Source: Octopus vulgaris
Lineage: Eukaryota
DNA length: 64,000 nt
Direction of reading: 5' to 3'
NCBI GenBank assembly: GCA_951406725.2
Contig: OX597839.1
Span: 22,196,001 to 22,260,000, forward strand
Shown here: positions 1-64,000 of the stretch, piece after piece
How the letters are laid out: each line of letters opens with the position of its first letter
How positions within the stretch are numbered: position 1 is the stretch's first letter
Notes under the pieces: model-generated
Databases searched by the model: none
Told to the model about the DNA's origin: nothing
What the model saw: the letters and a program-made list of their open reading frames with translations, nothing else
Position numbers and translations under genes: made by a program

Positions 1-1446
1 AGAAATGAGATAAGAAGTAATACCTATCTAAAGCACGTGTGTAACCTTCTTCTGCATGCTGTATATGTACACCCCCCAAAAAAAAATTCACGTTATATAA
101 CTTATGGAACGTTGTCTCCTTTCCACCCTCTACAGCAATGTATTTCTTGTGGGGCCCGGGGGCGGCGGCAAATGGAAGGGCCGCTCCGGGCGGCACAGAC
201 TGTAGCTAGTGTTTGCGAGGCATTCATTGCTGATTTGCTGTTATTGCAATAGGAGACCCAATTGCTCTGACCCCATTGGAGGGGGTTAATTAAGTCAATG
301 GAGGTTTAGTGTGCGGTGTTTAGTTTGCATGTAGGTCAGGTTTCAGTAGGAAGTTTGGGATGATGATGATGGAGGGGGGATGGCCATCAGGTCCAAGATG
401 TTTAAGAGGAACGACTAAAATGCAGGAACGTCTTTTATTCAGTTTCTCGTCCTTGTCTCTCGAGGTGAGTGATGGAGGAGAGAAAGTCTGCAGAGAGTTT
501 GGGTTTTAAGAAGGCCTTCCTTTAACGGCGATTAAGGAGCGAGAAGGATGATGTTGTTAAGGACCGTCTCATTCACATTTGAGATGTTGGAAGGGTGTAT
601 GTTTGGATGACAGCTAACAGGGTCAGGAGATGTTCTTGGAGATGGGACTCGCTAAAGCGGGCGTTCAAATTTCGGGAGAGGTCTTTGGAGAGGGAGAGAG
701 GGAGGAGAGTGGGAGAGAGAGGAGGAGGAGAGAAGGGGAAAGAGGAGAGGGAGGAATTGTGTGTGGTGAAGAGGGCTGCATTTTGTTTTGAGGACATTGC
801 AAGTGTGAGTTGCCAACTGTTTCAAGCTGCTTACCTATTACAATGTCTTTGCCATCGTTTAATGGGAAGGACTGAAAAAAAAAGAAAAATATATTTTAAT
901 AATGGAAAAATAAATGACAAAACTCACAGCGGATAATGTCGTCCTGTATATACAAAACAAATGGAATGGTCACGACTGGAATGGTTGAATGTAGGTTTGC
1001 TCAATCAGAGCCGACGTCAGGTTATACAAGAACAGCAACAATCAGCTGATCAAATGATCGATCACTGCAGTATGGTTGGGCCTGCAAAAGGCCGTACGAC
1101 TAAAGACAGAAAACAAAAGACTCCTTTTGCAAACAGCAATTTGAGAGTGAAAGGAGGAACAGTTCCACCAGCGGATCTCGAACCTTCTGCCTATCGCTTG
1201 CCAGACGACTTTGTCACCGATAATCGTCATCGTCATGTACCGTACGCCTGCATGGCATCGAAGACACAAAACGAAAGCCATCCCAATGAAGATCCAGTTC
1301 TGCAGCTGTCTCTCCTGTCCAACCATCTCATCATATTCTCCATCCATGCCATTCTTTGCCCGACTCTCAACCTCCTTCCTACCCTCTCATCTTCCTTCTA
1401 TGATAATGTTTCCAACACCTCTGTTCCTTTGAATTTCGCTATACCC

Positions 1447-1641
1447 TTTTACTCTTTTACTTGTTTCAGTCATTTGACTGCAGCCATGCTGGAGCACCGC
1501 CTTTAGTCGAGCAAATCGACCCCCGGGACTTATTCTTTGTAAGCCCAGTACTTATTCTATCGGTCTCTTTTGCCGAACCGCTAAGTGACGGGGACGTAAA
1601 CACACCAGCATCGGTTGTCAAGCAATGCTAGGGGGTCAAAC

Positions 1642-1701
<60 letters not shown>

Positions 1702-1758
1702 GACAGGCTTCTTTCAGTTTCCGTCTACCAAATCCACTCACAAGGCATTGGTCGGCCA
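1447..1758 (-). mobile_element. SINE family B, 5'-truncated
   Basis: Match to 63205-63622. Confidence 0.88.
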
Positions 1759-1893
1759 ATAGACGAGCTTTTGTTTTTTTCACAATGTTTAGTAGCATTT
1801 ACATCACTCTAGAAATAGCAGTTAAGTCTCCCTCACTCTATACATTATAGTCTTAAAACCTCCTCGATTCATCGTCGTTTCATCGCAGCGAAT

Positions 1894-1985
1894 TCATGAC
1901 ATGAACATTTTTTTCCGATTAAGCGCCACCTCTCTGGTCGCTTTGCCTCTCCTGTCCAACCAACTCTTGATATTGTCCATCCGGA
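1894..1985 (-). CDS. Candidate terminal exon, possibly gene B
   Basis: Follows a 93-nt T-rich gt..ag intron. Encodes (V)RMDNIKSWLDRRGKATREVALNRKKMFMS*. Confidence 0.38.
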
Positions 1986-2078
1986 CTGGGGTTAAACAAC
2001 AACAGATACTAACAAATATGAAAAAAAACCCCAACAAACTCACAAAAATATAAATGATTAAAAGCGAGAATTCCTTAC

Positions 2079-2122
2079 CATAATCATGAGGTGTCCAAGA
2101 AGTGCCATTTTCCAAAAGGTTA
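2079..2122 (-). CDS. Candidate small exon, possibly gene B
   Basis: Acceptor gtatcttttcag|, donor ATG|gtaagg, 44 nt, phase 2 in and phase 1 out. Encodes NLLENGTSWTPHDY and is phase-compatible with the 20405 donor. Confidence 0.4.
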
Positions 2123-2741
2123 CTGAAAAGATACAAATTCATATCAAAGATAGCAATATATGAGAGATACTGGTTTTGTTAACCCTGAAAACTTGAACTC
2201 GTGTGGTCGAAGGTACGACTGCCTAAGACAGCGTTGTCGTAACCATAGAGTTTCAGGTTCGATCCGACTGTGTACCATGTTAGGCAGAGGTTTTTTGTGT
2301 AAGCCTCTTGTTGACTAATGTCTTGGAACATTTGGTTGACGAAAATTTGGCATGAAAGCAGTGCCATCTCAACAGCTTTTTGGCCTCTGAGAAAAGCAAC
2401 GCCCCCCTCCCTCCACATAAGCGCAGCAAACATTGATTAGCATAACTAATTAACGAAGTTATTGTAATTTTTAATTACAGTCGGCGGTTTCTTCTGTCTG
2501 ACCGATTTTAGAAAAGAGGGGGAACTAAAAAAATTACATAATCTGTGGCAATGTTTTACCTTTATTTTTCTCAACGACAATCCTTCCCGCTATAGGAAGT
2601 ATTGTGGTTGTAGAGGTTTACATGGCCATCCCCACTTAAAACACAAACAAAATGATTCCTCCGAGATTCCCAGCTGTATTATCATTACATAACGATCCTG
2701 GGAAACACTGGTGGTGGTGACCACCTTCGGTCAGACACTGA

Positions 2742-3055
2742 CCATGGGTTTGCACCTAGAGAGTTACCCTCTGAGGCACAAGTCTGGCCAAGGTTGTTTA
2801 TGGAAGACCAGCAGTCGCCCATGCATACCGGCCTCCCCTCTCCACGTCACCGATGTTGTCCAAGGGAAAGGCAAAGGGGCCGATACAGCTTGGCACCCGT
2901 GACATCGCAACTCATTTCTACAGCTGAGTGTACTGGAGCAACGTGAAATAAAGTGTCTTGCTCAAGAACACAACACGCAGCCCGGTCCGGGATTCGAGCT
3001 CTCAACCTCACGATCGTAAGCTCGACGCTCTAACCATTGAGCCACGCGCCTTCAC
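2742..3055 (-). mobile_element. tRNA-derived SINE family D
   Basis: Head GGCGCGTGGCTCAATGGTTAGAGCG...TCGAATCCC and body GTTGTGTTCTTGAGCAAGACACTT. Copies at ~8838-9102(+), ~26907-27120(+), ~27188-27525(+) and ~58512-58750(-). Confidence 0.85.
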
Positions 3056-4734
3056 AAGTAATAATCACTAGTAATAATGGGAAACACTAGTAATAATCGA
3101 TTAAATTGACCCCGGTATTTTATTTTTCTCCCCTCGATAAGGACAGAACCTAAAGTTGACCTTTTGCGTCAACTTTACGTAATTTGAACTCGGATCATGA
3201 AAGATTGGAACTAAATACTGAAATTGTAGTGAAACTGGATATGCTTAAAATGTTGGTATTTTATTAAATTATAATTAAGAAATAATGTTATTAGACTTAT
3301 TCCCCATTGAGATTACAGAAATAGGTTTGAATGTTGAAGTAGGCAAAAAGCAGAAATATTTATTTCAAATTAATAAAACTTAGTCGTAGATGTTAGTTCC
3401 AGGTCAGACAACACCAGAATAAAAGTGTTCCAGCCATGACCATTTCCTGGAATAATATATCTAAAACTACGTTATTCTATGTGGCCTTTCATTTTGAATA
3501 CAGGGAGAAGACTAGGCTGCCGTTTTTAGCAAGTCGAGCGACCATTGGATCAGCTGGAGATTCTAAGAAAGGTAGAGTTGGTACTGAGATGTTTGGTTGA
3601 TAGAATTAGTTTGTATATTATTACGGTGACGTGTATTTTTCTGTTGAGGAGGTCTAATAAAATCGAAACACTTCTACAATTATCTCTCTTTGTAGCTAAA
3701 AACCTTAATATCAGTCAGTGACTTAATATTCCGATGTCCCTTGCATTGTTTCCTTGGTCCAACGTCACGAATATTTAAGGATGGGACGCAGTCTGTTCAC
3801 GTGACCCTGGAGCAATGTTTCCAAACTGGTGCATCATGAAATTATCCGAGATGAGAATTATACACTAATTACGATAGAAAATTAATTAAAACCAATAAAG
3901 AAAAACGTTATTTTGTTGTCTCCGGAGAGTCTTTACGCAAATAATTCACGCAATGAATCCAATGCAAACCAAATGCAAAAACGAAACTGTTTCTAAACGA
4001 GTAAAGATCGAATGTCGCATCATTTCATTTCCAACCCCGATGCCATAAGGACCGCCCCCCTACGCCGCGCTTCCTTGTTGTTGTCGTATACCAAAACATG
4101 GACAAATTTTGAGGCAGCGGTGGAAACGGTTGGCCACCAGAATAATTATCTTTGTAATATTAACTCACACATTCCGCCGAGGTCGATTTTGCCTTTCATC
4201 CTTTCTGGGTCGATGAATTAAGTACCAGTTGCGTACTGGGATCGATCTAATCGATTGGCCCCATCCTTAAATATTCGTGACGTTGGATTAAGGAAACAAT
4301 GCAAGGGACATCGGAATATTAAGTCACTGACTGATATTAAGGTTTTTTTGTCCAAAATTTCGGACCTTGTGCCTCGAGCAGAAAGGAATATTTACTTTAC
4401 ACAAAGCCAAAACTTGGAAATGGGAATGGTTAGTCTATTAAATACACTCTTAGAGGAGTTGATTGGGAGAACAACGAAGGATAAAGTAGACTTCGGCAGG
4501 ATTTTAACTCTGAACATTAAGGGCTGGATATAATACCAGCTTTCTGACGATTCTGTTTCTTTTCAACACAGACTCAATGCTAGAAATACGATGTGAGGGG
4601 AACAAGAGATTATGTCGACACCTGTATTTGACAGGTATTTTATTTTTATCAACCTGAAAAAAAAAAACAAAAAAACCGAAAAAGGGCGAAGTCGCGGCAG
4701 GATTTGAGCTCAGAACACAGACGGTCATAACTAA

Positions 4735-5128
4735 ACATGGGCTCCAAATTTTGCCACAAGGCCAGCAAGTTGGGGGGAGGAGGGGGTTAAGTCAATTACA
4801 TCGACCCCAGTATGTCACTGGTACTTATTTTATCGACTCTCGAAAAGATGAAAGGCAAAGTCGACCTCGGCGGAATTTGAACTCAGAACGTAACGGTAGC
4901 CGAAATACCTATTTCTTTACTACCCACAAGGGGCTAAACACAGAGAGGACAAACAAGGACAGACAAACGGATTAAGTCGATTATATCGACCCCAGTGCGT
5001 AACTGGTATTTAATCAACCTCGATAGGATGAAAGGCAAAGTCGACCTCGGCGAAATTTGAACTCAGAACGTAGCGGCAGACGAAATACCGCTAAGCATTT
5101 CGCCCGGTTCTGCCAGGTCGCTATCTTT
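4735..5128 (-). mobile_element. SINE family A nested dimer
   Basis: Young tail joined to GGTATTTCG of a second body that ends in the older tail type. Confidence 0.85.
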
Positions 5129-5759
5129 TCTTTACTAAACATTGAAACTCTTTTTGGTTCGATGCTCCAACAAGTCTGCTAATGTTGCCAAGCAAACAGT
5201 TGAACCGATATAATCCGCTAGTTCCCACCACCAAAATTGAAGTTTTGTCTTGTGACTAAATTAGGAATTAATATTTAGGTCACGGGTGGACTGGCGAAAT
5301 GGATTGAGGGTCTAAATACCTTGCGATGTTTAATTCTAGCCTTTTACATCGAATTTAAAACTACAAGGGTTCATCCATTTTTTCGACAATAACCAATAAC
5401 AGTGATAATATAGTGACAGTCGATTCAATCCTACCGTGCCCTAGCCACCAAAATTACTTTGAGGTCATGTACCTGGAGTAGGAAAAAAGGTCGAGTTCCT
5501 TAGAGTGACATGTGGTGGTTGTTATCACTAGCTGTGTTAACCACGTGTTAACCCTTCACGAGCCCACAGACCATTCAAACATTTCGGGGTATTTCTTTGC
5601 GTAAAACCACGTCTACCTGCCTTGGACCCGTTTTAAATGAAATCTGGAAGGTAAAAAAAAAAAGAAAAAAAGAGCCAAGACAACTGTAGCTGTATTTGAA
5701 CGCAGAAGGTCGGAAGTCGGCCTTTCACTATCTTTCTACATTTATTAATACGAATTTGG

Positions 5760-6146
5760 TGGAGGCGCAATGGCCCAGTGGTTAGGGCAGCGGACTCGCG
5801 GTCATAGGATCGCGGTTTCGATTCCCAGACCAGGCGTTGTGGGTGTTTATTGAGCGAAAAACACCTAAAAGCTCCACGAGGCTCCGGCAGGGGATGGTGG
5901 TGATCCCTGCTGTACTCTTTCACCACAACTTTCTCTCACTCTTACTTCCTGTTTCTGTTGTACCTGTATTTCAAAGGGCCGGCCTTGTCACTCTCTGTGT
6001 CACGCTGAATATCCCCGAGAACTACGTTAAGGGTACACGTGTCTGTGGAGTGCTCAGCCACTTACACGTTAATTTCACGAGCAGGCTGTTCCGTTGATTC
6101 GGATCAACCGGAACCCTCGTCGTCGTAACCGACGGAGTGCTTCCAT
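5760..6146 (+). mobile_element. tRNA-derived SINE family C
   Basis: Head GGAGGCGCAATGGCCCAGTGGTTAGGGC...GGTTTCGATTCCC; near-identical to 56672-57059. Confidence 0.9.
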
Positions 6147-6518
6147 AGCCAATACGAACTAACCCTAACTAACCTATGTATGGTCGTTCGACCTGCTAGG
6201 AATAGCAGCAAATCTCGAATCTCAATCTGCCACTGAAAATAGGTCACGCTGGATAATGCAGTCACGGATAAATATGATGGAGTGCTCATGGATGGAAAGC
6301 CGTTGATCATCAGTTTGTGCAATCAGACTTGAGTGTTGTTATCACTTGTTTTTGCATGCGAAAGTTAGGGACAAGATTTTCTAGAATCCTCCAACACACG
6401 CGAACACAAAATAGGATGGGATTTCGTTAGTGTGGTCTTTCCAAAGAGCAGGGACATAATACGCAAAAGGGGTCCAGGGACATAATACGCAAAGGGGTCC
6501 TCGGTAGTAAAAATCTCT

Positions 6519-6750
6519 GGCGGCGAGCTGGCAGAAACGTTAGCACGCCGGGCGAAATGCTTAGCGGTATTTCGTCTGCGTTACGTTGTGAGTTCAAATT
6601 CCGCCGAGGTCGACTTTGCCTTTCATCCTTTCGGGGTCGATAAATTAAGTACCAGTTATGCACTGGGGTCGATGTAATCGACTTAATACCTATGTCTGTC
6701 CTTGTTTGTCCCCTCTGTGTTTAGCCCCTTGTGGGTAATAAAGAAATAGG
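6519..6750 (+). mobile_element. tRNA-derived SINE family A, young monomer
   Basis: A-box-like GAGCTGGCAGAA, B-box GAGTTCAAATTCC, central GTCGACTTTGCCTTTCATCCTTTCGGGGTCGATAAA (resembles the Meta/MESC SINE domain), tail AAAGAAATAG, TSD GGTAGT(A/T)AAAATCT. Confidence 0.9.
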
Positions 6751-7126
6751 TAGTTAAAATCTGACGGTATTTTTTTTTTAGTAAAAAAATGGCTTTTGAA
6801 ATTTTATCCATTTGGTAGGTAAGGTCTGGGCTACTCACCGTTGGGATCATTAAGGGGTAAAGCCCCCATGAAACAGTAATTATATCCACTCAAGATAAGA
6901 TAAAGCTAAATCTGGTATTAATCAAATGGAAACTATAAAAAGTTACGACAAAATGTCAAATTAAAACAGCTTAAATCTTGCTAGCTTATCAATTAACCGC
7001 ACCCCATCGGGAACACACACTGATTGAGGATGTTTAATTGTAGCCGTTTACGTTGAGTTCAAAACTACAAGGGTTCATCCATCTTGTGCTTCATCTTTTC
7101 GACGTGATGGTCATCAACAGTAACTA

Positions 7127-7384
7127 TTTGGTTGGTGCATAATCATTGTGGCTTTTTTTCTTTGCCAACAAATTTTATTCAACAAAAACAATAAAAATAT
7201 TTAACAAAGACATCTTTAAATGACAGTCTGACCGTCTGCCAAGCAAATGGGAAGCAGCAATTGAAGTAGATGGTGAATATGCTCCGGAATAATCATTTCA
7301 AGATGTTTTTGTTACATGTTGTTATTGTTTTTGTGGAATAAAATTTGTTGAAAAAAAGCCGCAATAATTATACACCAACCCAAT
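7127..7384 (+). mobile_element. Non-autonomous mariner deletion derivative
   Basis: TIRs TTGGTTGGTGCATAATCATTG.GGCTTTTT and its reverse complement; internal LPSKWEAAIEVDGEYAPE* resembles a mariner C-terminus. Confidence 0.75.
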
Positions 7385-7562
7385 AATAGTGATAATACAG
7401 TGACAGCCAATTCAATCCCACCACGCCCCACCCATATAAACTACTTTGAGGTCATGTACTTCATGTACCCAGAAAAAGATTGGGTTTCCACCAATGAGCG
7501 AAACATTAAATGTGTGTGTGTGTGTATGTATCTTTCTCTCTAGTTTCAGCTCAGAGCTGATG

Positions 7563-7625
<63 letters not shown>

Positions 7626-7728
7626 AAACTTTATATATGTAAAATTCACGAATTGACGAACACGGAAAGCAGACAGTCATTACTTCATTCTTCAGTCAGA
7701 AATCGATTCATCATGGCAAATTTCGGCT

Positions 7729-7779
<51 letters not shown>

Positions 7780-7989
7780 CTTTAATGTTTTGCGTAGGCA
7801 TTGTGCTGTTAATAACCTGGTCAGAAGTCAATGTACGTTTGCTTCGGAACGAAGCGTCGGTCGAGAACAGAATGGTAACATGAAATTAGTGTCGGCATTT
7901 CCTACATATGTTATGCTTTTTTGCTGGTTAATGCTTGTGTGTGTGTGTGTGTGTGTAAATGCTTTCCCAAAAATGCACTTCGTGTTTGA

Positions 7990-8070
7990 AGCTCTGATGA
8001 AGCACTGGAGCAATACTCAAGTATCCAACTACGAGTGCATTGCTTCTCATAGCAGAAACAGCTGTCAGCT
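7990..8070 (+). ncRNA. Minimal type-I hammerhead ribozyme motif
   Basis: Stem I AGCT/AGCT, core CTGATGA (7994-8000), long stem II (GGAGCAAT/ATTGCTTC, ACTC/GAGT), GAAA, palindromic stem III ACAGCTGT, cleavage triplet GTC (8064-8066). Confidence 0.75.
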
Positions 8071-9552
8071 AATGATGTACATAACAGAATTGTTTATTCT
8101 TTTCTCATTCGAGTTCCTTATTACCGTTCTGTTCTCAACTGACGCTTCTTCCTGAAGCATATGGATATTGAACATCCGGTTATTAGTATCACTTAGTCTC
8201 AGTGAAATCAGTGTGTGTGTGTGTCACAGGAAAATGAAAAACAAAAACGCAATCAGTATAGTTTAGAAACAAAGAACATTCAAAAGGTGGAAACCCAATG
8301 CCAGGTCTTCGAGTGTTGCCGTATGTATGGGGTAAGTGTCTTTAAATAAGGGACCTGGTTTGAAGACCAGCCATTGAGTGGACTCCAATAAAGATACACA
8401 AAGACAGGGTGGTGGTGTTAAACCAGGTTAACGTCAATCACACATAAACAAAGGGAAAGGTCTGCTCTGATGGGTTTCCACATCGTTTCCGTTTACCAGA
8501 TTTTCGTTGCAAGGTTTTGGCCGATCTGAGGATACGGCCGAAGACATTTGTCAAAGATGCCGTATCGTAGGCTTGAACCTACAACCATGTGGTTGCAAGA
8601 GCGTAGGTAACGGTGCAGGGGCAATAGAGACTATGAGTCCCAGGTGGCACTTCAATGCGGGAGGCACTTTCGTGTCTACTTTGTTAGTCGCACACACTCA
8701 AGCTACGCCACTGCCTGGTTTTAAAATGAGATTCTTAGCAACATAGTAAAACATTTATAAATTAATTCGAGACATTAACAGCGGAAGTATGGATTCGTCA
8801 CGACAATATATACATGCTTAATATATATATATATATATGTTGTGTTCTTGAGCAAGGCACTTTATTTCACGTTGCTCCAGTTCACTCAGCTGTAGAAATG
8901 AGTTGCGACGTCACTGGTGCCAAGCTGTATCGGCCCCTTTGTCTTTCCCTTGGATAACATCAGTGGTGTGGAGAGGGGAGGCTGGTATGCATGGGTGACT
9001 ACTGGTCTTCCATAAACAACCTTGCCCGGACTTGTGCCTCAGAGGGGAACTTTCTAGGTGCAATCCCATGGTCATTCATGACCGAAGGGGGTCTTTACCC
9101 TTTATATATATGTATATGTGTGTGTGTGTGTGTGGATATATGGATTTTGAGACAGAAAGTGACATATTTGAAGGAGAAGTGGAATACAGGACACTCGATC
9201 AATTCAGTTCCAGTATTTGGTCGTAAGTCAAGCAAGTTATTTTATCGAACACCATTAATCGATATCTGAATGAACCGAGAACAGAAAACAGAAAGTGAAG
9301 AAATAAACTGAATGAATTGGAAAAAAAAAAAAAAAGTGGTCAGCCTTACTGGCAACGGCGTTCCTCATGGTTCTGCGAGTAAAGTCAACAAATATTGTCT
9401 TCCGAATAAATAAATATTTTTGGGGTGGGGTGGGGAAGATAGATAATTTTTTTTTTTTTTTTTTTTGTGGAACACTTGTGTCTGTCTGGGTGAGGAATGG
9501 ACAATATAAAAGAACTCCGTCCTTCACGAGAATCTTTTATATACAGGTGCGA

Positions 9553-9590
<38 letters not shown>

Positions 9591-9696
9591 CTGCGCGCGC
9601 ACGCACACATTATTCATCTTTTGCTCTTCGTTCAACGTTCAATTCCTGCCCTTTCTTAGATGCAAATTATCTCTCTCTCTCTCTCTATGCGTAATA

Positions 9697-10156
9697 ATCC
9701 TTCCTACTGAAGGTACAAGGGCTGAAATTTGGGGGAGGGAGGGAGCTAGTCGATTATATCGACCCCAGGGTTTCAATGCTACTTATTTCATCGTAAGGCA
9801 GAACCGTTAGCACGCCGGGAGAAATGCTTAGCGGCATTTCGTCTGTCTTTACGTTCTGAGTTCAAATTCCGCCGAGGTCGACGTTGCCTTTCATCCTTTC
9901 GGGGTCGATTAAATAAGTACCAGTTACGCACTGGGGTCGATATAATCGACTTAATCCGTTTGTCTGTCCTTGTTTGTCCCCTCTGTGTTTAGCCCCTTGT
10001 AGATAGTAAAGAAATAGGTACTTATTTCATCGACCCCGAAAGGACGAAAAGCAAAGTCAACCTGGGCAGAATTTGAACTCAGAACGTAGCGACAGACGAA
10101 ATAGCACTAAGCATTTCGCCCGATGTGCTAACCATTCTGCCAAGCTCGTCGCCTTA
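9697..10156 (-). mobile_element. Old SINE A with a young SINE A (plus strand, ~9795-10018) inserted in opposite orientation
   Basis: TSD TACTTATTTCATCG flanks the inner copy. Confidence 0.85.
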
Positions 10157-11163
10157 ATAATAAAAATAATAATGACGATGATGATTATGAAACAGTAAAA
10201 GCCAAAACCTCAGAATTTTTTGTGCCATTTTGCAAAAGATGTCCAAGTGCCGTTTAGTTGCTGCTGGATTGTTGCTTGTTTATTTGGTGGTTTCCGAGGC
10301 ATTAAGTTGATGAGAGAGAAATCTTCTCCTGGCTAGGGACCCAGTCTTTCGAAGTCAACTTTTTCCATGCAGAAGGATTTAACTCAACATTAATCTAACA
10401 AGACAACCAATCCCTCGTTAATATTACGTTGTTGCTACAGCTGGCCACATCGGGGCGAGAGTCCATGAGGAACTTCGGTTAAGCTTTGTTCACAGTTTGG
10501 GAGGCATTTGTACAACTGTACAAGAGAATCATGGGTGGATACTCCGGGTGCGCTAGGTGTGTGCTGCTCACCCATCGAAAATGGCAGATTCATTATAAAT
10601 ATCAAATTTGTTCGTGCTCCAGCATGGCCGCAGTCAAATGACTGAAACAAGTAAAAGAGTAAAAGAGTAAAGAGTAATTTAATCACAAATCTTGATGGAA
10701 AACTTTTGTTATACCTCCGCTTGAAATTTGCTGGCATTGGGAGTCCTCAAATAACACTGCACAACTCACAGTACATTGTATCATAATATGGTATCGCGTG
10801 AATCGTAGGATAATGGATGAATGGCAAAGAATTACTGGCGAAGGGTGTGCGATAGCTTTGACAAGCACGGTCGCATGTTCGTTTTCGTGCCGAGAAGTTA
10901 TACGTTTAAATTAATTCAAGATTCCTAAAGTAAAACCAATTTGTTTCACAGTAACTTTTTTCTTCCAATATCATCCAATAACTTCGATCTCAATTTGTTT
11001 ACAAAACTAATAACAAAGTGGTTCGTTGTACGATGAGGTTATCCAACATTTTACGTCTTAAACAAGAAGAATAACACTTACATATAAGTAATTGTATGCG
11101 CATAAGAGAATTATGGCTTATTTTAGAATGCTGGCAATTTATAGGGTATTAGAAATTCAGTTT

Positions 11164-11766
11164 AAGGCGGCGAGCTGGCAGAAACGTTAGCACGCCGGGC
11201 GAAGTGCTTAGCGGTATTTCGTCTGAGTTCAAATTCCGCCGAGGTTGACTTTGCCTTTCATCCTTTCGGGGTCGATTAAATAAGTACCAGTTACGCACTG
11301 GGGTCGATATAATCGACTTAATCCGTCTGTCCTTGTTTGTCCCCTTTGTGTTTAGCCCCTTGTGGGCAATAAAGAAATAAGAATCGTTAGCACGCTGGGC
11401 GAAGTGCTTAGCGGTATTTCGTCTGCCGCTATGCTCTGAGTTCAAATTCCGCCGAGGTCGACTTTGCCTTTCATCCTTTCGGGGTCGATTAAATAAGTAC
11501 CAGTTATGCACTGGGGTCGATATAATTGACTTAATCCGTTTGTCTGTCCTTGTTTGTCCTCTCTGTGTTTCGCCTCTTGTGGGTAGTAAAGAAATAGGTA
11601 TTTCGTCTGCCGCTACGTTCTGAGTTCAAATTCCGCCGAGGTCGACTTTGCCTTTCATCGTTTCGGGGCCGATAAAATAAGTACCAGTCATGCACTGGGG
11701 TCGATGTGATTGACTTAATCCCTTCCCCCAAGTTTTAGGCCTTGTGCCTAGAGTAGAAAAGATTAG
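11164..11766 (+). mobile_element. SINE family A nested trimer
   Basis: Three bodies head to tail; the last has the old tail GGCCTTGTGCCTAGAGTAGAAAAG. Confidence 0.88.
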
Positions 11767-12217
11767 AAATCCAGTTTACTTCAGAGCCCTATATTTGTAT
11801 CCCAATTGAATTAGGTTCCCATTATTTACATTTTGGATAGAAATACAAATGTTTGTTCGCCTGATTTGAGTAATTTAGCAAATTTAAAGTGATTTCTTTT
11901 GTGCTGTAAAATCCAGGGCTGTTTATTGGTGAATGCTTTTTGAAATTTCTGCAGGTGGTTGGTGGGTCTTGGGCAATAGAGAGATCAAAGTTATGGTTAA
12001 TCGTCCGCTCGACTCAACAACCAGGAAATTCCAGAAACTGTATCAACATTCCTGTCGGATCTTTTAAAGTAAATATTCCCAGTTTCCGGTTCCTGTGTCA
12101 AATTTTGTTTGGGTCCATTTCTCTTCTCTTTCTACCTTCCTTTTTTCTCTTTTTGGCCATCGATCACAATTCCTATTTCACCTTCCGGTCACTCCTCGTC
12201 GACGCATAATAATCGAT

Positions 12218-12632
12218 TGGCAAGCTGGCTGAAACGGTAGCACGACGGGCGAAATGCTTAGCGGTATTTCGTCTGCCGTTACGTTGTGAGTTCAAATTCC
12301 GCCGAGGTCGACTTTACCTTTCATCCTTTCGGGGTCGATAAATTAAGTACCAGTTACGCACTGGGGTCGATGTAATCGACTTAATACCTATGTCTGTCCT
12401 TGTTTGTCCCTTCTATGTTTAGCCCCTTGTGGGTAATAAAGAAATAGGTATTTCGCTTGTCGTTACGTTGTGAGTTCGAATTCCGTCGAGGTCGACTTTG
12501 CCTTTCATCCTTTCGGGATCGATAAATTAAGTACCAGTTACGCACTGGGGTCGATGTAATCGACTTAATACCTATGTCTATCCTTGTTTGTCCCCTCTAT
12601 GTTTAGCCCCTTGTGGGTAATAAAGAAATAGG
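12218..12632 (+). mobile_element. SINE family A dimer
   Basis: Junction AAAGAAATA-GGTATTTCG at ~12447. Confidence 0.88.
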
Positions 12633-12876
12633 TACTCCTGTGATGTGACATTCATCTTCTTGGTAGTCAATACTCTAAGTGGAAACTGGAGGTTCTTCAG
12701 CTAATCAATGGGGAGCGCTGTTGTGATGGGAAAATCTGTGTATTTCTCGCGTTCTGAAAGACAACTGGACATATTCCGGCACGTCTGGAACAACTTTGGT
12801 TTCGCTTCATATTTACGGTTTTTGCTCTTTTTTTTTTTACCTTTTTGCCATCAGTCCTTTCTTGTCACTTCAGCCT

Positions 12877-13110
12877 CTATTTCTTTACTACCCACAAGGG
12901 GCTAAACACAGAGGGGGCAAACAATGAGGGACAAACGGATTAAGTCGATTACATCGACCCCAGTGCGTAACTGGTACTTATTTAATCGACCCCGAAAGGA
13001 TGAAAGGCAAAGTCAACCTCGGCAGAATTTGAACTCAGAACGTAACGGCAGACGAAATACCGCTAAGCATTTCACCCGGCGTGCTAACGTTTCTGCCAGC
13101 TCGCCGCCTT
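12877..13110 (-). mobile_element. SINE family A monomer
   Basis: Full head, body and young tail. Confidence 0.88.
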
Positions 13111-13754
13111 AAATATTCTAAATATTCTAAGGTGGTGGGTGTAGTGGTGCGAGGAGGCCTCTGTCTGGCCCTGGTCGGCCTCCAAGGCGTCGGCACCCAA
13201 CACCAAACCCGAGGCATGTTTTTCAGCCATCATCAGATTTGGGACCGGTGGGTTTTCTGGAGACTACAATTTCTGGGTCCTGCTCCTTCTATTTTTTTGT
13301 TTTTTGTTGTAGTCGATCGCCTCTCTTCGTTCTCCTGTTATTGTTGTTGTTGGCTCTGTTGCTGTCCATTGCCCCCTCTCCTCGTCCTCTGCCTTTCTAG
13401 CCCCGCAAAATTAACCTCTCTCCAATACCGAGTGGATTTTATTGTTACACAGGTAACAGCAGGGGTTTTCTGCCCTGCAACAACCAGTCTTACCAATTCT
13501 CTCTCTGCACCAACGATACGGTACAGTTCTTAAATATGTTTCTGGTTATCGGGGATCGTCAGAACTTGTATGCCACACCCGCAACCAACGGTAGCAGTAT
13601 GTCGACGGGCAAAAGCTGCCAGGAGTGCGCCGTGAAGGTAGCGACCAACCAAAATTCTCTCTCCTTTCCAGTATCTTTGTCATCTTTTGCCTTCTAAAGG
13701 ACACAGATCGAAGCAGCAAATGGTACGCAGATGTGTGACACACCACCACCATTT

Positions 13755-14257
13755 AAGGTGGCGAGCTGGCAGAAACGTTAGCACGCTGGGCGAAGTGCTT
13801 AGCGGTATTTCGTCTGCCGTTACGTTCTGAGTTCAAATTCCGCCGAGGTTGACTTTGCCTTTCATCCTTTTGGGGTTGATTAAATAAGTACCAGTTACGC
13901 ACTGGGGTCGATATAATCGACTTAATCCGTTTGTCCGTCATTGTTTGCCCCCTCTGTGTTTAGCCCCTTGTGTGTAGTAAAGAAATAGGTATTTCGTCTG
14001 CCGCTACGTTCTGAGTTCAAATTCCGCCAAGGTCGACTTTGCCTTTCATCATTTCGGGGTCGATCAAATAAGTACCAGTTACGCACTGGGGTCGATATAA
14101 TCGACTTAATCCGTTTGTCCGTCATTGTTTGCCCCCTCTGTGTTTAGCCCCTTGTGGATAGTAAAGAAATAGGTATTTCGTCTGCCGCTACGTTCTGAGT
14201 TCAAATTCCGCCAAGGTCGACTTTGCCTTTCATTCTTTCGGGGTCGATCAAATAAGT
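13755..14257 (+). mobile_element. SINE family A trimer
   Basis: Two AAAGAAATA-GGTATTTCGTCTG junctions about 184 bp apart. Confidence 0.88.
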
Positions 14258-14597
14258 GCCTTTCGTTATGGCCATTAGTCTCACTCTCCCCTACATCTTC
14301 TTCGTTCCATGGAACTAACACCTTTCAATGCATCGGGTTTAGTTTCTCATCATCAATTTCCCAATCGTTGGATTGGGAAAAGTGTATTTTCTTTTAATTG
14401 AACTCATTTTTATAACACCCATCGCCTAACGCATGCGCATAAGTGCTATTCCGTGAAATATTCACGCTTATTTACGTGGAAGATATATGCAATTTATATA
14501 AAGGTCGTATCATACGTATGGGATATTTTTGTTTTGTTTATGGGAAAAATGGAAAACTAAGAGTGAATAATTATTTTAAGAGTGCATATATTGACTT

Positions 14598-15025
14598 TAC
14601 CAATTTCCCTTTCTTAAAAGTGACTTTGGCACACTTTTCAAGACCAAACTCCATCCCGATATCATCACTGAATCCTTTCAAGCTCTTCATCATCTTTGCC
14701 ATATAGCTTTAAATCATCCATATAAAATAGATGGCTTATTTTCCTGTTGTCAATTATGTAGCCATATCCTGTTCTATTCAGTTCACTTGAGAGTGGTATT
14801 AGTGCTATGCAGAAAATTAGTGGTGAAAGTGAGTCACCACAGTTTATGCTAATGTTGTTTGAGCGCAATACTCCATTAGAATGATATAATTGGAGCTTCG
14901 TGTTCCATAGTGACATATTATACTTTAAAAAATCTGAAATCACAGGAGAAATTTTGAAAATGTCCAGCGATTTCTGAATCCACGAATGCGGTATGCTGTC
15001 AAAGGCTTTTTTATAATCAATCCAT
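14598..15025 (-). mobile_element. Dong/R4-like reverse transcriptase fragment
   Basis: WIDYKKAFDSIPHSWI...GDSLSPLIFCIAL...SHLFYMDDLKLY...IGMEFGLEKCA. Confidence 0.88.
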
Positions 15026-15519
15026 GAAGATTTATAAGTCTATAAAATTGTGCATAAAGTGTATATACAAAGTGCATCAAGTAATCCTCGTATTCCAATT
15101 TCTTTCAGTTTTCAATGTGTAGCAGATGGACGACTCAGACACAACACAGGCTACGCTTTCTGTTCCTTTTTTTAGATAAAGTTTTCAGAAATAACCAATT
15201 AGGCTTACCATTAATTCCGTGAAATATTCACGACTGCCGCTAGATCAGGACAAATGTGAATATTTGTTTTGTCACTTTACTTTGTCAGCTTTATTAAAAA
15301 AAGAAAAATGATGCTTTTCTTTACAAAATTTTCGAAAATATCTTCAAATCTTAAAAGGGACAGATACGAACCCATTACTTACCTTTTCGGTTAGCCTCGC
15401 TTACCGCCACCTCGGTGGAATAGACCACGTTAATATATAAGCAAACGAATGCTTTCAATATAATATAATATAATATAATATAATATAATATAATATAATA
15501 TAATATATATATATATATA

Positions 15520-16114
15520 CAAATTGAGATAGGGGTTGTAAATGCAACCCTCTATAGGATAACATATATCCAATATACTGCTAATGAAGTACCCAACAAA
15601 GTTAATACATAAATGTTAATGATTGCGATGCAATCAATTCATTTACTGTATTATATGGGCAAAGGTAAAATGATTTACCACAAATTACTAATACAAGATA
15701 AGAAAATGGAGAAATACATCTAAATCAAATATTAATTACCAGATAATACTCAATCACATACTTTATTAAACCACCACATAAGAGACTGTAGGGTTAGATA
15801 TAAAAAGCAGAACAAATCAGTGTACATAAAGGAATGTACATAAAAAAGTGTACATAAAAGAGTAATGTTGTATAATAAGTAGAATATATATAAAAAAAGA
15901 GAATATAAATATAAGTAAATATAAATATAAGTATAGATTATATCTTACAGCTGTTTCGGTACACTTTTTTATGTATATTCCTTTATGTACACTGATTTGT
16001 TCTGCTTTTTTATATTTAACCCTACAGTCTCTTATGTGGTGGTTCAATAAAGTATGTGATTGAGTATTATCTGGTAATTGATATTTGATTTAGATGTATT
16101 TCTCCATTTTCTTA

Positions 16115-16117
<3 letters not shown>
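15520..16117. mobile_element. Penelope-type terminal-repeat foldback element in (TA)n
   Basis: About 157-bp inverted arms (~15697-15853 and ~15959-16117), hammerhead half CCGAAACAGCTGTAAGA on the minus strand at ~15943-15959, (TA)n on both sides. Confidence 0.6.
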
Positions 16118-16184
<67 letters not shown>

Positions 16185-16395
16185 AGGCTTAATGACAGAA
16201 TGTCTTCTTTTTCGATCTCAGGGCAAACGGGATGACAGGGAAATATAGTTGGGATATGAAAATGTTCGAAAGCTTGTTTTGATTAAACAGAAGCGAGGTG
16301 ATCTTTCTGGCAATCCCTTTGAAGGCACCAGTTCTCCCAAAATACAACTAATAACAACAACAACAATATTAGTTATAATAATAATAATAATAATA

Positions 16396-16443
<48 letters not shown>

Positions 16444-16449
16444 GTAATA

Positions 16450-16770
16450 TTTCGACAGTTTCTCAAAAAAAAATGTAGAACTATAAGGAGCTTGAGATTG
16501 ATATATCTGGGGTATGGCATTTCAAAACCAAAACCACCCCTGTTGTTGTGGGTACCCTGGGAATGATGAAAGGCAGTGACAAATGTTTTTGACCGGATCC
16601 CTGGGAAACCAACAATCTTTGAGACTCAAGGAATTGTGTTGACATCAGCCGCCGACATCACATTCTCAGCCAGTTTCTTTCCATCTCATAAACACATTTC
16701 TTAGAACTTTGGTTGAGACTCGGTCAGAAGATGAAATAAAATGCAAATTAATCGGAAAATAATAATTATA
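16450..16770 (+). mobile_element. Degenerate Dong/R4-like 3' end
   Basis: ELEIDISGVWHFKTKTTPVVVGTLGMM resembles the end of a restriction-like endonuclease domain; lies next to (TAA)n. Confidence 0.55.
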
Positions 16771-17203
16771 AGAATGCTTAGCGACATTTCTTCCGGCTCG
16801 AAGTTTTGAGTTCAAATCCTGCCTTTCATCCTTTCGGGGTGGGGTGGGAGGTGTTTGATAAGATAAAGTACCAGTCGACTATTTGTGTTAGTGTAGTCGA
16901 CCAACCCCCTCACCCCCCCTTTATTTGCTAAAGTTTGGAATAAAATCATTTATTATCAAAGACCTTTATTATTTCATTTGCTCAATTAGAACGTTGCACA
17001 GATTCTCGATGTTTTCGGCAAATTGTCTCCGAATTCCAGTGAGCAGCGATGGAAACCGTTTTTGGTTGGCTGGGAATGGTATTGTAGAAAAATGGTCGGG
17101 AATCTTTCACGTGAATCACTGGAGGATCTGTTCTGGTATTTCTTACTTCCACTGGCACCCAATAAGGGAGTCGGACTGGAAGTTGCCTGAAACAAATCAC
17201 AAG

Positions 17204-17265
<62 letters not shown>

Positions 17266-17321
17266 GAAGCTCCTGTATGAAGATTAGTGGTAATTTTTTT
17301 TTTATGAAAACTTAATAATTT

Positions 17322-17825
17322 AACGTAAAGTGTACTAGCCATCTGAATGTGGCTAGCCACTGGGGGTGGGGTGTTACTGACGCTTTTAGCCCCAGGAGAT
17401 CAACGTCACCAGCTGGCCTTAGACACAATTTCAGAGATTTATTAATGAGATTTTCAGAGATTTATTAATGTTTTCAAACAGTTTTTCTAAATCAGTGACA
17501 GTGGTTGCTGTGAAAAACGTTAAATATTATTTGCAAGGGTCTCCTTCATCGAAAACCGGTGTTTACCATGCGTTGACGAGAGGCAATTACCTCGAAACTA
17601 TAGTCCGTATGTAGCACTTAGGTTTTCGAGGGAGGATGACCTCCTTTTGCAAATAACACAAGGGCACTGAATTGTGTCTAAGGCCGGCTGGTGACGTTGA
17701 TCTCCTGGGGCTAAAAGCGTCAGTAACACCCCACTCCCAGTGGCTAGCCACATTCAGATGGCTAGTACACTTTACGTTGTCGAGCGGTTACTGTTTATAT
17801 CTCGTTCAGAGATTTATTAATGCTT
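17322..17825. mobile_element. Penelope-type foldback element carrying a hammerhead
   Basis: About 108-bp inverted arms (17322-17429 and 17670-17779) with the hammerhead between them. Homologous by eye to 23841-24115. Confidence 0.6.
17567..17611 (+). ncRNA. Minimal type-I hammerhead ribozyme motif (U3 variant)
   Basis: Stem I CATGCG/CGTATG, core TTGACGA, stem II GAGG-caatta-CCTC, GAAA, palindromic ACTATAGT, triplet GTC (17603-17605). Confidence 0.72.
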
Positions 17826-17844
17826 AATAATTTAACTTTACTTG

Positions 17845-18842
17845 AAAAGAAAATTTCTAACAGTACACCGAATCGCTTGTCCAATGGTTATACAGGAAGC
17901 GCGCCCATCAGGAGGCTGCCAGCCTGATGGCGAAAAATTTTCAAATGGCAGAATATCTTCCCCGAATACGAACCTGGAAGGTCACTTAAACGGGATTTGT
18001 CCCAAATTAAGCCCCCAGAGTTCACCACCACAACGACCAGAAAATCAAAAAGTAAAAGAACTAAATGGAATCGGGAAGAATATAAAGAAGTAATATATGC
18101 TTATTACTTTGCATTAAGTAGGCCAACCCAAGAGAAACACACTGCAAACTCCTACAGAATTTGGAGGAGCCGGAATCCAGCGAGCAGACCAAACCTAGAT
18201 GAAAACAGATTAGCAAATGTTGGAAGAGATATCTTCAGAAATACCAAACTCACAGATGCAGAATTAACCTCTATTAAAAAAGTGGTAGAGAATGACCTAA
18301 ATGTAAGTCAGGAAAGAAATAACGAAGCTGAGGAGAGGAATGTTGGGCCACAAGCATTGACTGAAAGGCGACCATCTGCCGAAACGACTCAAGATCCTGA
18401 AGAAAAAGGAAAATGTAATGACCCTAGAAAAAACAGCCCGGAAAATGATGTCGAAACAGAATTTGAAGACCACATGTTTGTTAAACAACACAGAAAATCT
18501 ATCATTGAAATGAAGCAAGAAGTTCTGAATGAGCTTGCAGTTGTAGGGCATACAACTATGAATGATAGGGAACCACTCCATAAACTCTCAAATGCACACC
18601 AACATAAAACACAAATAAAAATTGGCAACTGCGTTACACAAGAAATCATACAACAACTAAAACCCGAAATGAAATTATTTACTCTGTCGCTAAGGCAATC
18701 GAAAGATGCTGTTTAACACCCAAAAAGCCAACAATACCAAATTCGAAAAGAAAATCAAACTGGAGGAGTAGAATTGAAACTGAAATTGAATCATTGCGAA
18801 GGGAGATATCAATATTAACTGAGCTAATCTCTGGAAATGATG
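17845..18842 (+). mobile_element. 5' part of a Dong/R4-like non-LTR retrotransposon ORF
   Basis: RTKWNREEYKEVIYAYY...RLANVGRDI and, after a frameshift, WRSRIETEIESLRREISIL; this N-terminus is typical of R4/Dong-type elements. It stops at the mariner. Confidence 0.7.
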
Positions 18843-18844
18843 TA

Positions 18845-20135
18845 CGAGGGACGTTCAATAAGTAATGCCTCTGACCCACTTGCAGTTGTTTGATCTAGCT
18901 GAAATTTTGTATGTGCAATCATTTATATCTCTATAGAGTAAGTAGCAAATTACAGCTCTGAATTAATTGTGGTTTCTGATTTACAGGTGTTTGAACCGAG
19001 TCAAGTGTGAAATGGAGCCTGTTGAGTGTCGAGCAGTGATCCTGTTTTTGTATTTGAAAGGACGCACACCACGGGAGACTTTTGATGAAATGAAAGTAAC
19101 TTATGGTGATGATGCCCCATCATATGACCTTGTAAAACGCTGGCATCGTGAATTCAAACATGGTCAGAACTCTGTGGAAACAGCTCCCAGATCTGGTCGC
19201 CCCTTCTGCCATTGATGATGCATCTGTCCGCCAAGTTGAGGCTGCCATTTTGGAAGATCGACGCATAATTATTCGCCAAATAGCCCATGAGGTCAAAATT
19301 AGTACCGGGTCTGTGGAAACTATCATTCATGACCATTTGCATATGCAAAAGGTGTCTGCCAGATGGATTCCCAGGTTGCTCACGCCTTTCCAGAAGCAAG
19401 AACGCGTCGAGTGCTCGAGGGTGAATTTGGAGATGTGCCAAGAAGATGAGTCAAAATTTTTCAAAAGACTGATTACACAGGATGAAACCTGGGTCCATCA
19501 CGATGATCCAGAGACCAAAGCCCAGTCAATGCAGTGGAAGCACCGTGACTCACCCCCTCCAAAGAAGGCAAGGGTGCAGCCCTCCGCTGGCAAGGTCATG
19601 CTCACAGTCTTCTGGGACCAGGACGGAGTAGTGATGACAGATTTTCTGGCAAAGGGTACCACAATTGCAGGAGCCTATTATGCTTCACTTTTGAGGAAAT
19701 TAAGAGAAGTTATCAAAATCAAGAGGCGGGGCAAGATCAGCAAAGGCATCCTCCTCCTGCAGGACAACGCTCCGGTCCACAACTCGCTTGTCGCCAGATC
19801 AGAGGCACAGGCGTATGGATATGAACTCCTCCCCCATCCCCCTACTTTCCTGACCTTGCACCCTCTGATTTTTACCTCTTCCCAGTCATGAAGTTGTTTT
19901 TGAAAGGAAAGCGTTTCCCAGATGATGCAGCCTTGATTTCTGAAGTCACGTCGTGGTTGGAGGACCAAGCTGGGGGTCTTCTACAAAAACGGTCTCCAGA
20001 GCTGCATCAAACAATGGGAGAAATGCGTAACTCTGGGTGGTTCCTATGTAGAAAAAGACTAATAACTGTGCCAAGTTTCGTTGCTCTACTGCTATGGGAA
20101 GTGGGTCAGAGGCATTACTTATTGAACGCCCCTCG
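18845..20135 (+). mobile_element. Full-length mariner (DD34D) transposon with frameshifted transposase
   Basis: TA target duplication, about 35-bp TIRs CGAGGG(A/G)CGTTCAATAAGTAATGCCTCTGACCCAC, transposase from ATG 19012 to TAA 20062 with WIPRLL, DETW, QDNA and PDLAPSD motifs and about three frameshifts. Confidence 0.95.
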
Positions 20136-20404
20136 TAGCTTTTGAATGCCGTCGAACTTGTCTCGTGTATGGAATCGCTATGCCGTCCCAGACCTGGGAA
20201 TAGTTGGCCAATAATATTCTAATCCCCATTAAACTTATTGTGTACAAGCATCCAGTTTCTGGCGGCTCTTATATTCGACTGCAGTTGTCTTCGTTTATTC
20301 GAATACAATTTTATCCCCTAATACAATTTTGATAAGTTACACCTGACATTAACAAACAACTAACGTTAGACATCAACCCAGATTTGTTCTACAGAGAAAC
20401 TTAC

Positions 20405-21071
20405 TTGAGTCCAAAAATATTTCCTTCCACTTGCATCAACCAGCCATTTTTTCTCAGATTCTGCCTGTAGCTGTCTGGATTGTATAACTCAGCTTCTTTC
20501 AAGGCTAAAGATCGAACTTTCTTACAAGTCAATGTTATTTCTTGACCCTCCTCGTAGTTCAACACAGAAATCCTGTTTTTTTCGTCATCACATCTTTCTT
20601 TAGAAATAGCTTCTGTAAGAGAATTCCCCGGTGAGTCATTTTGCGAAATTCTATGATCTGCTGAAGAGAAGTCAACATCGTTATGAGGAGTTTTCCTCGA
20701 TTGGTTCAGCTGTTCATTTGTTAAGACCAAACCTTCGCTTCTTTTTGGTGATCGTGTCTTGTTGAAAAGGTGCTTGTTTTGAACAGACGAAACAACATGG
20801 CAAGTACTGGGCCGTTTAGGTTGGTCTGGAACCCGGTACTCCCGGCATTGACTTCGATGAAATGTGGATTGTCTTTGGAAAACAAATGGTTTGGAACTGG
20901 ACCTGCTGGAGCCAGGGGCACTTTTACAACGACTGAGGAACTCTTTGGGTGTCATTTCCAGCTCTGTTTGAAGGGCAGTTTTCTGGCGAATTATTCCACC
21001 AATGGTCGGGATTCCACTGTTGAAGGGTCTACAGCTCTTGGGTCTTTGGTTCCGGTAGAGGCACTCGGTCA
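20405..21071 (-). CDS. Large exon of uncharacterised gene B (Ser/Arg/Lys-rich protein)
   Basis: 667 nt of non-repetitive open frame (TECLYRNQRPKSCRP...NGWLMQVEGNIFGL) with a polypyrimidine tract and tttttcag| acceptor. Ends at AA|gtaagt; alternatively it reads to TAA at 20401 with AATAAA at 20294-20299. Confidence 0.7.
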
Positions 21072-21320
21072 CTGAAAAATAAATTTTGATAACGGTAAAG
21101 AAAGAAAGGAAGAAAGAACGAAAAGACAAACACACCCCACGCCACACTCCTCACTCTCGCAAAGAAAAAGAAAGCATCCGTAAACCAATTCCATTCTTAG
21201 TCCAGGTATAATCTGTGTGTGTGTGTTTGTATGTGTGAGTGTGTGTGTTTGTGTGTATCTGTGTGCATGTATGTGTGCGTGCATGTGTGCGTGCGTGCGC
21301 TCTGCCCCAATTGTAGTCTC

Positions 21321-21685
21321 AAGGTCGTGAACTGGCAGAATCGTTTAGCACGCCGGACCAAATGCTTAGCGGTATTTCGTCTGTCTTTATGTTCTGCGTT
21401 CAAATTCCGCCGAGGTCGACTTTGCCTTTCATCCTTTCGAGGTCGATTAAATACCAGTTACGCACTGGGGTCGATATAATCGACTTAATCCGTTTGTCTG
21501 TCCTTGTTTGTCCTGTCTGTGTTTAGCCCTTTGTGGGTAGTAAAGAAATAGGTATTTCGTCTGCCGTTACGTTCTGAGTTCAAATTCCTCTGAGGTCGAC
21601 TTTGCTTTTTATCCTTTCGGGGGTCGATAAAAATAAGCACTCCGAAATTGCTGGCCTTGTGTCAAAATATGAAATCAATATTATA
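21321..21685 (+). mobile_element. SINE family A nested dimer
   Basis: Diverged head, young tail, then second body with old tail. Confidence 0.85.
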
Positions 21686-21757
21686 ATGAGGTCAAGGGTT
21701 TCTGCATCTGTGAATAACAGCGGAAGTCCCAGAATTGTACAGAAATATCGTTAACAA

Positions 21758-21788
<31 letters not shown>

Positions 21789-22223
21789 ATCTCTCTCTGT
21801 ATGTTGATATATACACACACAGACATGCGGGAAGTAAATAGACACCTTTAATTTTCAAAATCTTTCATTTAATACGCAAAGCGAACAATTGAAATGTAAT
21901 CGATAGGTAGGACTACATACTTTAGTATTTAATTGGCATTCCCCTTGCAGTTTTTTATGAATTTTTGTGTATTTATAAATCTTCGTATGTTTATATATTT
22001 ATAAATTCTTATAAATTGTTATCGTGGTTCATGTATGTGAACGCAGCTATACATACTGTGGAGAATTTCGATAATTTGAAATGGACTGAATGAATATATA
22101 CACCGATCTCTGAAATTTGCTTCTCTCCTTAATTTTATATTCCTGAAGTTCCATTTTGAGGGCTAATTGGTTGAACAGCATCAAGTAGATGACTATATCA
22201 TTTACCCCTTCATTATATATAGT

Positions 22224-22262
<39 letters not shown>

Positions 22263-22784
22263 CTTTCTCCCCTACTCTCTGTCTGCCGTCTCTCTCGTTG
22301 TAGACTCCATCAATAAAGATAACTATTAACGTCTAAACTAGTGCGAATGGCTATTTTTTCTCGAATTAAACTAAAATCTCATTAGATTGATTCCGTTTCT
22401 TTTCTGTCCACTGAGAAATAAAATCGACTGTGGGGTGGGGAACCACTATCTTTTTCTTCTCACTGCAAACCAAAAATTATGTACCATATCTATAAAAGGC
22501 ATGATGTGTTAGTGTGTGTGTGTACGTGATTGTAATTTAAGCACGTCCACAAATTAGTACGCATGTCGCTCAAATTTTAGGAGGATATTCGTCAACATCC
22601 TATCTGGGTTTTGTCAATTCATTTTTTCCCGAGGCACCCGCGGATAGCGTAAAAATCTATTTTCAGCCATAGCTTTTAGCCATAGAAAAAATATCGGCCA
22701 TAGCTTTTTTGACGGCGTCAAACAAAAAATAATAAGATAAAGAAAAGTGAGAGAAGGAGGCTGAGAGTTTCACAGGAAAGACAA

Positions 22785-22860
<76 letters not shown>

Positions 22861-23477
22861 AGTAACGACGTTCATAAAAAACAAAATGTAAAATGTTTTG
22901 TTTTTTGTTTTTGAAAGACACTATATTTTATAATCATAGTATATATACTTTCTCACACAATAATTACAATATATTTATTTTAAATCATTTATTTATTTTA
23001 AATCGTTCATCTTTCTACCTTCTCTCTCTCTCTCACACACACATTACTTTGGGTGCGAAAGAGTTTTGTTTTTATTTTACGCTGAGTAAAAAAGTGTTTT
23101 GTTGACAATTCATTTATTTAACAACAAAGAAACAAAGAGGTGAGTAATAATTTGTCAGTGAATTACACAATATAAATGAGTACAATTTGCGAGGCTTCCA
23201 CCACACACCACTCCGTTTCACAGACCACAAAAAGGGTTTTGAGGCCAGAGCAGTTGATTCCACGCAACCCGCCCCCCATTTTTTTCATAGTGAAAATCGG
23301 GCGAGTGTTAATCTACAAATTTAACAATATTTTCTCCATTCATTTCTGTTTATGAACATGTATGTGTGCACAAAACATGCAATAGGTGTACGTACGTACG
23401 TGTATGTTTGTTCGTGTCTGTTGCCCATATATATTTATATTGTATCATATTATATATATATAATATATATAATATAT

Positions 23478-23563
<86 letters not shown>

Positions 23564-23565
<2 letters not shown>

Positions 23566-23766
23566 GGAGTAAACACATAAATGTGAAACAAGGTGGAAAA
23601 AAGAGTACTCAAATACCAGTGGTAGAGTAATATGCTTTAAAGCAGCAGAAAATTCAACAAAATCTGTTACTCTGAGTTTCTCGTTGCCGTTCATCAGACA
23701 GTTTTTGCTCGGCAACGAGAAACTCGGTAACAGATTTTGTTGAATTTTCTGCTGCTTTAAATAAAG
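23564..23766. mobile_element. Penelope-type foldback element in (TA)n
   Basis: Inverted arms 23636-23689 and 23710-23761, hammerhead motif, (TA)n flanks. Confidence 0.62.
23659..23706 (-). ncRNA. Minimal type-I hammerhead ribozyme motif
   Basis: Minus strand aaaaaCTGT CTGATGA a-CG-gcaa-CG-a GAAA CTCaGAG TA ACAGatttt, triplet GTA, inside an inverted repeat. Confidence 0.68.
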
Positions 23767-23840
<74 letters not shown>

Positions 23841-23843
<3 letters not shown>

Positions 23844-24114
23844 GTAAAGTATAGAAGCCATCTTATCATGGCTAACCACTTTGGGGAGGGGGTGTTACTG
23901 TAGCTTTATAGCCCCAAGAGATCTTCGTCTCTAGCTGGCTTTAGACACAATATCAGTGTCCTTGGAGTATTTGCAAAGGGAGGCCATCCCTTCCTCGCAA
24001 GCCTGAGTGATACGCTCGAACTAGTTTCGGGATTGTTGCCATGATAAGATGGCTTCTATACTTTACATTATCGAGCGATTACTGTTTCAATCTCATTCTG
24101 AGATTTAATTATGC

Positions 24115-24115
<1 letters not shown>
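23841..24115. mobile_element. Penelope-type foldback element related to 17322-17825
   Basis: 32-bp perfect inverted arms 23841-23872 and 24038-24069, minus-strand hammerhead half CCCGAAACTAGTTCG, (TA)n flanks. Confidence 0.55.
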
Positions 24116-24145
<30 letters not shown>

Positions 24146-24147
24146 AT

Positions 24148-24482
24148 ACTGAAGCTCCGGCGTCTGGCGACGGACTTGGTAAACACCCACAAGGTTATCA
24201 ACCACCTCACCAACAACAACACTGAACACCCTTTTGATCTCCATGTGTCTAACACACGTGGACATGCCTACAAAGTCAGAAAACAACACAGCTCCCAAGA
24301 CTTTCGGAAACATTTCTTCACGCTCAGAGTTGCTGAAGCATGGAATAAACTGCCTGCGTCAGTTGTTGACTGCCATGACACTGCATCTTTTAAGGCCCTC
24401 ATGCTTTTGGAAATCCGCCGAAACTACACCTGATTATATATACACTTTAGATGAGTTGTAGTGCACCTGAGCACTGTACACA

Positions 24483-24513
<31 letters not shown>
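24148..24513 (+). mobile_element. CR1-type LINE 3' end with (TTA)n tail
   Basis: LRRLATDL...NTRGHAYKV...RKHFFTLRVAEAWNKLP, a CR1-group C-terminus. Confidence 0.85.
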
Positions 24514-24515
<2 letters not shown>

Positions 24516-24785
24516 ACTAATTTCAACGGATTTCGCCCAAATATGACGTCGATATTTCTTAGTTTGGTTTGAAATAAGGAACTCGATTAGCTTAATAATC
24601 GTAACTTAATCCCGGGCAAGGCCGGATTATACTGCTAGTATACTATATTTATTAGTTTTGAAAATATTCCATACTTCCTTCATAGAACAACCCGAACCAA
24701 TTTTAATAAAGCATAATTTATGGCGGAAAAGGCAGAGTTGCGTCCCCTACATTTATGGCTTAGTCAAATATCTATGTACTCGGGT

Positions 24786-25344
24786 GTGTGCATGCATGTA
24801 TGTATGTATGTATGTATGTATGTGTGTATGTATGTATGTATGTATGTATGTATGTATGTATGCATGTATGTATGTATGTGTGTGTGTATGTGTGTATGTA
24901 TGTGTGTATGTATGTATGTACGTATGTACGTATGTATGTATGTATGTATGTATGTATGTATGTATGTATGTATGTATGTATATATGTATGTATCTATGTA
25001 TGTATGTATGTATGTATGTATGTATGTATGTATGTATGTATGTATGTATGTATGTATGTATGTATGTATGTATGTATGTGTGTGTGTATGTGTGTATGTA
25101 TGTGTGTATGTATGTATGTACGTATGTACGTATGTACGTATGTATGTATGTATGTATGTATGTATGTATGTATGTATGTATGTATGTATGTATGTATCTA
25201 TGTATGTATGTATGTATGTATGTATGTATGTATGTATGTATGTATGTATGTATGTATGTACGTACGTACGTACGTATGTATGTATGTATGTATGTGTGTG
25301 TATGTATGTATGTATGTGTGTGTGTGTATGTATGTGTGTATGTA

Positions 25345-25379
<35 letters not shown>

Positions 25380-25579
25380 ATGTATGTATGTATGTATGTA
25401 TGTATGTATGTATGTATGTGTGTGTGTGTATGTATGTATGTATGTATGTGTGTGTGTATGTATGTATGTATGTGTGTGTGTATGTATGTATGTATGTATG
25501 TGTGTGTGTATGTATGTATGTATGTGTGTGTGTATGTATGTATGTATGTATGTATGTATGTGTGTGTATGTATGTATGT
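24786..25579. repeat. (TATG)n/(TG)n microsatellite
   Basis: About 790 bp read directly. Confidence 0.98.
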
Positions 25580-25765
25580 CATTATGCAGTTTATTTCAAG
25601 CTTTCTTGTCAATGAAGAACCGGTTTCTAACCTAGATCCCAGGTTCCTTCATTGGAATTTCAACCTAACAGGGTATGGATGGATGGATGCATACATGCAT
25701 GTAAGTAGCTGAATACGAACAACATACCCACACTACCAAATAATCTATACCTGTATATCTAACCA

Positions 25766-25812
<47 letters not shown>

Positions 25813-25842
25813 TCTTCTTGTTCCAGCTCAGAGCTGTGGCCC

Positions 25843-26265
25843 ATTGTTCAACCGTGGTCAAGACAATGGAATTTGCCATGCTACGCCAGACTTTATGGTC
25901 CATCATTGCATTACGGAGGTCCTGTTGCTGGATGCCTGTATCCCTGGAGATTACATCAGGGTAAGAGAGTGTGCGTCCTCTGGTATCAAGAGTAGATGGC
26001 TTCCAGAGGAGAAGAGTAGAAATTGCCTCATTTTCAGCTCTACAACAATGTCCAGCAAACTGGACTCTCCTACCTTTCACAAGATATGACACAGGTGGTA
26101 GTTTCCCATATATTTGTACTTTGGTTGGATGACGCTTCTATGAGAGATTTTGAGCTCTCATAAGGAGGCGAGTGTAGGTTCCATCCAACCGCCTCTCAAG
26201 CTTCTTTGATAACGTCCAGGTTTCTGAGCCATATAGTAGAATTGGTTCGACTGTGGCTTTGAAGA
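25843..26265 (-). mobile_element. RTE-clade LINE 3' fragment (different family)
   Basis: FKATVEPILLYGSETWTLSKKLERRLDGTYTRLL...RRVQFAGHCCR. Confidence 0.82.
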
Positions 26266-26281
26266 TAATAATGATAATAAT

Positions 26282-26676
26282 CATTTCTACTCTAGGCACA
26301 AGGCCTGAAGTTTTGTGGGAGGGAACTAGTCAATTATATCGACCCCAGTACGCAACTGGTACTTAATTTATCGATCCCGAAAGGATGAAAGGCAAAGTTG
26401 ACCTGGCGGAATTTGAACTCAGAACGTAGCAGGATGAAATACCTATTTCTTTACTACCCACAAGGGGCTAAACACAGAGGGGACAAACAAGGACAGACAA
26501 ACGGATCAAGTCGATTACATCGGCCCCAGTGTGTAACTGGTACTTATTTATTCGACCCCGATAGGATGAAAGGCAAAGTCGACCTCGGTGGAATTTGAAC
26601 TCAGAACGTAACGGCAGACGAAATACTGCTAAGCATTTCGCCCGGCGTGCTAACGTTTCTGCCAGCACCCTGCCTT
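26282..26676 (-). mobile_element. SINE family A nested dimer
   Basis: Same junction and old distal tail. Confidence 0.85.
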
Positions 26677-26680
26677 CATG

Positions 26681-26715
<35 letters not shown>

Positions 26716-27712
26716 TATAGTAATAATAATATAATATAATAATAGTAATAAGTTATTAAATCTGTGTTTGTTTTAATATTAAGATTGACAAAAATTGACC
26801 TTGTTTGTAAATAAACTTTGGACCTGGGGTTGCAGCCCCTAAGCAAATTTCATTCCTTATGCCAAACTCCATTAATCTTTACCAACTCTATACAATTATG
26901 TTTCTGAATGTGCATGGCCTAGTGGTTAGGGTGCTGGACTCATGATTGTGAGACTGTGGGTTTGATTCCCACATCAAGCAACATGTTGTGTTCTTGAGCA
27001 ACACACTTCATTTTACATTGCTCCAGTCCACTCAGCCGGCAAAAAGAAGCAACCCCCGTGATAGTCTAACCTTCTGCTTGGGGGAAATGTTGCCCCCCTC
27101 CCCCACCTCCTCATCTAGCCAGCAGGGTGGCATCATTTGACAGCTAATATACAATGCAAAGTGCATTGTGATCGTCTGGTCACAATGAGATGGCTCAGTG
27201 GTTAGAGCACCAGGCTCACATTCATTAGGTAGTGAGTTCGATTCCTTGATCAGGCTGTGTGTTGTGTTCTTGAGCAAGACACTTTATTTCACGTTGCTCC
27301 AGTTCACTCAGCTGTAGAAATGAGTTGTGACATCACTGGTGCCAAGCTGTATCTGCCCCTTTGCCTTTCCCTTGGATAACATTAGTGGTATGAAGAGGTA
27401 GGAGGCTGGTATGCATGGGTGACTGCTGGTCTTCCATAAACAACCTTGCCTGGACTTGTGCCTCAGAGGGGAACTTTCCAGGTGCAATCCCATGGTAAAT
27501 TGCAACTGAAGGGGTTCCTTACCCTTTACTTTTTACCTTGATACCATGATGTTCTATATTTAACCACTCCCACAGCAACAGGAGATGTTATGGTTTCAAA
27601 TACGGAAGCATAGTTAATGGAATGTTGGAATTAACAAGAGTCCCCAGGAAGACAGGAACTGTGAATCGAAAAGAAGGGGGGAGAGCCAAAGACATTCAGA
27701 GGGTCTACTTAC

Positions 27713-27791
27713 GGTAAGTGGACATCTTGCTGTCCCCATTAACAGCTGGGTACCAGCCATAGAGATGTTCTTTTAACATTCTGGGGCAAAT
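27713..27791 (-). CDS. Internal exon of an uncharacterised gene (gene B)
   Basis: Acceptor catattttacag|, donor ACC|gtaagt, 79 nt, phase 0 in and phase 1 out. Encodes ICPRMLKEHLYGWYPAVNGDSKMSTY and joins in frame to the 21071 exon (C+TG=Leu). Confidence 0.65.
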
Positions 27792-28069
27792 CTGTAAAAT
27801 ATGAACAACAATCAGTCAAATGGTAAATCAATAAATTCAGTTATCTAATCAATAATCAATTGATCAGCTTGTCTCCATAAATATTGACTTTATGCAAATG
27901 AGGGAAATCAAACAGTATTTTTTTTTTTTTGTATTTTGTAATTACAAGTAATTAGAGTTAATGAGAGGTAATTAGCAATCAATGATAATGATCAATGTTG
28001 GAAAGATGACAAATTTGATGGTACTGATAAGTAATCCCTGAATAATTTATGATGTAACTGCCGCTCTCA

Positions 28070-28650
28070 CCACCACTGCCACTGCCACCACTGCCACCAC
28101 CGCCACCACCGCCACCACCGCCACCACCACTACCACCGAAACCACTGCCACCACTGCCACAACTGCCACCACTAACACCACTGCCACCACCGCCACCACC
28201 GCCACCACCGCCACCACTGCTACCACTTCCACCACCGCCACCACCACCACCACCACTGCCACCACCGCCACCACCACCACCACCGCCACCACTGCCACCA
28301 CCGGCACCACCGTCACCACCGCCACTACTGCCACCACTGCCGCCACTGCCACCACTGCCACCACTGCCACCACTGCTACCACCGCCACCACCACCACCAC
28401 CGCTGCCACTGCCACCACTGCCACAACTGCCACCACTGCCATCACCGCCACCACCGCCACCACCTCCACTACTACCACCACTGCCACCACTAACACCACC
28501 ACCGCCACCACTGCCACCACTGCCACCACTGCCACCACCGCCACCACCACCACTGCCACCACTGCCACCACTGCCACCACCACCGCCACCGCCACCACTG
28601 CCACCACCGCCACCACTGCCACCACCGCCACCACTGCCACCGCCACCACT
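28070..28650. repeat. (CCA/CTG/CCG)n compound trinucleotide repeat
   Basis: ACTGCCACC/ACCGCCACC units. Confidence 0.95.
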
Positions 28651-28917
28651 GATGTTGATGTAATAGACATGCCCCAACCTTAAAATTGCTGGCCTTGAGC
28701 TAAAATTTGAAACTGTTAAAGGCAGCAAGTTGGCAGAATGGTTAGCATGCCAGATAAAGTGTTTAACAGTATTTCTTGTGACTCATCATGTCCAGATTTC
28801 AAATACTTCCGAGGTCGACTTTATCTTTCAGCCTCTAAGAGTCAATAAAATACCAGTCGAACCCCTCCCCTTAAAATTACTGGCCTTGTGCTCAGATTAG
28901 AAAGAACTATTATTATA

Positions 28918-29201
28918 TGCCAGCACCGCCCCAACTGGCTTCTGTGCCGGTGGCACATAAAAAGCACCAACCGATCGTGGCTGATGCCAGACCCCTCTGG
29001 CACCTGTGCAGGTGGCACGTAAAAAGCACCCACTACACTCGCGGAGTGGTTGGCATTAGGAAGGGCATCCAGCTGTAGAAACACTGCCAGATCAGACTGG
29101 AGCCTGGAGCAGCCCCTGGCTCCCTAGACCCCGGTCGAACCGTCCAGCCCGTGCTAGCGCGGAAAACGGACGTTAAACGATGATGATGATGATGATGATG
29201 A
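28918..29201 (+). mobile_element. RTE 3'-UTR-only copy
   Basis: Same 3' UTR and (GAT)n tail. Confidence 0.75.
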
Positions 29202-29821
29202 TTATTATTGAAGGCAGTGACTTGGTAGAATCATTAGCATGCTGGGCGAATTACTTAAAGGTATTTCATCAGTCTTTGTTCTGAGTTCAAATCCTGCCAA
29301 GGTTGACTTTACCGTTCATCCTTTGGGGGTCGATAAATTAAGTACCAGTGGAACACTAGGGTTGATGTAATCGAATAGACCCCACTCCCCCCTAAAATTT
29401 CAGGCCTTGTGACTATAATAGAAAGGAGAAAGGAGCTGGCAGAATTGTTAGCACGCGGGGTGGAATGCTTAACAGTATTTTGTTTGTCTTGGTGTTCTGA
29501 GTTCAAATTCTGCCAAGGTTGACTTTGCCTTTCATCCTTTCAGGGTCGATAAATGAAGTACCAGTTGCGTATTGAGGTCGATGTAATTGACTATCTCCCT
29601 CCCCCAAATTTCAGGCCTTGTGCCTAGAGTAGAAAGGATTATTATTATGCTGGTGTGTTTACGTCCCCATCACTTAGCGGTTCGGCAAAAGAGACCAATA
29701 GAATAAGTTACAGGCTTACAAAGAATAAGTCCCGGGGTCGATTTGATCGACTAAAGGCGGTGCTCCAGCATGGCTGCAGTCAAATGACTGAAACAAGTAA
29801 AAGAGTAAAAGAGTAAAGAGT

Positions 29822-30150
29822 GAGACATGGGCACTGAATGCAGAAGACATGTGTAGACTGGAGAGAGATGAAGGCAGCGTGCTTCATTGGATGTGCAGCA
29901 ACATCAGTGTGCATGTGCACCAAAGTGCAAACATATTGAGAGAAAAGTTGGGCATAAGAGGAATGAAATGCAGCGTGCAAGAGAGAAGACTTTGTTGGTT
30001 TGGAGATGTGATGCATATGGATGAGGGCAGGTGCACAATCAGGTGCTGGTCAGTGAAAGTTGATGGAAGCCGTGGAAGAGGGACGAAGGATCAATCTCAG
30101 GATTTTGGGCCTCATGGAGGAAATGAGATGTCTAGTGATATGAGGCTCTT
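29822..30150 (+). mobile_element. Degenerate RTE LINE 3' coding fragment
   Basis: RLERDEGSVLHWMC...LREKLGIR...VQERRLCWFGDVMHM...GSRGRG, paralogous to 32426-33451. Confidence 0.8.
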
Positions 30151-30457
30151 GAGAAGATCTGCTCACATCAGGGAAACTGAGTCCCAGAAGCACTGTGTGT
30201 TCCACCCAAATGTTACAAGAACATTTCTCACATTCCTTACCCCAACAAACCCAAACTACATCTTTTCTCTTCCTCACATCTCCTCTTTCGTGTGCTATGC
30301 TTATCTCTCACTCCCCAATCTTGTCTTCGTGGCCCCGTTCATTGTATCATTGCTATCCGGTTGCCCCACCTCTCTATAGACCCAGGTTTTCACCACTCAC
30401 GGCATTCCCCTCCCCTTCTACTCACGCTTTTTTGGCAATGCCCTGCCATTTATATCA

Positions 30458-31500
30458 TCACCTCTCTACCTGAAGGGGATGCCCTGGCACTTACCACCAT
30501 CCACCTCTCTACCTCAAGGGGATGCCCTGGCACTTACCACCATCCACCTCTCTACCTCAAGGGGATGCCCTGGCACTTACCACCATCCACCTCTCTACCT
30601 GAAGGGGATGCCCTGGCACTTACCACCATCCACCTCTCTACCTGAAGGGGATGCCCTGGCACTTACCACCATCCACCTCTCTACCTGAAGGGGATGCCCT
30701 GGCACTTACCACCATCCACCTCTCTACCTGAAGGGGATGCCCTGGCACTTACCACCATCCACCTCTCTACCTCAAGGGGATGCCCTGGCACTTACCACCA
30801 TCCACCTCTCTACCTGAAGGGGATGCCCTGGCACTTACCACCATCCACCTCTCTACCTCAAGGGGATGCCCTGGCACTTACCACCATCCACCTCTCTACC
30901 TGAAGGGGATGCCCTGGCACTTACCACCATCCACCTCTCTACCTGAAGGGGATGCCCTGGCACTTACCACCATCCACCTCTCTACCTCAAGGGGATGCCC
31001 TGGCACTTACCACCATCCACCTCTCTACCTCAAGGGGATGCCCTGGCACTTACCACCATCCACCTCTCTACCTGAAGGGGATGCCCTGGCACTTACCACC
31101 ATCCACCTCTCTACCTCAAGGGGATGCCCTGGCACTTACCACCATCCACCTCTCTACCTCAAGGGGATGCCCTGGCACTTACCACCATCCACCTCTCTAC
31201 CTGAAGGGGATGCCCTGGCACTTACCACCATCCACCTCTCTACCTGAAGGGGATGCCCTGGCACTTACCACCATCCACCTCTCTACCTCAAGGGGATGTC
31301 CTGGCACTTACCACCATCCACCTCTCTACCTGAAGGGGATGCCCTGGCACTTACCACCATCCACCTCTCTACCTGAAGGGGATGCCCTGGCACTTACCAC
31401 CATCCACCTCTCTACCTGAAGGGGATGCCCTGGCACTTACCACCATCCACCTCTCTACCTCAAGGGGATGCCCTGGCACTTACCACCATCCACCTCTCTC
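30458..31500. repeat. 43-bp minisatellite, 24 copies
   Basis: Unit CACCTCTCTACCT(G/C)AAGGGGATGCCCTGGCACTTACCACCATC, no spacers. Confidence 0.97.
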
Positions 31501-31797
31501 TCTTCTTCCGCTTGACCATCTCATCCATATTCTACAGTTTAGACAAGATTAAACCTCCTCCTTCATATCTTTACCTTTTTTTTTCTTTTACTTGTTTTCA
31601 GTCATTGGAGTACGGCCATGCTGGAGCAGCACCTTGAAAAATTTTAGTCGAATGAATTAACCCCAGTCCTCATTCTCTATTTTAAGCCTGATAAATATTT
31701 TGCTGAACTGCTATGTCACAGGAACAGAAACACACATATAACATTTGTCAAGTGATGAGGGGGGATAAACATATACACACACACACACACACTATAT

Positions 31798-32155
31798 ATC
31801 ATCATCATCATCATCATCGTTTAACGTCCGCTTTCCATGCTAGCATGGGTTGGACGGTTCAATTGGGGTCTGGGGAGCCCGAAGGCTTCACCAGGCCAGT
31901 CAGATCTGGCAGTGTTTCTACAGCTGGATGCCCTTCCTAATGCCAACCACTCCGAGAGTGTAGTGGGTGATTTTATGTGCCACTGACACAGGTGCCAGAC
32001 AAGGCTGGCAGACGGCCACGCTTGGATGGTGTTTTTTATGTGCCACCGACACAGGTGGCAGACGGCCACGATCGGATGGTACAGCACGGAGGCCAGTCGA
32101 TGCGGTACTGGCTACGGCCACGTTCGGATGGTTTTCTTATGTGCCACCGGCACAC
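31798..32155 (-). mobile_element. RTE 3'-UTR-only copy
   Basis: Shares GAGTGGTTGGC.TTAGGAAGGGCATCCAGC...GGACGTTAAACGATGATGAT with the LINE at 32176-33524. Confidence 0.75.
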
Positions 32156-32175
32156 TATACATGTATATGTGTATA

Positions 32176-33524
32176 TCATCATCATCATCATCATCATCAT
32201 CGTTTAACGTCCGCTTTCCGCGCTAGCACGGGTTGGACGGTTTGACCGGGTCTGGGAAGCCAGGGGCCGCTCCAGGCTCCAGTCTGAATCTGGCAGAGTT
32301 TCTACGGCTGGATGCCCTTCCTAACGCCAACCACTCCGTGAGTGGATTGGGTGCTTTTTACGTGCCACCTGCACAGGGGCCGGAGGGTCCGGCATCGTCA
32401 CGATCGGTTCGAGCATTTTAACGTGTCAGCGGCACGGGGGCAACGAGGTCCGGGGTACTTTGGGGATCGGGGTATTTTGGGGATCCAGGGTACTTTGGGG
32501 ATCCGGGGTACTTTGGGGATCCGGGGTACTTAGAATGGGTAGGGGGTATGTGGAATTGCTGCAGAAAGCAGCCCGGGTCTTTGTAGTCACAGCATATCTC
32601 CAGAGATCTCGGTCCTTCGCCATTGCCTCAGTGAGGCCCAATGCTCTGAGGTCATGCTTGACCACCTCATCCCATGTCTTCCTGGGTCTACCTCTCCCCC
32701 TGATACCTTCAACTGTTTGGGAGTGGCACTTCTTCACACATCTCTCTTCATCCATCCGCAGCACATGACCATACCATCGCAAGCGTCGCTCTTGCACACC
32801 ACATCTGATGCTTCTTATATCCAGCATTTCTCTCAGGATACTTACACTCTGTTTTGCGTGCACACTGACACTACACATCCAGCGGATCATGCTAGCTTCA
32901 TTTCTTTCAAGTCTACGCATGTCTTCTGCAGTCACAGCCCATGTTTCATTACCGTGAAGCATGGCAGTTCGCACACATGCATCATATAATCTACCTTTTG
33001 CTCTGAGGGAGAGGCCTTTTGTTGCCAGTAGGGGTAGGAGCTTTCTGAACTTTGCCCAGGCTATTCGTATTCTAGTGGTGATACTCTCTGTGCATCCACC
33101 TCCGCTACTAACTTGGTCTCCCAGGTAGCGGAAACTATCAACTACTTCTAGTTTCTCTCCCTGGAGTGTGATGGAATCTGTTTTCTGAGTGTCTGTTGTG
33201 TCTATTGTCCCTGTGCATCTGCCGCACATGAAAGCTATCTTATCTGTTAATTTCCCTTTAATGTTGCTGCACCTCTTATGTGTCCATAACTTACATTGGG
33301 TGCATCTTATGGAGTTTCTACCTGTACCTTTCCTACAGGTTGAGCAGGGCCATCTACCCGAGGGGATGTGTGTTGAGTACCTCTTGCTGCTTACTAATAC
33401 TTTGGTCTTTGCTACATTTATTCTAAGGCCCTTTGATTCCAACCCTTGCATCCATACCCGAAATTTCTCTTCTAGTTCCGGTAGTGATTCTGCTATGAGA
33501 GCTAGGTCATCGGCATAGAGGAGG
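32176..33524 (-). mobile_element. 5'-truncated RTE-clade (RTE-X-like) LINE
   Basis: LLYADDLALIA...GLRINVAKTKV...FRYLG...RRLRWYGHVLRM...GRGRPRKTW in an open frame, followed by a 3' UTR and (GAT)n tail. Confidence 0.92.
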
Positions 33525-33674
33525 GTGTGTTATGAGCATCTATTGACGATATATCCTATAGAAACTCAACAAACAATCAAAGATGGAGAAGGGAAGATGC
33601 TTAAAAGTTTTATAAAATTTTAATTTTAACTTTGGAACCCTCCAAAGTAAAGGATGAAAAAGAACTCAGCCTTT

Positions 33675-33717
<43 letters not shown>

Positions 33718-33778
33718 AAAACACACATATATATATATATACATAAAAACACATATATATATATATATATACATAAAA

Positions 33779-33820
<42 letters not shown>

Positions 33821-33977
33821 TATACACACATAATTATACACATATGTATGTATATGTTCGTTTGGCAGCTCTTATACCATTCTGCACATGAGTAACACTT
33901 CATTCACAAGCATATGTGTATTGAGTTCTACACCAGGTTATTAGTATCAAAATACCGAAGTGAAATACATACATGCA

Positions 33978-34054
<77 letters not shown>

Positions 34055-34077
34055 ATATATATATATATATACATATA

Positions 34078-34116
<39 letters not shown>

Positions 34117-34124
34117 TTATATAT

Positions 34125-34192
<68 letters not shown>

Positions 34193-34481
34193 GTAAGTGA
34201 AATTTAAAGTTTAAGAATTAAGGTTCAGGAAGTATGCATTTGATGCAGTATCGAAACCTTATTTCAGGGTAAGTCCCAGGTTGTGTGTCCACGGAGCATG
34301 TTCACCACTTATGGCTACCAGGCATCATCAACAATAGTTTGCAATGATCGTTGTATGAATTTCCGGGGATTCCAGGGTGAATGATGAGTATATATTTAAT
34401 AATGAAGACCAGACGGAACGTACCAACATTCTGTCTTCTCTATTTATTTTTAATATGTATATATGTATATACACATATATG

Positions 34482-34548
<67 letters not shown>

Positions 34549-34565
34549 ACACACATACATATATG

Positions 34566-34695
<130 letters not shown>

Positions 34696-34717
34696 CACAC
34701 ACATACATATATGTATT

Positions 34718-34873
<156 letters not shown>

Positions 34874-34874
34874 C

Positions 34875-35187
34875 AACAATTGCTGCGTGGAAGGTGTTTA
34901 TAAGCCATTTAAGAAACACACAAAAGCCGTTCGATTCACTTCAACATTTAAGTTTAATTTGTCAAAATATTTTCGTCGCTAAAATCCGCGACCTGTTCAC
35001 TGCAGCACGGACTTTGTCAGTGAACAGGTAGCGACGAAAATATTTTGACAAATTAAACTTAAATGTTGAAGTGAATCGAACGGCTTTTGTGTGTTTCTTA
35101 AATGGCTTATAAACACCTTCCACGCTGCAATTGTTTTCGTTTCAGCACACGATCTTAGATCAAATTACTTGCTATGCGAGTACATCT

Positions 35188-35190
<3 letters not shown>
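34875..35190. mobile_element. Penelope-type foldback element in (TA)n
   Basis: About 103-bp near-perfect inverted arms (~34878-34980 and 35030-35134), hammerhead-like centre, (TA)n flanks. Confidence 0.62.
35014..35051 (+). ncRNA. Hammerhead-like motif with swapped G3:C8 core
   Basis: TTGTCA GTGAACA g GT-agcg-AC GAAA ATAT T T TGACAA: 6-bp stem I and palindromic stem III. The opposite arm (34959-35002, minus) keeps the full stem II GTCGC-ggatttta-GCGAC. Confidence 0.55.
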
Positions 35191-35241
<51 letters not shown>

Positions 35242-35261
35242 CACACATACATATATGTATT

Positions 35262-35319
<58 letters not shown>

Positions 35320-36027
35320 TACATATATGTATTTCTCTCTCTTTCTCTCTCTCTCTATATACACACACACACACACACATATATGTATATAACACTTCAA
35401 GTCTTTTATCACAGCAAACTAATTCTCTCATATTATGTTGGTTGTTCAAAAAGGCCATTGGTTGTATATGAGTATTATTTCCTCAAACACTTTAGATAAT
35501 CCCTGACAATGGAAAACCCCATATCACGTGCATGGGGCATCATTCGACCAGTACATGCACCCCACCCCTTCTTCCTTTGGCAGAGACTGTAGTTACAGAT
35601 ATCTCGAAAAGGAAAAATTTAACTGCAATTTCCTGTGGCCTGGTCAAAGGTTCGCTGAATGTGAATCTTTGCTCATTTTACATTTTGTTGAATGCATCTG
35701 AACCCTTCACAAGTTGATATTTGGATACATGCCAATGGGGAAGATAAAAAAAAAAGGTCCTTTTACTTCAGTTTCTTTCATGTAGACATTTGTGGGTACT
35801 TTTATTGTTGATACCAATTTTGTTAGTCTGCCAGGAAGTACGATCATAATATTCTGTGCAACTTCAAAGAAAATTCCAGTGGTTCTTGGGGATTCACATC
35901 TTGTAAACATCCAATTATTAAAGTGGAAAAGTTATAGGAAAAAACCATTTCTATTCCTTTTTTCAATTATATAATACGATACCAAGGACTTTCTATTCTT
36001 TATTCTACTATATATATATATATATAT

Positions 36028-36793
36028 AGGCATAGGAGTAGCTGTGTGGTAAGTAGCTTGCTTGCAAACCACATGGTTCTGGGTTCAGTCCCACTGTGTG
36101 GCATCTTGGGCAAGTGTCTTCTACTATAGTCTCGGGCCGACTAAAGCCTTGTGAGTGGATTTGGTAGACAGAAACATACATACACACATACATACATACA
36201 TACATACATACACACAAACATACACACATACATTCATACACACAAACATACACACATACATTCATACACACATACATACACACATACATTCATATACACA
36301 TACATACACACATACATTCATACACACATACATGCATACATACACACATACACACATATATATATGTATATATATATATATATATGCGTGTGTGTGTTTG
36401 TGTATCTGTGTTTGTCCCCCCAACATCGCTTGACAACCAATGCTGGTGTGTTTACATGCCCGTAACTTAGCGGTTTGGCTAAAGAGACTGATAGAATAAG
36501 TTCTAGGCTTACAAAGAATAAGTCCTGGGGTCAATTTGCTCGACTAAAGGTGGTGCTCCAGCATGGCCACAGTCACATGACTGACACAAGTAAAAGATTA
36601 AAAGAGTAAAAGAGAATATATATATTTTCTTACGTCCCCGTCACTTAGCGGTTCGGCAAAAGATACCGATAGAATAAGTACTGGGCTTACAAAGAATAAG
36701 TCCCGGGGTCAATTTGCTCGACTAAAGGTGGTGCTCCAGCATGGCCACAGTCACATGACTGACACAAGTAAAAGATTAAAAGAGTAAAAGAGA
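36028..36793 (+). mobile_element. SINE family B with duplicated 3' half
   Basis: Head at 36028, expanded (CATA)n interior, tail repeated at ~36630-36793. Other copies at ~40195-40565 and ~45287-45660. Confidence 0.85.
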
Positions 36794-37159
36794 TAGGCTT
36801 CTTTCTGTTTCTGCCTACCAAATCCTATCTCAAGGCTTTGGTTGGCCCCGAGCCTATTGTGGAAGACACTTGCCCAAGGTGCCAGACAGTGGAACTGAAC
36901 CCAGAACCATGTAGTGGGGAAGCAATTTTCTCACCACACTGCCAACGCCTACTTTTAATTCAACATATTTCAATTCCTTTCTGCTATTCTTTTATCACAA
37001 TGTCTGTTGGGAGACCTTCTCTTTATCTTGCCATAATGGCGGTGCCCCAGCATGGCCACAGCTCATGAGCTGAAACTAGAATCAATCAATCAATCATACG
37101 TAACACTATCTGCTCTACGATCATCGGTTGTTCTGTTCGGATGTCAAAGACTCATAGGA

Positions 37160-37779
37160 CACACATATATGCATACGTGTGTGTGTGTGTGTGTGTGTGT
37201 GTATGCATATATATACATGACTACATACACACACGCATATACACATACGTGTGTGTATGTGTGTGTATAAATATAAATACATACACACGCACACACACAC
37301 AGATGTGTGTGTGTGTATATATTGATATACATACATACATACATACATACACACATACATACACACACATACATACACACACATACATACACACACATAC
37401 ATACATACATACATACACACATACATTCATACACACATGCATACACACATACATTCATACACACATACATACACACATACATTCATACACACATACATAC
37501 ATACACACATACATACACACACACATACATTCATACACACATACATACATACACACATACATACATACATACATACACACATACATACACACATACACAC
37601 ATACATACACACATACATACACACATACATTCATACACACATACATACATACACACATACATACACACACACATACACACACACATACACACACATACAT
37701 ACACACACACATACACACATACATTCATACACACACACATTCACATACACACACACACACACACATACACACACATATT

Positions 37780-37819
<40 letters not shown>

Positions 37820-37820
37820 T
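37160..37820. repeat. (CATA)n/(CA)n microsatellite
   Basis: Read directly. Confidence 0.95.
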
Positions 37821-38318
37821 GCATGTTGGCAGGCCCTCAAACGGATTTTCATTTTCACAACCCTGTGGTTTTGCTTTTAATTCCCTTGTAGGGGAGATGT
37901 GGATAAGTGTGTGTATGGGTAGGTGTGTGTGTGCCTTCGAGTAAAGATTTTAAAAATCACAATACCTTCGTTCAGTTTGAGCTCCTTTCTCTTCTTTGGT
38001 GATGGAATCCGTGAACTTTTCCTTCTTTCCGTAAAGGAGACAACAAGAAACGGATTGGTAGAAGTGTATTTTAGGATGCCTTCACATTATACATACATAT
38101 ATATATATAATATATATACACACACATATATATATATAGTGAGAGAGAGAGATGAAATATATATATAGATGTTTGTTTTTATGTTCAGATGTAATTAGAA
38201 AATTTTTTACATTAATGTGAAGTGTTACTCCATACTTTTGTAGAGCACAAACTTATTCTACTGTAAAAAGATTAGTATTGATAGCGCCTTTGAAAGTTGG
38301 GCCATCCAAGCCATCATA

Positions 38319-38375
<57 letters not shown>

Positions 38376-38381
38376 ATGTAT

Positions 38382-38438
<57 letters not shown>

Positions 38439-38531
38439 TAGTGTATTTTTACCTTGTTAACAATTAACACGGAAAAATAAATAAATAGTTACCAGGGCAG
38501 CAAAAACCTGCGTTAACTCCATTTTTTATTC

Positions 38532-38585
<54 letters not shown>

Positions 38586-39069
38586 GTATATATATATGTA
38601 GGTATATGTATATATATATGTGTATGTATATATATATATATGTATATATATATGTAGGTCCCGGGTTGAGTCGGGGTTAACCACAGTAAATAAGGTACTC
38701 AATACATAGCAGAGTAAAGTAATTTATTTTATAGAAGCTCCTTCTATAAAATATATATATATATATATGTGTATATATTTGTAATATATATTGTTGGAAA
38801 GTTAAGCAATGGAAGCTAAAGAATGAAATGACTTGTGACGTTTAGTTTCACCAAAAATTACCCGAGATAACTGAATTGAAGAAATCTTATATCACCAGGG
38901 CAGAAAATGTTATTGTTATTATTGTTGTTGTTGTTGTTATTATTCCAGCATTCAAAATAGTTGTATTTGCATTAGTTTAATCCAATGTTTTTTTATTTGT
39001 TTTGTTTTGTTTTGTTTTCCTTATTTTCTTTTTAAGTATCCGGTGTTTCTTGAGTTGTTACATAAGGAT

Positions 39070-39102
<33 letters not shown>

Positions 39103-39307
39103 CTCCCTCTGGTGTCAGTCACTGACTGTCCTTTTGAGGAGAAAGAAATGCTGAAAAAAAAGTTAGGGGTGGGGGTAGAAGGGGAAAACAAACGAATAAG
39201 TAATTAATAATCAGTTGTCTTTAATCAGAACAGCTGCCAGATTTTGTTTCTTGTCAGCTCCTGTCCAGACAAGTAATTTGCACTGAATTTCTCAAAGTGT
39301 GTCAAGC

Positions 39308-39381
<74 letters not shown>

Positions 39382-39383
<2 letters not shown>

Positions 39384-40035
39384 GTTTCAGATCTTGGCGC
39401 AAGCCCAAGGGGTAAGTCGATGACATTGACCCCAGTGCTCGGCAAGGACTTAGTCTATCAACCCCAAAAGGATAAAAGGCAAAGTTGACCTCGGTAGAAT
39501 TTGAACTCAGAATGTAAGAACAGATAAATGCTGCGAAACATTTTGCCTGGCATGCTAACAATTCTTCCATCTCAGCACCTTAATAATAATAATAATCCTT
39601 TCTACTAAAGGTACAAGGCCTGAAATTGTGGGGAAGGGGTCTAGTCAATTACACTGACCCCAGTGTTTCACTGGTACTTAATTTATCGACCCCAAAAGGT
39701 TAAGAGGCAATGTTGATCTGGGCAGATTTTGAACTCGGGATGTAGCGACTGGCAAAGTGCCGCTAAGTATTTCACCTGGTGTGCTAAATGACCCTGCCAG
39801 TTTGCCACCTTCCTTAAAAATGATAATCCTTTATAAGCATAAGGCCTGAAATTTGGGGTCGGGGAACTAGTGAATTTCCTTACCCCAGTGTTTCACTGGT
39901 ACTTAATTTATTGACCCCAAAAGGATTAAAGGCAAATTGACCTTGGTGAAATTTGAACTCAGAAAAACATAAAGACGGATGAAATGCTACAAAGCATTTT
40001 GTCTGGTGTGCTAACAACTCTGCCAGCTTGCTACC

Positions 40036-40037
<2 letters not shown>
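39382..40037 (-). mobile_element. Three diverged SINE family A copies between (TAA)n tracts
   Basis: Repeated AGGCAAAGTTGACCT.GG..GAATTTGAACTC cores. Confidence 0.75.
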
Positions 40038-40075
<38 letters not shown>

Positions 40076-40082
40076 TAATAAC

Positions 40083-40133
<51 letters not shown>

Positions 40134-40137
40134 AATA

Positions 40138-40168
<31 letters not shown>

Positions 40169-40589
40169 TAATAATAGTTACTAAAGGCAAGGTTGGGTGT
40201 GTGGTAAGAAGCTTGCTTCCCAACCACATGGTTCCAGGTTCAGTCCCACTATGTGACACCTTGTGCAAGTGTCTTCTGCTATAGCCTTGGGCTGACCAAA
40301 TCCTTGTGAGTAGATTTGGTAGATGGAAACTGAAAGAAGCCCTGCGTCTGTGTGTGCGTGCACTTGTGTGTATGTGTGTGTGTCCCACCACCACTTGACA
40401 ACCACTGTGGGTATGTTTGTCTCTGTAACTTAGCAGTTTGGCAAAAGAAACTGTTATAACAAGTATCAAGTTTTAAAAAATGTTGGTTGATTTGACTAAA
40501 ATCCTTCAAGGCAGAGCTCCAGCATGGTCACAGTCAAAGGACTGAAATGAGTAAAAGAATATGAGAAATAGAGATAAGGTGATCACGAG

Positions 40590-41335
40590 TGGAATCGGAG
40601 AAAAAGACATTGAAATTCAAAGAGAACATGTTAAAGAGATCAAAGAGAACCTTTTGCATGGTCAGTTTTGGAAAGTCTCTGAGGATGTATATGGAACAAA
40701 CATCTGGCTTGGTAGGCAAAAGGGCAATGGTTATAAGAAACAGGGAGCCCAAGGTGCTTACTAATTGATCCATTATGTCTGTTTGATTCTAGGATTTTGA
40801 TGAAAGTTAAAAGAATAAAATCCCTTAAAAGCTGAGATTGCAAGGATTAGGAATGTGAAATCTGTAAAGGTGGTACTTGGGATAATTGGTTTATTAAGGG
40901 ACTGTGAGTAATGATATAGACAAATGGTTAAAGGAGATTGGAATAGAATGTTCTATAGAACTTCTACAGAAGGTTTGCCTCTTCAGAACAGGAAGGGTCA
41001 TCAGAAGGGTTTCAAGTTCTTGAAGGCTTATTGAAATCGTATGGATATCTAAGGTTACAGGGAGGAACCCCCTACTTGCATAAATTTCTAGCAGGAATAA
41101 AATCAATTCAGAGTTGAGTAAAGATAGACAAATGATTGTCAGAGATTGGAATAGAATGGAATGTCCTGTAGAACTTCTACAGAAAGTCTGCCTCTTAGGG
41201 ACAGGGAAGATTATCAGGAGGGTTTTAAGCACTTGAAAAACTATCGAAAGTTTGTGGACCCATCAGGTTACAGGCAGTGACCTGATGCCCACATAAATTC
41301 TACCAGAAATAAGAACGAACCCAAGTCAAATCGTC

Positions 41336-41384
<49 letters not shown>

Positions 41385-41385
41385 T
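40590..41385 (+). mobile_element. Degenerate Dong/R4-like 3' end, tandemly duplicated, with (TAA)n tail
   Basis: DIDKWLKEIGIECSIELLQKVCLFRTGRVIRRV and a diverged second copy about 205 bp later; (TAA)n at 41337-41385. Confidence 0.6.
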
Positions 41386-41590
41386 AATTTCTAATTGAGG
41401 CGTAAGGGCAGTAGAGGAGGGACGTTTCATCACTATCATTGAATCCATTACTTAACTGGTAATTTATTTTATTGACCCTGCAGTGACAAAAGGCAAACCT
41501 GAATTCAGAATATAATGAATTAGAAGAAATACCGCAAAAAGCATAAAAGAGAAAGTTGGCCTTAGTGAGATTTGAACTCTTGTCCTCTTA

Positions 41591-43392
41591 CAAGGTGATA
41601 TGAAAAAGTTCCAGGATTAGTTATTTTAATGGAAAATGACTTATTTACCTAAGTTATAACATCATCTCCTTTGGAATTGTCACACCTTGCACAGCAATAC
41701 ACCAGTCCCAGCGTTCCCACCACTTTTGGAATCTGGCCTGGAAGTTGCTTTCCAAAAGCGAGTCGAGGTGCTTCTGCGATGTGTTCTGGATCTCGACAAT
41801 AGTGTTAAACCGGCAACCTTTGAGTTGCATTTTCATTTTGGGAAAGAGATGGAAATCTGCAGGTGCTAAATCTGGCGAATAGGGTATGGTGCGGAAGCAA
41901 TACCATGTATTTTGGCGAGAAATTTCCGAGTGAGGAGAGTCCGGTGATAGGGTGCATTGTTGTCATGAAGAATCCAATTCTTCGCGGCCCACAGATCTGG
42001 GGTCACTTTCGTCGAATGTTCTCACCTAAACGCTTCAAAACATCAAAGTAGAACCCTCGATTGACCGTCTGCACAGTACCTCAGATGTCGAAAAAACAAA
42101 CCCCCAAAAATCGAAGAGCATGCTCGTGATTGAGCTGTGACTCTGTTCCTTCTTTGGTCAAGGGGATAAGGGCCTCTTCCATTGCAGTAACTGCGACTTC
42201 CTTTCAGGGTCATACCTATTTCTTTATTACCCACAAGGGGCTAAACACAGAGGGGACAAACAAGGACAGACATAGGTATTAAGTCGATTACATCGACCCC
42301 AGTGCGTAACTGGTACTTAATTTATCGACCCCGAAAGGATGAAAGGCTAAGTCAACCTCGGCGGAATTTGAACTCACAACGTAACGCAGACGAAATACCG
42401 CTAAGCATTTCGCCCGGCGTACTAACGTTTCTGCCAGCTCGCCGCCTTTTTCAGGGTCATACCTATTTCTTTACTACCCACAAGGGGCTAAACACAGAGA
42501 GGACAAACAAGGACAGACAAACGGATTAAGTCGATTACATCGACCCCAGTGCGTAACTGGTACTTAACTTATCGACCCCAAAAGGATGAAAGGCAAAGTT
42601 GACCTCGGCGGAATTTGAACTGAGAACGTAACAGCTGATGAAATACGGCTACGCATTTCTCCCGGCGTGCTAACGTTTCTGCCAGCTCACCGCCTTAAAT
42701 TTCAGGGTCATACCAGTAGACCCAACTCTCGTCACCGGTGATGATCCTCAACTTGAAGAAGGGGTCATCAGCAGCAGCAGAGATCTTGACAAACTTGTAC
42801 ATGATATTCTTTCTATTCAGTGGTCAGCAAGTCGGGGGACAAAACTAGTAGACATGCTGCGTATTCAGGCGTTAGGATTGCCTGCATGGACCTATAAGAC
42901 AGACGAACAACATCAGCAATGTCAACAGTTGTCCTTGGCCGATCCTCGTGTACAAGCTGATGTATTTCCTCCCCATTTCCGGGGCTGACACTCGTGACAT
43001 GTCTTCCATGTCACTCGCTCATCATCTTCCAGGGATATTTTCCCACTTTTAAAGCACCCGTGCCCCTCGAAACATTGCATACGACCCATTGCTTCATCGC
43101 CGTAATCTTGCCAAAGCCTGCTCAATGTCTCTGTAACAGACTTCCCAAGTTTAACACAAAATTTCATGTTGGCTCTTTGTTCCAACTTCCTGTCCATGAC
43201 AAAAATTGCAGACTACAGCAGACACCACATCACAAAATCACAAATTTCACAACTTGTGAAATAAACCCAGCAATGTTACTTGACACACTGCCCCATAGAG
43301 GTCACTGCTAGCTCTCACTGCATACGCAACCATGTGCTGCCATCTGTTGGCACGCTACACAACTAGTCGGGGAACTCTTTGATACCACCTCG
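41591..43392 (-). mobile_element. Degenerate mariner transposon interrupted by two SINEs
   Basis: TA flanks, imperfect TIRs, N-terminus MDRKLEQRANMKFCVKLGKS at 43197, C-terminus MKMQLKGCRF...FQKWWERWDWC. Confidence 0.88.
42214..42697 (-). mobile_element. Two full SINE A copies separated and flanked by the same target sequence
   Basis: TTTCAGGGTCATACC occurs at ~42202, ~42449 and ~42700. Confidence 0.9.
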
Positions 43393-43433
43393 TAAACTTG
43401 ATTGAATGTATTTGTCTTAGCATACTGAGTCAT

Positions 43434-43938
43434 CTTATCACTCTTTGCATGACTTATCACTCTTTGCATGACTTATCACTCTTTGCATGACTTATCACTC
43501 TTTGCATGACTTATCACTCTTTGCATGACTTATCACTCATTGCATGACTTATCACTCTTTGCATGACTTATCACTCATTGCATGACTTATCACTCTTTGC
43601 ATGACTTATCACTCATTGCATGACTTATCACTCATTGCATGACTTATCACTCTTTGCATGACTTATCACTCATTGCATGACTTATCACTCTTTGCATGAC
43701 TTATCACTCTTTGCATGACTTATCACTCATTGCATGACTTATCACTCTTTGCATGACTTATCACTCATTGCATGACTTATCACTCATTGCATGACTTATC
43801 ACTCATTGCATGACTTATCACTCTTTGCATGACTTATCACTCTTTGCATGACTTATCACTCATTGCATGACTTATCACTCTTTGCATGACTTATCACTCA
43901 TTGCATGACTTATCACTCTTTGCATGACTTATCACTCT
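43434..43938. repeat. 19-bp minisatellite, about 26 copies
   Basis: Unit CTTATCACTC(T/A)TTGCATGA. Confidence 0.97.
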
Positions 43939-44268
43939 CACTCAATACAAAAAGCAAACGATAGCCTTAGAGGCCATGTTTACAGTTGTTGTAAACATGG
44001 CTGCCTCTGTTGTGCTGTGCCATGAATAGAATATCTAGTATACTCTGCAAAGTGGTTGGCATTAGGACGGCGTCCAGTTGCAGAAACCGAAAGTGAATTT
44101 CATGAGCAAGATGAGGCATTCTGACCCTTCTAGATGAGAACTGCCTTCCTGAATATGCTCGGACTTAAGCCTTTGTCATTAGTCACACCCATGTCAGCTC
44201 AGAAAGTGGATGCTGAATGAGGATAATAGGGACGACTTACCTGCCTGCCTGCCTGTCTGTCTATCTAA

Positions 44269-44318
<50 letters not shown>

Positions 44319-44334
44319 GTATATTATATATATA

Positions 44335-44540
44335 TATATTAGAAAAAATGAGGTAATCAGATCAGATGGTTCATATTTGTAGATATTTATTTATATATTA
44401 CATTTTTTACATATATATCATATCATTCAGATCATAAAAATGTAATATATAAATAAATATCTACAAATATGAACCATCTGATCTGATTACCTCATTTTTT
44501 CTAATATATAATACCTGTACATCATCTCCAAACCTTCCGA
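44335..44540. mobile_element. Short foldback element in (TA)n
   Basis: About 73-bp inverted arms (~44335-44408 and ~44435-44510) with an asymmetric tail and (TA)n flanks; same architecture as the hammerhead-bearing elements. Confidence 0.55.
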
Positions 44541-44666
44541 TATATATATATATATATATATATATTGTTAATCCAAAAACATGAACAAAGAGAAAACACA
44601 ACAACGTGAGGACGTGGAACAAGTATAGTGTTATTGGACGCTCAGGAAAGGAAAGAAAGAAGGAGG

Positions 44667-44701
44667 ATTTAACGTTTCGAGTGGAGCTCTTCGTCAGAAA
44701 C
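44667..44701 (-). ncRNA. Minimal type-I hammerhead ribozyme motif
   Basis: Minus strand GTTT CTGACGA a GAG-ctcca-CTC GAAA CG TT AAAT, palindromic AACGTT stem III, weak stem I. Confidence 0.62.
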
Positions 44702-44811
44702 ATAGGAAAAAAGGAAAAGTCTAAGGAAGGGAAGACGGAGGATAAAAAATCGCCAACGGTACATACGCGGTCGCGACTTATTGAGGCAAGTGAAATTGAA
44801 ATCGAAATCAA

Positions 44812-45286
44812 ATTCGATGACTGGCATCCATTGCTAGTGGAGCGCTAAGAGTACCATACGAGTGAGATCGTGGCCAGAGCAACAAACTGGCCCCCGTGCA
44901 GATGGCATGTGAAAATACCATTCGAGCGTGATTGTTACTTGCGTCGCCTTACTTGCACTTGTGCTGGTGGCACATGAAAAAACATTCGAGCGAGGTCGTT
45001 GCCAGTGCCGCCGGACTGGCTCCTGTGCAGGTGACACATAAAAAGCACCATTTGAGTGTGGCCATTGCCAGTACCACCTAACTGGCCCTCGTGCCGGTAG
45101 CATGTAAAAGCACCCACTACACTCTCGGAGTGGTTGGCGTTAGGAAGGGCATCCAGCTGTAGAAACTCTGCCAGATCAGATTGGAAGATTGGAGTCTGGT
45201 GCAGCCATCTGGTTCGCCAGACCTCAGTCAAATCGTCCAACCCATGCTAGCATGGAAAGCGGACGTTAAACAATGACGATGATGAT
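44812..45286 (+). mobile_element. RTE 3'-tail element
   Basis: Internal tandem GTGCC.GTGGCAC.TAAAAAGCACCATTCGAG units and the same 3' tail. Confidence 0.7.
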
Positions 45287-45447
45287 AGGCGCAGGAGTGG
45301 CTGTGTGGTAAGTAGCTTGCTTACCAACCACATGGTTCCGGGTTCAGTCCTACTGCATGACACCATGGGCAAATGTCTTCTACTATAGCCATGGGCTGAC
45401 CAAAGCTTTGTGAGTGGATTTCGTAGACGGAAACTGAAAGAAGCCCG

Positions 45448-45502
<55 letters not shown>

Positions 45503-45858
45503 TCGTCCCAAAATCACATGACAAGCGATTCGGCAAAAGAGACCGATAGAATAAGTTCTAGGCTTACAAAGAATAAGTCCTGGAGTTGATATTTGCTCGA
45601 CTAAAGGTGGTGCTCCAGCATGACCGCAGTCAAATGACTGAAAAAATACAAGAATAAAATACATCCAGGAGAAGATAAGCAATGATTTGGCCACCCCTGC
45701 TCACCTAGCATAAGGTGGGTGTTAAGGTTGAGGGTCGAAACTCCTGATGGCATCTGGTCCCCCTCGGCAAAGCTCCGTCCACTTTGGGCAATGCAAAAGA
45801 AACAGCAGCGATAAAACATGCAAACACACACACACACACTCACACACAAACTCACAAA

Positions 45859-45962
<104 letters not shown>

Positions 45963-45999
45963 AACACACACACACAAACACACACAAACACACACACAT

Positions 46000-46030
<31 letters not shown>

Positions 46031-46317
46031 CTCACACATATGTTTAAGCTCAACCAAGATAACAGAATGTCTGTCTATATCTAAATCTATATATCTATGT
46101 ATCAATAATAAATCTCAATATATATCCGAAGGGAGAGATAAGCAGCTCAAAACAAACAAAATGTCTACTTCCGTGTCAACGACAATTTGGGAACGAGTCG
46201 AGGCACGAAGAAGACTTTACGGAATATTTTCAAAGTCAATCATGGTTATTCTTCGCTTAGATTAGTGCCTGACAGAATTGGTAGAGCGTCAGACAACAGA
46301 CTTTGTGCTTAGGTTAG

Positions 46318-46493
46318 CTGGCAATCTTTCGTCTCTAGTAGACCTTTCCGTCGATTTCCGTAAAAAATTTTTTTTTTTTACATATGGGCTTGCGGGAACT
46401 TTTGAAGTAATGACAGGCGAAAGAGACTAAGAGAAAGCGATTGTATGACGAGGGAAGTTCTTTTGAAGTTACCGTGCATGGCAAGCATTGATG

Positions 46494-46524
<31 letters not shown>

Positions 46525-46757
46525 TTGATGGGGTGTGGGAGACAGACAGTATGTTGTGTAAGCGAAGTGCTTCTGTTAATGTGTGTGAAGAGACAGAGTA
46601 ATGTGTGAAAGAAAGAGATAACTGAAATTTTTTACTCGGTGTATGTGTATATGTATGTATATTACTTCAAAAGAACCCGCAAGCCCATATGTAAAAAAAA
46701 ATAATTTTTTTTTACGGAAATCGACGGAAAGGTCTACTAGAGACGAAAGATCGCCGG
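46318..46757. mobile_element. MITE with about 95-bp TIRs and TTAG target duplication
   Basis: TIR C(C/T)GGC(G/A)ATCTTTCGTCTCTAGTAGACCTTTCCGTCG...; TTAG at 46314-46317 and 46758-46761. Confidence 0.85.
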
Positions 46758-46932
46758 TTAGCTTTTATCTTTTATTCTTTCGTCTCAGTGTCGATAGACA
46801 TTTGTAACAACCATACGCCCCCCCTCCACCACACACACACACGTTTATGTATCGTGATAGAATATCAACACACCTTAAAATACATATTCTGTTTCATTTA
46901 TTTTCAATGAAATATTTTGTAATAACATCTAT

Positions 46933-47080
46933 GACAATCCTTCGGTATTGGTTTCCAGAGTGTCAACATTCAGAGATCATGTAATTGACCCTTTATTTCT
47001 GCCTGGCCTCTTTGTCTATGTCATGAGAGAAGAAGGTTGTGTGGGGGAATGATGTCGTCTACCAATACCGAAGAATTGCC
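46933..47080. mobile_element. Short MITE (second copy ~48527-48646)
   Basis: TIR CAAT(C/T)CTTCGGTATTGGT / ACCAATACCGAAG(G/A)ATTG and shared internal sequence. Confidence 0.65.
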
Positions 47081-47599
47081 AAAGTATTATTTTTTTTTAT
47101 ATATAACTTCGATCTCTCAGGTTTCGGCCAGCAAAGGCCCAGGCCATGTCTGACTTAAAAGCACCACCCGATGGAGTCTTTTAGATCGTGATTCACACCT
47201 CAGTCATGTACGGGACATCATGGCCCACTCGAGCAAAGAGTTTTTATTTTTGGAGACACATCCGGATGTAGGTGGGTTGGTCCGGAATTTTTTGGAGGAA
47301 TTTGTCCAGAGAACTTGTGAAATTTATGGGATCTGTTTCCGTTTTAATGTATTTCAGTATAATATTAAAGAGAGTTGGACCGGTTGAGGTAAAGTTATCG
47401 AGTCATAAGGATATGTGTCTTCAGTTCGATTTTTGTCGTGGGCGGATAGCACGGGAGGCCAAGTCTTGGGTGGATTTTAAAATTGATACCAGCATCATTT
47501 GTGCAATATTGATGGAATATTTTCCATATCAAACAGATGATATAGCGCTCATGGTGACGTTGGAGAGAGTAGAGATTCAGTTTTTTTTGTTGTTAATGC

Positions 47600-48490
47600 T
47601 GTCTATCCTTCTTGTTATTGACTTCTGGAGTACTTCCACTTTTATAATGCTTTGTTTCGTGTGGGGAGATCATAAGGGGCAACAGTATTCAAGGTGGGGT
47701 CGGGCAAAAGTGGAGTAGAGAAGGATGATGGTGTGAGCATCTAGACCAGAAAGGTCTCGGGATCCAGGAGCACATCTTACGGACAAAGTCAACCTTGCTG
47801 TTTATGTGGGAACTCCAAAGTCTCTGTTGTTGTTGGATGACACTAGGGGGGGGGGAGTCGCCTGAGGGAAGAGCATATGGTAGTTTCAGAGTATCCTCTT
47901 TTCCAAAGTGGATCAAATTAAATTTATCTTCATTTAGAAGCATATTGTTCTTTTCTGCCCATTGGACAACAACAAATAGATCCGACTGAAATATGTTCGG
48001 TCTCCTATACTGTTTACAGCCTTCTGGAGCTTGGAATCTTCTGCAAAGATTTTCAATTTTCAATGTTTGATGACGTCTACAATGTCATTGATGTAGATAA
48101 TGAAGAGGAGTGGGCCCAACACAGTACCTTGTTGGACACCACCACTGATTTTGGCTGAGCTTAATCCGATTCCCTCAACCACAACATGCTGGGTTCCGTT
48201 CGTCAGGAAACACTTTATCCACTACAGCAGCTTTCCATAGACTCCAATTTTGGACAGTTTCTTCAACAGAATTTTACCGTCCACTCTGTCGCCAGTGTTT
48301 GAGCCTTCTCCCAAAGCTTTTAGAATGGTGTAGAAGCTGCGATAGGCAGTCCCTGCCATCACAGAAACCTTGCCCGGTTGCAGTTCAGTAGATTGTTGTT
48401 TTCGAGGAAGTGGGTTGTTCGCGATCTCGCCACCCTTTCGATACGAGAGGTGAGTGAAATCGGACGGCAGTTCGCTTTGGTAAATATGCT
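47600..48490 (-). mobile_element. Degenerate CR1-type reverse transcriptase fragment
   Basis: RPISLTS, SGVQQGTVLGPLLFIIYINDI, IFAEDSK and QWAEKNNMLLNEDKF motifs with frameshifts. Confidence 0.85.
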
Positions 48491-49284
48491 AAGTTCTTCC
48501 TTTTCTTTACCTAGAAACCCTTATTGGGAATTTCTTCGGTATTGGTCTCCAGAGTGTCGGTGTGAGGAGACGAAGTCCTTCACTTTTATTTCAGCCTAAC
48601 CTCTTTATCTATGTCACGAGGAGAGATACCAATACCGAAGGATTGCAACATATATCATTAGCTATCAAAATTCCGCCAAGTATGGGCGTGTGTACTTGTG
48701 CACGAGCGTGTGTATACATTCATACATACGTTCATACATACATATACATACATACCCCTACACACTGACAATGGAGTATCACCGACCAGATTCTAGGCTC
48801 TTCAAATTCCACCCTTAATTGTCCGAGTATCGTCATAAACCACAGTTCCCAGCCCATTCAGGATATCGTCTCCTCACCCCCTGCAACATCATTAGTCCCC
48901 CCAGCCCCCCTCCAACCTCGCCAACCCCCATTAGTCATCACAGCTAATAACAAAGTTCTTTCATCGAACCCGTGGCGGGGCTTCAACGTAGTCCATCTAC
49001 GTAGTTAAAAATAACTCAAATCTCTTTCAAATTAAGGACACATTGGACATACTGACAAGAAAAACAAGAGTGTCACGGCTGTAACGTCCTTGTTTATAGG
49101 TCTGTTCAATCAGAGTAAAACCCGGCGCCAAGAAACACTTCTTCAGTGTTTAAATAAAACCTACGACCGCTTCTCCTTTTTACTAATAACCTTTCACACC
49201 AACTTCTTAATCAAGTAATCTCCCCTGTCGCTTAACAATAGTAGTCTCCCCTTACTTCACTCAAAATTTGTTTTAAATATCGCT

Positions 49285-49681
49285 TTCAAATTTTTTGACA
49301 CGAGGCCAGCAATTTCGTGGGGAGGAGGTAATTCGTTTACATCGACCCCAGTGCGTGACTGGTACTTAATTTATCGATCCCGAAGGGATAAAAAGTAAAG
49401 TCGACCTCGGCGGGATTTGAACTCAGAAGATTAAGACGGACGAAATACCTATTTTTTTTACTACCCACAAGGGGCTAAACACAGAGAGGACAAACAAGGA
49501 CAGACATAGGTATTAAGTCGATTACATCGACCCCAGTGCGTAACTGGTACTTAATTTATCGACCTTGAAAGGATGAAAGGCAAAGTCGACCTTGGTGGAA
49601 TTTGAACTCAGAACGTAACAGCAGACGAAATACGGCTACGCATTTCACCCGGCGTGCTAACGTTTCTGCCAGCTTGCCGCC

Positions 49682-49683
<2 letters not shown>
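49285..49683 (-). mobile_element. SINE family A nested dimer
   Basis: Same junction. Further old copies at ~49935-50090 and ~50553-50750. Confidence 0.82.
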
Positions 49684-49748
<65 letters not shown>

Positions 49749-49768
49749 TAATAATAATAATAATAATG

Positions 49769-49820
<52 letters not shown>

Positions 49821-49843
49821 TAATAATAATAATAATGATAAAG

Positions 49844-49893
<50 letters not shown>

Positions 49894-49933
49894 AATGATA
49901 ATAATAATAATAACAATAATAATAATAATAATA
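49683..49933. repeat. (TAA)n microsatellite
   Basis: Read directly. Confidence 0.97.
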
Positions 49934-50103
49934 TCTACTAAAGGCACAAGGCCTGAACTTTTTAGGGAGTTGAATAGTCAATCACATCAACTGGTTATTT
50001 TTTTATTGTCCCTGAAAGGATGGAAAGCAAAGTGGACCTCGGCGGAATTTGAACTTAGAACGGACGAAAAACTGCTAAGCATTTCGACCAGCGCGCATGC
50101 GTA

Positions 50104-50161
<58 letters not shown>

Positions 50162-51543
50162 CTATCAGAAAGGAACTCTATCTCTCTTAAAAAAATATCT
50201 TTTGATAAGCATAACAAATGCGCAACCGGTAAAAAGAACTTTCACCTAATTAAATACACTCTCCCTTACTTAAATTATTTTGTCAGCATTTTCTTCATTT
50301 CCTTTTTTTTATATATCACAACTCGTGTTCCACATCTCCTTTTTTAAATATATATATATATATATATATGTATATGTATATATCTTTTAAAAAAGTAAGA
50401 TACATTGTTATATGGATGGGGATACCACATAGAGAAGATGGCCCAGACAAAGAGAAGGGACACAGAGAAGAAGGGGAAATCATTGAAGAGGTCTCAGAAT
50501 GTGTGACGAAAGAAAGCTGACAAATAAACAATCACCACTACTAATAATAATAACCCTTTCTTCTAAAGGGGGGGGTTAAGTTGAATACATCGATCCCAGC
50601 GGTTCAACTGGTACTTGTTTTATCGATCCCGAAAAGATGAAAGGCAAAGTTGACCTCGGCGGAATTTGAACTCAGAATGTAAGGACGGACGAAATGTCGC
50701 CGCTAAGAATTTCGCCCAGCGTGCTAACGATTCTGCCAGATCGACACCTTCGATAAACTAATAATAATAAAAGCTAAACTGAAGATCAAATAAATAGTGC
50801 GTGTGTTTATTGGCAAAATGACCGTCCCCACCAAATATAACAATACATTTTAATTTTTATTTAAAGGACTTTTTATCTTGCGGAGCCGCAGAATTTTCTT
50901 TCACGAAATCTCGGCCTTCCTCAAAACCCATTTTATGATATACACTGAAGTTCCTCACTATGTAGAGAATAAGTTACGTGACATCCTTGATTCAATATGA
51001 TTGGCTAAATATAGACCCCAGTTCTACCATGAGGATGGTGGAGGGGAGCGGGTGGGATAGAAGATAGTGTAACTATTTGGAACTGTGGAAGCAGGACCTT
51101 TAAGAAAACAGCGTTTTCATTCCATTCCATTTCTCCTTTTATAGTCTTTCATAATGACTTTGGTTAAATACATCTCCGGCAACTTTGAGCCGGTTTCACT
51201 GCTTGAAAGCATAACCAAATCACTGTCTTCAGCCTTAGATAAGGAAATTACATATGAAATATTATCACTCGCGATATTCTCTCATGACATAGAGGTTAGG
51301 CTGAAAAAGGACGAACGACGCGGTCTGCTAATACCGAAGGATTGCCTTAAAAAGATAATCGTCGAAACACACGTACAAAGTCGGAATTGTCACGGTTGAA
51401 ATGTTTCCATACACATAGACCCATTTGCTCTACGTTGACCGGGGGTTAAACAACAATAGCAACAACAACAACAACTACAACAACAACAACAAAACAGCAA
51501 TAATGTTTATGGAGAAGACGAAAGAAATCCAGAAAAATACATA

Positions 51544-51616
51544 TTTATTGTTTTAATAAATACAAGAAACAATAGAATAGAAATAAAGACAATAACTTTC
51601 CAACTTGGCTTTTATT
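51544..51616 (-). promoter_or_regulatory. Candidate polyadenylation signals of the precursor gene
   Basis: Minus-strand AATAAA at 51611-51616 and 51544-51549, about 190 and 255 nt downstream of the stop codon. Confidence 0.5.
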
Positions 51617-51802
51617 TTTCCGTGAAATTTCTGACAAAAGAAGTCCTACAGATGTTTTGTAAATCGATTTTAAAGTTTCTTGTTAAACGAGGAATGGTTG
51701 TTGGACAGGAGGATGATTAATGAACTTCCTCCGGAAGTGACATCATCATCCGGCTTGTTACCTTGGAAACTAGTTAGATTTAAGGCAGAAGTACGACCTA
51801 GT

Positions 51803-51890
51803 TCATTTGTAGAAGTAGAAAGGTTGTCCCGGATTGTTTGTGTCTTGACGTTTCAGTAATGAAGCTCTCTTGTAAAAACTGTCAGATCGT
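51803..51890 (-). CDS. Neuropeptide/prohormone precursor, terminal coding exon
   Basis: Acceptor atctttttttgcag|, phase 2. Encodes (R)RSDSFY-KR-ASLL-KR-QDTNNPGQPFYFYK*, followed by AATAAA signals in the 3' UTR. Confidence 0.82.
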
Positions 51891-52468
51891 CTGCAAAAAA
51901 AGATGGAAATAAATGTAAACGTCTCGGAAAAATTGTTTTCTGATATGTAACCAACAACTGTTTGTCTTTATCTTATTTCTGTTTTCTAGAATAGGAAAAA
52001 AGATGTAAAGGGCTACATACCCTCTGATCGAATTTGGCATACGACTATAAGTAAAAAGCTAATCGCCATTTTGTTTAGATTTAATGACAACAAATAATTT
52101 TTGTGTGTTTCTTAAATGGCTTACAAACACCTTCCACGCTGCAAATAATTTTTGTTGGTTAAAGAATTCATTAACATTACTTAGCCTGACAGTTTGATCA
52201 GAAGACTGGGAGGAAGTGGTTCGGTTTTTTTAGGCGGCTTTCATTTCTTTTCCCACTTTAATTACATAAGTGAAAAACGTAGAATTGGGTTGTGGAACAT
52301 CTAGTGGAAGCCATCCTTCCCTGTAATAAGCTGCCTTCCAAATTGAGAGAAAGATTAGGATTTCAACTATGAATAAATAGACTAAACCAGTTGCAGAATA
52401 CATTTACTTCCATCGATATTTGAATGGTTCATTTTATACCTTGCAGACATCTTGCCGAGCAAAGAAAC

Positions 52469-52884
52469 CTATTTCTTTATTACCCACAAGGGGCTAAACA
52501 CAGAGGGGATAAACAAGGACAGACATAGGTATTAAGTCGATTACATCGACCCCAGTGCGTAACTGGTACTTAATTTATCGACCCTGAAAGGATGAAAGGC
52601 AAAGTCGACCTCGGCGGAATTTGAACTCACAACGTAATGCAGACGAAATACCTATTTCTTTATTACCCACAAGGGGCTAAACACAGAGGAGACAAACAAG
52701 GACAGACAGACGGATTAAGTCGATTATATCGACCCCAGTGCGTAACTGGTACTTAATTTATCGACCCCGAAAGGATGAAAGGCAAAGTCGACCTCGGCGG
52801 AATTTGAACTCACAACGTAATGCAGACGAAATACCGCTAAAGCATTTCGCCCGGCGTGCTAACGTTTCAGCCAGCTCGCCGCCT
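52469..52884 (-). mobile_element. SINE family A dimer in the precursor gene intron
   Basis: Outer TSD CAAAGAAACC; internal GGTATTTCGTCTG junction. Confidence 0.88.
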
Positions 52885-52969
52885 TTCAAAGAAACCAGAC
52901 ACTTATTCTTAGGTCGTTCGTTTCCATTGTTTAACGTTCGATTAACACAACTTTTACAGCGTTGAGTTC

Positions 52970-53179
52970 CACGATAAACATTTGAGTACTTTCCCTAAAG
53001 TAGGGACAAATCGGAAATCTTTAAAGCTAGACTGATTCAGTATTGACTTGTGGAGACCTCATACATATAAGGACCACGATAAACATTTGAGTACTTTCCC
53101 TAAAGTAGGGACAAATCGGAAATCTTTAAAGCTAGACTGATTCAGTATTGACTTGTGGAGACCTCATACATATAAGGAC
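52970..53179. repeat. Perfect 105-bp tandem duplication
   Basis: ACGATAAACATTTGAG... starts at 52971 and again at 53076. Confidence 0.95.
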
Positions 53180-53596
53180 GACAAGTGGAAATGGCAACAG
53201 CTGGATTTGGGGCTTTATTGACCGTATAACGATATTTGGAGGTACATGGCCTAGTGGTTAGAGTGGCGGACTTGCGGGTTCGAATCTCAGACCGGGCGAT
53301 GTTTGTGTTTATGAGCGAAACACCTTAGCTCCACGCGGCTCCGGCAGAAGGTAACGGCGAACTTCTGCTGACTCCTTCGCCACAACTTTCACTCTTTCTT
53401 CTTGCATCTTGCAGCTCACCTACGACAGACGGGCGTCCCGCCCAGGTGGGGAACCTATACGCCAATGAAACGAGCCAGGTATGGCTCGTGAAGGAACAAA
53501 CAACAACAATATTTGATTTTGGCTGGTTTCATTTACCTTTGCACCTGATGGTGTTCAATAAGATTAATAACAGCAAGGGCTGCAAGTGACACCTAC

Positions 53597-53792
53597 CGGT
53601 ATATGTCTCCGTGGTCTTGGTAATTACTTGGATCCATCATCGAACTCTCACTGCTTTGCAACAACTGGGGCTCCATTGAACGCTTGTAAGTACCTGTTTC
53701 AACAATTCCAACACATCTGGCATATTTCTTATACAGATAGTTTACTTGTCTTCGGAATTCTAAGTTGGACAGTAATTGTTTGTAGGTCACAC
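53597..53792 (-). CDS. Neuropeptide/prohormone precursor, coding exon 2
   Basis: Acceptor tgtcttcttttag|, donor CG|gtaggt, 196 nt, phase 1 in and phase 2 out. Encodes (G)VTYKQLLSNLEFRRQVNYLYKKYARCVGIVETGTY-KR-SMEPQLLQSSESSMMDPSNYQDHGDIY(R), in frame with both neighbouring exons. Confidence 0.85.
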
Positions 53793-54315
53793 CTAAAAGA
53801 AGACAACACACACAACAAAACAGTATTTCTGAATGATATTGTAATTGTTCGGTACTAGAAACAAACTGCTGCTTTAGAAATGATGTTCGATTTAGGCTCA
53901 AGGCCAACACTTTGAAGAGTGTGGGGTTAATCGATACCACTGGTCACGCTATTTGATAGGGACTTTCTTTTAACGATCCTGGCGTATGTAAGATAACGAG
54001 ATTTGAACTGTCAAATATATACGTATCTGTTATGTGTAGTTTGCGTTCTAATGGGATAGACAACCAATTGAAAACCATTGTTATTATTACGTGTTTATTG
54101 ACTTTACATGTTACACGGACGACGACATTCAGCGTAGTGATACATTATATACTTTACACACAGTTGTACTGTTCACTAACAAATAGTGCCAAGAGTGGGG
54201 ATGTAGTTTGGCATACGCAAACACATAGATATGAATGTGTAACAGTATCTGCTTTCTTTAACTCGTCTATCTCATTTGATTATCCATTAGGAAGTTAAAT
54301 GTTAAGGCTGGTCAT

Positions 54316-54373
54316 ACTGACCATTGGTTTCGCATCTGTAAAGCGCTTAACAGTATAGGCGATTCGTCAGACT
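54316..54373 (-). ncRNA. Degenerate hammerhead ribozyme motif, same family as 62445-62503
   Basis: Minus strand CTGACGA ...TAAGCGCTTTA... GAAA CCAATGG TC; stem I is broken. Confidence 0.42.
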
Positions 54374-55227
54374 TAAATGACCGAAGGCGCATATCCGACG
54401 ACAACAGTGACAACGGCGGTGGTCGGAGTAACAGCCTAAACTGTGCTTCTTAAGACCCAAACTCCTCTCACAAAATTCATATCTGTCCTTCTCGTTAGAA
54501 TATAAAATACCATTTTTTTTAGCCTGGGCGAGTTCCAGTTCGTTTGAGAATCGTTCTATATTCAAAGAACTTGTTTCAAACAGCGAAATTCAATTCCGTA
54601 CCCATTTCTGGCTAATGTAAGCCATTGGATGTCTGTGCTATTCCTGTGGTACGCACGGCGACGGAAGAAGGCGAATTTGAAGGTTCTGAGCATAGAAATA
54701 TTTCGAGAAATATTAAAATAACTTGACGGAACTACAAAGGAAAAATAATCCAATTCCGTTTTGAAGACGCTTTATAAATACTCAGTCTCTGACTATTTGC
54801 CTTTAATCATTTGAAATCTTCCTGTAAAAAAGGAGGAGCTGCTTTCTAACAAAGGCACAAAACTCCATCTTTGGAATGTAGAGAACAAAACCAAATTCAC
54901 ATTTCAAACTTGAGAAAAGTCTTGCATACTTTTACTGTTCCCCTTACAGATTGCTTTTGTAATGTGCGAATCAGTTGATTTCTGTTTCTGAAACCCTTAG
55001 CTTATCCAGATTATCGCTTGGGCATTTACTCACAAAACCAAAATCACCAACTATTATTACTATGTGACTTATAATCTGGATACAGAAGCTGGAGCTTTCG
55101 AAGCATTTGTCCATAATTATCTTCTTTCGCTTTGGTTTTCAAAGAGATATTCACGGGGCAGCTGGCCTGGATGAGACTACGTAGTTTTACTTGTCTATCC
55201 AGCCTATTAGGTTTACATTTGAGGGTT

Positions 55228-56132
55228 TCGATGCAGCGGCTGCGGGCTGGAAGAGGTTTTGTGGCGGACCCCGCACCAAATGGCTGGGCGTGATTGGGGC
55301 AGATCTTCAGGGGCTCGACGTCCCCTTGGAGGATGCAGAGAGACTAGTGTGGGACGGTCAGCGATAGAGAGAACTGGTTTACCTGGTCGGATCTACGCAT
55401 GAGGACGTCTCTGGGAACACGAACCTGGCAGGATCCCAGTTGACTCCTGGTGTCCATATTTTTGAATGTATTCACTAACAGGGAGATTCTCAATGTTTAT
55501 TCCAGGACAGTCTTTTTTTCCGAATGACATTGTATATTATTTTAAGGTCACGTCGCAAATGGAAGTAGTACCTTGACGGCATTTTGGGGCGACCGCTAAT
55601 CGCATGTATGATGTCTGTCACAAAATATGACAAAATCTACATTTTCAGTTGCATCTTGGATCTCTTTTGTTTACCGGAGATTTTGTAGCAATCTCCTGTT
55701 CTTGGATTGTAAATGCACAAGCCTTGACAGTTTGTATGTAGAATATCTGAAGGGAGAGATAAGCAGCTCAAAACAAACATATGTTTACTTCCGTGTCAAC
55801 GACATTTGGGAACGAGTCGAGGCACGAAGAAGACTTTACGGAATATTACGTTAGGTTCCAAGTTCACAGCTGAGGTTGGAGTTAGGGATATGTAGTAGGC
55901 TTCCGAGTTAGCAGGTATATATTAGAGGGGAAAGGGCAACAAAAACCAAGGCAGGACGAGGATCTCGGGTCATGAGATGTTGACCCATCACCTGGGATAT
56001 CCTAGAAGCAGATGTAAGACATTAATTACTTCTACTTTTCCGTTTTTTTTTATTCACCTTATTCTTATTAAATCTTCTAAATGATCTGAGATACTCGTCT
56101 TGCCTTGGTTTTGTTGGCCATTTTCCTTGAAT

Positions 56133-56196
<64 letters not shown>

Positions 56197-56535
56197 TCGT
56201 GTAAGTGTGTATAGTGTACACATGTATGTATATAATGTTACTGCTAGAACAAGTATATCCACACCAATTACAATTGAACTCAACAGAACAAACAAGACCA
56301 AATACTCTAACTTTCATTCGATGCAGCGGCTGCGGGCTGGAAGAGGTTTTGTGGCGGACCCCGCACCAAATGGCTGGGCGTGATTGGGGCAGATCTTCAG
56401 AGGTTCGACGATCCCTTGGAGGACGCAGAGAGACTGGTGTGGGACGGTCAGCGATAGAGAGCACTGGTTTTCCTGGTCGGATCTACGCATGAGGACGTCC
56501 CTGGGCACACGAACCTGGCAGGATCCCAGTTGACC
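55228..56535 (+). repeat. Two ~217-bp direct repeats (55228-55444 and 56317-56535), RTE-3'-end-like
   Basis: Both run TTCGATGCAGCGGC...GATCCCAGTTGAC and translate to GGPRTKWLGVIGADLQ..., resembling an RTE C-terminus. Confidence 0.75.
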
Positions 56536-56671
56536 CCAGCCTCACCAAGCAATATCTTAAAATAGATTTATAGAGTTCTATACAGAGACGGCGCAAGGCA
56601 GTGATGGTAACATTAGATTTAGAAGCCTCAAAGATTCACTCTCTCTGTTTACGGATATAGTCTACTGGAGT

Positions 56672-57059
56672 GGAGGCGCAATGGCCCAGTGGTTAGGGCA
56701 GCGGACTCACGGTCATAGGATCACGGTTTCGATTCCCAGACCGGGCGTTGTGAGTGTTTATTGAGCGAAAACACCTAAAGCTCCACAAGGCTCCGGCAGG
56801 GGATGGTGGTGATCCCTGCTGTACTCTTTCACCACAACTTTCTCTCACTCTTACTTCCTGTTTCTGTTGTACCTGTATTTCAAAGGGGGCGGCCTTGTCA
56901 CTCTCTGTGTCACGCTGAATATCCCCGAGAACTACGTTAAGGGTGCACGTGCCTGTGGAGTGCTCAGCCACTTACACGTTAATTTCACGAGCAGGCTGTT
57001 CCGTTGGTTCGGATCAACCGGAACCCTCGTCGTCGTAACCGACGGAGTGCTTCCATCCC
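56672..57059 (+). mobile_element. SINE family C with 13-bp TSD
   Basis: TSD ATAGTCTACTGGA at 56657-56669 and 57060-57072. A related subfamily lies at ~53238-53510. Confidence 0.92.
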
Positions 57060-57830
57060 ATAGTCTACTGGAAAAAGGCGTTGGTCAATGCAGTGCAGTT
57101 GCCTACATTATGTTCTGGGTTTGTATTCCAAGAATATCAACAAAAATATTCCCTTCTATTCTTCTATTTCCCTTCCGTAATCGAAGCAATCAAATTATCT
57201 GAATGGAATTGATCCTTACCTGGCACAGTTACCACATTCTGGCACTTTCTGCTATTTTCCCTAAAACATCTCATTCAATTGAAAGAATCAGTCTATAGTA
57301 TAAAAACATTTAGATATTCGTTTCAAATTTTGGCACGAGGAGGAGGGCGAAAGTCCCTCGAGAGGATGAAAGGCAAATTCGACCTTGGTGGAATTTGAAC
57401 TCAGAACGTAAAGACGGACAAAATGTCGCTAACCATTTTCCCCAATGCAGAAACGATTCTACCAGCTCAACACCCGACCTCTACATAATATTGGTTTTAA
57501 GTTTTGGCACAAGGCCAACCATTTCGAGAGTGGGTAATCCGATTACATCAACCCCAGTACTCAACTGGTATTTATTTTTACCGAAAGGATGAAAGACACA
57601 GTCGACCTCAGCGGAATTTGAACTCAGGCGGACAAAATGCCGTTGAGCATTTCGCCCGGCGTGCTAATGATTCTGCCAGCTTGCTGCCTCATCTTTACAT
57701 AATATTCATTATATGTAAATGTATTCTTTAAAGACGGAACTATAAACGATTAACAGCTTCAGAAGCAGATCAATGAAAAACAGAAAAAGATCGACAATGT
57801 TTATGAGTAAATGAGAAAAGTACTGCTTAC

Positions 57831-57954
57831 CTTTGGCATCGGCTATTTTTTGAACGACTTGGAGCGGATTCGTTCCGCATGGGTAAGCATGAGTAATCAA
57901 TGAGAGACAGACACACATAAACATCAATCCAACTAATTGTTTCTGGGCGAACAT
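57831..57954 (-). CDS. Secreted neuropeptide/prohormone precursor, coding exon 1 (signal peptide)
   Basis: ATG at 57954 gives MFAQKQLVGLMFMCVCLSLITHA|YPCGTNPLQVVQKIADAK, a hydrophobic signal-peptide-like N-terminus. The exon has an upstream acceptor ttttttcttgcag| (exon starts 57974) and donor AAG|gtaagc, phase 1. Confidence 0.85.
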
Positions 57955-59697
57955 TTTGTGGGAGGAGAGGAGGCCTGCAAGAAAAAAACAAAAACAGAAC
58001 GGACAAAAGAATTATTTTGTAATTCATTCAGGGACGTCTTAAGTACAGAGAGGAATGGGCGAGGAGGCAGCGAGCTGGGTTTATAAGCCTGTGGTTCTGA
58101 TTTCGATACCACTGTAAGACTGTACTCTCTGTAACGAAGTTGTTCAAAGGGTTAAGAATCCCTTTGGTCATGAATGACTATGGAATTGCACCTAGAATGT
58201 TCCTCTCCAAGGCACAAGTCCCGACAAGGTCGTTTATAGATTTCGTTGAACCATGTCGCAAGGATCAGACAAAATTATATTTGTTAAAGCAAGGAATCTC
58301 TGCTAAAGCTTTTTTACAAATAATGGTTCTTGTTTTTGATACAAGACCAACAGTTTTGAGGGAAGGGGGTCGAGTCGGTTACATTGACCCCAGTACTTGA
58401 CTGGTACTTTATTTTATTACCCCCGCCCCCCGAAAGGAGTAATGTAAAGTTAGCTTCAGCGGGATTTGAACTCAGAACATTAAGAGCCAGAACAAACTAC
58501 TTGACAGAGATGAGCAGTCACCCATGCATACCAGCCTCCCCTCTCCACACCACCGATCTTATCCAAAGGAAAGGAAAAGGCCAATACAGCTTGGAACAAG
58601 CGTTGTTGCGACCCATTTCCACAGCTGAATGAACTGGAGAAACGTTAAGCGTTTTGCTCAAGAACACAACACGAAGCCTGGTCCGGGAATCAAACCCACA
58701 ACCTCACGATTGTAAGCCAGACTTTCTAACCAATGATCCATGCGCCTTCAAACACACGCGCACGCACGCACAAAATATGCCAAACAGCTAAGAAGCTCGC
58801 TTTACAATCATGAAGTGCCGATTGTGGGAAAATGCCATTTTCTGTAACCTTCGGTTGACTCGTACCTTGTGAGTGAAATTATGTAGATGGAAACTGCATA
58901 GAAGCGCATTGGGTGGATTGTATCTGGAATTGAAACGGTTCACCTATTACACTTCGTCACAATGATTCTGCCTGAGAATTATGTTCAAGGTACGAGTGTC
59001 TGTGGAATATTCAGCCACTGATACGTTAATTCAACGAGTCTGGTAGTCCGATTTATTGTGTGTGTGTGAGACAGACAAATGAAGTTTAAAATACACACTG
59101 TATACTGCATGAAGATTTATTAAAATTAAAATTAATATACATAACCGGTTTCACGTTTGTTTGATTTTCAAAAGTATCGTTTCTCAAGAACCAAACAGTT
59201 TGCGTCGCAGCTCCACTTTCCTCTAAACTTACGCTTTTGAAAATCTTACAAATGTGAAAAACGGTTAAGCGTATTTTAAAATAAATGTGTACGTGTGTGT
59301 CTTTGTGTTTTTTTTCCTGTCTTCCGCAATCGGTGTTGATTTGTGTACATCCCCGTAACTTAGCGGTTAAAAACTTCTAGCGAGACCTAGAATCGAAACC
59401 TTACAACCCTGATAGTTGGGTTCAGTCCACATTCGTGTCAAGCGACACGCCCTGATTATCAACCAATCAGCTTGCAGCGATACCACGCCATATAAAACTT
59501 AGTGAAAAGTTCTATGACTTTTTCGCGCGCTTATCTTAGTATTAAGGCAAACCCCCAGCAGAGGGAGCTGCAGAGACAGCCTCCAGACGACACACATTTT
59601 CCCGTCTCGTCGCAACCAAGCCAGAGCACGGCCTAGTATAGCAGAAACCACTTTGAGTTATCCTTTGCTGAATCCAGTGAAAAATGAAAAGAATTCT

Positions 59698-60295
59698 TTA
59701 TAACTTCGGATCAACTCTTGGATCTTTTCCTTTTGAACGGCAGATGTCAACACAATTTCTAGTTAACTAAACACTTTTAAACTTCGTATACTGGTAGAAT
59801 GTGTTTATAAAACATCATTTTCTCTTGGTTTTATTGAGAAAATTCTATAGTTTGTAAGATATTTCGTTTGAAAATCCGAGCATTTCGGCAATTTTAACCA
59901 ATCGATTACCTCCATTCAACTAAAATCATTTGCTGCGTCTAAAACTGAGACAACATCCTGTAACTAACCCTAAACCTCCCCCTAACCCTAACCCTAACCC
60001 TAAATTTTTTCTTAATTGTTAAATTAATTTAATTCCATTGCTTTAGTTTTTTTACACGCGTAACAATTAAATTAATTTAACAATTAAGAAAAGATAAAAT
60101 AGGGTTAGGGGGGAGGTTTAGGGTTAGTTACAGGATGTTGTCTTAGTTTTAGACGCAGCAAATGATTTTAGCTCAAAAGAGAGCATAGGATTGGTTAAAA
60201 TTCGAAAAATTAAACTACGTTAAACAAACAAATTACAATTTACTCAAGAAAGCCAAGAGAAAAAAATGTTTTATTTTGACATATTCTACCAGTAT
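59698..60295. mobile_element. Foldback element with internal (TTAGGG)-like repeats
   Basis: About 240-bp imperfect inverted arms (~59788-60035 and ~60062-60295) containing CCCTAA/TTAGGG units. The right end abuts a SINE. Confidence 0.7.
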
Positions 60296-60715
60296 CTCTT
60301 TTCTCTCTTTTCTCTTTTCTCTTTTACTTGTTTCAGTCATTTGACTGCGGCCATGCTGGAGCACCGCCTTTAGTCGAGCAAATCAACCCCGGGACTTATT
60401 CTTTTGTAAGCCCAGTACTTATTCTATCGGTCTCTTTTGCCGAACCGCTAAGTAACGGGGACATAAACACACCAGCATCAGTTGTTAAGCAATGCTGGGG
60501 GACAAACACACAAACACACACACGCATATATATATATATGTATACATATATACGACGGGCTTCTTTCAGTTTCCGTCTACCAAATCCACTCACAAGGCTT
60601 TGGTCGGCCCGAGGCTATGGTAGAAGACACTTGCCCAAGGTGCCACGCAGTGGGACTGAACCCGGAACCATGTGGTTGGGAAGCAAGCTACTTACCACAC
60701 AGCCACTCCTGCGCC
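60296..60715 (-). mobile_element. SINE family B, full length
   Basis: Reverse-complement match to 63205-63622. Confidence 0.9.
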
Positions 60716-60898
60716 TATTTTTGGTTGTTTGTATTCAATAGTTCTCTTGTTCAATAAATCTTACAAACCATATAAAATATATTATGTTCGCGTCTGTCCT
60801 CCATGTGTGCATAACTCGAAGTCCAGCTGACACCAAACGATAGTAGCAGGATCACGATAGACACAAACTTAGATATTGGGGTCGACTTGTTTGACTAA

Positions 60899-61131
60899 AC
60901 CTATTTCTCTATTACCCACAAGGGGCCAAACACAGAGGGGACAAACAAGGACAGACATAGGTATTAAGTCGATTACATCGACCCCAGTGCGTAACTGGTA
61001 CTTAATTTATCGACCCCGAAAGGATGAAAGGCAAAGTCGACCTCGGCGGAATTTGAACTCACAACGTAACGCAGACGAAGTACCGCTAAGCATTTCGCCC
61101 GGCGTGCTAACGTTTCTGCCAGCTCGCCGCC
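60899..61131 (-). mobile_element. SINE family A monomer (another at ~62184-62400)
   Basis: TSD TGACTAAACCT. Confidence 0.88.
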
Positions 61132-62444
61132 TGACTAAACCTTTCAAGGCAGTGCCCCAGTCTGGCCGCAGTTTTATGACTGAAACAAGTAGAATACAAA
61201 GAGAGGGAGAGAGAGAGGGGGGAGGCGGCGGTAGTAAAACCAACAGGAGAACCAGAAATCTATACATGAGTATTGCAGAAAATTACAAACGTGACTCAAG
61301 GGCTAAACGTTTCGTGCTGCATCTTCCTAATCAAATAACGGTGCAGGGGTGGAGCAAAATGTGCAATTCCTGATTTCTCCTTATTTTCTTCTTTACCTGT
61401 TTGAAATCATTACACTGCAAGAATTGCATCATTATTTTCTGCAGTTGCCTCACCTTTATTGATCAGCCTGGTTATTGTTGTTGAAGTTGAGCGACTTTCA
61501 AATATAGCTGACGGGTAGATTTTTTTAGAGATTTTTCCTCAACATTGACCCCATTGAATTTGAGGTTGGTAATAAAATAACAATAAATTTGGGGGTTTAA
61601 CAATCAATATTCTTTTCTCTGGATCCTAAGTCAATTTTTCCCCATGATAATTTTCAAGTTTCCAAAAAAAAAAAAAAAAAAAATCAATAATTTCTTCTCT
61701 TTAACTGCATGTCGTGAAAATATATCAGGAAGAGAGGCACTCCAGCAGATGATGAAGAAGTTATAGAGAATATTTTGAGTTTCATTAATTTTATATCACG
61801 TGCCATTTTCTCCTGATCCTCTTTCATTTGACCCAGATATAAAAAAAATTTTTTTTCTTTTCATTTCTGATCTTTCTGATGTCTAACGATGGATATCGAT
61901 GTGTATGAGCTTGTTTTCAAAAGCAATTCTGAAGAACTGAAGTGGCAAGTTTATCTTATCTTTGCTCTGGCTAAATTTTGTCTTTATATGTTAAAAAAGA
62001 ACGGTAATAATTTTCCGAAACACGGTTCAGATTATGCCGTAGAGGGTTTTAATGCATTCAAAGAAGGTCATTTGCTTAGCTGATATAATTTTTGTAAGGT
62101 AATGAATATTCGTAAAAACGAAAAAGTAATATTTTCCTCCCGCCAAAGTAAACGTTACACATTATGTCCGTTCGTAAGTTATATATTTCTTTACTACCCA
62201 CAAGGGGCTACACACAGAGGGGACAAATAAGGACAGACAAACGGATTACGTCGACTCCAGTGCGTAACTGGTACTTAATTTATCGACCCCGAAAGGATGA
62301 AAGGCAAAGTCGACCTCGGCGGAATTTGAACTCAGAACGTAACGGCAGGCGAAATACAGCTACGCATTTCGCCCAGCGTGCTAATGTTTCTGCCAGCTCA
62401 GAGCAGTCGGGTATTTAGATAAAGATAGATATGGCCTGTCAATG

Positions 62445-62503
62445 GGGTTACTCTGGGTTTCGCGTCCATAAAGCGCTTAGCTTTACAGCGTTTCTTCAGA
62501 CCC
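62445..62503 (-). ncRNA. Degenerate hammerhead ribozyme motif
   Basis: Minus strand GGGT CTGAAGA ...TGTAAAGC/GCTTTATG... GAAA CCCAGAG TA ACCC; the base of stem II is mismatched. Confidence 0.5.
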
Positions 62504-62689
62504 TAAAACCCGTTGGCCCATGGCCTCTTTCTAGCAAGAGAGGCCACTTTATTTCTAAAAATGAGTGGCCTGTCGATGGGATCTCAGTCCATACAGGGTC
62601 AAAGTATGATTTATGTAACCTATGTAGGACCTGCCAGTCTCTCTATCTCGCTTTCTGTCCACACACAACATAGGAAAATATATAAATTC

Positions 62690-63066
62690 ATCTCTCTCTA
62701 TATAAACGGCAGTTTGTCTGTCTGCGTGTCTGTTAGGTTGTACCCTCTCCCTGACCATGGCTTTCAACTGATTCTGATGAAACTTGACACACACATAGCC
62801 CAATGTCATAATTCAAAACTAACGCAGCGAAAATTTTGAAAAGTTTCCCCAGTTCTGAAAAAAATCGATAAATTCGACATGGGGTCGAGAATCAGAAACA
62901 CAAACCACAGACTGTCTAGGGGACGCAACTCGACCTTTTTTAACTCTCAAAAAAATTTACCATAATTTTTTTTCCATTTTTTTGCTATTTTTTGGCTATA
63001 ACTGTCTAAAAATGCTTTATAGTTATTTCCCTTACAAACCTGAGCAACGCCGGGCGATACTGCTAG
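62690..63066 (+). mobile_element. Non-autonomous Helitron-like element
   Basis: 5' TCTCTCTATATAAA..., 3' GC-rich subterminal CCTGAGCAACGCCGGGC then CTAG, no TSD. Confidence 0.72.
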
Positions 63067-63204
63067 TAAATCTATAAAATACGGAATTTAACAAAAAATA
63101 ATAAAAGAAATGAAAACAGTTCTTACAACAAACTCAATGTGGAAACAGACGGAGGTAAAACACGAATAGCAAAAGTGTGAAAAGGCAAAAAAAAAAAAAA
63201 AATA

Positions 63205-63622
63205 GGCACAGGAGTGGCTGTGTGGTAAGTAGCTTGCTAACCAACCACATGGTTCCGGGTTCAGTCCCACTGCGTGGCACCTTGGGCAAGTGTCTTCTAC
63301 TATAGCCCCGGGCCGACCGATGCCTTGTGAGTGGATTTGGTAGACGGAAACTGAAAGAAGCCTGTCGTATATATGTATATATATATATATGTATGTGTGT
63401 GTATATGTTTGTGCGTCTGTTTGTCCCCCTAGCATTGCTTGACAACCGATGCTGGTGTGTTTACGTCCCCGTCACTTAGCGGTTCGGCAAAAGAGACCGA
63501 TAGAATAAGTACTGGACTTACAAAGAATAAGTCCCGGGGTCGATTTGCTCGACTAAAGGCGGTGCTCCAGCATGGCCGCAGTCAAATGACTGAAACAAGT
63601 AAAAGAGAGTAAAAAAGAGTAA
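63205..63622 (+). mobile_element. tRNA-derived SINE family B, full length
   Basis: A box TGGCTGTGTGG, B box GGTTCAGTCCC, CORE-like CCTTGGGCAAGT, internal (TA/TG)n, tail GGTGCTCCAGCATGGCCGCAG...(GTAAAAGA)n. Confidence 0.9.
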
Positions 63623-64000
63623 ATAAAACCTAAGTACAAGCGAAGAGAATGGAAACGAAATAAAAAGGGTTTTTGGAAACGGACGCTGTACTTCATATTT
63701 TTAATTTTCTGTTGGTTGTTTCTGTTTTATGAAATCATTTACAATTAATATTTTCCATCTGTGATTGACTTTCAACATTTCAGAACCAATAAATATCCGT
63801 CAAGGGTTGACATCGATTACATCGACTTGAGACGCTCTCTCATCATCTCTGACCTCGTGTCAAGACTAAAACTGATTTATTTTATGAAGCAAATTCATTA
63901 GGATCTTTTCCAAATCCATGTCGTCTTTGTAGAGATATTTTTTAACGAATTAACTGAATATTAAACCACAAGATGAAACAGCAAATCCCTTTTGATTGCT

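Follow-up and report, generated by a model that had tools for sequence, protein, structure and literature searches.

The closest described system to the gene reported here is the Triangle family of doppelganger-related peptides (DREP), which was named in 2023 by Koch et al. (PMC10501145). Its founding members are ELT98795, ELT98797, and HAMN01029001, and the squid Triangle DREP is reported there to be mainly neuronal; function and receptor were still listed as unknown in 2026 (PMC13542836). The second system is the family of molluscan FYFY precursors (PMC5996578, PMC8398477), of which scaphopod and solenogaster members are found in the PMC6425005 supplements together with a Lottia member labelled 'pedal peptide 2-like'. 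The scaphopod precursors contain both xSSFY-KR and GxFYFY-KR peptides, SSFY first (PMC6425005), and oyster FYFY1 and a Dreissena precursor have a terminal FYFYK. Finally, vertebrate FAM237A/B (NPGL/NPGM) are described as ligands of GPR83 (bioRxiv 10.1101/2022.09.27.509696, PMC4625114), whose receptor group is common to bilaterians (PMC5818035, PMC8557429). No paper was found that names the five accessions or the six motifs and ids of the family analysed below. The oyster, scallop, and Thiel supplements do not contain the family motifs; in the part of PMC6425005 covered, they occur, among the matches listed, only in the unsorted protein sets of supplement file 2. The term 'FYFY' is absent from the main texts of PMC10501145, PMC13542836, and PMC6425005.

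The octopus gene lies on the minus strand of a 64,000-nucleotide stretch of the Octopus vulgaris genome (contig OX597839.1), hereafter called the window, whose positions are used throughout. Exons 57954-57831, 53792-53597, and 51890-51803 splice to exactly 135 amino acids across two GT..AG introns of 4038 and 1706 nt in phases 1 and 2, and the product is a 100% match to XP_029651722 of O. sinensis (LOC115224902, annotated 'uncharacterized'). Both junctions that the initial annotation had proposed to check in RNA occur in public Logan contigs, which come from four runs of four studies and whose RNA type is a guess: junction 57831/53792 was found in all four runs, and junction 53597/51890 is listed for three, one contig covering both sides in the remaining run. 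Since the contigs skip canonical introns exactly, spliced mRNA is implied. A further exon is located upstream, outside the window (G000:C26:22276763-22276909), beyond an intron of 22,788 nt, and is joined to the others by a single 738-nt contig. This exon has an in-frame AUG in CCACCATGG, from which translation would give 167 amino acids, and is preceded by a TATA-like box and a TGACGTCA palindrome. The octopus gene is real, spliced, and composed of four exons. The three exons initially annotated splice as described, with GT..AG borders and fitting phases, but they are not the whole set; position 57974, taken as the gene start, is a splice acceptor, and the same contig runs on to the upstream exon. 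Within the window, the gene is organized as follows:

57831..57974, minus strand: second exon (exon 1 of the initial annotation), with its acceptor at 57975 and the AUG of the 135-aa form at 57954
57886..57954, minus strand: predicted signal peptide (hydropathy), residues 1-23, with probable cleavage between THA and YPC
57831..57885, minus strand: N-terminal part of the Triangle peptide, residues 24-41 and the first base of Gly42
57879-57877, minus strand: Cys26 codon; predicted helix 30-41 lies in the same part
53686..53792, minus strand: C-terminal part of the Triangle peptide, residues 42-77, with predicted helices 45-48 and 52-73
53715-53713, minus strand: Cys68 codon, followed by the conserved tail V-E-T-G-T-Y
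53685-53680, minus strand: KR after the Triangle peptide
53597..53679, minus strand: poorly conserved acidic spacer, which covers residues 80-106 and takes in the first two bases of the Arg107 codon
51866..51890, minus strand: start of the last exon, RR-SDSFY-K[RK], a putative xSSFY-type short peptide
51803..51865, minus strand: ASLL-KR-QDTNNPGQPFYFY-K-stop, a putative FYFY-type C-terminal peptide
51528..51802, minus strand: 3' UTR, with AATAAA at 51616 and 51549; 51528 is the end of the longest contig

As judged by sequence comparison, the conserved core of the octopus precursor is a 54-aa two-cysteine Triangle DREP peptide, which supplies the family that the initial annotation could not assign. 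A HMMER search of 1.84 billion proteins with alignment A2 gave 23 matches at E<=0.001, none recognised as an FYFY precursor; among them is the founding Capitella member ELT98795 (P0029; E 4.8e-4), which shares 29 of 85 residues with the octopus protein in a pairwise alignment (E 2e-11, for a single comparison) and is matched by hhalign with a probability of 96.7. When scored with a profile built from 18 distant mature peptides, the three octopus-like peptides reach 49-51 bits, and shuffled controls reach at most 10.6 bits (1000 shuffles each, 980-992 of them scored). In particular, C26 and C68 are invariant in all 21 aligned sequences, K78 of the processing site is likewise invariant, with R79 present in at least 90% of the 21, and an A-[YH]-P-C boundary at the predicted signal cleavage is common to most relatives. 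Together with a hydrophobic N-terminus (Kyte-Doolittle peak of 2.8 at residues 7-20, hydropathy only), these residues agree with the secreted prohormone, signal peptide, dibasic sites, and Cys26-Cys68 peptide proposed earlier, the disulfide itself being predicted. AlphaFold2, supplied with 21 rows, predicts helices at 30-41, 45-48, and 52-73, with pLDDT of 88-96 across residues 31-70. The 54-aa peptide is identical at 52 of 54 positions in Argonauta, and the acidic spacer is as variable as anticipated (12/27 identical in Argonauta, 8/27 in P0006). The partial records P0007, P0027, and P0028 diverge near the phase-1 intron position at Gly42.

Like known Triangle DREP precursors, the octopus protein is a predicted secreted precursor with a two-cysteine peptide directly after the signal peptide, a dibasic end, three predicted helices, and sequence homology to the founder ELT98795. 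It differs in the length of the mature peptide (54 aa versus the published 59-65, owing to a gap of 5 residues ahead of the long helix), in its tail (T-G-T-Y, elsewhere T-G-Y-[FY]), and in the conserved last exon that encodes SDSFY and FYFY. The Mya mature peptide has 55 residues, so the Triangle length range is wider than published. Relatives occur in bivalves, gastropods, and an annelid, and a cephalopod-only distribution, with the uncharacterised cephalopod signalling system envisaged at first, is rejected; no taxon is recorded for P0006 or for 8 of the 19 distant members. No second Triangle gene was found in the octopus genome by weak searches, in which a Lottia query recovered the known gene at only E 5.2. 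In Pfam, P0004, P0003, and the first A3 member fell below every family cut-off (best E among 21 members, 0.0023). A PDB sequence search gave no matches, Foldseek with a low-confidence first model gave none in the PDB at E<=0.001, and the ESM Atlas returned nothing but generic look-alikes of prohormones (best score 0.90; under the rule that the tool itself sets, this family is probably incorrect).

The SFY and FYFY motifs occupy the separate last exon. RR-SDSFY-K[RK] is identical at 9/9 positions in O. bimaculoides, 8/9 in Argonauta, and 9/9 in P0006, and FYFYK-stop is invariant across the octopus-like group. Both motifs are present in all four octopus-like precursors, where SDSFY always has dibasic flanks, and neither occurs in any of the 19 other family members; partial or redundant records (P0002, P0007-P0011, P0027, P0028) were left out of this count. 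The pattern SFYKR...FYFYK gave three matches, the only true one being the octopus gene; a tandem SFYKR pattern gave four, versus 23 in a reversed control, and inspection revealed no in-frame repeat. A weak word search with the C-terminal 40 residues among longer proteins yielded one candidate and no match.

With the molluscan FYFY family, the octopus precursor shares predicted short peptides that carry no amide and close with SFY-KR and FYFY-K(R), and, like oyster FYFY1 and the Dreissena precursor, it terminates in FYFYK-stop; these common motifs uphold the tie to bivalve FYFY peptides raised at the outset. The likely link of the tail to FYFY depends on two motifs, each 5-6 residues long, which were compared by eye with the supplement sequences, and no alignment score backs it. 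Unlike FYFY precursors, the octopus protein has only two cysteines after the signal peptide rather than a 10-cysteine long peptide, for which reason membership of the whole precursor in that family was rejected, and it has a single copy of each peptide type. It also lacks the GRYG..G[RK] lead-in, a feature of the supplement sequences rather than a published criterion, and has QDTNNPGQP instead (RLRNYSGEH in P0006). No Cys-rich exon pattern was found in 104 kb around the gene.

In other molluscs the two systems are encoded separately: scallop has a Triangle (XP_021340602) and an FYFY (XP_021376732) gene, as does limpet (Lotgi 163434 and Lotgi 236400, respectively). In the part of the PMC6425005 supplement available, two full-length cephalopod 10-Cys proteins end without an FY tail, as do chiton and aplacophoran 10-Cys proteins, and solenogaster xSSFY repeats follow a third kind of leader, short and Cys-containing. 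The matching octopus 10-Cys gene lies on contig C19, another chromosome than the Triangle gene, and no F[YF]K[RK] and no in-gene FYFY was found on its own strand within 50 kb. The cephalopod 10-Cys genes may be related to FYFY genes as paralogues, not as orthologues. The Argos Pfam model, which was used as a proxy for the 10-Cys domain on the strength of a presumed resemblance, missed the known 10-Cys gene, and that search was uninformative. The FY exon begins in phase 2 and, in the octopus 10-Cys gene, the intron that follows the 10-Cys domain is apparently in phase 1; thus, the transfer would not have been a clean exon swap.

The reading preferred here is that the octopus gene encodes a hybrid neuropeptide precursor, in which a Triangle DREP peptide is probably joined to an FYFY-type last exon captured in the octopus lineage. 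The FY cassette, which in bivalves, scaphopods, and limpet stands behind a 10-cysteine domain, would thereby have become the last exon of a Triangle gene. In prohormones generally, convertases cut dibasic sites and carboxypeptidase trims the basic residues. In the octopus precursor, signal peptidase is predicted to cut between THA and YPC, the Cys26-Cys68 bond to close the three helices into a loop, and the conserved V-[ED]-T-G-x-[YF] tail to form the receptor-contacting end. Convertase cuts at KR78-79, RR107-108, and KR114-115, followed by carboxypeptidase trimming, would release (a) the 54-aa Triangle peptide, intact and without an amide, (b) SDSFY, and (c) a peptide from the C-terminus that ends in FYFY and whose N-terminus would differ by species. 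Product (c) would have 13 residues with pGlu only where KR-Q is retained, namely in this genome and O. sinensis; O. bimaculoides has KR-P-Q, Argonauta K-P-R-P-D, and P0006 K-P-R-R-L. The headline product of the initial annotation, pGlu-DTNNPGQPFYFY, is thus not conserved across the octopus-like group, and the internal RR and KK invoked for a two-chain product sit in the long predicted helix and are missing from P0006. As neither product is conserved, both are unlikely to be the functional core. With both kinds of peptide on one precursor, one cell would likely co-release two signals. By analogy with the squid Triangle DREP (PMC10501145) and the oyster FYFY peptide (PMC8398477), the octopus gene may be expressed in neural tissue.

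It is unlikely that the gene encodes an ordinary Triangle DREP precursor whose SFY/FYFY tail arose independently, by convergence or as a native second peptide, with no fusion. Two exact motif types would have to arise by chance in the scaphopod order, for which a rough, after-the-fact estimate in the 56-aa tail is about 7e-11, and none of the 19 other members carries either. The missing GRYG lead-in and the mismatched intron phases do suit an independent origin, and the Capitella Triangle precursor ends in R-P-F-F-V-W-K-stop, in register with P-F-Y-F-Y-K-stop, while the Lottia tail contains F-F-N-Y-K-K; aromatic tails may therefore be a native feature of the family. The Triangle cleavage site itself reads G-Y-[FY]-K-R; hence, short duplications could seed Y-K-R motifs. 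It is highly improbable that the Triangle peptide is the sole signal, with the tail serving folding, sorting, or processing, or that the product is a non-neural gland secretion. Such a role would accord with runs that carry no tissue label, with the uptake of Triangle peptides into cone snail venom (reported in PMC10501145), and with the unconserved N-terminal cleavage site of the FYFY peptide; the dibasic sites around SDSFY in all four octopus-like precursors and the mainly neuronal squid peptide argue against it, and the near identity with Argonauta would suit a hormone better than a fast-evolving toxin. Still less probable is an ancestral Triangle-plus-FY gene, retained in the octopus lineage, with a shift of the FY cassette to the 10-Cys gene in the other molluscs: the tail-less chiton and aplacophoran proteins in the available supplement imply that not all molluscs combine 10-Cys with FY, but all the Triangle precursors seen in bivalves, gastropods, and an annelid would have to have lost the tail, and the solenogaster xSSFY repeats in that same part occur without a Triangle peptide.

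A likeness of Triangle peptides to FAM237/NPGL is a weaker lead. In architecture only, the Triangle peptide resembles the published descriptions of FAM237: three predicted helices, one long-range disulfide, and an exposed conserved C-terminal tail, with Gly 7 and the dibasic site 10 residues past the last Cys in both. Unlike Triangle peptides, FAM237A has 80 residues, and its C-terminal amidation is reported to be essential for GPR83 binding; the Triangle family has F or Y at the position of the amide-donor Gly, and all 23 listed members end in [FY]-K-[RK], with the amidation Gly absent before the dibasic site. No vertebrate protein was recognised among the HMMER matches, and no FAM237/NPGL match in the HMMER, ESM Atlas, Pfam, or PDB sequence searches. 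It is quite improbable that Triangle peptides are the protostome counterparts of FAM237/NPGL and the missing ligands of invertebrate GPR83-type receptors, and that octopuses fused this ancient hormone gene to an FYFY cassette, forcing co-release of two signalling systems kept apart in other molluscs.

The Triangle and FYFY families are both orphans of unknown function. If the octopus tail is truly a captured FYFY cassette, the gene would be a dated case of a neuropeptide module switching partners, and the FY peptides would have a 10-Cys partner in bivalves, scaphopods, and limpet, a short Cys leader in solenogasters, and a Triangle peptide in octopuses. A single promoter would then control two signalling systems in the nervous system of cephalopods. 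An 'uncharacterized' octopus gene gains a name and a set of products to synthesise, namely the intact 54-mer, SDSFY, and the peptides ending in FYFY, and by analogy the Triangle peptide may serve as a concrete candidate ligand for invertebrate GPR83.

The 135-aa form of the octopus precursor is spliced from three coding exons:

57954-57831, minus strand, first coding exon
53792-53597, minus strand, second coding exon
51890-51803, minus strand, third coding exon

Both introns (4038 nt, phase 1, and 1706 nt, phase 2) are bounded by GT..AG and are skipped exactly by contigs from four runs of four studies, which carry no tissue label and whose RNA nature is a tool's guess. The first junction (57831/53792) is found in all four runs; the second (53597/51890) is recorded in the joints table for three, and the fourth run has a single contig spanning both sides. 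The initial annotation's exons, canonical splice sites, and phases are thus borne out by both junctions. The protein is identical to O. sinensis XP_029651722 ('uncharacterized'), and the same 135 amino acids form the C-terminus of a predicted O. vulgaris protein. Several other open frames of the window resemble, by eye, fragments of repeats, and no other host gene is evident among the long open frames listed:

19136-19888 (plus), 41657-41962 (minus), 42925-43212 (minus), mariner-type transposase-like open frames
32429-33529 (minus), 14668-15039 (minus), 47692-48084 (minus), LINE reverse-transcriptase-like open frames

The gene is not limited to three exons. Position 57975 is a splice acceptor, joined by a 738-nt contig of run X1 and by contigs of runs X9 and X6 to an exon at G000:C26:22276763-22276909 (the host contig), 22,788 nt upstream and outside the window. 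Translation from an in-frame AUG in CCACCATGG would give a product of 167 aa, and from another AUG in the same frame one of 150 aa.

G000:C26:22276763-22276978 (L003:6763-6978), minus strand, first exon and the sequence in front of it, outside the window, with two upstream in-frame AUGs
L003:6951, minus strand, TATA-like box, located 42 nt upstream of where the contig ends
L003:6978, minus strand, TGACGTCA palindrome, 27 nt above the TATA-like box

The TGACGTCA palindrome, a cAMP-response element, occurs twice in 104 kb, one occurrence being this copy; such elements are frequent in neuropeptide promoters, which is a hint at most. O. bimaculoides, Argonauta, and P0006 (the precursor of an octopus-like relative) likewise have an uninterrupted reading frame over the 30-35 codons of the N-terminal extension, with little conserved sequence. 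Many distant relatives start where the MFAQ methionine aligns, so the 135-aa form appears to have the ancestral start. Provided that the longer form is still cleaved, the mature products would be the same.

The initial annotation assigned the precursor to no classical family; however, its 54-aa peptide almost certainly belongs to the Triangle doppelganger-related peptides (DREPs). Searching 1.84 billion proteins with a profile gave 23 matches. Ten of these were identified, and all are uncharacterised; they come from Pinctada, Mercenaria (two), Mizuhopecten, Mactra, Batillaria, Lymnaea, Lottia, Mya, and Capitella. The Capitella match, ELT98795, is among the founding Triangle DREPs, which Koch et al. 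2023 (PMC10501145) describe as peptides of 59-65 aa with one disulfide and three predicted helices forming a loop. According to that study, arthropods and flatworms have them too, expression in the squid D. pealeii is mainly neuronal, and cone-snail toxins mimic them. Compared directly, the octopus protein and ELT98795 share 29/85 residues (hhalign probability 96.7). C26, G27, Y65, C68, G75, and K78 are common to all 21 aligned sequences, and a profile of 18 distant mature peptides scores octopus-like peptides at 49-51 bits, whereas no shuffle scores above 10.6. An AlphaFold2 model built from 21 rows has helices at 30-41, 45-48, and 52-73 (pLDDT 88-96), with mostly low confidence past residue 77; five rows gave a weaker model. 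A second Triangle subtype (Mercenaria P0013/P0021, P0015, P0023, P0025) ends in C-[TRV]-[QR]-[MA]-[VMI]-[NQH]-[TS]-G-Y-[FY]-KR, and its two Mercenaria copies lie on equally long contigs, suggesting duplication in bivalves.

Conservation is uneven along the precursor. Argonauta and P0006 match octopus at 52/54 and 35/54 residues of the Cys peptide, 12/27 and 8/27 of the acidic spacer, 8/9 and 9/9 of RR-SDSFY-KR, and 2/6 and 1/6 of ASLL-KR, while FYFYK-stop is unchanged in both. The anticipated invariant cysteines (21/21) and variable spacer were found, but FYFY was confined to four octopus-like sequences and missing from 19 others. The KR-Q site proposed to yield a pGlu peptide reads KR-P-Q in O. 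bimaculoides and is missing in Argonauta and P0006; the internal RR and KK, suggested to give a two-chain product, are both missing in P0006 and lie within the long predicted helix. Therefore, neither product is a conserved feature.

The last exon is probably a captured cassette of the FYFY family, whose precursors combine a 10-cysteine long peptide with an FYFY peptide at the C-terminus, which MS has detected in oyster (PMC8398477); a scallop sequence is a further example. In supplement sequences, oyster FYFY1 and Dreissena precursors terminate in FYFYK, the Lottia member carries many xSSFY-KR copies, and three scaphopods have xSSFY-KR and then GxFYFY-KR. The octopus exon contains one SSFY-type and one FYFY-type motif in the scaphopod order. 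Both occur in 4/4 octopus-like precursors and either in 0/19 other Triangle relatives, a count in which eight lack a taxon on record and partial and redundant records are left out. A rough, after-the-fact estimate puts the chance of both motifs at ~7e-11. The gene is the sole true match to SFYKR...FYFYK in the genome, and scallop and limpet keep Triangle and FYFY as separate genes. The suggested link to a bivalve 'FYFY' precursor thus holds for the motif types; however, it rests on two short motifs without an alignment score, the GRYG lead-in is missing from the octopus tail, and named carriers of the tail are Octopus and Argonauta only. The intron phases also speak against a captured cassette, being 2 before the FY exon, whereas the intron that follows the octopus 10-Cys domain seems to be in phase 1.

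Alternatively, the aromatic tail could be native to Triangle precursors, because Capitella P0029 (ELT98795) ends in R-P-F-F-V-W-K-stop, in register with octopus Q-P-F-Y-F-Y-K-stop and possibly a native second peptide, and the Lottia tail includes F-F-N-Y-K-K. Weak searches of the octopus genome found no second, tail-less Triangle gene. The 10-Cys genes of cephalopods could be paralogous, rather than orthologous, to FYFY genes. Among the supplement sequences covered, nothing follows the last cysteine in the two full-length cephalopod 10-Cys proteins, and the same holds for those of chitons and aplacophorans; in two solenogaster precursors, a short Cys leader precedes xSSFY repeats. The matching octopus gene encodes a secreted protein:

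G000:C19:52349833-52357510 (another contig; L019-L020), plus strand, 10-cysteine gene of FYFY-domain type, at least four coding exons

An intron directly follows its last cysteine, and no FY-K tail was found on its strand within 50 kb. Its domain presumably resembles Argos/giant-lens; the Pfam Argos model failed to detect the gene. No 10-Cys exon pattern occurs in 104 kb around the Triangle gene.

Homology of Triangle peptides to vertebrate FAM237/NPGL appears improbable. FAM237A (NPGL) is predicted to fold into three helices with a single disulfide and to expose a conserved C-terminus that binds GPR83 (bioRxiv 10.1101/2022.09.27.509696), and a rat NPGM C-terminal fragment (PMC4625114) has Gly seven residues past the last Cys and, because its amide-donor Gly is nine past, a dibasic site at 10, as in the Triangle family. 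However, amidation is essential in FAM237A and lacking in the Triangle family, and no search yielded a recognisable vertebrate homologue. GPR83 has protostome orthologues, with no invertebrate ligand named in the passages covered (PMC5818035, PMC8557429).

Databases already contain the gene model, labelled uncharacterised, and each of the two families has a name. No literature joining them or naming these accessions was found in the texts covered, among them two PMC6425005 supplement files in part; the PMC10501145 supplements or the Sepia neuropeptidome paper may already include a cephalopod precursor with an FY tail. A 2026 table (PMC13542836) lists Triangle DREP function and receptor as unknown.

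Beyond the observed transcript, homology, and conservation pattern, the signal peptide is predicted to be removed between THA and YPC, and a Cys26-Cys68 bond and three helices are predicted to form. From general prohormone biology, cuts at KR78, RR107, and KR114, followed by trimming of basic residues, would release an intact, non-amidated, basic 54-mer (pI 9.5, ~6.2 kDa), SDSFY, and an FYFY-ending peptide whose length varies with species. These products would come from the same neurons and probably act on separate GPCRs.
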